IMG/VR virus record: IMGVR_UViG_3300045988_033443
Span: 1 to 38,654 of that record
DNA: 38,654 nucleotides
Source: a virus
Direction: 5' to 3' (one strand)
The notes beneath the pieces are model-generated. The model was not told the DNA's origin and made no database searches. It worked only from the letters and a program-made list of their open reading frames with translations. Shown in pieces: positions 1 to 38,654 of the stretch. The position numbers and the translations under genes were made by a program. The first letter of the stretch is position 1, and each line of letters begins with the position of its first letter.

Positions 1-55
1 GAAAGACTAGGAATGCGACTTCCCGCAATATACAAGCGAAAACCCATACAAGGAG
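1..55. repeat. terminal direct repeat copy 1 (identical to 38600-38654)
   Basis: Base-by-base comparison: GAAAGACTAGGAATGCGACTTCCCGCAATATACAAGCGAAAACCCATACAAGGAG occurs at both ends. Confidence 0.97.
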
Positions 56-63
56 CCGGCAAG

Positions 64-234
64 ATGAGCTACAACGTCGTCACCACGGAAGGCGTCAGAA
101 CATTCGAGGACATCGACGATGCCGGCGACTACGCGCAGGCCGTGTCCTTGAGGACTGGCGAACCGGTCAAGGTGTTCCATGCCGATACCGGACTGGCCGC
201 ATTCACAGTCAAAACAAAGAAAGAAACGAAATGA
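64..234 (+). CDS. hypothetical small protein (56 aa)
   Basis: In-frame ATG at 64, 8 nt after AAGGAG (50-55), within track ORF 13..234. Stop overlaps the next start (ATGA). Confidence 0.55.
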   Translation: MSYNVVTTEGVRTFEDIDDAGDYAQAVSLRTGEPVKVFHADTGLAAFTVKTKKETK

Positions 235-380
235 AAGTGAAGAAAACCCTCATGGACATGATCGTCAAATGGCATCAGGCAGGCTATGCACTAGACGAAA
301 TCGCACCGCTCGTGCCGCAAGTGCCGAAAGCCGAAGTCGCGGCCATCATCCACCAGTACGACAAGGAGACCAGACTTTGA
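231..380 (+). CDS. hypothetical small protein (49 aa, MKVKKTLMDMIVKWHQAGYALDEIAPLV...)
   Basis: Not in the track because it is under 60 aa. ATGA coupling to the upstream gene and TTGA coupling to the downstream gene. Protein-like composition. Confidence 0.5.
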   Translation: MKVKKTLMDMIVKWHQAGYALDEIAPLVPQVPKAEVAAIIHQYDKETRL

Positions 381-1129
381 CCGACTGCCAGCACTGCCAC
401 AAGCCCATGAAACCGGCGGCGGCGAACCTGCTCTGCGCCAGCTGCCGCGAAACCTACTGGCAGGCCATCCGCCAACTCGGCCACGTCCAACTGCCCGCCC
501 TGCGAAGCATCATGCTCCGACAGGCCCGCATCGGCACCCCAACACACACGCCAAGCCGAGGCAACGCGCCAATGCCAATCGACACCCACGCTCAAGACCT
601 CATCGCAGACAGCGAAGCATGGTTGGCGGAACAGGCAGGCAAAATACGCGCCGCATACGCCGCATACGATTGGCGTAAAGCATGGTATGCCATCATCAGC
701 AACCGGCACACCATATTGAACATGCCAACCGCAGCAGACGACTACATCGCCCTGGAACACATCACCAGACGCAACGAACAAGCGTTGACGCCGGAAGAAG
801 CCATGGTCATCATCGGCACCTGCCCAAAATGCGGCCACCAAGCCGCCAGCACGCCACAGGCCGACGAATGGACATGCCCGCACTGCAAATGGCAAGGCGG
901 AGTCCAAGCCATCAAAGCCACACGCGACAACAAACTCTGGCAACTCGAATACACCGGAAAACCAGTCGAAGTCGCAAGATGCCTCGCCAAAATGGACATC
1001 CACTGCACAAGCGACCAGATCCGCCAATGGCTCACCAGAGGCAAACTCCACGCCACGCCGACAAAACACAAAGGAGAGTACGTGTTCAACCTCGGAGAAC
1101 TCACAGCCATGCTTGACTGTCACAATTAA
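377..1129 (+). CDS. double zinc-ribbon protein with C-terminal HTH-like DNA-binding region
   Basis: Track ORF 179..1129. Probable TTG start at 377, overlapping the upstream stop. Two CxxC...CxxC pairs (CQHC..CASC; CPKC..CPHC). The C-terminus (EVARCLAKMDIHCTSDQIRQWLTRGKL) resembles MerR/excisionase-type HTH. Confidence 0.6.
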   Translation: MTDCQHCHKPMKPAAANLLCASCRETYWQAIRQLGHVQLPALRSIMLRQARIGTPTHTPSRGNAPMPIDTHAQDLIADSEAWLAEQAGKIRAAYAAYDWRKAWYAIISNRHTILNMPTAADDYIALEHITRRNEQALTPEEAMVIIGTCPKCGHQAASTPQADEWTCPHCKWQGGVQAIKATRDNKLWQLEYTGKPVEVARCLAKMDIHCTSDQIRQWLTRGKLHATPTKHKGEYVFNLGELTAMLDCHN

Positions 1130-1201
1130 AATGCTATACTGTCGTATGTTTGTAAAATGAAATGGTTCAGCCGGAAATGGTTGGACCATTTTTCATATTC
1201 A

Positions 1202-1358
1202 GCTTCGGTAGCTCAGTGGCAGAGCACAAGGGATAGCACAGATACCAGAGGACGGAACAGACCGGCCATGGCTTCCTACTTCTTTAAATCGAATGCCCGT
1301 GATGATAAAGACAGTGCACCTCACACAAGCGCTGGTTCGACTCCAGCCCGAAGCACCA
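1202..1358 (+). tRNA. tRNA-like gene with perfect acceptor, D- and T-arms and encoded CCA, but about 100 nt in place of the anticodon arm
   Basis: GCTTCGG (1202-1208) pairs with CCGAAGC (1348-1354), followed by A and CCA. D-arm is TA GCTC AGTGGCA GAGC A (1209-1226). T-arm is GCTGG TTCGACT CCAGC (1331-1347). No 5-bp/7-nt anticodon hairpin was found in 1227-1330. Confidence 0.6.
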
Positions 1359-1373
1359 CAAGGCGGTGACCAC

Positions 1374-1682
1374 ATGCCAGGAAGAACGCGCAAGACAAGC
1401 CGCCAATTCGAAAAAGACAAGGCCGCATTCTTCACACAATGCAAGGCACAGCATGCGGTCTGCTGGTTGTGTGGTATGCCAATCGACTACAACGCAGTCA
1501 AGAACACCACAGATGACTCATTCAACCTCGATCACATGTTCCCAGTCAGCAAGCACCCCGAACTCCAATTCGACCCAGCAGGCTTCAAACCAAGCCACAC
1601 CAGCTGCAACCGACTAAGAGGCAACAGTGACCCGCCAGCACCAATCGGCGTGCTCTCAAGACAATGGATAACAACAGCATGA
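1374..1682 (+). CDS. HNH endonuclease (packaging-associated)
   Basis: ATG at 1374 lies in the frame of track ORF 1293..1682, after the tRNA-like element. HNH-type motifs are present (CWLCG..., LDHMFPVSKHP..., PSHTSCN). It sits just upstream of the terminase genes. Confidence 0.85.
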   Translation: MPGRTRKTSRQFEKDKAAFFTQCKAQHAVCWLCGMPIDYNAVKNTTDDSFNLDHMFPVSKHPELQFDPAGFKPSHTSCNRLRGNSDPPAPIGVLSRQWITTA

Positions 1683-1960
1683 GCAAGGAGGCAATGATGC
1701 CACAGCAGCCAGTCACACTAGAGCTCACTGCCACAATCAGCGACAAGACATTCCCAATCAGCTCATTCACCGTCAACATCCCAATCAACGTCACCCACAA
1801 CGAGGTCAACACCTTCATGGTCGGAGACGCATACACCACACTCATCACGCCCAAGCCACCAAGCGCAGACGAACTCATCACACGCTTCACAAACGCAATC
1901 AACGCATTCCAAACAGCATTCGAAACCGACCCAAACGGGGTAGGGGCGGTGAAATCGTAA
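1664..1960 (+). CDS. hypothetical protein (start uncertain: 1664, 1694 or 1697)
   Basis: Track ORF. AAGGAGG at 1685-1691 favours the ATG at 1697. Confidence 0.55.
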   Translation: MDNNSMSKEAMMPQQPVTLELTATISDKTFPISSFTVNIPINVTHNEVNTFMVGDAYTTLITPKPPSADELITRFTNAINAFQTAFETDPNGVGAVKS

Positions 1961-2064
1961 AACCAACGCGAGGGTGCAAGACGTCCCGCGTGGTTGGTCT
2001 TCCTCTCCCCGATGGCCGAAATTGAACGGGGGTCGCGCGCGCGATTGCAGATTCGAGGTGAAGT

Positions 2065-2406
2065 ATGTCGGTGAAATTCCCGAGCCATAATGTGGCGGAG
2101 GCTTTGGAGCGCTCATTGAAGAACGCCGATGGGCTGAAGGCCGTGAATTCCGCAGTGGTCGCGGCCGCCCGCGTACTGGCTGGTCGGATTGACTTCCTGA
2201 ATGCCACCGGATTCGTTGACGAGAACGGGAAGATCGACAATGTGACTCTGCCGACTTTCCTGAAATACTGCCAGTCTCTCGGATTGACTTTGGACGCTCC
2301 AGCGAAGGTCGGGCGTCCGGCCAGGCAGAAGCCCGAAGTCAGGGCTGAGGAAGCGAAGAGCGACAAGGTTATCGCGATGGATGATTTCATGAAGCGGTTC
2401 GGCTGA
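2065..2406 (+). CDS. putative terminase small subunit
   Basis: 113-aa protein immediately upstream of TerL and downstream of HNH. Basic, DNA-binding-like C-terminal half. The assignment rests on position. Confidence 0.6.
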   Translation: MSVKFPSHNVAEALERSLKNADGLKAVNSAVVAAARVLAGRIDFLNATGFVDENGKIDNVTLPTFLKYCQSLGLTLDAPAKVGRPARQKPEVRAEEAKSDKVIAMDDFMKRFG

Positions 2407-2419
2407 GAGGTGGTGTCCG

Positions 2420-4033
2420 ATGGTGGCTGAGAATCTTACGGTTTTTGGTGCCATCGATGACGAGAGACATGGCGTGACCCTGCCGCGTATCTTCACGCCG
2501 CCGTTGCGCCCGTTGACGAGGGAGACGAGCAATGGTTTCGCGGTTATCGCGTTCGCGGAGATCATGCTGCACGTGCATCTTTACCCGTGGCAGCAGTGGC
2601 TTTTAGTGCATGCGCTCGAACTGCTTGAGGACGGTTCGTATCGTTTCCGCAAGGTCATCGTTCTGGTGGCCAGACAGAACGGCAAGACAACGCTGATGGG
2701 CGTTTTGGCCGCATGGTGGCTGTTCGTGGACTCGAACAAGCATCCGGACAGGGTGCCGCCGGTGAAGTTTCTGGTGGTAGGTGCGGCGCAGACGTTGGAC
2801 AATGCGAAAGGCCCTTACAATCAGGTCAAGGAATGGTGCAATCCTCAGCCTTCTACCGATGAGGAAGCGGATCTGGTGATTCCGGATCTCGCCGCGATGA
2901 CGCAGAAATTCGTCAACACGAACGGCGAGGAAGCGATCATCACGAGGAGCAAAGCCCGGTATATCGTCCGCGCGGATAAGAATATTCGCGCGAAGAGCGC
3001 TGCCCGTGTGGTGTTCGATGAGTTGCGTGAGCAGCATACGGACGATGGCTGGAATGCTGTCAGTCAGACCACGAAGGCCGTGTGGTCGAGCCAGTTGTGG
3101 GGCATTTCGAACGCTGGCGACTATCGTTCCGTCGCGCTTCGCAAGCAGGTGGATAAGGGCCGTAAGCTTGTTGACGAGTGGGCGCGCCTGAGCGCCGACG
3201 GTGGCAATCCGGCCGACGTGTTCCTGTCCGGCGAGCAGGACGGCTCTTTCGGATATTTCGAGTGGAGCGCCCCTGACAAGTGTCCGGTGGATGATGCCGA
3301 CGCTATCCGGCAGGCGAATCCGTCGCTCGGCTATGGGCCGATGACCGTCATGAGCGTCCGTTCGGATATTGACGGCATGACCGAGGCCGCGTTCCGCACC
3401 GAGGTCCTGTGCCAGTGGGTCACGGCTGACATCATTCCTTTCATCAATCCGAAAATGTGGGCCAGCGGCCTTGATTCGCGTTCCACGATTCCGGACGAGA
3501 ATCGAGTGGTGCTGTCCGTGGATACGAGCGCGGACCGTAAGACCACGTATGTGGCCGCTGCCGGAATGCGTGCGGACGGGTTGCCACACGTGGAGTTGAT
3601 TGCTCGCCGTGACGGCATGCTGTGGGTGCCGCACTTTTTGGATCTGCTTCGTGAGAGCTGGCCGGGCATTTGTGAGATTGCTGTGCAGTCGAAGGGCTGT
3701 CCGGCAGTCGATTTCATCGACCCGCTCACCGAAAAAGGCTGGAACGTGCATCTCATCGAGGGCTTTCGTTTGGGCGCGTGCTGTGGCCGCTTCCTGGACC
3801 GTGTGCGTGAGGGGAAGTTGCGGCATTTGCCGCAGCCCGCCATCGAACAGCAGGTTTCCGTGGCCGTGTCACGGCGTCTTGGCGAGGTCGAGGCGTGGGA
3901 CAGGACGAAATCAGCATTGCAGATTTCCGGCTTGGTTGCCGAATCGCAGGCATTGTACGCGTTGGAGACCATGCAAGTCGAAGCGGAGACACCGAAATAT
4001 GCGCCGAGCGTGACCCATTTCGCAGTCGTATGA
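2420..4033 (+). CDS. terL: terminase large subunit
   Basis: 537 aa. Walker A-like VARQNGKTT. Terminase-like layout, located upstream of the portal gene. Confidence 0.9.
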   Translation: MVAENLTVFGAIDDERHGVTLPRIFTPPLRPLTRETSNGFAVIAFAEIMLHVHLYPWQQWLLVHALELLEDGSYRFRKVIVLVARQNGKTTLMGVLAAWWLFVDSNKHPDRVPPVKFLVVGAAQTLDNAKGPYNQVKEWCNPQPSTDEEADLVIPDLAAMTQKFVNTNGEEAIITRSKARYIVRADKNIRAKSAARVVFDELREQHTDDGWNAVSQTTKAVWSSQLWGISNAGDYRSVALRKQVDKGRKLVDEWARLSADGGNPADVFLSGEQDGSFGYFEWSAPDKCPVDDADAIRQANPSLGYGPMTVMSVRSDIDGMTEAAFRTEVLCQWVTADIIPFINPKMWASGLDSRSTIPDENRVVLSVDTSADRKTTYVAAAGMRADGLPHVELIARRDGMLWVPHFLDLLRESWPGICEIAVQSKGCPAVDFIDPLTEKGWNVHLIEGFRLGACCGRFLDRVREGKLRHLPQPAIEQQVSVAVSRRLGEVEAWDRTKSALQISGLVAESQALYALETMQVEAETPKYAPSVTHFAVV

Positions 4034-4050
4034 CCCAGTGAGGAGGTTTC

Positions 4051-5334
4051 ATGGGGTTCTTTTCCAGATGGCTCAAGAAAAGCCCGGTATCCGTGGCCCA
4101 GAAGTTCTCCGAATCGCCAGTGAACATTTCACAGGTGGCGCAGATTCCAATCGACTGGTTCGGCGCCGGAGTCTACGAACGAGAGGCGGCGGTACGCACC
4201 GTCATCGACCATATCGCGCGGAATATCGCCAGCATGCCATTCAAGGTCTACACTCGCCAGCCTGACGGTGACCGCGTGGAGGACACGACAAGCCCTTTGG
4301 CGCAGTTGATGGCAAAGCCGAGCGTTCTTCCTGGCATGACACGTTACCGATTCTTCTACTCGCTGCTCTGCGATGGCCTGCTCAATGATCGGTGGCTGTG
4401 CCTGCTCGATGCTGACAGGCAGTCCGGCAGATTGTGGCTGCGGCGTATTCCGGTGCAGAATTTCACGCTTTCCGGCAATACTCTTGATGAGATCACCGGC
4501 GTGCAGATCAGTACCGGACAGCCGGAAGGAAGCCAGTATTTCAAGCTGCCAGACCCGCAGATTCTGCTTGATGTGGGCTATAGCACGTCCGGCATCGGCG
4601 GTTCTCCGGTGTCCGGCACTCTCGCACCGCTTTTGGCGGAGGCGCGTGAGATGGCCGAATATCGTCGTGCGATAGCGAAGAACGGCGGTCAGATTCCGGC
4701 GTACATCTCGCGTCCGAAGGAGATGCCGTGGCCGTCGCAGGAGGCGCAGGACGAATTCGTGCAGGGCATGCGCAATTACAAGGCTGGAGGCAATCTCGCC
4801 GGTGGCTGGCCCCTGCTCAACGACGGCATGGAAATCAAGACAGTGGACGCGTTCAAGCCGATCGACATGCAGGACATTGATGCGAGGGACAGAATTCGCA
4901 TAGACGTGGCCAACGCTTTCCATATCGCGCCGGAGAATCTTGGCTTTCGCAGCGGCACGAATTCCAACATCGCTTCCTTCAAGGAGCAGATGTGGAATGT
5001 GGAATTGATGCCGTACATCGTGGCGTTCGAACAGTCGCTCAATCTGCTGCTGCCTGACGCGCTCGGCCAGCCGGACGCCTACATCGAAGCGAATGTGGAT
5101 GCGAAGCTTCGCGGCACGTTCTCCGAGCAGTATCAGGCGCTCAGCACGGCCACGGGGCGCAGCTTCATGACCACGAACGAGGCGCGGCGCATCCTCAACT
5201 ATCCGAAGCTCGATGGTGGCGACGAATTGGTGACGCCATTGAATGTGGCAACCGGCGGACAGCCCAGCCCGCAGGATGGCGGCAGGACGCAGAACGCGCA
5301 ACAGAACAATCCAGTGAACGGAGAAGGACAGTGA
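4051..5334 (+). CDS. portal protein (HK97-type)
   Basis: 427 aa. RBS GAGGAGG upstream. Lies between terL and the prohead protease. Portal-like sequence. Confidence 0.85.
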   Translation: MGFFSRWLKKSPVSVAQKFSESPVNISQVAQIPIDWFGAGVYEREAAVRTVIDHIARNIASMPFKVYTRQPDGDRVEDTTSPLAQLMAKPSVLPGMTRYRFFYSLLCDGLLNDRWLCLLDADRQSGRLWLRRIPVQNFTLSGNTLDEITGVQISTGQPEGSQYFKLPDPQILLDVGYSTSGIGGSPVSGTLAPLLAEAREMAEYRRAIAKNGGQIPAYISRPKEMPWPSQEAQDEFVQGMRNYKAGGNLAGGWPLLNDGMEIKTVDAFKPIDMQDIDARDRIRIDVANAFHIAPENLGFRSGTNSNIASFKEQMWNVELMPYIVAFEQSLNLLLPDALGQPDAYIEANVDAKLRGTFSEQYQALSTATGRSFMTTNEARRILNYPKLDGGDELVTPLNVATGGQPSPQDGGRTQNAQQNNPVNGEGQ

Positions 5335-6098
5335 ATCTCAAACAGCTCAGATTCAACGTGAAATCCTTGGATGATTCGGCTGGCGAAGGCGTTTTCAGCG
5401 GCTACGCCAGCACTTTCGGCAACAAGGACCTGCAGGGTGACGTGATCGCCAAAGGCGCTTTCGCGGAGACCTTGGAGAAGGACTACGCCGGCGGAGCCGG
5501 CATCCCGATCCATTGGAACCATCAGGACGGCAAGCCGACCGACATCATCGGACGCACCTTGAGCGCCGTCGAGGACGAGAAGGGCCTGCTCATCTCGGCC
5601 CAGCTCGACATCGAGGATAATCCAACCGCCCAGCAGGCTTACGACCTGCTCAAGGATGGCAGGGTCCATCAGATGAGCATCGGCTTCGTGCCGACGAAGA
5701 CCGCGTGGATCACGGAAAAAGGCGACGGCCCGTGGGGCGGCCATTCCGAATTCCAGCAGATCAAGCTTTTCGAGATCAGCGTGGTGCCGGTGGCCGCGAA
5801 CCAGCAGGCCGAGATTCTGGCGGTGAAGTCAGGTCGCGCCATCAGCTCCGCCAACGAGGAGAAGCTTCGTGCTGCATTGGCGTCGCTGAACGAGGCGCTG
5901 GAAAGCATCGATTCCGACAATTCCAGCACTTCCGACGAAGATAAGCCGGATGATTCCAAGACCGGCGAGCAACAGGATAAGAAGCTTGCCCCTAATAAGG
6001 GTAGGGACGCGGAAGCTGAGAAGGCCGAGCGTCTGAATGTAATCAAATCCGCCCGTGAACTGGTCACTGGCGGCAAGGACAACAAGGAGACCAAATGA
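5331..6098 (+). CDS. prohead (capsid maturation) protease, HK97 family
   Basis: GYASTFGNKDLQGDVIAKGAF...HWNH...MSIGF motifs are typical of HK97 prohead proteases. GTG start is coupled to the portal stop. Confidence 0.85.
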   Translation: MNLKQLRFNVKSLDDSAGEGVFSGYASTFGNKDLQGDVIAKGAFAETLEKDYAGGAGIPIHWNHQDGKPTDIIGRTLSAVEDEKGLLISAQLDIEDNPTAQQAYDLLKDGRVHQMSIGFVPTKTAWITEKGDGPWGGHSEFQQIKLFEISVVPVAANQQAEILAVKSGRAISSANEEKLRAALASLNEALESIDSDNSSTSDEDKPDDSKTGEQQDKKLAPNKGRDAEAEKAERLNVIKSARELVTGGKDNKETK

Positions 6099-7300
6099 GT
6101 TTCAATGATCGTCTCGCCAAGACCAAGGCCGCCATCGAAGCGGTGCTGGCCAAGGGCGAGGATAATCTCACCGCTTCCGACATCGAGAAGCTGAAGGGTC
6201 TGAACGCCGAAGCGCACGAATTGCAGGATTCCATCGAAACGGTGGATGCGGTGCATAAGCGTTTCGCGGGATTGACCGACAATCTGGCGGACACACAGAA
6301 GAGCGGAGCCGCATCCGGCGAATCTCTTGGCGATTTCGTCGTGAAGAACATCGGCGAACAGCTGGCAAAGATAAAGGGAGTTTCGGGAGCGTCAATCGCA
6401 GCACCGGAATGGGTTCCGCACCGCAAGGCCAACACTGACACGCAGGTTACCAGCGGACCGTCCGGCGTGTACGGCTCCCTGTTGACATACGTGGACCCGA
6501 ATTTCGTCCAGGCTTACCGCCGTCCGACCATCACCAACCTATTCGGTGTCGGCGCGATAAGCGGACAGGCCATCATCTACTACGTGGAAGGCGAAAAGGA
6601 AGGCGATTTCGAAACCGTCGGCGAAGGCGAGAAATTCAGTCAGATCCATTACGCCGACGCGACAGAGCACACCGACGCATTATCCACAATCGCTGGATTC
6701 ATCAAGGAATCCAACGACATGGTCACCGACCTCGAATTCCTAAAGTCCGACATCGATGGACGTCTGCTCTACGATCTGAGCATCGCCGAGGAGAAGCAGC
6801 TGCTCAACGGCGACGGCACCGGCAAGAACATCAAGGGCCTGCTGAATCGTGAAGGAATCCAGTCATACACCGCTACCGACGCCGGCAATGACGTTGCCGT
6901 ACTGCACGCGCAGTCGATGATCTCCACCACGACCGGCATGATGCCGGATGCCCTTGTCATCAATCCGACAGACTATGAGGCCATTCGATTGAAGAAGGAC
7001 AATGATGGCAATTTCATCGGCGGTGGACCGTTCTACGGCGTGAATGGCGGCGCGCTGACCATCACTCCGCGCCTCTGGGGTCTGGACACCGTGGTGACTC
7101 CCGCTGTCGACGCCGGCACAGCTATCGTCGGCTCCTTTAAGGGCGCTGCCACCTTCTATCGCAAGGGCGGCGTGACGGTCGAGGCCACCAATTCCAATGA
7201 CACCGACTTCATCTCCGATCTGGTGACCATTCGCGCCAAGGAGCGTGTGGCTTTGGCCGTGCGCAAGCCGAAGGCTTTCGTCAAGCTGACCCTTAAGTAA
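6095..7300 (+). CDS. major capsid protein, HK97 fold with N-terminal delta domain
   Basis: 401 aa. Coiled-coil N-terminus. EEKQLLNGDGTGKNIKGLLN motif. ATGA coupling to the protease gene. Confidence 0.9.
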   Translation: MSFNDRLAKTKAAIEAVLAKGEDNLTASDIEKLKGLNAEAHELQDSIETVDAVHKRFAGLTDNLADTQKSGAASGESLGDFVVKNIGEQLAKIKGVSGASIAAPEWVPHRKANTDTQVTSGPSGVYGSLLTYVDPNFVQAYRRPTITNLFGVGAISGQAIIYYVEGEKEGDFETVGEGEKFSQIHYADATEHTDALSTIAGFIKESNDMVTDLEFLKSDIDGRLLYDLSIAEEKQLLNGDGTGKNIKGLLNREGIQSYTATDAGNDVAVLHAQSMISTTTGMMPDALVINPTDYEAIRLKKDNDGNFIGGGPFYGVNGGALTITPRLWGLDTVVTPAVDAGTAIVGSFKGAATFYRKGGVTVEATNSNDTDFISDLVTIRAKERVALAVRKPKAFVKLTLK

Positions 7301-7311
7301 GGAGACGTGAT

Positions 7312-7542
7312 ATGGCTCGACAGTTTCGAGTGATTCCAGCCTCGGCGGCGAAACTTGACCCGAATGCCCACGTGGCCGATGTGGTCTTCGTCGGGGCCAA
7401 CGGCAAGCCGACCGATATTGGCAGCGCTGCAGTGAAGCCTGCAACGCATGTGGCTTTGGCCGCCGGCGCCACACCAACCAAGAGCGAATTCGACGCCCTG
7501 GTCAATTCTCTGATTGCGGCTGGCCTGATGGCTGCAGAGTAA
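7312..7542 (+). CDS. hypothetical head-associated small protein
   Basis: Track ORF of 76 aa with an RBS (GGAGA), directly after the capsid gene. Confidence 0.55.
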   Translation: MARQFRVIPASAAKLDPNAHVADVVFVGANGKPTDIGSAAVKPATHVALAAGATPTKSEFDALVNSLIAAGLMAAE

Positions 7543-7556
7543 GCGTGGAGGTCGGC

Positions 7557-8072
7557 ATGAGTGATGTGAATGTGATTCCTGACATGATTGCCGACCCTTC
7601 GGCTTTCGAGGATGATGCCGCCTTCCGGCTCAGGGCCGCGCAGTCGGCCATCCGCCGCGAATGCGGTTGGCATGTCATGCCGAACGTGGCATTGTCAGGC
7701 GTCATCAACTCGCGTGGCGGCACGGTTATTCGACTGCCAGCCCGTCATGTGACGAGCATCGAATCATTGACCGACCGCGACGGCAACAAGCTGGCTTACG
7801 CCTATGACCCTGAGACGGGTCTTGTGGAGTCGCTTTCCGGTGGCTTTCCGGTCGGTGTTGCGGCCATCCGCTACGCGATCCATGCCGGCTATGATGACGC
7901 GCCGGACGTGCAGCAGGTGCTCATCAGCGCCGCGAAGCGAGCTGGCATGAGTCCGGTCGGGCTCGTCACCTCGCAGTCCACCAACGGCTCCAGCGCGAGC
8001 TTCGACGTGGTGTCGCTCATGCAGGCGGAGAAGGACAAGCTCAAACCCTACAGGCTTGGAGGATTGCCATGA
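7557..8072 (+). CDS. head-tail connector (gp6-like adaptor)
   Basis: ATG at 7557 follows GGAGG within track ORF 7545..8072. Position and size fit. Confidence 0.6.
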   Translation: MSDVNVIPDMIADPSAFEDDAAFRLRAAQSAIRRECGWHVMPNVALSGVINSRGGTVIRLPARHVTSIESLTDRDGNKLAYAYDPETGLVESLSGGFPVGVAAIRYAIHAGYDDAPDVQQVLISAAKRAGMSPVGLVTSQSTNGSSASFDVVSLMQAEKDKLKPYRLGGLP

Positions 8073-8467
8073 GCCTGCTTGACGACATGAATGCCGGTGG
8101 CGGCGGATGGCGTATGCCGGGCGTGACCAAGTGGCGGCGACTGCGCGCCAAACGCAAGGCCAACCCGTACAATCCGGCGCAGAACGAGCCAGACTGGAGC
8201 GTGCCTCCGGACGAGCTCGCCATCATGGGCGCCCTCTCATCCAGCTCCAGCATCCGCACGCCGGACACGCTCGACACACAAACCGAATCAACGGCGTACC
8301 TCACCATCCCTGATCCGACAGCCGACGTGAAAATCGGCGACCGGATCCGCGCAGACCCCGACGACGGACGCTTGTGGGAAGTCGACGGATTCCCCTCGAA
8401 GGACGCGAACGCATTCACCGGCTGGCGTCCGACCTTGGAATGCCGTCTGACGGAGAGAAAGGGCTGA
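8069..8467 (+). CDS. head closure / head-tail joining protein
   Basis: 132 aa, translationally coupled (ATGA). Assigned by position in the connector block. Confidence 0.55.
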   Translation: MSLLDDMNAGGGGWRMPGVTKWRRLRAKRKANPYNPAQNEPDWSVPPDELAIMGALSSSSSIRTPDTLDTQTESTAYLTIPDPTADVKIGDRIRADPDDGRLWEVDGFPSKDANAFTGWRPTLECRLTERKG

Positions 8468-8471
8468 ACAA

Positions 8472-8759
8472 ATGGCGAAAAGCAGGATATCGGTCGACTT
8501 CAACCAGAAATTTTTCGACGAGATTCTCAATAGCGCGGGAGTCAAGTCGCTCACCACGCTGGCCGCGAACAGGGCCCTCGCCTACGCGAAGGCGTCCGCT
8601 CCGGTCGATACCGGCGCATACCGCGACGGACTTGGAATCGAAGAGGTTAAAAGGGAGCACCGAACGACCGTCATGGTCGTCGGCCACGACCCGAAGACCC
8701 TGCTCGTGGAGGCGCAGACCGGCAATCTGGCCAAGGCGCTGAAGAAGGCGAGGGTCTGA
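8472..8759 (+). CDS. HK97 gp10-like neck/tail component
   Basis: 95 aa. SAPVDTGAYRDGL resembles the gp10-family motif. Confidence 0.6.
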   Translation: MAKSRISVDFNQKFFDEILNSAGVKSLTTLAANRALAYAKASAPVDTGAYRDGLGIEEVKREHRTTVMVVGHDPKTLLVEAQTGNLAKALKKARV

Positions 8760-9190
8760 TGGCAAGCGTCATCCCACCCGACCTCGAACTATTCCTCACC
8801 GGATGGCTGCGCTCCAACATCACGGACATCCCCGGCCTGCAGGTCGGAAACCGTATCCCTGACGGTTACGACGGTTCCTATCCGCTCGTGGTCGTGCGTG
8901 ATGACGGCGGCACGCAATCCGCCAACCGCGTGACGTTCGACAGGTCGATAGGCGTCAACGTGCTCGGATGGACGCGCAACGATACGAAACCATGCCGTGA
9001 TCTGGCGGCCCGCGTGTACGGCGTGCTGACCGGAGAGCCCGGCATCCTCATCGGATTCGCCGAAGGCAGCCGCATCTGCGCCGTCGTGCCCGACGGATGC
9101 AACGGCCCGTACCCGGTCGGAGAGGACGCGGCATGGTGCCACTACTACATGACCGCCGAATATTCGACGGCCGGAATCAGACAACCCTAA
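8759..9190 (+). CDS. tail terminator / tail completion protein
   Basis: 143 aa, immediately upstream of the major tail protein. Assigned by position. Confidence 0.5.
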   Translation: MASVIPPDLELFLTGWLRSNITDIPGLQVGNRIPDGYDGSYPLVVVRDDGGTQSANRVTFDRSIGVNVLGWTRNDTKPCRDLAARVYGVLTGEPGILIGFAEGSRICAVVPDGCNGPYPVGEDAAWCHYYMTAEYSTAGIRQP

Positions 9191-9203
9191 GAAAGGAAAC
9201 GCC

Positions 9204-9803
9204 ATGGCCAAAGACAGTCAAGGCATGGATCTGGGACAGGTGGAGGCGCTTGTCACCGCAGCCATCATGATCGTCCCGTACTCCACCGAAAACAAAATCA
9301 CGCCGGAGATGATCGCACCCAGCAATGCAACGCCGGAACTTCCGGCCGCCTACAATCGGTCGACCGCATGCATCGGACTCGTCAAGTCCGACGGCGGCAA
9401 CCAGGATTCGCGCGACGGCGACGACCCCATCGAGTTTTTGCAGGACGGTTACAAAAAGCTGCCGTTAGCGACCAGCCTCACGCAGACTTTCAGCCCGGCC
9501 GAAAACAACGCGCTGACCCGCAAGATCACCATCGGCGAGCCGGACGCCCAGGGCGTCTACCACGTGGCCGACATCATCCAGGATGCGAAGTGGATGGTGT
9601 ATGAGGAGGAGACTTTCGACACTGGTCGTGTGCACCGTCGTGCCGGCGTCATGCAGGTCACCGGCAACGAGCCGGACCAGCAGGAGCGTGGCTCGGTCAC
9701 AGGGCGAGCATTGACCGTCGAATGGATGAAGGATCCGCTGTATGTGGATGCGGAGCATCCGAACACCCGCTGGATCGAAAGCTGGTACGACCCAAAAGCG
9801 TGA
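9204..9803 (+). CDS. major tail protein (zero-frame product)
   Basis: 199 aa with a good RBS (AAGGAAA). Lies upstream of the chaperone and tape-measure genes. Confidence 0.8.
   Translation: MAKDSQGMDLGQVEALVTAAIMIVPYSTENKITPEMIAPSNATPELPAAYNRSTACIGLVKSDGGNQDSRDGDDPIEFLQDGYKKLPLATSLTQTFSPAENNALTRKITIGEPDAQGVYHVADIIQDAKWMVYEEETFDTGRVHRRAGVMQVTGNEPDQQERGSVTGRALTVEWMKDPLYVDAEHPNTRWIESWYDPKA
9791..9797 (+). promoter_or_regulatory. -1 slippery heptamer C CCA AAA, 4 nt before the major tail protein stop
   Basis: Fits the X XXY YYZ pattern in the zero frame (gac CCA AAA gcg tga). The -1 frame is open from here to 10075. Confidence 0.7.
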
Positions 9804-10075
9804 CGGCGGTGGCCGTGACCTCGGCTGACGGCAATACGAGGCCGTCGGTCGTCCAAGGCGCGAAGCTCGCGCTCAAGGCCGTCGCCACCCATGTGGACAA
9901 GACCACCGTGGACGTGACCGGACAGGCCACGTTCAAGTCCAAGGATGCAGGCGTGGCGACCGTCGATGGCGGCACGCTCACCGCCGTCAAGGCCGGGAGC
10001 GCGAGGATCAACGCCACATACGACGGCGTGACCTCACCCGATCTGACTGTCACCGTCACCGCACGCGCCGCCTGA
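9797..10075 (+). CDS. Ig-like (Big_2-type) domain, reached by -1 frameshift from the major tail protein
   Basis: -1 frame translation: ...VTSADGNTRPSVVQGAKLALKAVATHVDKTTVDVTGQATFKSKDAGVATVDGGTLTAVKAGSARINATYDGVTSPDLTVTV. It has no start codon or RBS of its own. Confidence 0.7.
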   Translation, partial: SVTAVAVTSADGNTRPSVVQGAKLALKAVATHVDKTTVDVTGQATFKSKDAGVATVDGGTLTAVKAGSARINATYDGVTSPDLTVTVTARAA

Positions 10076-10091
10076 CCGGCGGACGAAAATC

Positions 10092-10143
10092 TTCCCGGAC
10101 CGTCTATCTCGCCTGTCTGCGCGGTCCGGGAATCTTCTTTTTT
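10092..10143 (+). terminator. rho-independent terminator after the major tail gene
   Basis: Perfect 11-bp stem, TTCCCGGACCG (10092-10102) with CGGTCCGGGAA (10122-10132), followed by TCTTCTTTTTT. Confidence 0.8.
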
Positions 10144-10179
10144 CACGGCAGGCAGGCGAAAAGCAGATAGGACAAGACA

Positions 10180-10602
10180 ATGACTTCAACTTCCACCGAC
10201 TTCAAACCGACCGTCGAGGATTTCGACCAGTGGACGGAAAAAAACGATGAGGAGGCGTTCGCCTCCATCGCGCAAAACTACAAGGTGCGCCACATCATCA
10301 AGGGCGATGTGTATTGGGCGCTCGTGCCCGGCGGTCGCACGTACAAGCTTCCACTGTCGATGAGCATCGACGATTTCACGAGACTTTCGAACACGTCCGA
10401 TGATACGGAGAGCGTCGAACAGCTCAAGCGCATGCTGAGCGCCTTCGCTGGCGACAAGCAGGCGGAGCAGCTGAACGGCGAACCGGTGCAGGTCGTGTTC
10501 AACCTCCTGTCCGACTATGGCGACGCGGTGGTGCGCGCGCAGGGCACCTCACTGGGAAAATCCAATGGTTTTCCCGCCAGCTCGCCGAACACGGGAGCGT
10601 GA
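10180..10602 (+). CDS. tail assembly chaperone (gpG-like)
   Basis: 140 aa, between the major tail protein and the tape measure. Contains a slippery site near its 3' end. Confidence 0.8.
   Translation: MTSTSTDFKPTVEDFDQWTEKNDEEAFASIAQNYKVRHIIKGDVYWALVPGGRTYKLPLSMSIDDFTRLSNTSDDTESVEQLKRMLSAFAGDKQAEQLNGEPVQVVFNLLSDYGDAVVRAQGTSLGKSNGFPASSPNTGA
10554..10560 (+). promoter_or_regulatory. -1 slippery heptamer G GGA AAA (G/GT frameshift site)
   Basis: Zero-frame codons are ctG GGA AAA. The -1 frame is open from upstream of 10500 through 10925. Confidence 0.8.
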
Positions 10603-10925
10603 TCCGAGCCGATTTCACGGCGCATGGGTGGAGTCTGCAGGCCGATCTTGGCGGCAGGCTCCGCTACGGCGACGCGATAGCGCTCCTCGAGCAGATTATC
10701 GGCGATCCGTCATCCTACACGGGCGCGGAGCTCAACGGCTTGGATTATCCGGTCCGGTGGGGTGAGATACCGGTCGTCTACGCGCTTGGCAGCGACGAGT
10801 ATCCGAAGCCTTTCGATTCGCTTGCGAAACGATTGCGGGCGGATAGGGAGAAGGCCGAGCGTGAGCGGCTGCGCGAACAGACCAAGGGCATGAGCCCGGT
10901 TTTCCGGACTCTTTACGAAGACTGA
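10560..10925 (+). CDS. tail assembly chaperone frameshift extension (gpT-like part of G-T fusion)
   Basis: The -1 frame reads ...GKIQWFSRQLAEHGSVIRADFTAHGWSLQ... It overlaps track ORF 10599..10925. Confidence 0.75.
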   Translation: MQWFSRQLAEHGSVIRADFTAHGWSLQADLGGRLRYGDAIALLEQIIGDPSSYTGAELNGLDYPVRWGEIPVVYALGSDEYPKPFDSLAKRLRADREKAERERLREQTKGMSPVFRTLYED

Positions 10926-10949
10926 ATAACTGAATAGTGGAGGTGCCGC

Positions 10950-13727
10950 ATGGCGTTCGGCAGCGAACTTGGTTCCGCGCACATCAGCGTGTTCCCCTCG
11001 ATGAAGGGTTTCCGCAGCGTGGTCAACAAGGAGGTCGGCGCGAGCGGCAAGGCCGCGTCGAAGGCTTTCGATTCGAGCATGAACGGCGGCAAAAGCGGCG
11101 GACTGTTCGGACACGCGTTCAAAACCGGTTTCAAGCAGTCGGCGAACGATTTCAGTGCTGACGTGCTGAAATCCTATGAGCGTGACGTGGCGAAATCCAC
11201 GGCCGCATACCGTCAGGCCATGCTCCAGCAGAAGGCGGCGGCGAATCAGGTGCGTGCCGCCGAGGAGAGCGTCGCCAATGCCATCGCCAAGCATGGTGAG
11301 GGCAGCACGCAGGCCGAGGCCGCGACCATCAGGCTCGAACAGGCTCGATTGAAGCTGTCCACCATGACCGACCGGGCGACGCAGGCCGAGAACCGGTTGA
11401 AGGATGCGCAGAAGGCGCTCAAGGGCGCGCAGGACAATCTCGCTTCCAGCAGTGGTTCGCTTGGATTGGCGTTCAAGAATCTTGGCGCGACCATCGTCCA
11501 GCCGGTCTCCGGCGCGTTCGGACGGGTCAAAAACGCAGCAACGTCGGCGTTCTCCGGCATCGCCACGAAAGCCCGCGACGGCATGAGCGCTGCCGGCGCT
11601 GCCATGCAATCCACCGCGTCACGTCTTACCGCGCCATTGTCGGCAAAGTTTTCGTCGATGAGCTCGGCCATCGCGGCAAGGATACCAGCACCTTTCAAAA
11701 ACGTCAGCAATGCCATCGGCGGCTATCTCGGCAACGTCGGCGGCGCGGTCGGCGGCGTGCTGTCGCAGATTCCAGGGGCCGCCGGCAGTGCCGCGTCGGC
11801 GATAGGCTCCAAGCTCAAAAGCGGCGCAGACACCGCATGGAATGCGATCAGCTCCATGTCGGGCAAGGCCGTCGGCGCCCTGAAGGGCGTCGCCACGGTC
11901 GGACTGGCTGGCGTCGGCACCGCCGTCGCGGCTTTGGCTGGCGTCGGCAAGAGCGCTCTCGACGCATACGCGACATACGAGCAGGCCGTCGGCGGCGTGG
12001 ACACGCTGTTCAAGGACGCTTCGGGCACCGTGCAGAAATACGCGGCGGAAGCGTACCGGACAGCCGGAGTGAGCGCCAACGAGTACATGACGCAGGTCAC
12101 GAGCTTTTCCGCCTCGCTGATCAGCTCGCTCGGCGGCGACACTGCGAAGGCCGCGGAACTCGGCAACACCGCCATGGTCGACATGTCGGACAACGCCAAT
12201 AAGATGGGCACCGACATCGAGTCCATCCAACAGACCTACCAGTCTCTGGCGCGCGGCAACTACGCCATGCTCGACAATCTGAAGCTCGGCTACGGCGGAA
12301 CGAAATCCGAGATGGAGCGTCTGATCCAGGACGCGAACAAGGTCAAGCAGGCGAACGGGGAGATGGGCGACCTGTCCATCGACAAGTTCTCCGACGTGGT
12401 GCAGGCGATCCACATCATGCAGGAGCAGATGGGCATCAGCGGCACCACCGCCAAGGAGGCCGCGACAACCATCGAGGGCTCTGTCGGCATGATGAAGGCC
12501 GCATGGCAGAACTGGCTGGCGGAGCTCGGCAAGGACAATGCCGACATCAACGGATTGACCAAGCAGCTGGTAGATTCGGTCGGCACGGTCATCGAGAACG
12601 TGGGTCCGCGCATCGCGCAGATCATCACCGGCATCACCGCCGCACTGCCACAACTGTTCTCCTCATTGGGCAGCACGCTGCCGGCACTGGTCATGCAGAT
12701 CCTTCCGCCAGTGCTCGGAGCGTTGGGACAGCTCGGCACGATGCTGCTGACCAGCGCGACGACATGGATCTCGACGAGCCTGCCCCAGCTGCTCGCCCAG
12801 TTCCAATTGTGGGTCACGTCGACCCTGCCGTCGTTTTTGCAAACCGGATTGACGATGGTCACGAACCTCTTGCAGGGCATCGTGCAGGCATTGCCTCAGA
12901 TCGCGTCCACGGCGGTGACCGTGCTGACGACGCTGCTGGATGGATTGTCGGCCCAGTTGCCGCAGCTCATCCCTATCGGCATCAACGCCGTCCTTAACCT
13001 CGTGCAAGGCATCCTCAACAACCTGCCGCAGATCATCGACAGCGGTTTGAAGCTTATCCTCGGACTGGCGCAGGGCCTCATCAACGCCATGCCGGACTTG
13101 GTAGGCAAGGCTCCGATCCTTATCGGACAACTGGTCGGTGGCATCATCAATCGTCTCCCGCAGATCCTGCAGGCTGGCGTACAGCTGCTCTTCGCACTGG
13201 CCAACGGTTTCATTTCGTCGGTTCCACGGCTTATCGGCGCCATCCCCGGCATGGTCGGCCAGATCATGCGCGGTTTCACATCGGTTAACTGGGGTAGCGT
13301 CGGACTGAATATCATCACCGGAATCGCGACCGGCATCGCAGGCGCGGCAGGCAGGCTCGTGACTGCCGCTGTCAACGCGGCCACGAACGCGTTGGATTGG
13401 GTGAAACGCAGGCTTGGCATCCATTCTCCGTCACGCGTGTTCCGCGATCAGGTCGGTGAGATGATCGGCGAGGGCATGGCGGTCGGCATTGACGAGAGCG
13501 CGTCGAAGGTGAAGAAGGCGGCCGGACGATTGACTGGCATTCTGCCTTCGCAGGACGCCTCGTATTCCGTCGGCGTCGCCAACGCCTCGCGTGGAGTTAA
13601 CGCTGCAGCTTACGGCAATGGTGGGAGCGTGACGAACATCACGCAGACGTTCAACTATCCGGCCATAGCGCCGACGAGCATTTCCACGCAGCAGAAGCTG
13701 CAGACAGCGGCCATGCCGCAATGGTGA
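10950..13727 (+). CDS. tape measure protein
   Basis: 925 aa, Ala/Gly/Leu-rich helical repeats, canonical position. Confidence 0.9.
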   Translation: MAFGSELGSAHISVFPSMKGFRSVVNKEVGASGKAASKAFDSSMNGGKSGGLFGHAFKTGFKQSANDFSADVLKSYERDVAKSTAAYRQAMLQQKAAANQVRAAEESVANAIAKHGEGSTQAEAATIRLEQARLKLSTMTDRATQAENRLKDAQKALKGAQDNLASSSGSLGLAFKNLGATIVQPVSGAFGRVKNAATSAFSGIATKARDGMSAAGAAMQSTASRLTAPLSAKFSSMSSAIAARIPAPFKNVSNAIGGYLGNVGGAVGGVLSQIPGAAGSAASAIGSKLKSGADTAWNAISSMSGKAVGALKGVATVGLAGVGTAVAALAGVGKSALDAYATYEQAVGGVDTLFKDASGTVQKYAAEAYRTAGVSANEYMTQVTSFSASLISSLGGDTAKAAELGNTAMVDMSDNANKMGTDIESIQQTYQSLARGNYAMLDNLKLGYGGTKSEMERLIQDANKVKQANGEMGDLSIDKFSDVVQAIHIMQEQMGISGTTAKEAATTIEGSVGMMKAAWQNWLAELGKDNADINGLTKQLVDSVGTVIENVGPRIAQIITGITAALPQLFSSLGSTLPALVMQILPPVLGALGQLGTMLLTSATTWISTSLPQLLAQFQLWVTSTLPSFLQTGLTMVTNLLQGIVQALPQIASTAVTVLTTLLDGLSAQLPQLIPIGINAVLNLVQGILNNLPQIIDSGLKLILGLAQGLINAMPDLVGKAPILIGQLVGGIINRLPQILQAGVQLLFALANGFISSVPRLIGAIPGMVGQIMRGFTSVNWGSVGLNIITGIATGIAGAAGRLVTAAVNAATNALDWVKRRLGIHSPSRVFRDQVGEMIGEGMAVGIDESASKVKKAAGRLTGILPSQDASYSVGVANASRGVNAAAYGNGGSVTNITQTFNYPAIAPTSISTQQKLQTAAMPQW

Positions 13728-13743
13728 TTGGGAGGTTTCGCGC

Positions 13744-14649
13744 ATGAAGGTCAGCTATTCTCTCAACGGCCAGCCGCTCGATTCCGAGCGGATGCGCGTG
13801 CTTGTCGGCACGACGCACTACACGGCGCTGTCGCCGATCGTTGACACCGTGCAGGTGCCAGGACGGCACGGCTTCATCGTCGGCTCGTCCATTCCGGTGT
13901 TGGATGCTCCGGAGCTGACAGTCAAGGTGGCGGCGTGGGGTGCGGATTCCGATTCGCTGATCGCGCGTTTCCGCGCCATGTGCCTGTATGCGTCGAAGCT
14001 CACGCTCGGCAAAACGGAGACAACGGATGACGGCTATTCGCGCAGCATGGTCACGAGAGCGGTGTGCACGAGCTGCGAGCCGGACGATGATGAGAGGCCG
14101 TTCCGTGATCTGCGCGTCATGACCGCCGTTTTCCAACTGCCGGACGTGTTTTGGCGTGGCGTGCAGTGGCAGGAGGTGACGTTGGCCGCGTCGGGTGGCA
14201 GGCTGCTGCCGGGCGGGGTTCCCGAGCCGAGCGACAAGGGGTATTGGACACGCTGGACAGGACTGCCGAACAATTCGCCGTCCATGCTTTTCGACACGCT
14301 TCCCGACGGATGGCTGTCGGACGCGCCCATCACCACGCTGGTATTGCGCTTCGGTGCCGCCACTGGCGTGACCATTTCAGATCCGGTGAGTGGCACGAAT
14401 CTCATGTGGGGCGGCAAACGCGACGCCTCACGACCTTACCTCTTCGTCGATGCAGCCAATCGCAAGGCGTGGACGGCTGCCAACGCCGACGCATGGTCGG
14501 GCGGCACGGATGCGTCGAATGGCGTCGACTGGACCACCGAGCCACTGCAAGTGTGGCCTGCAATCGATTCCGGCGATTATCGCATCACCATCAAACAGAC
14601 CGGCGGCACGGACAAGGTGGTCTGCCGGTTTTTGCAATCCTGGGAGTGA
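13744..14649 (+). CDS. distal tail protein (Dit-like)
   Basis: 301 aa, directly after the tape measure and before the Tal-like gene. Confidence 0.65.
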   Translation: MKVSYSLNGQPLDSERMRVLVGTTHYTALSPIVDTVQVPGRHGFIVGSSIPVLDAPELTVKVAAWGADSDSLIARFRAMCLYASKLTLGKTETTDDGYSRSMVTRAVCTSCEPDDDERPFRDLRVMTAVFQLPDVFWRGVQWQEVTLAASGGRLLPGGVPEPSDKGYWTRWTGLPNNSPSMLFDTLPDGWLSDAPITTLVLRFGAATGVTISDPVSGTNLMWGGKRDASRPYLFVDAANRKAWTAANADAWSGGTDASNGVDWTTEPLQVWPAIDSGDYRITIKQTGGTDKVVCRFLQSWE

Positions 14650-14652
14650 TTC

Positions 14653-17600
14653 ATGGCAAAGTCCCTTCATGCCCGTCTCGTGGCCTACAGGCCTTTCGGC
14701 GCGCGTATCGGCGTCCTTGCGGAGCCGGTGAGCTTCAGCGCGTCCATGCTCCACAATGATGATGGCGCCATCTCGATCGAGTATTCGATGCTGTCCGGTG
14801 ACGCGCAGGCATTCGACCGAGAGCTTACCGATGGTCTTGAGGTGGCCGTGGAAGTGTCTGACGGAACCGGCTATCGCGAGCCTGACAACGCGCGTTTCGT
14901 CATCACGGGCCGTTCCGGCAAGACCGATGACCGGACGCGCACCGTCACCTATTCCGGACAGTCGATCAGCTGGCTGCTGAGCAAGGCGGAGAACAACGAT
15001 TCTTCGCATCTGCTCGCGGATGGTGACAACAAAGGCAAGAGGCCATTTTATTCGGCTAATCCGGGCGTGATTTTGAAGACCATGCTTGACGAGAACCGTC
15101 AGCGTGGCGGCGTGGCCACCGGCCTGACGCTCGGCTTCGATACGGCGAAGGATGCGGGCGGCGCTGCATGGGCGAGGAAATACACGCTTTACTACAGCCT
15201 CGGCACGGATCTGCAGACGATCCTGTCATCTCTGGTCAATGGTGGAGGCTGCGACTGGCGCACGTCCGGCCGCACGCTGAAACTGTGGAATGCGGACAGC
15301 AGGGCATTGAGCCGCGATCTAAGCAAGCAGGTCGTGCTCCGGCTTGCCAGTGACATCGGCGAGGCTCCATACGAGGAATCAATCGCGGATCTGGCCAGCA
15401 CGATCCTCGTCGAGGGTGACAATAATCTGCTTTTCCGCATGGACAATCCGAGTGCGCCGACGCCTTGGGGCAAGTGGGAATCCTATGCCTCGCAGGGTGG
15501 CGTGTCCGACAAGGACACCGCTCAAGCCTTTATGCAGTCGACTTTGGATGACTCGGCAAGGGTGCGTGGCCAGTACACGCGCGACCTCATCGTTTCCGAC
15601 GTGGACAGTCTGCCGCTCGTCGACTATCATGCTGGCGATTGGATTACGGCTCCGACCATCACGCATGGGGAGAAGGTGCGCGTTCAGGAAATCGACCTGA
15701 GCATGCGCCAGGGCGAGGGACTATCCGTCAGCATCGCTCTGAACGATATCAAGTATGATGCCTCGGTCAAGCAGGCGAAGAAGATTAAGGGCATTACAGG
15801 AGGCGCGGCATTGGCCGGCAGCGAGGGCGGCACGACCGCCTCGTCAGACCGTGACCATCGCGTGCCGAAGGCTCCGCTTGGTCTTGTGGTGCAGACTGAT
15901 GCCTATATCGGCAGCGACGGTTTCGCGCATGGTCTGGCCACGGCTTCGTGGTCTGCAGTGACCGAAGCGACGAATAACACCGCCATCGAAATCGGCAATT
16001 ATGCCGTCGAGTGGCGCAAGCACGTGGATGGCGCGCCCTGGCATTCCGCTGGCACGACTGATAAGACGCAGCTTGGCTTCGGCGGTTTGGATTGCGGCAC
16101 TCAAATCGAGGTGCGCGTCAGGGCTGTGCCGACGTATTCGGACAAGCTTGGTGAATGGTCGAGCGTTTTCGTGGCCACCGTCGAATCGGATACGACGCCA
16201 TGCGCCGTACCATCCAAGCCGTTGCTTTCCTCTGAGCTTGGCGTGGTCACCATCCACTGGGACGGCAAGACCGCTGCCGGCGCGCAGATGGAGCCTGACT
16301 TCGACCATATCGAGGTGGGCGAGGGCATCAATGCGGCTGGAATGCAGGTCATCAGCGCCACCCAGTCGGGGCAGGGCGATTACGTCATCACCGGTTTGAC
16401 GGGCGGCTCACAGCACTCTTATGCGCTGCGCTCCGTGGACCATGCTGGCAATAAGTCTGACTGGTCTGCGATTGCCACTGTGACCGTGGCTTCCGCCGTC
16501 TCGCCTGAAGAGGTCAAGCAGATCCAAAAAGACCTGGCTGACAATCAGACGGCGTTGAAGGATAATACGGCCAAGCTCGATCAGGCGCGGAAGGATATCC
16601 AGTCCAACAAGTCTAATCTTGATGCGGCGAATCAGACGCTCGCTCAAGCCAAGACCGACCTATCGCAGGCGCAGAAGGATATCGCGCAGACCAAGAGCGA
16701 CCTGACCACCGCGAACGGCGAGATCAGCAAGGCGAAGGAGTCGGCGGCGCAGGCGTATGCCGAAGCCCACTCGAAGAATCACACTTTTCGTGGGCCGGAT
16801 GAGCCGAAGGACAATCTGATCGTCGGCGACCTGTGGCTCAAGACGCAGGCGTATTGGACGAGGTGGAAAGGCGAGAAAAACAACTCACCGAGCCTCTTGG
16901 CCGACTTTTACACCTACTGGCAGGGCGAAGCCAATAATTCTCCTTCCGTGCTTGTGCCCTTGTCCGATCGTGTGATTGACACGCTTGTCTGGGATGGTGC
17001 CGCTTGGAACCACATGGGCTATGCCGACGTGGAGCGCAATGCCGACGAAATCGCTCAGGCGAAGTCCGACATCGCGGATAACGCCGCGAAGACCACCGAC
17101 GCCAAGAAGACCGCCGAGAATGCCGCTGCCGCCGCGAAGAACGCGCAGGGCACGGCTGATACGGCGAATGGTGCGGCGAAGACGGCACAGGATACCGCCA
17201 ATGCGGCTCAGACTGCCGCGAAGAGCGCTACCGCGACCGCAGGTCAGGCCAAGGACGCGGCCAATGCCGCCCAGACCGCCGCCGAAAGCGCCAAGAAGAC
17301 CGCCGGCAATGCGGAGACTTTGGCGAACACGGCCAATGCTTCGGCCAATGCGGCCAAGTCCGACGCGGCTTCGGCCAAGACGGACGCTTCCACCGCGAAG
17401 ACGGACGCGGCCAATGCCAAGACCACTGCCGCGAATGCGTCCAGTGTGGCGACCCAAGCAAAGGCCACCGCCGACAGCGCGGCACAATCCGCCACCGACG
17501 CGGCCAATGCAGCTCAGAAGGCCAATACCGCAGCAGCTGCCGCCGCTGGCGTGGCCAATGGCAAGGCCGACGTGCTGATTCAGAGCACGGCGCCGGCCAC

Positions 17601-19563
17601 GTCGATGCGCAAGGCTTCGACCTTGTGGATTGACACGACTGGAGGCGCGAACACGCCGAAGCGTTGGAGTGGTAGTGCTTGGGTGGCTGTGACCGATAAG
17701 GCCGCCACTGATGCGGCCAATGCGGCTGTCAAGGCCAATACGGCTGCGAAGACCGCTCAGGATACCGCCGACAAGGCTGCGACCGCTGCCGCCAACGCCG
17801 CGTCACAGGCGAATCAGGCGCAGGCCGCAGCTAAAAAGGCGCAGACCACCGCCGATGGAAAGAATCTGATCTACCGTGGCCCGGACGAACCGAATCATGA
17901 TGGCTTGAAGCCGGGGGACATGTGGTGGCGCACCCAAAAATATTGGACGAGGTGGAAGGGCGAGAAGAACAATTCGCCGTCCATGCTCGCGGATTTCTAC
18001 ACTTATTGGACGGGCGCGCCGAACAACAGTCCGAGCGTCTTGGTGCCCTTGTCCGATCGTGTGGTGGAAGTCCTGACGTGGGACGGTACGAGATTCGAGC
18101 CATTCGACCTCGTGGCGAACAACATCCTCGCTGCTGGCACGGTGGCCGCGAAGCATCTCGCCGCCGACTCCGTGACCGCCGAGAAGGTCAAGGCCAATGC
18201 CATCACAGTGGACAAGCTCGCCGCGAACTCCGTCACGACGGAGAAATTGGTGGCTGATGCGGTGACCGCCGCGAAACTCGCCGCCAACTCGGTGCAGGCT
18301 CGGAACATCGTCGCACTGGCCATCACATCAGACAAGCTCGCCGCGAACAGCGTCACCACTGCGAAGCTCAAGGTCACGGAAGATATGACCGTGGCCTTGC
18401 TCAACGTCCACAAGATTCAGGCCGGGGAGATTGCGGCTAATGCCGTGACCACTGCTGCCTTGGCGGCTGGTGTCGTGAATGCCGACAAATTGGCTGCTAA
18501 TTCGGTCAATGCGTCCAAGATTGTGACTGGTGCCATAACCGCCGACAAGCTCGCGGCAAACAGTGTGACGGCCGTCAAGATCGCGGCTGGCACCATCACG
18601 TCCGACAAGGTGGCGGCGGGCCAATTCAAGGGCTATGTGTTCACCGGCGCGATATTCCAGTCCAGCGATGCGGCGAACACGGGCATGAAGCTCAATAGCA
18701 CGGCCTTGCAGATGTGGGACAGCAATCACAACCGCACCGTCTACCTGGACGGCGAGGGGAAGAGCAATGTGCTGACCGGCACGTTCCAAACCCGCACGAG
18801 CGGGCACAGGGTGCGTATCAGTCCGGATTATCAGACCTACATCATCGGCGGATCTGAGACTTTCACCGGTGATGGCATCGAATTCCCGGCCTACAACGGG
18901 TCCACCGCCTACTTTTCGCATCCGGCCATTGCTTCTGTCATCCAGTCGAATCAGGTCGGCTCGATGGGCGAACTGGACTTGTGGAGCGGACACGTGAGCA
19001 AGAACGACCCCGCCGCGTTCATGTCTCTCAGATCGAAGCCGCGCAAGAAAGGCGGTACCGGCAGCGGCGGCGTCACATCCAGAGTGCATGCCGTGGCGAA
19101 CACGGATTACGACGAGCCGGACGAGAGCAAGAAAAGCAGCGCTTTCCTCACTCTGGCCGGCGATAGCGCGAACGGTTCGAAGTGCTGGCTCGAAGCGCAA
19201 GACGCGAACGGCGAGGTCGGAGTCGGCGCGAACATCGGCACCGGATACGTGTATCTCGGCGGCTATCTTGGCGGCATCACGAACCGTTCTACGTTCCATG
19301 CCCAGGCTGCGTGGAAGGCGTGGTATCCGAATCCCGGCTCGAAGATTGCGGCCGGCGCTTCCACGCAAGTCGATTGCACGTTCAGCCCGACGAAATACGG
19401 CCACTATTACGTCGTCGCGAACGCGGATTCACAATGGGCGGGCATCATCGCGCACCCGATTAACACGGGCGGTCAGAGCGGCTTCACATTGAAGCTGTAT
19501 AACGCCGACCAGCCTTGCCCGGTGGATGTTTACGCGGAATTCCTGGCTTATTTGGTCAAGTGA
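14653..19563 (+). CDS. Tal-like tail tip/fibre protein (1636 aa) with two FN3-like domains, an Ala-rich coiled-coil rod, duplicated Trp-rich modules and an 11-residue repeat tract
   Basis: Position after Dit. FN3-like segments at about 15880-16490. The AANAAQTAAKSA-type rod runs about 17040-17830. LAANSVTxxKL repeats run about 18120-18625. Confidence 0.85.
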   Translation: MAKSLHARLVAYRPFGARIGVLAEPVSFSASMLHNDDGAISIEYSMLSGDAQAFDRELTDGLEVAVEVSDGTGYREPDNARFVITGRSGKTDDRTRTVTYSGQSISWLLSKAENNDSSHLLADGDNKGKRPFYSANPGVILKTMLDENRQRGGVATGLTLGFDTAKDAGGAAWARKYTLYYSLGTDLQTILSSLVNGGGCDWRTSGRTLKLWNADSRALSRDLSKQVVLRLASDIGEAPYEESIADLASTILVEGDNNLLFRMDNPSAPTPWGKWESYASQGGVSDKDTAQAFMQSTLDDSARVRGQYTRDLIVSDVDSLPLVDYHAGDWITAPTITHGEKVRVQEIDLSMRQGEGLSVSIALNDIKYDASVKQAKKIKGITGGAALAGSEGGTTASSDRDHRVPKAPLGLVVQTDAYIGSDGFAHGLATASWSAVTEATNNTAIEIGNYAVEWRKHVDGAPWHSAGTTDKTQLGFGGLDCGTQIEVRVRAVPTYSDKLGEWSSVFVATVESDTTPCAVPSKPLLSSELGVVTIHWDGKTAAGAQMEPDFDHIEVGEGINAAGMQVISATQSGQGDYVITGLTGGSQHSYALRSVDHAGNKSDWSAIATVTVASAVSPEEVKQIQKDLADNQTALKDNTAKLDQARKDIQSNKSNLDAANQTLAQAKTDLSQAQKDIAQTKSDLTTANGEISKAKESAAQAYAEAHSKNHTFRGPDEPKDNLIVGDLWLKTQAYWTRWKGEKNNSPSLLADFYTYWQGEANNSPSVLVPLSDRVIDTLVWDGAAWNHMGYADVERNADEIAQAKSDIADNAAKTTDAKKTAENAAAAAKNAQGTADTANGAAKTAQDTANAAQTAAKSATATAGQAKDAANAAQTAAESAKKTAGNAETLANTANASANAAKSDAASAKTDASTAKTDAANAKTTAANASSVATQAKATADSAAQSATDAANAAQKANTAAAAAAGVANGKADVLIQSTAPATSMRKASTLWIDTTGGANTPKRWSGSAWVAVTDKAATDAANAAVKANTAAKTAQDTADKAATAAANAASQANQAQAAAKKAQTTADGKNLIYRGPDEPNHDGLKPGDMWWRTQKYWTRWKGEKNNSPSMLADFYTYWTGAPNNSPSVLVPLSDRVVEVLTWDGTRFEPFDLVANNILAAGTVAAKHLAADSVTAEKVKANAITVDKLAANSVTTEKLVADAVTAAKLAANSVQARNIVALAITSDKLAANSVTTAKLKVTEDMTVALLNVHKIQAGEIAANAVTTAALAAGVVNADKLAANSVNASKIVTGAITADKLAANSVTAVKIAAGTITSDKVAAGQFKGYVFTGAIFQSSDAANTGMKLNSTALQMWDSNHNRTVYLDGEGKSNVLTGTFQTRTSGHRVRISPDYQTYIIGGSETFTGDGIEFPAYNGSTAYFSHPAIASVIQSNQVGSMGELDLWSGHVSKNDPAAFMSLRSKPRKKGGTGSGGVTSRVHAVANTDYDEPDESKKSSAFLTLAGDSANGSKCWLEAQDANGEVGVGANIGTGYVYLGGYLGGITNRSTFHAQAAWKAWYPNPGSKIAAGASTQVDCTFSPTKYGHYYVVANADSQWAGIIAHPINTGGQSGFTLKLYNADQPCPVDVYAEFLAYLVK

Positions 19564-19575
19564 TTGGAGGAAATA

Positions 19576-20145
19576 TTGTCATCGACTTTTGAAATGGATG
19601 ATAACGGATTGTGTATCATCCGCTGCGATCCGCCGGTGAACGGGTCGGACAGTTTCGTTTTCACGCCCGATGTGCTCGTCTCGTGGAAGGCGCTGCTCGG
19701 CTTTGCTTCGATTCGGGAGGCGATCGCGGCGATCATGCAGGGCAGGGAGGATACGAGCCTGTACGACCGCGCCACCGGCAGGGGCGTGTGGACGGGGGCT
19801 TACGAGGCCTTGGAAAGCGCGCTGAATGATTCCGCCACCGGCGTGAGCATGCTTGCGGCTGATGGGGAAGTGTTGAATGACCCGCTGACCGCCGCGCGCA
19901 ATAAGGCGCGTGAGGGCATGAGTCTGCCCACCATGTCGAATGAGACGGACGCGAATCTCATTGCCACACTGGCCGCTGATGATGTTGATTCCGAGCCGTC
20001 GAGTGGCATTGACATCAGCGTCACCAAGGACATCGAGGGCCTTGACGCTTTCCTATCGGACGAGTCCAGCCAGACCGCACTGGATGAGTGCGAGGAGCGC
20101 TTTTATGAATCCCTCATGCCACGACCTCAAAACAACCAACAATAA
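19576..20145 (+). CDS. hypothetical tail-associated acidic protein (start uncertain: TTG 19576 or ATG 19594)
   Basis: Track ORF 19564..20145. GGAGG at 19566-19570. Confidence 0.5.
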   Translation: MSSTFEMDDNGLCIIRCDPPVNGSDSFVFTPDVLVSWKALLGFASIREAIAAIMQGREDTSLYDRATGRGVWTGAYEALESALNDSATGVSMLAADGEVLNDPLTAARNKAREGMSLPTMSNETDANLIATLAADDVDSEPSSGIDISVTKDIEGLDAFLSDESSQTALDECEERFYESLMPRPQNNQQ

Positions 20146-20150
20146 GGAGA

Positions 20151-20471
20151 TTGATTATGACCGATGAGACCACTGAAACCACTGCCGATACCACTACTGC
20201 CGTGACGTCCTCTGAGCCGTCTGGCGTGCTTGATTTGCGTCCGCCGAAGGAGTCGGTGCGCGCGGAATTGTGCCGTCTCGGATTGGAGTTTTCCAGCGCT
20301 GACGGCACTACCGAATCGTGGCGCGACTACCAGCGTGGCGTGCTGGCCACGTTCGACGATACGGGCACGTCCGTGACGTTGACGGACGTGAAGACGAATC
20401 TCGGCCGCACCCTCACACTCGACGAGCTTAAGGCGGTGACTCGTATCGACACGATGACCGCCGCCGACTAA
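20151..20471 (+). CDS. hypothetical protein (106 aa, Thr-rich N-terminus)
   Basis: Track ORF with RBS AAGGAG upstream. Confidence 0.55.
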   Translation: MIMTDETTETTADTTTAVTSSEPSGVLDLRPPKESVRAELCRLGLEFSSADGTTESWRDYQRGVLATFDDTGTSVTLTDVKTNLGRTLTLDELKAVTRIDTMTAAD

Positions 20472-20493
20472 TCCAGCATTCCAATTTTTTCAA

Positions 20494-20530
20494 CCCCTGC
20501 AATCCACACGGATTGCGGGGGTTTCGCATT
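20494..20530 (+). terminator. putative rho-independent terminator
   Basis: 12-bp stem, CCCCTGCAATCC with GGATTGCGGGGG (one G-U pair), loop ACAC, then a weak T-run (TTTCGCATT). Confidence 0.55.
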
Positions 20531-20545
20531 AAAAGGAGACTTATT

Positions 20546-20716
20546 TTGACTCAGATTCCAGCCGACGCGAACGACGTCATCGACTCTCTTTCCGCGCAAA
20601 TCGGCTCACTCAACAAGCAGATCGCAATCCTGACCAGTCAGCTCAACGCGGCCATGAAATTGATTCCCAAGGATGTGCTCGAAAGCGTGAAGGGAGACGA
20701 GAATGCAGAGGATTAA
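20546..20716 (+). CDS. hypothetical small coiled-coil protein (TTG start)
   Basis: AAGGAG at 20533-20538, then TTG at 20546, in the frame of track ORF 20513..20716. Confidence 0.45.
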   Translation: MTQIPADANDVIDSLSAQIGSLNKQIAILTSQLNAAMKLIPKDVLESVKGDENAED

Positions 20717-21132
20717 CCTGTGGCTGAACCCAAAGTTCGACCCCACCGGCTTCCATGTCGTCAAAAAGGGCGGCGACATATCGAAGTACATGACCGGTGG
20801 CACGCTGGCCAACACCAGAGGCGAATACATCGACCTGCCTTTCGCGTGCGAGGTCGGCGTGGAATACGTGTGCACGTACAGGATCGTCAGCAACGATACG
20901 ACGAATAAATCAATCGGCATCTTTTCCGGCGGCACGGCCAAATACCCAAGTGCCCAGACGGTCGGGAAATATACGATCCGCTTCACCCCGACCGCCAATG
21001 ACACGCGCCTGGCCATCCCCTCCGGTATGGCCATCAGCGAATTGAGCGTGGAAGCCGCCGACACGTATGACGCGGCGCTCGGGGGGGGGGCTTCTGGGCT
21101 TCTTCACCGGCGACACCATGCCACTTCGGTAG
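20703..21132 (+). CDS. receptor-binding-like small tail protein, paralog A (needs G9 rather than the G10 present to reach its conserved C-terminus)
   Basis: N-terminus RINLWLNPKF. After the G-tract, the +1-shifted frame reads LLGFFTGDTMPLR-stop (stop at 21130-21132), matching the C-termini of paralogs B and C. The reading frame as written instead runs out of frame through paralog B. Confidence 0.6.
21081..21090 (+). repeat. homopolymeric G10 tract inside paralog A
   Basis: Ten consecutive G, read directly from the sequence. The tract length sets the reading frame of the gene's C-terminus. Confidence 0.95.
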
Positions 21133-21159
21133 GAGCGACTATCGGGCGGGTGGTGCCCG

Positions 21160-21528
21160 ATGATGGTGACGAACCTATGCGCGAAACCATCCTCGACCAT
21201 CACCTTGCGAGCAGGCATGTGGACGAATATCACGCCCGTCCCGAGCAAGATCGGGATGAAATATTGGATCAATGTCTATGTGAACGTCACCGGCGGCACG
21301 ATCTCGATAAGCGGAGTGAATGGCGACATCAGCGCAAGCCAACGTATCGGATACTCGATGATCTCCAACAATCCCAATCCTGTGTCAATGAGTTATTCCG
21401 TCAAGTCAGGCAATCCGACCGTTACAGTGACAGATATGCTCCTCTGCACGTTTGCCGAGTATCAGGCGAACAAGACCCTGCTCGACAGCATCGGATATTT
21501 CACCGGGGATACGATGCCACTCGCCTAA
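21160..21528 (+). CDS. receptor-binding-like small tail protein, paralog B
   Basis: 122 aa. N-terminus VTNLCAKP. C-terminus GYFTGDTMPLA. Confidence 0.7.
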   Translation: MMVTNLCAKPSSTITLRAGMWTNITPVPSKIGMKYWINVYVNVTGGTISISGVNGDISASQRIGYSMISNNPNPVSMSYSVKSGNPTVTVTDMLLCTFAEYQANKTLLDSIGYFTGDTMPLA

Positions 21529-21547
21529 CCCTCATGGGGGTGGTGGC

Positions 21548-21940
21548 ATGACTTCCATCATTAATCACTGCGTCATGCCGAAAGGCGGTGTGAGCGTCAA
21601 GACGACGAACACGACACCATCGGACATCACCTTCACGGGGTTGACGGCGGGCGTGAAATACCATGTGAGCGTCGTCTGTTACATGCTGTCCACGAGTGGC
21701 GACAATCCGCGCTTGCGCCTCACCACCAATGGCAGTGATAGTGGGCTGGTCAGTTCGAATGGTCGCGTGGATTACGTCTTCACCGCCGCCAGCACCACTC
21801 ACGGCATTCTCGTCGGTCTGAACAATTGCACGGTCAATCTGAGCAAGGGCTTGTGCGTGCCTCAAGACCAGTGGCAGCAGCTCGTCTCGTTGGGATTGCC
21901 GGGCAATTATTTCGATGGCGACACCATGCCAAAAGATTAA
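21548..21940 (+). CDS. receptor-binding-like small tail protein, paralog C
   Basis: ATG at 21548 lies in the frame of track ORF 21452..21940. N-terminus IINHCVMPKG. C-terminus NYFDGDTMPKD. Confidence 0.7.
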   Translation: MTSIINHCVMPKGGVSVKTTNTTPSDITFTGLTAGVKYHVSVVCYMLSTSGDNPRLRLTTNGSDSGLVSSNGRVDYVFTAASTTHGILVGLNNCTVNLSKGLCVPQDQWQQLVSLGLPGNYFDGDTMPKD

Positions 21941-21961
21941 ACGATTTCAAGGAGATGTGAT

Positions 21962-22351
21962 GTGTTTCAAACGTTTTTAGCAGGGTTTGGTGGTGTTGGT
22001 GGCGCGTGCGCTCTCATCACGCTCGGCCTTAAAGTCTGGCCGGGCGCGTTGGACGCGTTGGCCACCGGATTGTACGCGCACGTGCGGCCGGAACGCTTGC
22101 CTTACGATTCGCCGCTCTCGCAGCATTTCGCCAAGACCAGGACTTTAGGAGAGCGGACATCGAAAATCGACGACCGCATGGACGAACTCTGCCGCGACAC
22201 GATCAAAAACACGATCATCAGCCTGATCTACGGCGACAAGGACACCGACCACAGCGAGGCCGTCAGCTACGAGCTGTCGAAGCTTGAGAAATTGGACGCG
22301 CAATGCTGGATAGTCGCCGCAGCCGAAAAATATTTGGAGGACAGGCAATGA
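21962..22351 (+). CDS. membrane protein with one N-terminal TM helix (possible holin-like or lysis accessory protein)
   Basis: GTG start after AAGGAG. Hydrophobic FLAGFGGVGGACALITLGL segment. Confidence 0.5.
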   Translation: MFQTFLAGFGGVGGACALITLGLKVWPGALDALATGLYAHVRPERLPYDSPLSQHFAKTRTLGERTSKIDDRMDELCRDTIKNTIISLIYGDKDTDHSEAVSYELSKLEKLDAQCWIVAAAEKYLEDRQ

Positions 22352-22434
22352 CGCATCTAGCCATCGCAGGCGGCACATACCTGCTACTGCTCGCGCTCAT
22401 CATCATGTTCAATCACGGCGCGCACAGGCGCTGA
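22348..22434 (+). CDS. 28-aa hydrophobic peptide (MTHLAIAGGTYLLLLALIIMFNHGAHRR)
   Basis: ATGA coupling to the upstream gene. Single TM-like core. Below the track threshold. Confidence 0.4.
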   Translation: MTHLAIAGGTYLLLLALIIMFNHGAHRR

Positions 22435-22453
22435 CATCGATTTTTCCAAAAAC

Positions 22454-22484
22454 AAGGCCATCTCTTCGGAGGTGGCCTTTTCTA
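22454..22484 (+). terminator. rho-independent terminator
   Basis: AAGGCCATCTC TTCG GAGGTGGCCTT (one G-U pair), followed by TTCTATT. Confidence 0.75.
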
Positions 22485-22515
22485 TTGCCCCGTTGGGGGC
22501 GGGAAGGAGGCCGTC

Positions 22516-22635
22516 ATGGACGAAGTGACCATGACGCCGGAAATGACACCGCAGGGCGACAGTCTGCCGCCCGAGAACATTCAGGTCGTGTCCGAGGAGG
22601 ATGCGGCCAAGGCCGTAGAGGGATTGGAGGACTAG
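22516..22635 (+). CDS. 39-aa acidic protein
   Basis: Strong RBS GGAAGGAGG, 5 nt before the ATG at 22516. Ends 4 nt before the endolysin start. Confidence 0.45.
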   Translation: MDEVTMTPEMTPQGDSLPPENIQVVSEEDAAKAVEGLED

Positions 22636-22639
22636 CAGC

Positions 22640-23428
22640 ATGGCAAGCGTAAGCGCTTTGATTAACCGCATGCGTTACTGGTGCGCCGTGGCAAACTTGG
22701 GCTATTCGCAGGCGGACCGTTGGAACTTCAACCCCTCGGGGGGTAATTGCGATTGTTCCAGTCTGGTGATCCACTGCCTGCGCGAGGCGGGTTTCGACAC
22801 CGGCTCGGCCACCTACACCGGCAACCTCTCCTCCGAGCTGACCAAGCGCGGGTGGACTCGTCTGCCCGCGAACGGCAATCCGCAGGCTGGTGACATCCTG
22901 TTGAACGACGTGCATCACGTAGCCGTCTACCTGGGTGGCGGCAAGCTCGCACAGGCGTCCATCAGCGAGCGTGGCACCGCCTACGGGAAGGCCGGAGACC
23001 AGACCGCCCGCGAAACCAATATCAGGGGCTACTACAACTACCCGTGGAACTGCTACCTCCGCTACGGCGGCGTCTCTTCGGCTTCCGCCGGCGCTCTCGC
23101 GGTTGACGGCAATGTCGGCCCGGCCACCGTGCGCCGCTGGCAGCAGGTGATGGGCACCGCGGTGGATGGCATCATCAGCGGCCAGCAGGTGCCGGACGAA
23201 CGCACCTACTGGCGTCCGGCCATCGACTCCAGCGTGGTCCGCTACGGGACAGGCGGCAGCGACCTGATCCGCGCCGTGCAGCGCCGACTCGGCTGCGGCG
23301 TTGACGGCCTGCTCGGTCCGGCCACCATTCGCGCCATCCAGCGTCATTACGGTCTGGCTCAGGATGCGAGCTTCGGCCCCGCGACCGCACGCGCCTTGCA
23401 GTCGGCGCTCAACCAGGGACGATTCTAA
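22640..23428 (+). CDS. endolysin: N-terminal cysteine-peptidase-type (NlpC/P60/CHAP/Amidase_5-like) domain plus C-terminal PG_binding_1-like repeats
   Basis: GNCDCSSLV...HHVAVYLG gives a Cys/His pair. Repeated VDG..GPAT.RA.Q motifs occur at the C-terminus. Confidence 0.85.
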   Translation: MASVSALINRMRYWCAVANLGYSQADRWNFNPSGGNCDCSSLVIHCLREAGFDTGSATYTGNLSSELTKRGWTRLPANGNPQAGDILLNDVHHVAVYLGGGKLAQASISERGTAYGKAGDQTARETNIRGYYNYPWNCYLRYGGVSSASAGALAVDGNVGPATVRRWQQVMGTAVDGIISGQQVPDERTYWRPAIDSSVVRYGTGGSDLIRAVQRRLGCGVDGLLGPATIRAIQRHYGLAQDASFGPATARALQSALNQGRF

Positions 23429-23438
23429 GGAGGATTAA

Positions 23439-23717
23439 ATGGCTCAGCATGCAGCACCGTCCACTTTGGAGACCACCGTCAATAATCTGACCAACGAGCG
23501 TGAGGATGGTCAGGACAACCAGGCGCCGGACGCATACACTCCGGTCTTTTCTAAGCAGGTGCGCACCGTCGTGTACGTGCTCGGTCTGATCGCTTCGTGC
23601 GTCGGCCTCGGCTTCATGACCTTTGGTGACGCGGCCATCGGCGGTTACATCTCGACCGTCGCCGGCTTCATCGCCAGCGGTCTTGGCGTGGCCTACAATC
23701 CGCTGCGCCGTGATTGA
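23439..23717 (+). CDS. holin (two TM helices)
   Basis: 92 aa. VVYVLGLIASCVGLGFMTF and GGYISTVAGFIASGLGVAY. Directly downstream of the endolysin. Confidence 0.7.
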   Translation: MAQHAAPSTLETTVNNLTNEREDGQDNQAPDAYTPVFSKQVRTVVYVLGLIASCVGLGFMTFGDAAIGGYISTVAGFIASGLGVAYNPLRRD

Positions 23718-23761
23718 TTTTTTTTGGCGTGAGACTCAAACTCGCGCCGGAAATTCAAACT

Positions 23762-23820
23762 CGGGTGTGGAAAAATTTGCGGCACTGTAGTGTCCGTGGA
23801 ATTTTTTACACCCGTTTTTT
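23762..23820 (+). terminator. long imperfect hairpin plus T-run ending the late operon
   Basis: CGGGTGTGGAAAAATT...AATTTTTTACACCCG, followed by TTTTTTAA. Confidence 0.55.
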
Positions 23821-23827
23821 AACATTT

Positions 23828-23859
23828 GCCCCTCTCTCAGCTATGGCTGGGGGAGGGGC
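23828..23859 (+). terminator. repeated hairpin element, copy 1 (GCCCCTCTCTCAGC tatg GCTGGGGGAGGGGC plus TTTT)
   Basis: 14-bp stem with two U-G pairs that form only in the + sense, then a T-run. It has the same arms as copy 2; copy 3 differs by one fewer G in the 3' arm. Confidence 0.7.
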
Positions 23860-23889
23860 TTTTGTGTTTCGCACGGTAGAATCATCATC

Positions 23890-24051
23890 ATGACCAAGAA
23901 AGAGCATGATGATTTTTGGACGAAGTGGAAACGCGAACTCACGAAGGATGTGAAGGCCGACAGGATACACGGCGGTGAGGCTGATTTCAGCCGAATGCAT
24001 GGCGTGACATTGGACACTCAAAAACTGTATGACATGCTACCGCGAGTCTGA
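23890..24051 (+). CDS. 53-aa hypothetical 'moron' protein (MTKKEHDDFWTKWKRELTKDVKADRIHGGEADF...)
   Basis: Open frame bracketed by hairpin copies 1 and 2. Protein-like charged composition. Below the track threshold. Confidence 0.45.
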   Translation: MTKKEHDDFWTKWKRELTKDVKADRIHGGEADFSRMHGVTLDTQKLYDMLPRV

Positions 24052-24056
24052 ATATT

Positions 24057-24089
24057 GCCCCTCTCTCAGCATGATGCTGGGGGAGGGGC
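24057..24089 (+). terminator. repeated hairpin element, copy 2
   Basis: GCCCCTCTCTCAGC atgat GCTGGGGGAGGGGC, followed by TTTCTTGCGGTTTTT. Confidence 0.7.
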
Positions 24090-24162
24090 TTTCTTGCGGT
24101 TTTTCCGCGAAACCGACCTTTTACGACTCGTTCGACGGTTTTTGCAGTCAAATGTTACACAT

Positions 24163-24193
24163 GCCCCTCTCTCAGCTGATGCTGGGGAGGGGC
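24163..24193 (+). terminator. repeated hairpin element, copy 3
   Basis: GCCCCTCTCTCAGC tgat GCTGGGGAGGGGC, followed by TTTCTTGCGTTT. It abuts the 3' end of minus-strand gene 24205..24642. Confidence 0.65.
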
Positions 24194-24204
24194 TTTCTTG
24201 CGTT

Positions 24205-24642
24205 TCAGCGCGTATTCGCAAGTCGCTGGAAACCGGCTTCATCGTCTTCAGGATAACGGAACCGCGCTTCGATACCCTGCGCTTCGAGGATCGCGGCTAT
24301 CTCCCTACTGCGGGCATTGATGATCGCGTAATCGCCTTTGTCACGCCCGTAACGGTCGTAGTGTTCCTGGGAGCGGTAATACAGCAGGTCCACATGGCTG
24401 GGTGCGTGTCCTTGTGTTTCCTCCATTTCGTTCACCGCATCCAATGCCGCTTCGACGGCCTGCACATGCAGGTCGAGCATGTGCAATAGGTATGCTTGCG
24501 CATCTTCCGGCGGTTCCGCTTCGCCTGGCTTCTCCCACCTTTTGACGGTCAGCACCTTGTTGCCGAAATGGTCGGCCATCATCTGCTGGCTGATGCCGCA
24601 ACGTTCCCTCGTCGCCCGAAACTGGGCCTTGCTCATTGTCAT
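24205..24642 (-). CDS. XRE-type HTH protein with an uncharacterised C-terminal domain
   Basis: N-terminus SKAQFRATRERCGISQQMMADHFGNKVLTVKRWE is a classic HTH_3-like segment. Confidence 0.7.
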   Translation of the reverse strand: MTMSKAQFRATRERCGISQQMMADHFGNKVLTVKRWEKPGEAEPPEDAQAYLLHMLDLHVQAVEAALDAVNEMEETQGHAPSHVDLLYYRSQEHYDRYGRDKGDYAIINARSREIAAILEAQGIEARFRYPEDDEAGFQRLANTR

Positions 24643-24659
24643 GTGATTCTCCTTTTTCC

Positions 24660-25064
24660 TCAGTCGATGACTTCGATGAACTTCGCGCCGAACTTCTTGG
24701 TCTGGCCGTCATCGAGCTTGACGTAGACAACTGCGCCTTCCACGGATTCGACGGTGCCGGTCCAGCCGACCTTGTTGCGGACGCGATCGCCGGCCTTGAT
24801 GTTCCCGTCGCTGATTTCCGCAGCCCTCGCCTCACGGTCGATACGGCGGTTGAAGCGCGCGAAGTCAAGGGCGATGCTGATGGTTTCGCTGGCTTCCGCC
24901 TTGGTCAGGTTTTCGATTCCCGGGAACGTGAAGACGTCTTGTTCCGGGAAGGTGCGCATCATGACCTTGCGCCAGCAGTATTCGGTGCAGGTCATGTGGG
25001 TGAGGGGGTTCTCCTTGTCGAGCTTCTTGAGGAGGGCGATCTGCTTGTCGGTGATGGTGTTCAT
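24660..25064 (-). CDS. hypothetical protein (134 aa), first gene of a two-gene minus-strand accessory operon
   Basis: Track ORF with RBS AAGGAGAC upstream on the minus strand. No family recognised. Confidence 0.6.
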   Translation of the reverse strand: MNTITDKQIALLKKLDKENPLTHMTCTEYCWRKVMMRTFPEQDVFTFPGIENLTKAEASETISIALDFARFNRRIDREARAAEISDGNIKAGDRVRNKVGWTGTVESVEGAVVYVKLDDGQTKKFGAKFIEVID

Positions 25065-25208
25065 TTCAGTCTCCTTGAGATTGTGTGGATGCCTTATTGC
25101 TTCCTGCCTTGTGATTACAAGTATATGATACTAACGGTATCATCGCAAGTTCGGGCGTGTCGCACCTGTATACTGAGACGTGTCTTGTTTGCTGACACTT
25201 TCAAGGCG

Positions 25209-25240
25209 GAGGCGGTCTGCACAGTCAGGCCGCCTCTTTT
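25209..25240 (+). terminator. rho-independent terminator just upstream of the integrase gene
   Basis: GAGGCGGTCTG cacagt CAGGCCGCCTC (11 bp, one U-G pair), followed by TTTTATAATT. Confidence 0.7.
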
Positions 25241-25271
25241 ATAATTGGCCATGTCAGCAAAGGAGACCAGC

Positions 25272-26441
25272 ATGGCCTACACCATCCGCCAATACGCGAC
25301 GAAAGCCGGAAAAAGATACGAGGTGCGCTACCGCAAGCCGGACGGGTCGTCCACCGGAAGGCGTGGCTTCAAGCGCAAGATGGACGCCGACGCCTGGGGT
25401 GCGGCCAATGTGACCACAGCGAAAAGCGTCGGAGCTTACATCGACCCACAGGCCGGAAGAAGACTCGTGGAGGACTTCTGGGAGCCGTGGCTGGCCGCCA
25501 AGAAGACCAAGGCGAAGCCAAGCTACATCAAGTCGCTGGAAGACGCTTGGCGAGTGCATGTGGAGCCGCAGTGGGGCATGAGGGAGATGCAGTCAATCAC
25601 GCGCGACGAAGTGCAGCGGTGGGTCACCGATCTGGCAGGACGACGCAGTGCGTCAGTGACCATCCGTGCTGAAAACCTCCTGCGCAGCCTCATGGAGAGG
25701 GCAAAGGCCGATCGGTGCATCCACGACAATCCATGCGACGGCATCGAGCTGCCGCGCAAGCAGGCGCGGAAGCATGTCTATCTGTCGGCCGATGAATTGT
25801 CTCGTGTGGCGATGCAGTGCGGGTGGCGTGAGCCGATCGTGCTGACCTTGGGCCTGTGCGGCATGAGGTGGGGCGAGCTCGTGGCGCTCCGTGTCGAGGA
25901 TGTCGATCTGCAACGCCGTCGACTGCATATATATAGGAGCATCACGCGTCTTTCCAGCAGGATGGTGGAGACCGACCCGAAGACCCATGATGGACGCTCG
26001 GTGATGTTCCCCCTGGTGTTGCGTCCGCTGCTCGCCAAGCAATGCGAGGGGCGCAGGCCGTCCGATTTCCTTTTCACCGCCCCCGGCGAGCCTTTGGACG
26101 AGCCGATGGGCAACGGCTGGAATCCGACGCGAAGCGATGGGTGGTTCGCGGTGGCTCTTCGTCGCGCGGGCGTGGACCGTGGCCACATGACGATTCACGA
26201 TCTACGCCATACGGCCGCTAGTCTCATGGTGCAGTCGGGCGCGAACGTCAAGACAGTGCAAAGGCAGTTGGGGCACAAGTCGGCCGCCATGACATTGGAT
26301 GTTTACGCCGATCTCTTCGATGATGATCTGGACGAGTTGTCGGAGAGGATGGGTGGTTTGCTTTTTTCGCGGAATGTGGGCAAAATGTGGGCAAACGTGA
26401 CGCAAGGTGTCGATGGAACCGTTGAAACGGTTGGTGTCTGA
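25272..26441 (+). CDS. int: tyrosine integrase
   Basis: ATG at 25272 follows AAGGAG. N-terminal SAM-like MAYTIRQYATKAGKRYEVRYR. C-terminal HDLRHTAASL...LGHKSAAMTLDVYADLF supplies the R/H-x-x-R/Y catalytic signature. Confidence 0.9.
   Translation: MAYTIRQYATKAGKRYEVRYRKPDGSSTGRRGFKRKMDADAWGAANVTTAKSVGAYIDPQAGRRLVEDFWEPWLAAKKTKAKPSYIKSLEDAWRVHVEPQWGMREMQSITRDEVQRWVTDLAGRRSASVTIRAENLLRSLMERAKADRCIHDNPCDGIELPRKQARKHVYLSADELSRVAMQCGWREPIVLTLGLCGMRWGELVALRVEDVDLQRRRLHIYRSITRLSSRMVETDPKTHDGRSVMFPLVLRPLLAKQCEGRRPSDFLFTAPGEPLDEPMGNGWNPTRSDGWFAVALRRAGVDRGHMTIHDLRHTAASLMVQSGANVKTVQRQLGHKSAAMTLDVYADLFDDDLDELSERMGGLLFSRNVGKMWANVTQGVDGTVETVGV
26376..26393 (+). repeat. arm-type repeat GTGGGCAAAATGTGGGCA (left of attP core, inside the int 3' end)
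   Basis: Exact 18-mer, also present at 26586-26603. Each copy holds two TGTGGGCA half-motifs. Confidence 0.8.
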
Positions 26442-26442
26442 G

Positions 26443-26479
26443 GCTTTTCGCCGGTGGGTTCGAGTCCCGCTGGAGGCAC
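26443..26479 (+). other. attP core candidate: 3' portion of a tRNA gene (possible class-II variable arm, T-arm, acceptor 3' strand)
   Basis: GGCTTTTCGCC G GTGGG TTCGAGT CCCGC TGGAGGC A, starting immediately after the int stop codon. Confidence 0.7.
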
Positions 26480-26486
26480 TTTTCGC

Positions 26487-26520
26487 AACCGCCAGAAATG
26501 GCGGTTTTCCTTTATTTTCC
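26487..26520 (+). terminator. rho-independent terminator after the attP core
   Basis: AACCGCC agaaat GGCGGTT, followed by TTCCTTTATTTT. Confidence 0.75.
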
Positions 26521-26585
26521 AACGGTTTTCAAGCTTTCCTATTTCATTCTAATTCACTCCAAATCACGTCATTTCTCTATAAAAC

Positions 26586-26603
26586 GTGGGCAAAATGTGG
26601 GCA
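26586..26603 (+). repeat. arm-type repeat GTGGGCAAAATGTGGGCA (right of attP core)
   Basis: Exact copy of 26376-26393, in the same orientation. Confidence 0.8.
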
Positions 26604-26608
26604 CGGAA

Positions 26609-27109
26609 TCACCAGATCATCGGCAGTCCGAGGCATTGGCGCGCCCACTGTTCCACGGCACGATTCTCCTCATCGTCACCGAGCAGCAACAAGTATCCGG
26701 CAGGGTTTCCGTTCTTCGCATGTTCCAGCTGCTTGATTACGCCCCAGTCCTTCAAGGTGGTGATTGAGCGTTTGAATTCTTGGTTTGCAGCGCCTTTCCG
26801 CTTTTCGATGTATTCCTGGGCGTCTTCGCTCATGGCCTGCTCTGGCGATATGCCTAGCTTGCCGTAGTCGTATGCGAATGTTTCGGCTCCGCGCTTGTAG
26901 TATCGGCATGGGTAGCCCTTGGCTTGCGCGTCGGCGGTTGGGCAGTTACGCTCCGTGTCCCAGTCATAGGTGACGCTGGCCATGTAGGTGAGCAGCAGCA
27001 GCGCTGAGTTGCTTGTGGAGAGAGTGCCGTCCGCCCTCATCTTGGAGAACTTGCCCATTTGACCGAGCTGACGGATTGCGTTGAAGTTGCGGTAGCCCAT
27101 TTCTTCCAT
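26609..27109 (-). CDS. hypothetical protein with a winged-helix-like C-terminal region
   Basis: Start moved to the MEEMGYRNF ATG (27109), which follows GGGGAGGA. The segment SITTLKDWGVIKQLEHAKNGNPAGYLLLLG looks like a wHTH. Confidence 0.6.
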   Translation of the reverse strand: MEEMGYRNFNAIRQLGQMGKFSKMRADGTLSTSNSALLLLTYMASVTYDWDTERNCPTADAQAKGYPCRYYKRGAETFAYDYGKLGISPEQAMSEDAQEYIEKRKGAANQEFKRSITTLKDWGVIKQLEHAKNGNPAGYLLLLGDDEENRAVEQWARQCLGLPMIW

Positions 27110-27170
27110 GTCTTTCCTCCCCACCTGCTGGTAAATTGGCAAGTGGAGAAATGCTCGCGCTTTTCTTCAT

Positions 27171-27205
27171 CCCCTTCGGTGTGACAGCGCCGGAGGGGTT
27201 TTCTT
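27171..27205 (+). terminator. plus-strand hairpin plus T-run
   Basis: CCCCTTCGG (27171-27179) with CCGGAGGGG (27190-27198), one U-G pair, followed by TTTTCTTT. Confidence 0.5.
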
Positions 27206-27210
27206 TACCT

Positions 27211-27317
27211 GTACTTATTTGTACCATTGGCAGTAGACAAATAAGTACCAACTAGCAGTACGTATAAATACCGCAACCAATACTTATATGTACCATCTAT
27301 ATAAGTAATATATAGAT
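27211..27317. promoter_or_regulatory. AT-rich divergent control region with operator-like repeats
   Basis: GTACTTATTTGT (27211-27222) is the inverted repeat of ACAAATAAGTAC (27237-27248). A third related site is TACTTATATGTACCA (27281-27295). A 9-bp inverted repeat is ATCTATATA/TATATAGAT (27295-27317). Confidence 0.6.
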
Positions 27318-27424
27318 TGGTGACATTCTTTTTATAGGGGCAATGTGCCGAAGAAAGGAAGAATCGGAACGTGCCAATTCCCCCATCTGTGGTAGCTTGA
27401 AGCAGAGAGAAGGAAGGGGAGGCA

Positions 27425-28186
27425 ATGAAAATCAGGTATCTTTTCTGGGCCATCGTCTGCATATGCGCCGCATGGACCGGACTTTTCGGGGACATGGGCG
27501 ATACGAGCATAGGCACGAGAATCGTCGTCGCTTTAATATTCATCGTTGCGGCCATCTACCTTTTCGGCAAATTCAAGGGCGGCGCCAATACGTCTAAATC
27601 ATCGCCGGAAGCCCCATCGGACGCCACGGCAACGCAGGCGGCAGAGGCGGCCGACACGGAGCGTGGGAACGTCGTGGAAGCCGATTATGACGATTACGTG
27701 GCAATCGACATCGAAACCACAGGATTAGGCAGAAGCGCTCGAATCATCGAATTGGGAGCCGTGAGAATCAGGCACGGGCGCAAAGTCGCGTCATACAGCC
27801 AGCTCGTCAATCCCCAGATTCCGATTCCAGCCAAGGTCACGCAGATCACCGGCATCACTGATCGGGACGTGCGACACCAGCCCACCATCGACAAGGCATT
27901 GCCAAGATTCTACGCTTTCTGTGGGCGTGACACTTGGATAGGCCACAATATCCGGCGCTTCGACCTGCCGGTCATCGCCCGCGAAGCCGAAAGAGTGGGC
28001 GCCGGAATGCCGGACGTGAGCTTTTATGACACGATGGAATTATCCCAGGCATTGCTGCCGCAGCTCGACCATCATCGCGTGGTAGACCTCATCCGCTACT
28101 TCGGCATCGCCAAGACCGAGCGTCATCGTGCCGCCGACGATGCTGCACAGACAGCGCAAATCTTCGAGCATTTGAAGCGGATATAA
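27425..28186 (+). CDS. membrane-anchored DEDDh (DnaQ/epsilon-like) 3'-5' exonuclease
   Basis: Two N-terminal TM segments (YLFWAIVCICAAWTGLF; IVVALIFIVAAIYLF). Exo motifs VAIDIETTGL, HNIRRFDLPV and HRAADDAAQTAQIF. Confidence 0.75.
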   Translation: MKIRYLFWAIVCICAAWTGLFGDMGDTSIGTRIVVALIFIVAAIYLFGKFKGGANTSKSSPEAPSDATATQAAEAADTERGNVVEADYDDYVAIDIETTGLGRSARIIELGAVRIRHGRKVASYSQLVNPQIPIPAKVTQITGITDRDVRHQPTIDKALPRFYAFCGRDTWIGHNIRRFDLPVIAREAERVGAGMPDVSFYDTMELSQALLPQLDHHRVVDLIRYFGIAKTERHRAADDAAQTAQIFEHLKRI

Positions 28187-28230
28187 GCTTTATAAAGACT
28201 TATAAAGGCTTATAAGGCAATATAAAAGCC
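28182..28230. repeat. five phased 10-bp tandem units (TATAAGCTT, TATAAAGACT, TATAAAGGCT, TATAAGGCAA, TATAAAAGCC)
   Basis: Read directly. The units start at 28182, 28191, 28201, 28211 and 28221, overlapping the exonuclease stop codon. Confidence 0.8.
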
Positions 28231-28247
28231 CCACAATCGTGGGGCTT
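28221..28247 (-). terminator. rho-independent terminator for minus-strand gene 28255..28551
   Basis: AGCCCCAC aatc GTGGGGCT. In the minus sense the stem is followed by TTTTATATT. Confidence 0.7.
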
Positions 28248-28254
28248 CATGCTA

Positions 28255-28551
28255 TCAGAGGCTGTTCACGGCATTGTAGAATTCCTGCGCGTCCTCGGCC
28301 CTCTTGAATTCCAAAGGTAGTGAGCGCAGCGCGCTGTACTTCCATGTGACGGTGCGCTTCTTAATCGTCACCCCTTGCAGGTCGCTCACCTTGTAGGCTT
28401 CGGTCTTCTTATACCGGTGCAGATACGTCGTGCAGACATCCAATTCCAGCCGATTCGCATACAGGCGGATACCCATAAACAACGGATCGTCAAGCCTTTC
28501 GCACTCGTAGATCGCGCCCGGCGCGGGCTGTGGTCGCTTCGCCATGATCAT
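28255..28551 (-). CDS. hypothetical protein (98 aa)
   Basis: Track ORF. RBS AAGGAGA upstream on the minus strand. Confidence 0.6.
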   Translation of the reverse strand: MIMAKRPQPAPGAIYECERLDDPLFMGIRLYANRLELDVCTTYLHRYKKTEAYKVSDLQGVTIKKRTVTWKYSALRSLPLEFKRAEDAQEFYNAVNSL

Positions 28552-28696
28552 TCTCCTTTGCTTTCCTCTGATTCTATGCTTCAGACGATGCTGACACGCT
28601 CGGCCATGACTTGCCGGAAGTCTCCGAGGACTTGTGTCGTTATGTCGAGTTCATCATGTTGGCACGGAATCATCTGTACATTCTTTTCAAGAGCGC

Positions 28697-29284
28697 CTAG
28701 CCGATTTTTGCATCGAGAAACGCATGATCGCCATCGACATAAGCCCGCTCGATCAACTCATGCGTATCGGCGTAAAGCAGATCGTTGGACGGATACTCCT
28801 TCGCCATCTGACTTTGGATGTCCTGATCGGAAAGCGACGGGTCAAGAATCTTCGCCATGATGGGGAATACGCTGTCGATCTCATCATGTGGCCCATCGAC
28901 GTAGACGCGGATCATATCGTTCTCCCCGTATCCGAGCACTGCCCCGTAGACCAGCACGTCCACTGACGATTGGCCCAGTCTCCCGTGGAGAGCGTCTGCG
29001 GTGGAGAAAGCGCCGGTGCGATACTCCGTCCGATAATAGGGGCCGGTCGAATCGCTCGGCGTGAATTTCTCGACGTCGGTTATCTGCGTCGAGGAGTTCG
29101 CGTTGAACTCGTCCACAAAGCTCTGCGCCGTCTTCTCGTCTTCCTGTTGTTGTGGCTTCGACTGCTGCGTGCTGACGTCCGGCGTCTTGGCCGTCGTGGA
29201 ATCCGGCTCCTGCTGGCTTCCGCAGCTACAGGCCGTCGCCAGGAGAAGCGTTGCAGCTGTGATGGCAATGATTTTTTTACGCAT
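28697..29284 (-). CDS. prophage-encoded lipoprotein
   Basis: Start at MRKKIIAITAATLLLATAC (signal peptide plus lipobox LATAC). The longer track ORF would overlap the ImmA-like gene. Confidence 0.75.
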   Translation of the reverse strand: MRKKIIAITAATLLLATACSCGSQQEPDSTTAKTPDVSTQQSKPQQQEDEKTAQSFVDEFNANSSTQITDVEKFTPSDSTGPYYRTEYRTGAFSTADALHGRLGQSSVDVLVYGAVLGYGENDMIRVYVDGPHDEIDSVFPIMAKILDPSLSDQDIQSQMAKEYPSNDLLYADTHELIERAYVDGDHAFLDAKIG

Positions 29285-29765
29285 TGAAAACCTTTTCTTT
29301 GGTATCGCTAAAGGTGATTCGTCCGTTAGGTGAGGTGTTGAGCGTGGCTTGGTAGTCCGCAAGCACCTGCATGGTCACGTTCAGCTCGTCTGCTATCGAC
29401 CATAGGTCATCGTCGTACATGTGTTCGAGCAATGCAAGCTCAGCAGGATCGACGAGCGTGAGGGCGGTCTGCGTTCGCGCCCGTCGCTCCTGCTTCGAAC
29501 GATCGTTTGAACAGCCGGTGTCGCCATGCTGCCAATGCAGCAGCTCGTGTACGAGGGTGCAGCGTTTGGCCGTATACGTGAGTCGACGATCGATGAGGAT
29601 GACGCGGGTTTCGTCATCATAGCAGCCCCATAGTCCGTCCGGCAGGATGGCGCTGGACACGGTGACAGGCAGTCCGACAATCGCGCGGCGCATGGCACCG
29701 TAGGTCATGCGCCGGTCGATCGGCAGGTCAGGCAGGCTCGTCGTAATCCGGCCCAGCCTCTCCAT
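29277..29765 (-). CDS. ImmA/IrrE-family zinc metalloprotease
   Basis: HEXXH motif in TLVHELLHWQHGD. Start MERLGR... follows AGGAGG by 6 nt. Lies immediately downstream of the XRE repressor. Confidence 0.75.
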   Translation of the reverse strand: MERLGRITTSLPDLPIDRRMTYGAMRRAIVGLPVTVSSAILPDGLWGCYDDETRVILIDRRLTYTAKRCTLVHELLHWQHGDTGCSNDRSKQERRARTQTALTLVDPAELALLEHMYDDDLWSIADELNVTMQVLADYQATLNTSPNGRITFSDTKEKVFNA

Positions 29766-30084
29766 TAATGGCCTCCTGCTTGCCCTGAGCGTTATAGGCG
29801 GCAAGACCATAACCGCCTGCCTGCGCTTTCCTCTCGGCGGCTTCGACCGCATGACGTTTGGAGTCCATCACGATATCTCCGATGGATACGCCCGTCACCT
29901 CGCTGATGCGCTCCAAATCACTCAGATTGAGCGGGCGCGTGAAGTTCTGGCGTTTATACCAGTAGTCCTCGCCGAAGCCGCAGGCCTTGGCGAAATCCTT
30001 GACGGTCATGCCACTGGCTTTTTGAAGTCTGACGCATTCTCGCATGACCTGTTTTGCGAATGCGGTCACTTCGTTTGCTCTCAT
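29728..30084 (-). CDS. XRE/CI-type phage repressor
   Basis: Start MRANEV... follows GGAGG by 7 nt. HTH segment SGMTVKDFAKACGFGEDYWYKRQN. Divergent from the Cro-like gene. Confidence 0.75.
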   Translation of the reverse strand: MRANEVTAFAKQVMRECVRLQKASGMTVKDFAKACGFGEDYWYKRQNFTRPLNLSDLERISEVTGVSIGDIVMDSKRHAVEAAERKAQAGGYGLAAYNAQGKQEAINGEAGPDYDEPA

Positions 30085-30104
30085 ACCCATGCCTCCATTA
30101 TAGC

Positions 30105-30206
30105 CAATTACGTAGTCATTGTGTACAAATTGTAAAGAACTATGCAAATTCATAGGTTTAAACTACGAATTTGCGTAGAGTAAAAACCGTCGAAAGGAAA
30201 AACGAG
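30105..30206. promoter_or_regulatory. divergent immunity promoter/operator region
   Basis: AT-rich. Inverted repeat GCAAATTC (30143-30150) with GAATTTGC (30166-30173). Nearby TACGTA and TGTACA palindromes and CTACG..CGTAG. Confidence 0.55.
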
Positions 30207-30335
30207 ATGTTGAGCACCAAGAAGACCAAGACCCCCGACCACTACCCGTGCGGCCACATGCGCGGCCCCGGCTGGCACGACTGGCGCGCCTGCCTCACCA
30301 AGCAGGGAATCGAGGAGGATGAATGGCCGGTCTGA
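30207..30335 (+). CDS. 42-aa hypothetical protein (MLSTKKTKTPDHYPCGHMRGPGWHDWRACL...)
   Basis: First open frame after the divergent promoter, with a purine-rich RBS (GAAAGGAAAAACGAG). Below the track threshold. Confidence 0.4.
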   Translation: MLSTKKTKTPDHYPCGHMRGPGWHDWRACLTKQGIEEDEWPV

Positions 30336-30571
30336 CGGAAACAGCCAGCAGAAACCTCAAAGCGGAACTCGCCAGACACGACAAGACACCGAAAGACCTA
30401 GCAAAAGCATGGGGCCTCGAAATCAGAGCCGTAAACAACAGGCTCAAAGGCCGCACGCCACTCTCGACGGATGAAATCGAAAAAGCGGCATCCATGCTCG
30501 ACATGGAATCGGAAACCCTCGTCATGCTCCTCATCCAGCCGATTGACAGCATCAAACAATTCAAAGCCTAA
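30323..30571 (+). CDS. Cro-like / XRE-family HTH protein
   Basis: 82 aa. KTPKDLAKAWGLEIRAVNNRLKG is HTH-like. Divergent from the repressor. Confidence 0.65.
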   Translation: MAGLTETASRNLKAELARHDKTPKDLAKAWGLEIRAVNNRLKGRTPLSTDEIEKAASMLDMESETLVMLLIQPIDSIKQFKA

Positions 30572-30582
30572 GGAAACCGAAC

Positions 30583-30810
30583 ATGAGCCAGTTGCTTAAC
30601 CCTCCGGCACCACCGGAATCGAGGAAAACCATGAAACCAAGAATCGAACTCATCGGCACCACCGGCTACGCCATCCGCATCCAGGAAGACAAGAGCGGCC
30701 AACTCATCGAGCTCCACGCGGACGGCGAGGAAGTCCTTGCGGACATCCCTGAAAGCACCCTCGACAACTTCGCCTACACGCTCAACGACGACCTAGGGAA
30801 CATGCGATGA
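30583..30810 (+). CDS. hypothetical protein
   Basis: Track ORF with an RBS (AAGGAAA). Confidence 0.55.
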   Translation: MSQLLNPPAPPESRKTMKPRIELIGTTGYAIRIQEDKSGQLIELHADGEEVLADIPESTLDNFAYTLNDDLGNMR

Positions 30811-31001
30811 GCCAATCATTCGAACTGCGAATCATCGAGGACGGCACGCACAGCAGTGACCACAGCTGCCTCATCGGACTCAGATTCGACATGGCAGGCG
30901 GATACCAGGAACACATGCTCAACAAAACCGACCTCATGAACCTCCGCCGCGAAATCGGACGAACACTCGAAGAACTCAACCAGAAGAAGGACAAGAAATG
31001 A
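30807..31001 (+). CDS. hypothetical protein
   Basis: Track ORF with ATGA coupling. Confidence 0.55.
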   Translation: MSQSFELRIIEDGTHSSDHSCLIGLRFDMAGGYQEHMLNKTDLMNLRREIGRTLEELNQKKDKK

Positions 31002-31354
31002 ACATCTTCCAACAGCGAGAAAAAATCATCGAAGACCTCATCACGGCGTGCAAGGACCACGACGAAGAGAAAACCAACCACCTGCTCAACCAACTCACGG
31101 AACTCGACAAGTCAGCCGAACAGAAGCCACTGCCTGAAGAGCCGAAGGAGTGGGGCTTCTATGTCACCGCGAATGATGGTCGGCTCCTGCTTAAGGACGT
31201 CGATGATGACTGGTCGGCGCGCACATGGGATAACTTTGCTAAGTGCATCTGGAATGGCGATAGACAGTATGCAAAGTGGCCGGAAGTCTGCGCCCAGCTC
31301 CCGCCTGAAGCATTCCCACTCAAGCGAGTGAACACTGGGAGCGACGATGACTGA
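30998..31354 (+). CDS. hypothetical protein
   Basis: Track ORF with ATGA coupling. Confidence 0.55.
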   Translation: MNIFQQREKIIEDLITACKDHDEEKTNHLLNQLTELDKSAEQKPLPEEPKEWGFYVTANDGRLLLKDVDDDWSARTWDNFAKCIWNGDRQYAKWPEVCAQLPPEAFPLKRVNTGSDDD

Positions 31355-31568
31355 CCATGATTACTGGCTTGAAGACATGAAGAAGCGGAAGAAGCCGAAC
31401 TACCCGCTCCGACGCGTCAAATTCGCCCTCGCGGTGGTCGCCCTCATCGTCACATCCACACTCATGCTCACCTGGCATGACGGTGACACCGTGATGGCGC
31501 TCATGGTCGAAGCCATCTACCTGCTGGCCGGACTGTGGCTGATCGTCAGATTCGCGCCACGCGACTAA
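31347..31568 (+). CDS. small membrane protein (two TM segments)
   Basis: FALAVVALIVTSTLMLTW and AIYLLAGLWLIVRF. Confidence 0.55.
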   Translation: MTDHDYWLEDMKKRKKPNYPLRRVKFALAVVALIVTSTLMLTWHDGDTVMALMVEAIYLLAGLWLIVRFAPRD

Positions 31569-31863
31569 AAGACTTCCCACTGGCCGGCAGTCCCAACAAA
31601 CAACCCAATCGGATTGTTCCGCAGGACACCCACGTTCAACCGCCAGCCAGCGGGAACCATAACTGAATATCGATATTATCCACGCGCCGACCATCTCTCT
31701 GCCGTACATACACTGTCGGCGCATTCGGCTGGGCGACGGTTCGCCCGCCCAAGGATTCCAATCTCTTCTCTCTCTCTATCAAAAACGCAGGCACCCCGGT
31801 GCTTGCAACCCTTCAAAAAACCGCCTGACGGCTTCAGTCACCGTCGGCCACGCCACCGGCCGT

Positions 31864-31947
31864 GAACACGTTCAGGTCGTGTTCCAACAGTCAAAGTGGC
31901 GCTCGGAATCCACGGACGGCACTGGTTCGACTCCAGTGCCAGCCACT
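31864..31947 (+). ncRNA. tRNA-like element: Leu(CAG)-type anticodon hairpin plus acceptor/T-arm minihelix, with no D-arm
   Basis: GAACACG TTCAGGT CGTGTTC (31864-31884). AGTGGC (31895-31900) pairs with GCCACT (31942-31947). GGCACTGG TTCGACT CCAGTGCC (31918-31940). Confidence 0.45.
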
Positions 31948-32004
31948 CAGCCCCATCCACTCGTCAGGGTGGGGCACGCAACGTCAACACGTCAAGGAGC
32001 CACA

Positions 32005-32334
32005 ATGAGCAAAAGGACAACAATGAACAGCGAGAAGAGCAGGACGCTGAGATTCACACTCTCGGCCGAATGCATTGGAAACGAGAACGCCACCAACTCG
32101 ATCATCGGCGAATTCATCATGCCGTTAGACGCATCCGATGATCTGGTATGCAGCGTTCACCCGCCCGGCGACAGACTCGGCGGAATAACCGCACTCGCAG
32201 CCCGAATCGCATGCCAGTCCCTCGACGTTGCGCTCAAAAGGCATATCGAACGCGGCGGCAGCGACACCGTGGAAATGGTTGACGGCCTCTACATCGACCA
32301 CAATGGGAATCTTCAGGACGCCGGCCATGAGTGA
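32005..32334 (+). CDS. hypothetical protein (109 aa)
   Basis: ATG at 32005 follows AAGGAG, in the frame of track ORF 31879..32334. Confidence 0.6.
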   Translation: MSKRTTMNSEKSRTLRFTLSAECIGNENATNSIIGEFIMPLDASDDLVCSVHPPGDRLGGITALAARIACQSLDVALKRHIERGGSDTVEMVDGLYIDHNGNLQDAGHE

Positions 32335-32545
32335 CCTTCTCACACCAAGCGAGCTGGCGGACATGCTCGGCATGAGCACGCGCACCCTGGCGAACTGGCG
32401 AAGCACAGGCAAAGGCCCGCCATACGTGAAAATCGGCGTGGAACCACCGGAAGGCCATCAGGACAGGCGCAAAGTCAGATACCAACGTCAAATCGCGGAA
32501 CGGTGGGCTCTGGCACACGAATACCGAAGAACGGTGGCGAGATGA
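32327..32545 (+). CDS. excisionase-family (HTH_17/MerR-like) DNA-binding protein, candidate Xis
   Basis: LLTPSELADMLGMSTRTLANWRSTGKGPPYVKIG is the typical excisionase-type HTH. Start overlaps the stop of the upstream gene. Confidence 0.6.
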   Translation: MSDLLTPSELADMLGMSTRTLANWRSTGKGPPYVKIGVEPPEGHQDRRKVRYQRQIAERWALAHEYRRTVAR

Positions 32546-32721
32546 AAAACGGCACGTTCGTCTTAGTGACACGGATCCAAAGCAGTCCAAACGTCAAAAG
32601 CGACGGGAAAGCACGCTTCGGCGACAACAATCCGACCCTCACGCAGCAAGGAATCGACGTGGACGAATTCATCAGACAAAACCGTCATCTGATCGAAAGA
32701 CTCAGGAAAGGAAACCATTGA
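32542..32721 (+). CDS. hypothetical protein (59 aa)
   Basis: ATGA coupling, in the frame of track ORF 32503..32721. Confidence 0.5.
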   Translation: MKNGTFVLVTRIQSSPNVKSDGKARFGDNNPTLTQQGIDVDEFIRQNRHLIERLRKGNH

Positions 32722-33371
32722 AACACGAATACAGCAGTGACGAGCTCCGAGAGCTCAAAAGCATTTACGACGAGTCCGGCGAAGCTGGACTCCAGATCGG
32801 CGAAATGCGGGCCCTGCGCAAGGCCGGACTTGCCAAGCAAGACCTACCGCCAGAGCCGGAGAAGCCGCATGAAGACATCCTTGCCGACTATCAGGCCGTC
32901 AGCGATCCCACGCCGAAACCGGCGGAACAGGCGGAACCGTCGAAACGAGACCTCATCCTCGCGCACTGCAAAAAACGCATCGACCAAGGCCAACCGTTCG
33001 ACGGCAAGGAAACCGCCGAAGCGCTCGGCATAAGCCAGAAAACAGCCGGCAACATCATCAGCCAACTCCGCAAGGAAGGACTGCTACCGGCCTTCGACCA
33101 GCATTCCCCCCGCAAAACACGCAAAACCACCACAACCGGAAAGAAGAAAGAAACCATGACCACCACAGTCCAGGAACAGAAGCCGGAAGCCAAGCCGGAA
33201 GAACCGCGCATCATCATCGCAAACGCCTTGGTCGGCATCTTCGACGCGGTGAGCGCCTTGCAGCGCACCGCGTTCCAAGCCAACGACAAGGTGGTTTACG
33301 GCTTCGCCACGAAACTGCTCACCGGCGAATTGATGGACATCAAGGCCAATTACTCGAAGGACGCAAAATGA
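32718..33371 (+). CDS. hypothetical protein with a central HTH-like segment
   Basis: TTG start overlaps the upstream stop. ETAEALGISQKTAGNIISQLRKEGLL is HTH-like. Confidence 0.55.
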   Translation: MKHEYSSDELRELKSIYDESGEAGLQIGEMRALRKAGLAKQDLPPEPEKPHEDILADYQAVSDPTPKPAEQAEPSKRDLILAHCKKRIDQGQPFDGKETAEALGISQKTAGNIISQLRKEGLLPAFDQHSPRKTRKTTTTGKKKETMTTTVQEQKPEAKPEEPRIIIANALVGIFDAVSALQRTAFQANDKVVYGFATKLLTGELMDIKANYSKDAK

Positions 33372-33544
33372 GACTCAAATTCGATAGCGAGAGTGGCGTT
33401 TTCACCATCAAGCCAGAGTCCTTGGCGGAAACCGTCAAGCTCAGGACGTCCGCGTTGGGCATCGCCAATCTCCTGGTCAATTATTTCGACGCCGACATCA
33501 TCAAAGCAGACATAAACAAGCCAAGCAATCAGCAGGGAGCCTGA
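33368..33544 (+). CDS. hypothetical protein (58 aa)
   Basis: ATGA coupling. Ends 1 nt before the exonuclease start. Below the track threshold. Confidence 0.45.
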   Translation: MRLKFDSESGVFTIKPESLAETVKLRTSALGIANLLVNYFDADIIKADINKPSNQQGA

Positions 33545-33545
33545 A

Positions 33546-34508
33546 ATGAAGCGTATCCCCCTCAAGGACACGGAACGCTACACGGTCGAGCGCTTCAAGC
33601 AGTGCAAGAAGACGGAACGTGAGCTCGCTTGGCTGAAGAGCCGTAAGGCGGGTGTGGGCGGCTCGGATATGAGCACGATTCTCGGCCTTAACGCTTTCAA
33701 AACGCCTTACGAATTGTGGCTGGAGAAGACGGGTCGCGTGGAGCCGGAGGACATTTCCGACAAGTGGGCGATCGTCAAGGGCAATGCCCTGGAAAACGAA
33801 TTGAGGAAGCGATTCCGCGCGGCACATCCCGAAATGCTGGTCACGGACGGTACGGACAAGCAATTCATCAGCCGGGAGAAGCCGTACCTGCGTGCCTCTC
33901 TCGACGGCATCCTGCAAAGGGAGGACGGCAGCTTTGGAATTCTTGAGATCAAGACGGCGGGTGGTCGTCGGGCGGGGGACTGGCATGACGAGGACGGAAA
34001 CCTCCGTATTCCGCCTTACTATCTCGCTCAGGTCGAATTCTACGCGCTCGTCACCGGCTGGACATGGGGCTACGTTTACGCCGCCATCGGGGACGATGAG
34101 CCGGTAGAGATTCCATTCGAGGCTGACGTGGAGGATATGGCCGCGATCGACAAGGCCGCGACCGATTTCTGGCATTTCGTCATCACGGGCACGCCGCCGC
34201 AGTTGACCGGCGGGGACGTGCAGAAGGCGTTCCCCGAGCCGACGCCAGACATCGTGGACGAAAGCGACGATGACGACCTCTACGTCCTGCTCGCCAGATA
34301 CGAGAGCGCCACCGGCATGATGAAGGATCTGAAGGCCATGCAGAAGGAATTGCAGGAGCAGATCATCGTGCGCATCGGTTCGCATTCGGGCGTCCGCTGC
34401 GGCAACCTCCAAGCCACCTACAGGCCGACGACCCGTAAGGAATACACCGTCAAAGCCACGACATACCGCAAATTCGCATTCAAATCCATCGAAGAAAAGG
34501 AGCAATAA
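33546..34508 (+). CDS. YqaJ-type (lambda Exo-like, PD-(D/E)XK) recombination exonuclease
   Basis: GVGGSDMSTILGLNAFKTPYELW...ASLDGIL...LEIKT motifs. Lies directly upstream of recT. Confidence 0.8.
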   Translation: MKRIPLKDTERYTVERFKQCKKTERELAWLKSRKAGVGGSDMSTILGLNAFKTPYELWLEKTGRVEPEDISDKWAIVKGNALENELRKRFRAAHPEMLVTDGTDKQFISREKPYLRASLDGILQREDGSFGILEIKTAGGRRAGDWHDEDGNLRIPPYYLAQVEFYALVTGWTWGYVYAAIGDDEPVEIPFEADVEDMAAIDKAATDFWHFVITGTPPQLTGGDVQKAFPEPTPDIVDESDDDDLYVLLARYESATGMMKDLKAMQKELQEQIIVRIGSHSGVRCGNLQATYRPTTRKEYTVKATTYRKFAFKSIEEKEQ

Positions 34509-34510
34509 TC

Positions 34511-35347
34511 ATGGGAGCAATCGCACAGCAGGCGCAGGGCCGGCAGATGGTCGAAATGACGCCGAAGAAGAACCTCCAGATGCTGATGAAGAAAAGCTGG
34601 CCGCGCATCGCCAGCGTGGTCGGCAACAACATCAGCCCCGACCGCCTCTACCAGATGTGCGTCAGCGCCATCAACAAGACGCCGAAACTGGCGGAATGCT
34701 CGCCGCAGAGCGTGCTTTCCTGCTTCATGACCTGCTCGGCCTTGGGGCTTGAGCCGTCCAACGTGGATGGATTGGGACGCGCCTACGTGCTGCCCTTTTA
34801 CAACAAGAAGTCCGGCGGCATGGAAGCCACGTTCATCATGGGCTATCGTGGCATGATCGATTTGGCGCGACGTAGCGGCCAGCTCGTGGACATCAGCGCC
34901 CGAGCCGTACACCAGGGAGACGAATTCTCCTACAGCTACGGATTGAACGAGGATCTGCACCACGTGCCATGCGCCAACCCCGGCGAACTGACCCACGTGT
35001 ACATGGTCGCGCATTTCAAGGACGGCGGCCACTACTTCCTCGTCCTGAACCGTCAGGAGATCGAGCAGGCGAGGGCGCGTAGCAAGAGCGGCAATTTCGG
35101 CCCGTGGAAGACAGATTACGAGGCCATGGCCAAGAAGACCGCCATCCGCCGCGCGGCGCCTTATCTGCCGTTGACGGTGCAGGCGCAGACCGCCGCCGCC
35201 AGCGATGACACCACGCCGGATTACGGCGACGTGTTCCAGCCGGTGCTTGATGACAATGGCGATGATGGAGCTGATGACGTGACCGCCGAGGTCATGGAGC
35301 CGGACGTTGAAGCCGGGCAGCAGACTGAAGTGAAGGAGGCCGAGTGA
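34511..35347 (+). CDS. recT: RecT-family single-strand annealing protein
   Basis: CSPQSVLSCFMTCSALGLEPS...GRAYVLPF... is typical of RecT. Paired with the YqaJ exonuclease. Confidence 0.85.
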   Translation: MGAIAQQAQGRQMVEMTPKKNLQMLMKKSWPRIASVVGNNISPDRLYQMCVSAINKTPKLAECSPQSVLSCFMTCSALGLEPSNVDGLGRAYVLPFYNKKSGGMEATFIMGYRGMIDLARRSGQLVDISARAVHQGDEFSYSYGLNEDLHHVPCANPGELTHVYMVAHFKDGGHYFLVLNRQEIEQARARSKSGNFGPWKTDYEAMAKKTAIRRAAPYLPLTVQAQTAAASDDTTPDYGDVFQPVLDDNGDDGADDVTAEVMEPDVEAGQQTEVKEAE

Positions 35348-35832
35348 TGGCCGGAGAGACTGTTATCACGATCATTGGCAATCTGACCGCAGATCCGGAG
35401 ATGCGCACGACCCGCAATGGTGCCACGGTGGCGAATTTCAGCATCGCGGCCACGCCGCGCGTATACAACAGCCAGGCCAACCAGTGGGAGGACGGCGACG
35501 CTTTGTTCATGCGCTGCACCGCTTGGCGCGACCTCGCCACGCATTGCGCCCAATCGCTCCGCAAGGGAATGCGCGTCATCGCCCAGGGCAGGCTGCAGCA
35601 GCGTTCCTATCAGGCGCAGGACGGTTCCAACCGCACTGTGATCGAGTTGCAGGTTGACGAGATCGGACCGTCGCTCAAGTATGCGACGGCGCAGGTGCAG
35701 AAGATGCAGTCAGGCGGATACCAAGGCAACGCCAATGGCGGCGGCTATCAGCAGCCGCAGCAGGCACAACAGCAGTCGCAGGCTCCTGCCGATGATCCGT
35801 GGGGCGCTCCGGCTGGAGAGCCTGATTTCTGA
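35347..35832 (+). CDS. ssb: single-stranded DNA-binding protein
   Basis: MAGETVITIIGNLTADPEMRTTRNGATVANFSIA OB-fold. Gln/Gly-rich tail ending DDPWGAPAGEPDF. Confidence 0.9.
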   Translation: MAGETVITIIGNLTADPEMRTTRNGATVANFSIAATPRVYNSQANQWEDGDALFMRCTAWRDLATHCAQSLRKGMRVIAQGRLQQRSYQAQDGSNRTVIELQVDEIGPSLKYATAQVQKMQSGGYQGNANGGGYQQPQQAQQQSQAPADDPWGAPAGEPDF

Positions 35833-35996
35833 TGCGCGAATGGATTGAGTCACCGGACGTGCTGCCGGTCTGTCCCAAACATGGGTGCGCGCTGTATCCG
35901 GCGCGCCCCATTCCATGCCCCGAATGTGAGGCCGAAAGCGAAGACCATTACGCGGACATTGGCGATGCCGACATTTGGATTTTGGAGGACGAATGA
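35832..35996 (+). CDS. 54-aa zinc-ribbon protein
   Basis: CPKHGC...CPEC. Coupled to the ssb stop and the rusA start (ATGA). Below the track threshold. Confidence 0.45.
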   Translation: MREWIESPDVLPVCPKHGCALYPARPIPCPECEAESEDHYADIGDADIWILEDE

Positions 35997-36385
35997 CGCA
36001 GGAAACCACCATCGACGTGCAGAAGGCCTACTGGTGGACCCAGAACAAGCGTGGAGACTGGCGGGCGAAATACCGGCGCACCAGCGTCGTGAAAAGATGC
36101 GCCTACCTCACCTACCGCAGTCTCATCAACAGCGGCAAACTCAAGCCGCCCGCCAAATGGCCGGTGCACGTGACCGCCATCATCCACCCATTGACACACG
36201 GCAGATTCGACCCCGAGAACGCGGCGCCGATGGTCAAGGCAATCTTGGACGCCATCACACAAGCCGATTTCTGGCCGGACGATAACGCCAGATACGTGGT
36301 CGGCCCGGACTACAGGCTAGGCGAGCCAAGCACCGAAAAAGGCGTCTACCACATCACAATCCGAATCGAAGAGGAAGAACACTAA
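35993..36385 (+). CDS. rusA: RusA-family Holliday junction resolvase
   Basis: ATG at 35993 follows GGAGGA. FDPENAAPMVKAILDAITQADFWPDDNARYV matches the RusA-type acidic motif. Confidence 0.75.
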   Translation: MTQETTIDVQKAYWWTQNKRGDWRAKYRRTSVVKRCAYLTYRSLINSGKLKPPAKWPVHVTAIIHPLTHGRFDPENAAPMVKAILDAITQADFWPDDNARYVVGPDYRLGEPSTEKGVYHITIRIEEEEH

Positions 36386-36387
36386 TC

Positions 36388-36633
36388 ATGGCGACGAACG
36401 TGACTGAGAAAGACAAGACACTGCAAGAGATCATCGACTGGTGCGAGCAGCTTGAGATTGATGGCTTGAGGCTTGCAAACGCTCTTCTGATGCAGCGTGA
36501 CACGACCGCATACGGTGTCGTGAAGGGGCAAATCGACGCATACGGAAAGACAGCTGACCACTGCCGTTCCATGCTCGGCTACAGCGGCTCCATGCTGTCC
36601 GAAGTGCCAAATCAAAACGAGGACGCGAAATGA
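36388..36633 (+). CDS. hypothetical protein
   Basis: Track ORF. Confidence 0.55.
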   Translation: MATNVTEKDKTLQEIIDWCEQLEIDGLRLANALLMQRDTTAYGVVKGQIDAYGKTADHCRSMLGYSGSMLSEVPNQNEDAK

Positions 36634-36836
36634 GTAAACGGTACAAGGTTTGCCCACTTTTTTGGAGTGATTACGGCTGTAAACGCACCTTGATGAATAT
36701 GGGTGCGTTTGAAGAGTTGCTGAACGAGGGTTGGCAGATTCTGCGGGTGGATACCATGCCGCCAACGGAATTGCGTGATAACGCCGTCGCAGCGACGAAC
36801 GTCTACATCCTTGAGAGGGAGGCTAATGATGATTAG
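36630..36836 (+). CDS. hypothetical protein
   Basis: Track ORF with ATGA coupling. Confidence 0.55.
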   Translation: MSKRYKVCPLFWSDYGCKRTLMNMGAFEELLNEGWQILRVDTMPPTELRDNAVAATNVYILEREANDD

Positions 36837-37077
36837 TCAATACGACAAGGACATGTGTTGCCTGTATATCGCTGAGGGGATGAGCTACATCTGGCAACAA
36901 AAAGGGAACCAAGAGCTTCCCCGAATACTTGAATCATTGGCCGATAGGAAGCTCATGAAGCGTGTCCATGGCGGGTATGCGATCACACTCAAGGGCCTGT
37001 TGGCAGTCAAGGTGTGGAGACTTCACCTGTTCCTGTTCCATCACGATGAATACAAGTACTTCAGGAGGAAGAAATGA
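36826..37077 (+). CDS. hypothetical protein (83 aa)
   Basis: ATGATG at 36826 follows GAGGGAGG, in the frame of track ORF 36775..37077. Confidence 0.5.
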   Translation: MMISQYDKDMCCLYIAEGMSYIWQQKGNQELPRILESLADRKLMKRVHGGYAITLKGLLAVKVWRLHLFLFHHDEYKYFRRKK

Positions 37078-37409
37078 GTATCGCAGAGGATGAAGCGGAG
37101 AGGGTGTACCCAACCCGCTATTGGGATGGAACGCATGTCAAGGAAAAGTTCTACTGCGACACGGACGATTTGCAGGAAGCTTACCTGCGAGGCCGCGAAG
37201 CGCCACCGTCTGACGTTGAGGTGGAGGCCGTGGCAAAACGCTTGCTATGGCGAAGCTGCAAGAAGTGGGATGGCATCGAAAGCGACTGTGTGGCGAAGGA
37301 CGAAGATGACGCATGGAATTATGCCGGTGAGATTCCCGGCTTCCAGGAGGAATATATCAGACAGGCCAAGGAAATGCTCGAAATCGCACGGAAGGCGGTA
37401 AACGAATGA
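37074..37409 (+). CDS. hypothetical protein
   Basis: Track ORF with ATGA coupling. Confidence 0.55.
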   Translation: MSIAEDEAERVYPTRYWDGTHVKEKFYCDTDDLQEAYLRGREAPPSDVEVEAVAKRLLWRSCKKWDGIESDCVAKDEDDAWNYAGEIPGFQEEYIRQAKEMLEIARKAVNE

Positions 37410-37540
37410 GCAAGGCAATCCGATATGTCGAGTGCGCCCACTGCGGCGAGACGGTGGGCAGCTATTACGTCACCTGCCCTTACTGCGGGTACCGGCTGGT
37501 GGACGCGAAGCAAGCCGTAATGGACGGCATGTCATGGTGA
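37406..37540 (+). CDS. 44-aa zinc-ribbon protein (CAHCG...CPYCG)
   Basis: ATGA coupling. Two CxxC pairs. Below the track threshold. Confidence 0.45.
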   Translation: MSKAIRYVECAHCGETVGSYYVTCPYCGYRLVDAKQAVMDGMSW

Positions 37541-37710
37541 CGCTCGACCCACCACCGGACTTGGTGGAGATCGCGGAAGCATTGGACATCATGGCCAAGC
37601 CGCACGTCGGCAGCGGCTGGGCGAACACTAACTACACCGACCTGCCCTGCACCACGCCACGGCAGGAAGCAATCTGGATGGAATATAACGGAATCACAAG
37701 AGGAGATTAG
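37534..37710 (+). CDS. hypothetical protein (58 aa)
   Basis: ATG at 37534, in the frame of track ORF 37432..37710. Confidence 0.4.
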   Translation: MVTLDPPPDLVEIAEALDIMAKPHVGSGWANTNYTDLPCTTPRQEAIWMEYNGITRGD

Positions 37711-37713
37711 GCG

Positions 37714-38511
37714 ATGGCCAGACGCGGCTACGTGCAGCTCGTGAACGAATTCTACGCTAACGAGAAGGTGCAGGAACTGGCCCGCAGCGGACGCATGGAC
37801 GCTGTTGGAGTCTTCTGCATGGCTTTGACGTATTGCGGCGACCATCTCACGGACGGATTCGTGCCGCGCCGCGCCATGCTCTATGTCATCGGCGCCACGG
37901 GCGAGCAGGTCAACGCACTGTGCGATGTCGGAATGCTCGAAGCGGTTGACGAAGGCTGGCTGATCCACGACTACACCGAGCACAACCGCACCAAAGAGCA
38001 GGTATTGCACGCCCGCGCCGACGCGAAGGAACGCAAGAGCAGGTCACGTGGTGGTCACAGCAGTGTCACGGCAGTGTCACAGCGTGACATGCGTGTGACA
38101 TCGGGACAAACACCAGAACACCAGAACACCAGAACCCAAAAGAAAGATGAAGAAGAATATTCTTCTTCATCCAAAGAAATCGGGCTGAACGACTTCGAGC
38201 TGGTCAGGGAGAAAGCCCACGCCAATGCCGCCATAATCCGCGATTACCCGAATCTCGACCTGTCGGACGCGTGGAATGCCTTCGCCGCTCGCCACTACGG
38301 CGAGACACGCACCGTCAACGACTGGACACGACTCTGGAAAGGCTGGTGTCAACGCAGGGCCAACATGAGCGGCATACCACCCTCGAAACCACACATACAC
38401 ACGTGGCAGTGCGAACACGTGCTACAGGCGCTCGGACGAAACAAGGAAACCGCCACACCAGACCAACGAGCCTGCCAGATGGCGAAACAACTCAACAAGG
38501 AGAAATCATGA
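37714..38511 (+). CDS. hypothetical DNA-binding/replication-organiser-like protein
   Basis: 265 aa. Structured N-terminal domain followed by a basic, low-complexity linker. No confident family assignment. Confidence 0.5.
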   Translation: MARRGYVQLVNEFYANEKVQELARSGRMDAVGVFCMALTYCGDHLTDGFVPRRAMLYVIGATGEQVNALCDVGMLEAVDEGWLIHDYTEHNRTKEQVLHARADAKERKSRSRGGHSSVTAVSQRDMRVTSGQTPEHQNTRTQKKDEEEYSSSSKEIGLNDFELVREKAHANAAIIRDYPNLDLSDAWNAFAARHYGETRTVNDWTRLWKGWCQRRANMSGIPPSKPHIHTWQCEHVLQALGRNKETATPDQRACQMAKQLNKEKS

Positions 38512-38609
38512 AACACGACGAACCGGAAACTATGTACAGCCGTGAATGGTTGGAACACGAACGCCGCAAGGCATGGCAGGAAGGCTACGCAGCCGGATGG
38601 AAAGACTAG
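38508..38609 (+). CDS. 33-aa hypothetical protein
   Basis: ATGA coupling to the upstream gene. The stop lies inside the terminal repeat. Confidence 0.35.
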   Translation: MKHDEPETMYSREWLEHERRKAWQEGYAAGWKD

Positions 38610-38654
38610 GAATGCGACTTCCCGCAATATACAAGCGAAAACCCATACAAGGAG
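38600..38654. repeat. terminal direct repeat copy 2 (identical to 1-55)
   Basis: Same 55-mer as at the window start. This is the pattern of a circular assembly overlap. Confidence 0.97.

Follow-up and report, generated by a model that had tools for sequence, protein, structure and literature searches.

In tmRNA (SsrA), the two ends of the molecule form an acceptor/T-arm module with CCA, and a long helix at the position of the anticodon arm joins the body of the RNA to it. In the "tRNA scaffold" reportedly engineered by Ponchon and Dardel, a cargo RNA takes the place of the anticodon stem-loop, while the acceptor, D and T arms are retained; cells then mature and stabilize the molecule as they would a tRNA. 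The C4 RNA of phages P1 and P7 and the CI RNA of P4 are said to be regulatory RNAs that lie in an operon leader and are released by RNase P by way of tRNA-like features; their alleles are reportedly exchangeable specificity cassettes of ~77–80 nt, without a full cloverleaf, whose antisense targets lie just downstream. Shiga-toxin lambdoid phages are said to carry ordinary decoding tRNA genes downstream of PR'-tR'. In intron-containing pre-tRNAs, which include those with bacterial group I introns in the anticodon loop and those with archaeal bulge-helix-bulge (BHB) introns, the anticodon region is interrupted by conserved sequence, and the tRNAs of Lak megaphages carry introns described as "enigmatic" that remain unexplained (PMC6784885). 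The bacterial Y RNA YrlA joins a tRNA-mimicking module to an effector-binding module and has also been reported in phages of Actinobacteria (PMC4201824).

The window analyzed here, a stretch of 38,654 nt that makes up IMG/VR record IMGVR_UViG_3300045988_033443, encodes an RNA-level, selected, tRNA-shaped molecule in which a structured cargo replaces the anticodon loop. The design is identical to that of the engineered scaffold, which is man-made, whereas this element would be a natural counterpart with a conserved cargo. It occupies positions 1202–1358 of the + strand (157 nt; 145–163 nt across its family) and is present in one copy (family model, 164 bits). Two clades make up the family, A (window-like, 51 sequences) and B (21 sequences), with about 67–69% identity between them. 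The tRNA-shaped shell has the following parts, of which the acceptor stem, D arm, T arm, discriminator and CCA were read directly from the sequence:

1202–1208 with 1348–1354, + strand: acceptor stem of 7 bp, GCTTCGG with CCGAAGC
1209–1226, + strand: U8-A9, D arm and A26 (TA-GCTC-AGTGGCA-GAGC-A)
1323–1330, + strand: linker at the variable-loop position, 8 nt in the window and 3–4 nt in clade B
1331–1347, + strand: T arm, GCUGG-UUCGACU-CCAGC
1355 and 1356–1358, + strand: discriminator A and encoded CCA, 3' of the acceptor strand 1348–1354

The D stem pairs 1211–1214 with 1222–1225, and its loop, AGUGGCA, contains GG. The initial annotation had described the acceptor stem, both arms, the CCA and a distance of 104 nt (1227–1330) between D and T arms, where a 17-nt anticodon arm is expected. 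All of this is confirmed by the sequence and by the Rfam tRNA model RF00005, which spans 1202–1355 (model positions 1–71) with 41.2 bits (gathering threshold 29, E 1.5e-7) and in whose alignment 100 nt replace the 17 anticodon-arm model positions. RF00005 was the sole meaningful match in a permissive-filter search of 1100–1450; Rfam 15 at gathering thresholds gave no matches over the whole window. The score and the end-to-end span indicate that the tRNA shell is statistically real and that the anticodon arm is truly missing. ARAGORN in default mode reported no tRNA and no tmRNA in the window, and a canonical anticodon hairpin, which an earlier search by hand had also failed to find, is therefore absent. 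Compared with a canonical tRNA, the element has the acceptor stem, D arm, T arm and discriminator (with CCA) and lacks a 5-bp/7-nt anticodon arm with U33 and a defined anticodon.

Across the 72 distinct sequences of the family, acceptor positions 1–6/67–72 are unchanged. The shell is more relaxed in clade B, where most members have C55 in the T loop and an A7.A66 mismatch; some clade-B members end in ACUU and two in GCUA. The structural prerequisites of an RNase P substrate are present, namely a 12-bp acceptor/T coaxial stack, a D-loop GG opposite the T loop and, in most members, RCCA. Among 58 phage tRNAs, a set biased by having been chosen for a common first 14 nt, the best matches to the shell are all tRNA-Phe(GAA); one example reads AGAGCACGAGAUUGAAGAUCUUG..., compared with AGAGCACGAGGGAU, the cargo and then AUCCC... 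in the element. The GAA anticodon itself is absent.

Two features of the insert that had drawn attention at first sight are real but not informative. Its low G+C content (50%, against 62% in the shell and 59% in the window) is confined to the variable 3' half (39%, vs. 58% in the 5' half) and carries no meaning. The hexamer CACAAG does occur at both borders (1225–1230 and 1324–1329), but relatives read GCACGAGGG and CACACCATGC and do not keep it; as a target-site duplication it was rejected, being unconserved and leaving no anticodon arm when the insert is removed.

In place of the anticodon loop, the family has a folded domain of ~85 nt. In the proposed model, the anticodon stem runs on as a helix of 9–10 bp with one bulged A into a junction of ~75 nt that carries two hairpins, H1 and H2:

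1230–1239, + strand: 5' strand of the predicted prolonged helix, GGGAU, bulged A1235 and GCAC, pairing with 1314–1322
1240–1249, + strand: junction strand J1, AGAUACCAGA, with AUACC kept in both clades and then a variable linker of 2–3 nt
1250–1267, + strand: predicted hairpin H1, GGACGG, a variable loop and CCGGCC (GGUCGG/CCAACC in clade B)
1268–1301, + strand: predicted hairpin H2, AUGG (1268–1271) pairing with CCGU (1297–1300)
1302–1313, + strand: junction strand J3, AUGAUAAAGACA, A-rich and length-variable, with UGAUGA in most members
1314–1322, + strand: 3' strand of the predicted prolonged helix, GUGC-ACCUC

The prolonged helix is also seen in computed folds. Clade A builds it from GGGAU-(A)-GCAC with GUGC-AUCCC and clade B from GGAAU-(A)-GCG with CGC-AUUCC; the copy in the window is slightly imperfect, with one G.U and one A.C. 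J1 has the consensus A-R-AUACC before its linker. The H1 stem is near-invariant inside each clade, with one fixed internal mismatch per clade; it is 83% paired with no double changes, and conservation is 0.998 in the stem and 0.80 in the loop. The H2 stem reads AUGG/CCRU across the family and is 100% paired, with a one-sided change between U.G and U-A, and its interior (1272–1296) is hypervariable, differing among variants in both length and sequence, down to a short version in one of them (L190). The support for the predicted H1 and H2 is thus sequence conservation and one-sided changes, rather than covariation. The folding stability of the cargo alone is not unusual (z −0.7). An imperfect hairpin suggested earlier, 1247–1257 with 1273–1283, is present in the window, but across the family it is paired in 56% of cases compared with 83–100% for the helices proposed here. 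No Rfam family matched the cargo in the search of 1100–1450, and it was not found outside the tRNA shell: when IMG/VR was searched with a pattern for the cargo only, each true match came with the same shell.

The structure was tested on an alignment of the 72 distinct sequences, in which 93% of cells are paired, compared with 29–39% when the 3' partners are slid by 1–3 columns. The initial annotation had proposed looking for covariation among relatives, and double changes were found both in the T stem and in the long helix. The T stem exists in three versions related by such changes (GCUGG/CCAGC, GUGGG/CCCAC and GCCGG/CCGGC; 99.7% paired), while the prolonged helix (88% paired) exchanges G-C for A-U at one pair (21 sequences) and A-U for G-C at another (9 sequences). 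One of the T-stem replacements can be seen in the human-faecal phage MT836208, whose element is 89% identical and has GTGGG/CCCAC for GCTGG/CCAGC, two compensatory pairs. Within clade A, conservation is 0.985–1.0 in stem columns and 0.78–0.82 in loop and linker columns, a contrast that a structured RNA would be expected to show. Between genomes that share 77% identity in the upstream gene and 85% in the HNH gene, the element is 94% identical. No ORF on either strand accounts for this conservation, because the length differences among variants are not multiples of three; they also break the small ORFs that we considered (a 70-aa ORF at 1157–1369 and an AUG at 1268). All family members come from one phage group, and the depth of independent evolution is limited.

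The element is a conserved family and not a strain-specific indel. It is intact in 60 of the 80 loci fetched via the large terminase (TerL) and in 65 of the 80 fetched via the upstream gene, which include one further, degenerate copy, and it is present at all 8 places that encode a 71%-identical upstream protein, one of them in an NCBI Bifidobacterium genome assembly. An ordinary tRNA at this position in related genomes, which would have made the insert a local accident, was looked for and not found: there is no relative with such a tRNA at the position and no intron-less allele at the locus or elsewhere. Alleles of 74–78 nt (L071, L229, L255) are derivatives by deletion from H1 into the T arm, and no tRNA finder accepts them. 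When one genome per species was scanned, Bifidobacterium ruminantium DSM 6489 carried the element, as did a MAG labelled Collinsella; the upstream protein is attributed in its sources to B. catenulatum and B. adolescentis. Genes for a tyrosine integrase, RecT, a YqaJ exonuclease and SSB lie in the window; together with the host records, they point to temperate phages (prophages) of the Bifidobacterium adolescentis group. Among annotated GenBank phages, a single record matched, itself unannotated.

The order of features 5' of the element is fixed (end of a Zn-ribbon gene, promoter, leader hairpin), and the element follows the promoter and hairpin as the opening feature of the late HNH-terminase operon:

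377–1129, + strand: gene for a Zn-ribbon protein (phrog_908; "PhnA protein" in Bifidobacterium records)
1113–1140, + strand: putative sigma-70-type promoter, TTGACT, a 16-nt spacer and TATACT, with TG before the −10
1157–1199, + strand: leader hairpin of ~12 bp followed by a U-run (terminator-like), AAAUGGUUCAGCC/GGUUGGACCAUUU
1374–1682, + strand: HNH endonuclease gene, the first of the packaging block (phrog_338, E 1.8e-26)

The promoter matches the consensus at 10 of 12 positions, the sole such match in 900–2500; the upstream gene's stop codon falls within it, and all relatives that carry the slot keep it. The leader hairpin is unusually stable (dG −20 kcal/mol, z −4.6, 0 of 200 shuffles) and occurs in covarying variants (GGUUCAGCC/GGUUGGACC, GGCCCAGC/GCUGGGCC and GGUCCAGCC/GGUUUGGACC); their G.U pairs can form in + strand RNA alone, which identifies the hairpin as an RNA structure of this strand. 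The layout of promoter and hairpin appears to resemble the promoter-terminator arrangement before lambdoid late genes. The Zn-ribbon protein has ~250 aa in homologues, and its gene is always linked to the promoter, hairpin and slot; a regulatory role for it would be a guess. The HNH start codon lies 15 nt past the CCA, with AAGGCGGUG as its ribosome-binding site. Three unrelated HNH families and differing spacers are found downstream of the same RNA, and this variation of both gene and spacer indicates that the unit consists of promoter, hairpin and RNA, independent of pairing with what follows. Motif searches, a duplex-energy scan and short BLAST gave no significant antisense target in the phage genome (best duplex energy −51.8, inside the shuffled range of −45 to −52).

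The position between hairpin and operon is not always filled by the tRNA-like RNA. About 15% of the relatives that share the upstream gene, promoter and hairpin have an unrelated structured RNA of ~150 nt in the slot, which we call X. Its terminal stem is 11 bp long and is accompanied by several internal helices; RNAalifold on 8 sequences gives 44 pairs, 8 with compensatory changes. X has no Rfam, tRNA or tmRNA match and no significant sequence in common with the tRNA-like RNA, local alignment scores being under the shuffled range. A third, unrelated insert occupies the slot in one locus (L441), and deleted or degenerate alleles of the tRNA-like RNA are found in others (L071/L255, L426/427, L437/L026 and L011/L043). 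X and the tRNA-like RNA each occur with every HNH type. The region is mosaic, and no partner protein was seen to co-vary with the type of cassette. The deletions and the replacement by X imply that the tRNA-like RNA is dispensable and exchangeable. A dispensable cassette is more in keeping with an accessory function than with a step that late expression cannot do without.

The initial annotation had left three options open for the insert: a non-canonical intron, a tRNA-scaffold ncRNA carrying a cargo, or a decayed tRNA. With a covarying long helix, a two-hairpin junction and no consistent anticodon, the second fits best. On comparative sequence evidence, we tentatively favor a tRNA-Phe-derived, non-decoding scaffold ncRNA whose cargo would be the working part. 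In such a scheme, the element would be transcribed with the late operon leader, and its shell would draw host tRNA-maturation enzymes (RNase P at G1202, with 3' trimming or CCA addition at the other end) that would cut the RNA out of the leader and leave it with a defined, stable tRNA-like fold, as happens with the engineered scaffolds. The cargo could then bind some protein or RNA partner, and the molecule might have an accessory role late in infection, such as that of a decoy or regulator. A wider and more speculative proposal, which we regard as doubtful, concerns the slot itself: a dedicated site that opens the late operon of temperate Bifidobacterium phages, directly 3' of a promoter that looks constitutive and of a terminator, might hold interchangeable structured-RNA cassettes, the commonest being a natural tRNA scaffold, that act in trans as accessory effectors such as decoys against host defenses or regulators of infection. 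If so, the cassettes would be the RNA counterpart of variable protein "moron" or anti-defense loci.

The position of the element also suggests a function in cis, which we consider rather unlikely. As a module of the late-operon leader, the tRNA shape would be only a signal for RNase P or 3' processing, or a 5' structure, and no functional free RNA would result; it might separate the terminator-containing leader from the HNH-terminase mRNA, stabilize that mRNA or support read-through. The promoter and terminator-like hairpin always lie on one side of the element and the first late gene on the other, with the HNH start codon close behind the CCA, and the slot can hold another structured RNA; the C4 RNAs of P1/P7 and the CI RNA of P4, too, are reportedly cut from leader transcripts by RNase P. 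Against this, a plain tRNA or hairpin would suffice for the purpose, which leaves the conserved cargo of ~85 nt unexplained. Relatives with the same TerL and HNH lack the element or carry deletions in it, which implies that late expression does not need it, and the spacer and downstream gene vary freely.

A real tRNA gene with an unconventional intron, removed by an unrecognized mechanism to give a decoding tRNA, is distinctly improbable, although the shell scores as a tRNA and ARAGORN in intron mode builds one with an intron of 70–84 nt. The predicted anticodons conflict among close relatives: clade A members are assigned Ala(UGC), Thr(AGU), Ala(AGC) or Ala(GGC), and clade B receives no assignment, so that excision does not restore one conserved canonical tRNA and anticodon. 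The anticodon stem left after the excision has 3–4 bp, with extra nucleotides past position 26. A UGC in clade A, or a CGC in clade B, adjoins the 3' side of the helix and speaks for an intron, but clade B is without U33, and an Ala anticodon would be useless because the required G3:U70 is missing, pair 3:70 being an invariant U3-A70. The catalytic core of a group I intron (P3–P9) usually takes 200 nt or more; the insert, at 70–104 nt, is too short, lacks such a core and matched no Rfam intron family at E ≤ 10 in 1100–1450. Introns of the archaeal type have a BHB motif at their borders and are cut by a host splicing endonuclease. No such motif is present here: on inspection, the sole 3-nt bulge (AUA/A, 1233–1235) lies 5' of the 4-bp GCAC/GUGC and has no symmetric partner. 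The hosts are bacterial (Bifidobacterium), which also counts against such an intron, and a Pfam scan of 25 phage proteins found no RNA ligase or RtcB. The element does share with intron-containing pre-tRNAs an anticodon region interrupted by conserved sequence; unlike them, it leaves no canonical, consistent anticodon arm on removal of the insert, and no uninterrupted allele of it was found. The introns of Lak phage tRNAs, likewise from gut phages and likewise without a known mechanism, provide the one precedent for the non-canonical intron that had been suggested (PMC6784885), and other insert-bearing tRNA-shaped genes are present in IMG/VR. On balance that suggestion is weakened, and a spliced tRNA is unlikely.

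Decay, the remaining option of the three, would make the element a functionless tRNA pseudogene, disrupted by an insertion and carried along by linkage. Deletion and degenerate alleles do circulate, clade B has its relaxed T loop and acceptor-stem mismatch, and some members have lost the encoded CCA, but the 72 intact sequences show compensatory double changes and stems more conserved than loops, the element shows higher identity than the genes on either side (94% vs. 77–85%), and it is intact in ~75–80% of more than 160 loci, all of which makes a decayed tRNA very unlikely. That the tRNA likeness is accidental and the element is a DNA-level signal (cos/pac, att or a regulator site) is the least credible reading and one to which we give hardly any weight: it adjoins the packaging genes, contains the palindrome GCCATGGC and has a 15-nt copy of its T arm at 31922–31936, but its stems covary strand-specifically and with tolerance of G.U, as RNA does, the integrase gene (25245–26441) is not adjacent, and it is missing from phages whose terminase and HNH are the same.

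Returning to the scaffold ncRNA that we favor, the element is not a member of any of the tmRNA, YrlA or phage leader RNA families, because their defining features are absent. Similarity to tmRNA, raised in the initial annotation, holds for topology only: the D stem is intact, U3-A70 stands in place of G3:U70, there is no tag ORF and no pseudoknot series, the length is 157 nt vs. 260–400 nt, and neither the tmRNA mode of ARAGORN (-m) nor Rfam detected one. A tag-like UGA-UGA-UAA in J3 was discarded, as it follows only 4 sense codons and is not kept (a single stop in L013). YrlA is likewise a modular ncRNA with a tRNA-mimicking part and a second module, but its termini belong to the effector stem, which binds Ro60, and a loop closes the "acceptor", the reverse of the connectivity seen here, where an open acceptor end bears the CCA; Rfam gave no match to it. 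C4 and CI are alike in being embedded in a leader and in having cassette alleles, and differ in that they have known targets, none having been found for this element. Shiga-toxin lambdoid phages offer a similar arrangement of regulator gene, strong promoter, terminator, tRNA gene(s) and late genes, with the difference that their tRNAs decode. The element is best filed as a new variant in the loose class of tRNA-derived or tRNA-mimicking ncRNAs that comprises tmRNA, YrlA and RNase P-processed phage leader RNAs; we found no description of it in Rfam 15, annotated phage records or the literature searched.

Several further candidate features were considered and rejected. A hammerhead or a C/D-box k-turn on "GUGAUGA" has G or A at the C3 equivalent, no CUGA partner and no Rfam match, and the motif is not universal. 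For a supposed sarcin-ricin-loop mimic, UACCAGAGGACGGA, the tetraloop position is not constant (UA, AAU, CA, AAC). Pairing of the cargo's CCRRCCAU with AUGGUUGG of the leader hairpin is not kept by the leader variants. A 100-nt "tRNA-Pro(GGG)" of related phages that shares GGGAUAGC was called by ARAGORN only, without Rfam support, and the common 8-mer was treated as chance.

If the scaffold interpretation is correct, the element would be a natural case of a principle that RNA engineers invented independently, found in phages that are abundant and infect a key genus of the human gut, and it would add a family to the short list of tRNA-derived non-decoding RNAs (tmRNA, YrlA). It would also mean that phage genomes contain an RNA-cassette locus invisible to protein-centered annotation, and it would bear on the nature of the "enigmatic introns" in phage tRNA genes. 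Shell and promoter together could serve as a ready-made RNA expression scaffold in Bifidobacterium. For annotation, such genes escape default tRNA finders and are mistaken for tRNA-Ala or tRNA-Thr in intron mode.

A generic scan of IMG/VR returned other tRNA-shaped genes with inserts of 60–80 nt, including a "tRNA inside a tRNA" family. Insert-bearing tRNA-shaped genes thus extend beyond the present family.

The slot between the leader hairpin and the HNH endonuclease gene of the late operon is shared by more than one kind of RNA. About 15% of related phages carry there not the element (the tRNA-shaped RNA with a cargo domain in the place of the anticodon arm) but X, a structured RNA of ~150 nt unrelated to it. 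The position is identical, 3' of the same promoter and leader hairpin and 5' of HNH. X is closed by a terminal stem of 11 bp (UGUCCGGCAUG/CAUGCCGGACA), with TCGCTATAAT ahead of it. RNAalifold analysis of eight sequences gave a fold of 44 pairs, with compensatory changes at 8, and X has no match to Rfam, tRNA or tmRNA. L-numbers denote phage loci, each with its own coordinates.

Copies of X in the slot (the list is not exhaustive)
L069:2782-2935, X
L383:2230-2384, X
L386:2195-2348, X
L402:2242-2395, X
L432:2194-2346, X
L438:2237-2388, X

At L441:2100-2340 the slot carries a third, different insert of ~190 nt, with no similarity to the element or to X. Several independent alleles of the element with deletions or degeneration also circulate among the relatives. 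In one of these, 74 nt long, CCAACGGTC of the cargo hairpin H1 runs straight into the T-loop sequence CGACTCC; the tRNA length of this allele is mere coincidence.

Positions of the deletion and degenerate alleles
L071:2855-2928, deletion/degenerate
L255:3248-3320, deletion/degenerate
L426:~2180-2240, deletion/degenerate
L437:2178-2302, deletion/degenerate
L026:916-1039, deletion/degenerate
L011/L043 ~2920-2960, deletion/degenerate

Some related phages without the element (L015:1523-1622, also L014, L017, L020, L036 and L078) have a 100-nt sequence immediately 3' of a normal tRNA-Trp(CCA). ARAGORN in intron mode calls it "tRNA-Pro(GGG)"; it contains GGGAUAGCG and has a long extra arm, and Rfam gives no support for it as a tRNA.

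Upstream of the late genes come, in order, the Zn-ribbon protein gene (179-1129), a putative regulator; a promoter close to consensus; and, directly 5' of the late genes, a strong hairpin that resembles a terminator and has a U-run (promoter and hairpin, window 1113-1199). The initial transcribed region contains the -10-like hexamers TATGTT and TAAAAT, and the layout as a whole is reminiscent, by analogy, of lambdoid Q/PR'/tR' antitermination. Homologues of the Zn-ribbon protein have a length of ~250 aa, so its translation probably begins at an internal Met near 377.

Elsewhere in the window (31919-31945), the intergenic region upstream of a gene starting at 32006 contains a T-arm-like hairpin, GCACTGG-TTCGACT-CCAGTGC. 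It has 15 identical nt in common with the T arm of the element, CTGGTTCGACTCCAG (blastn-short E 0.004), and no match in Rfam. It could represent either the 3' part of a tRNA or an att-like core.

Other tRNA-shaped genes also bear inserts. In a "tRNA inside a tRNA" family (L264, L266, L335, L372, L377, L378, L379; e.g., L266:3130-3266), the outer shape comprises a D arm, a T arm and a matched 7-bp acceptor stem, and the insert in the anticodon region includes another T arm with a D arm 3' of it, an order that suggests a permuted tRNA. The family brings to mind a Lak phage intron with a possible tRNA gene inside it (PMC6784885). Further such genes in IMG/VR (L271, L287, L298, L299, L308, L318, L351, L352), unrelated to the Bifidobacterium element family, have perfect acceptor stems and inserts of 60-80 nt, which in L287 and L308 separate the D arm from an intact anticodon arm and in L299 resemble a variable arm of ~68 nt.

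In the early region, window 27425-28186 encodes an RNase_T/DEDD-family exonuclease (Pfam PF00929, E 1e-33), with an additional weak match to Rv2179c-like 3'-5' exoribonuclease. It is probably a DNA exonuclease, and is the sole candidate RNA 3'-end enzyme encoded by the phage.
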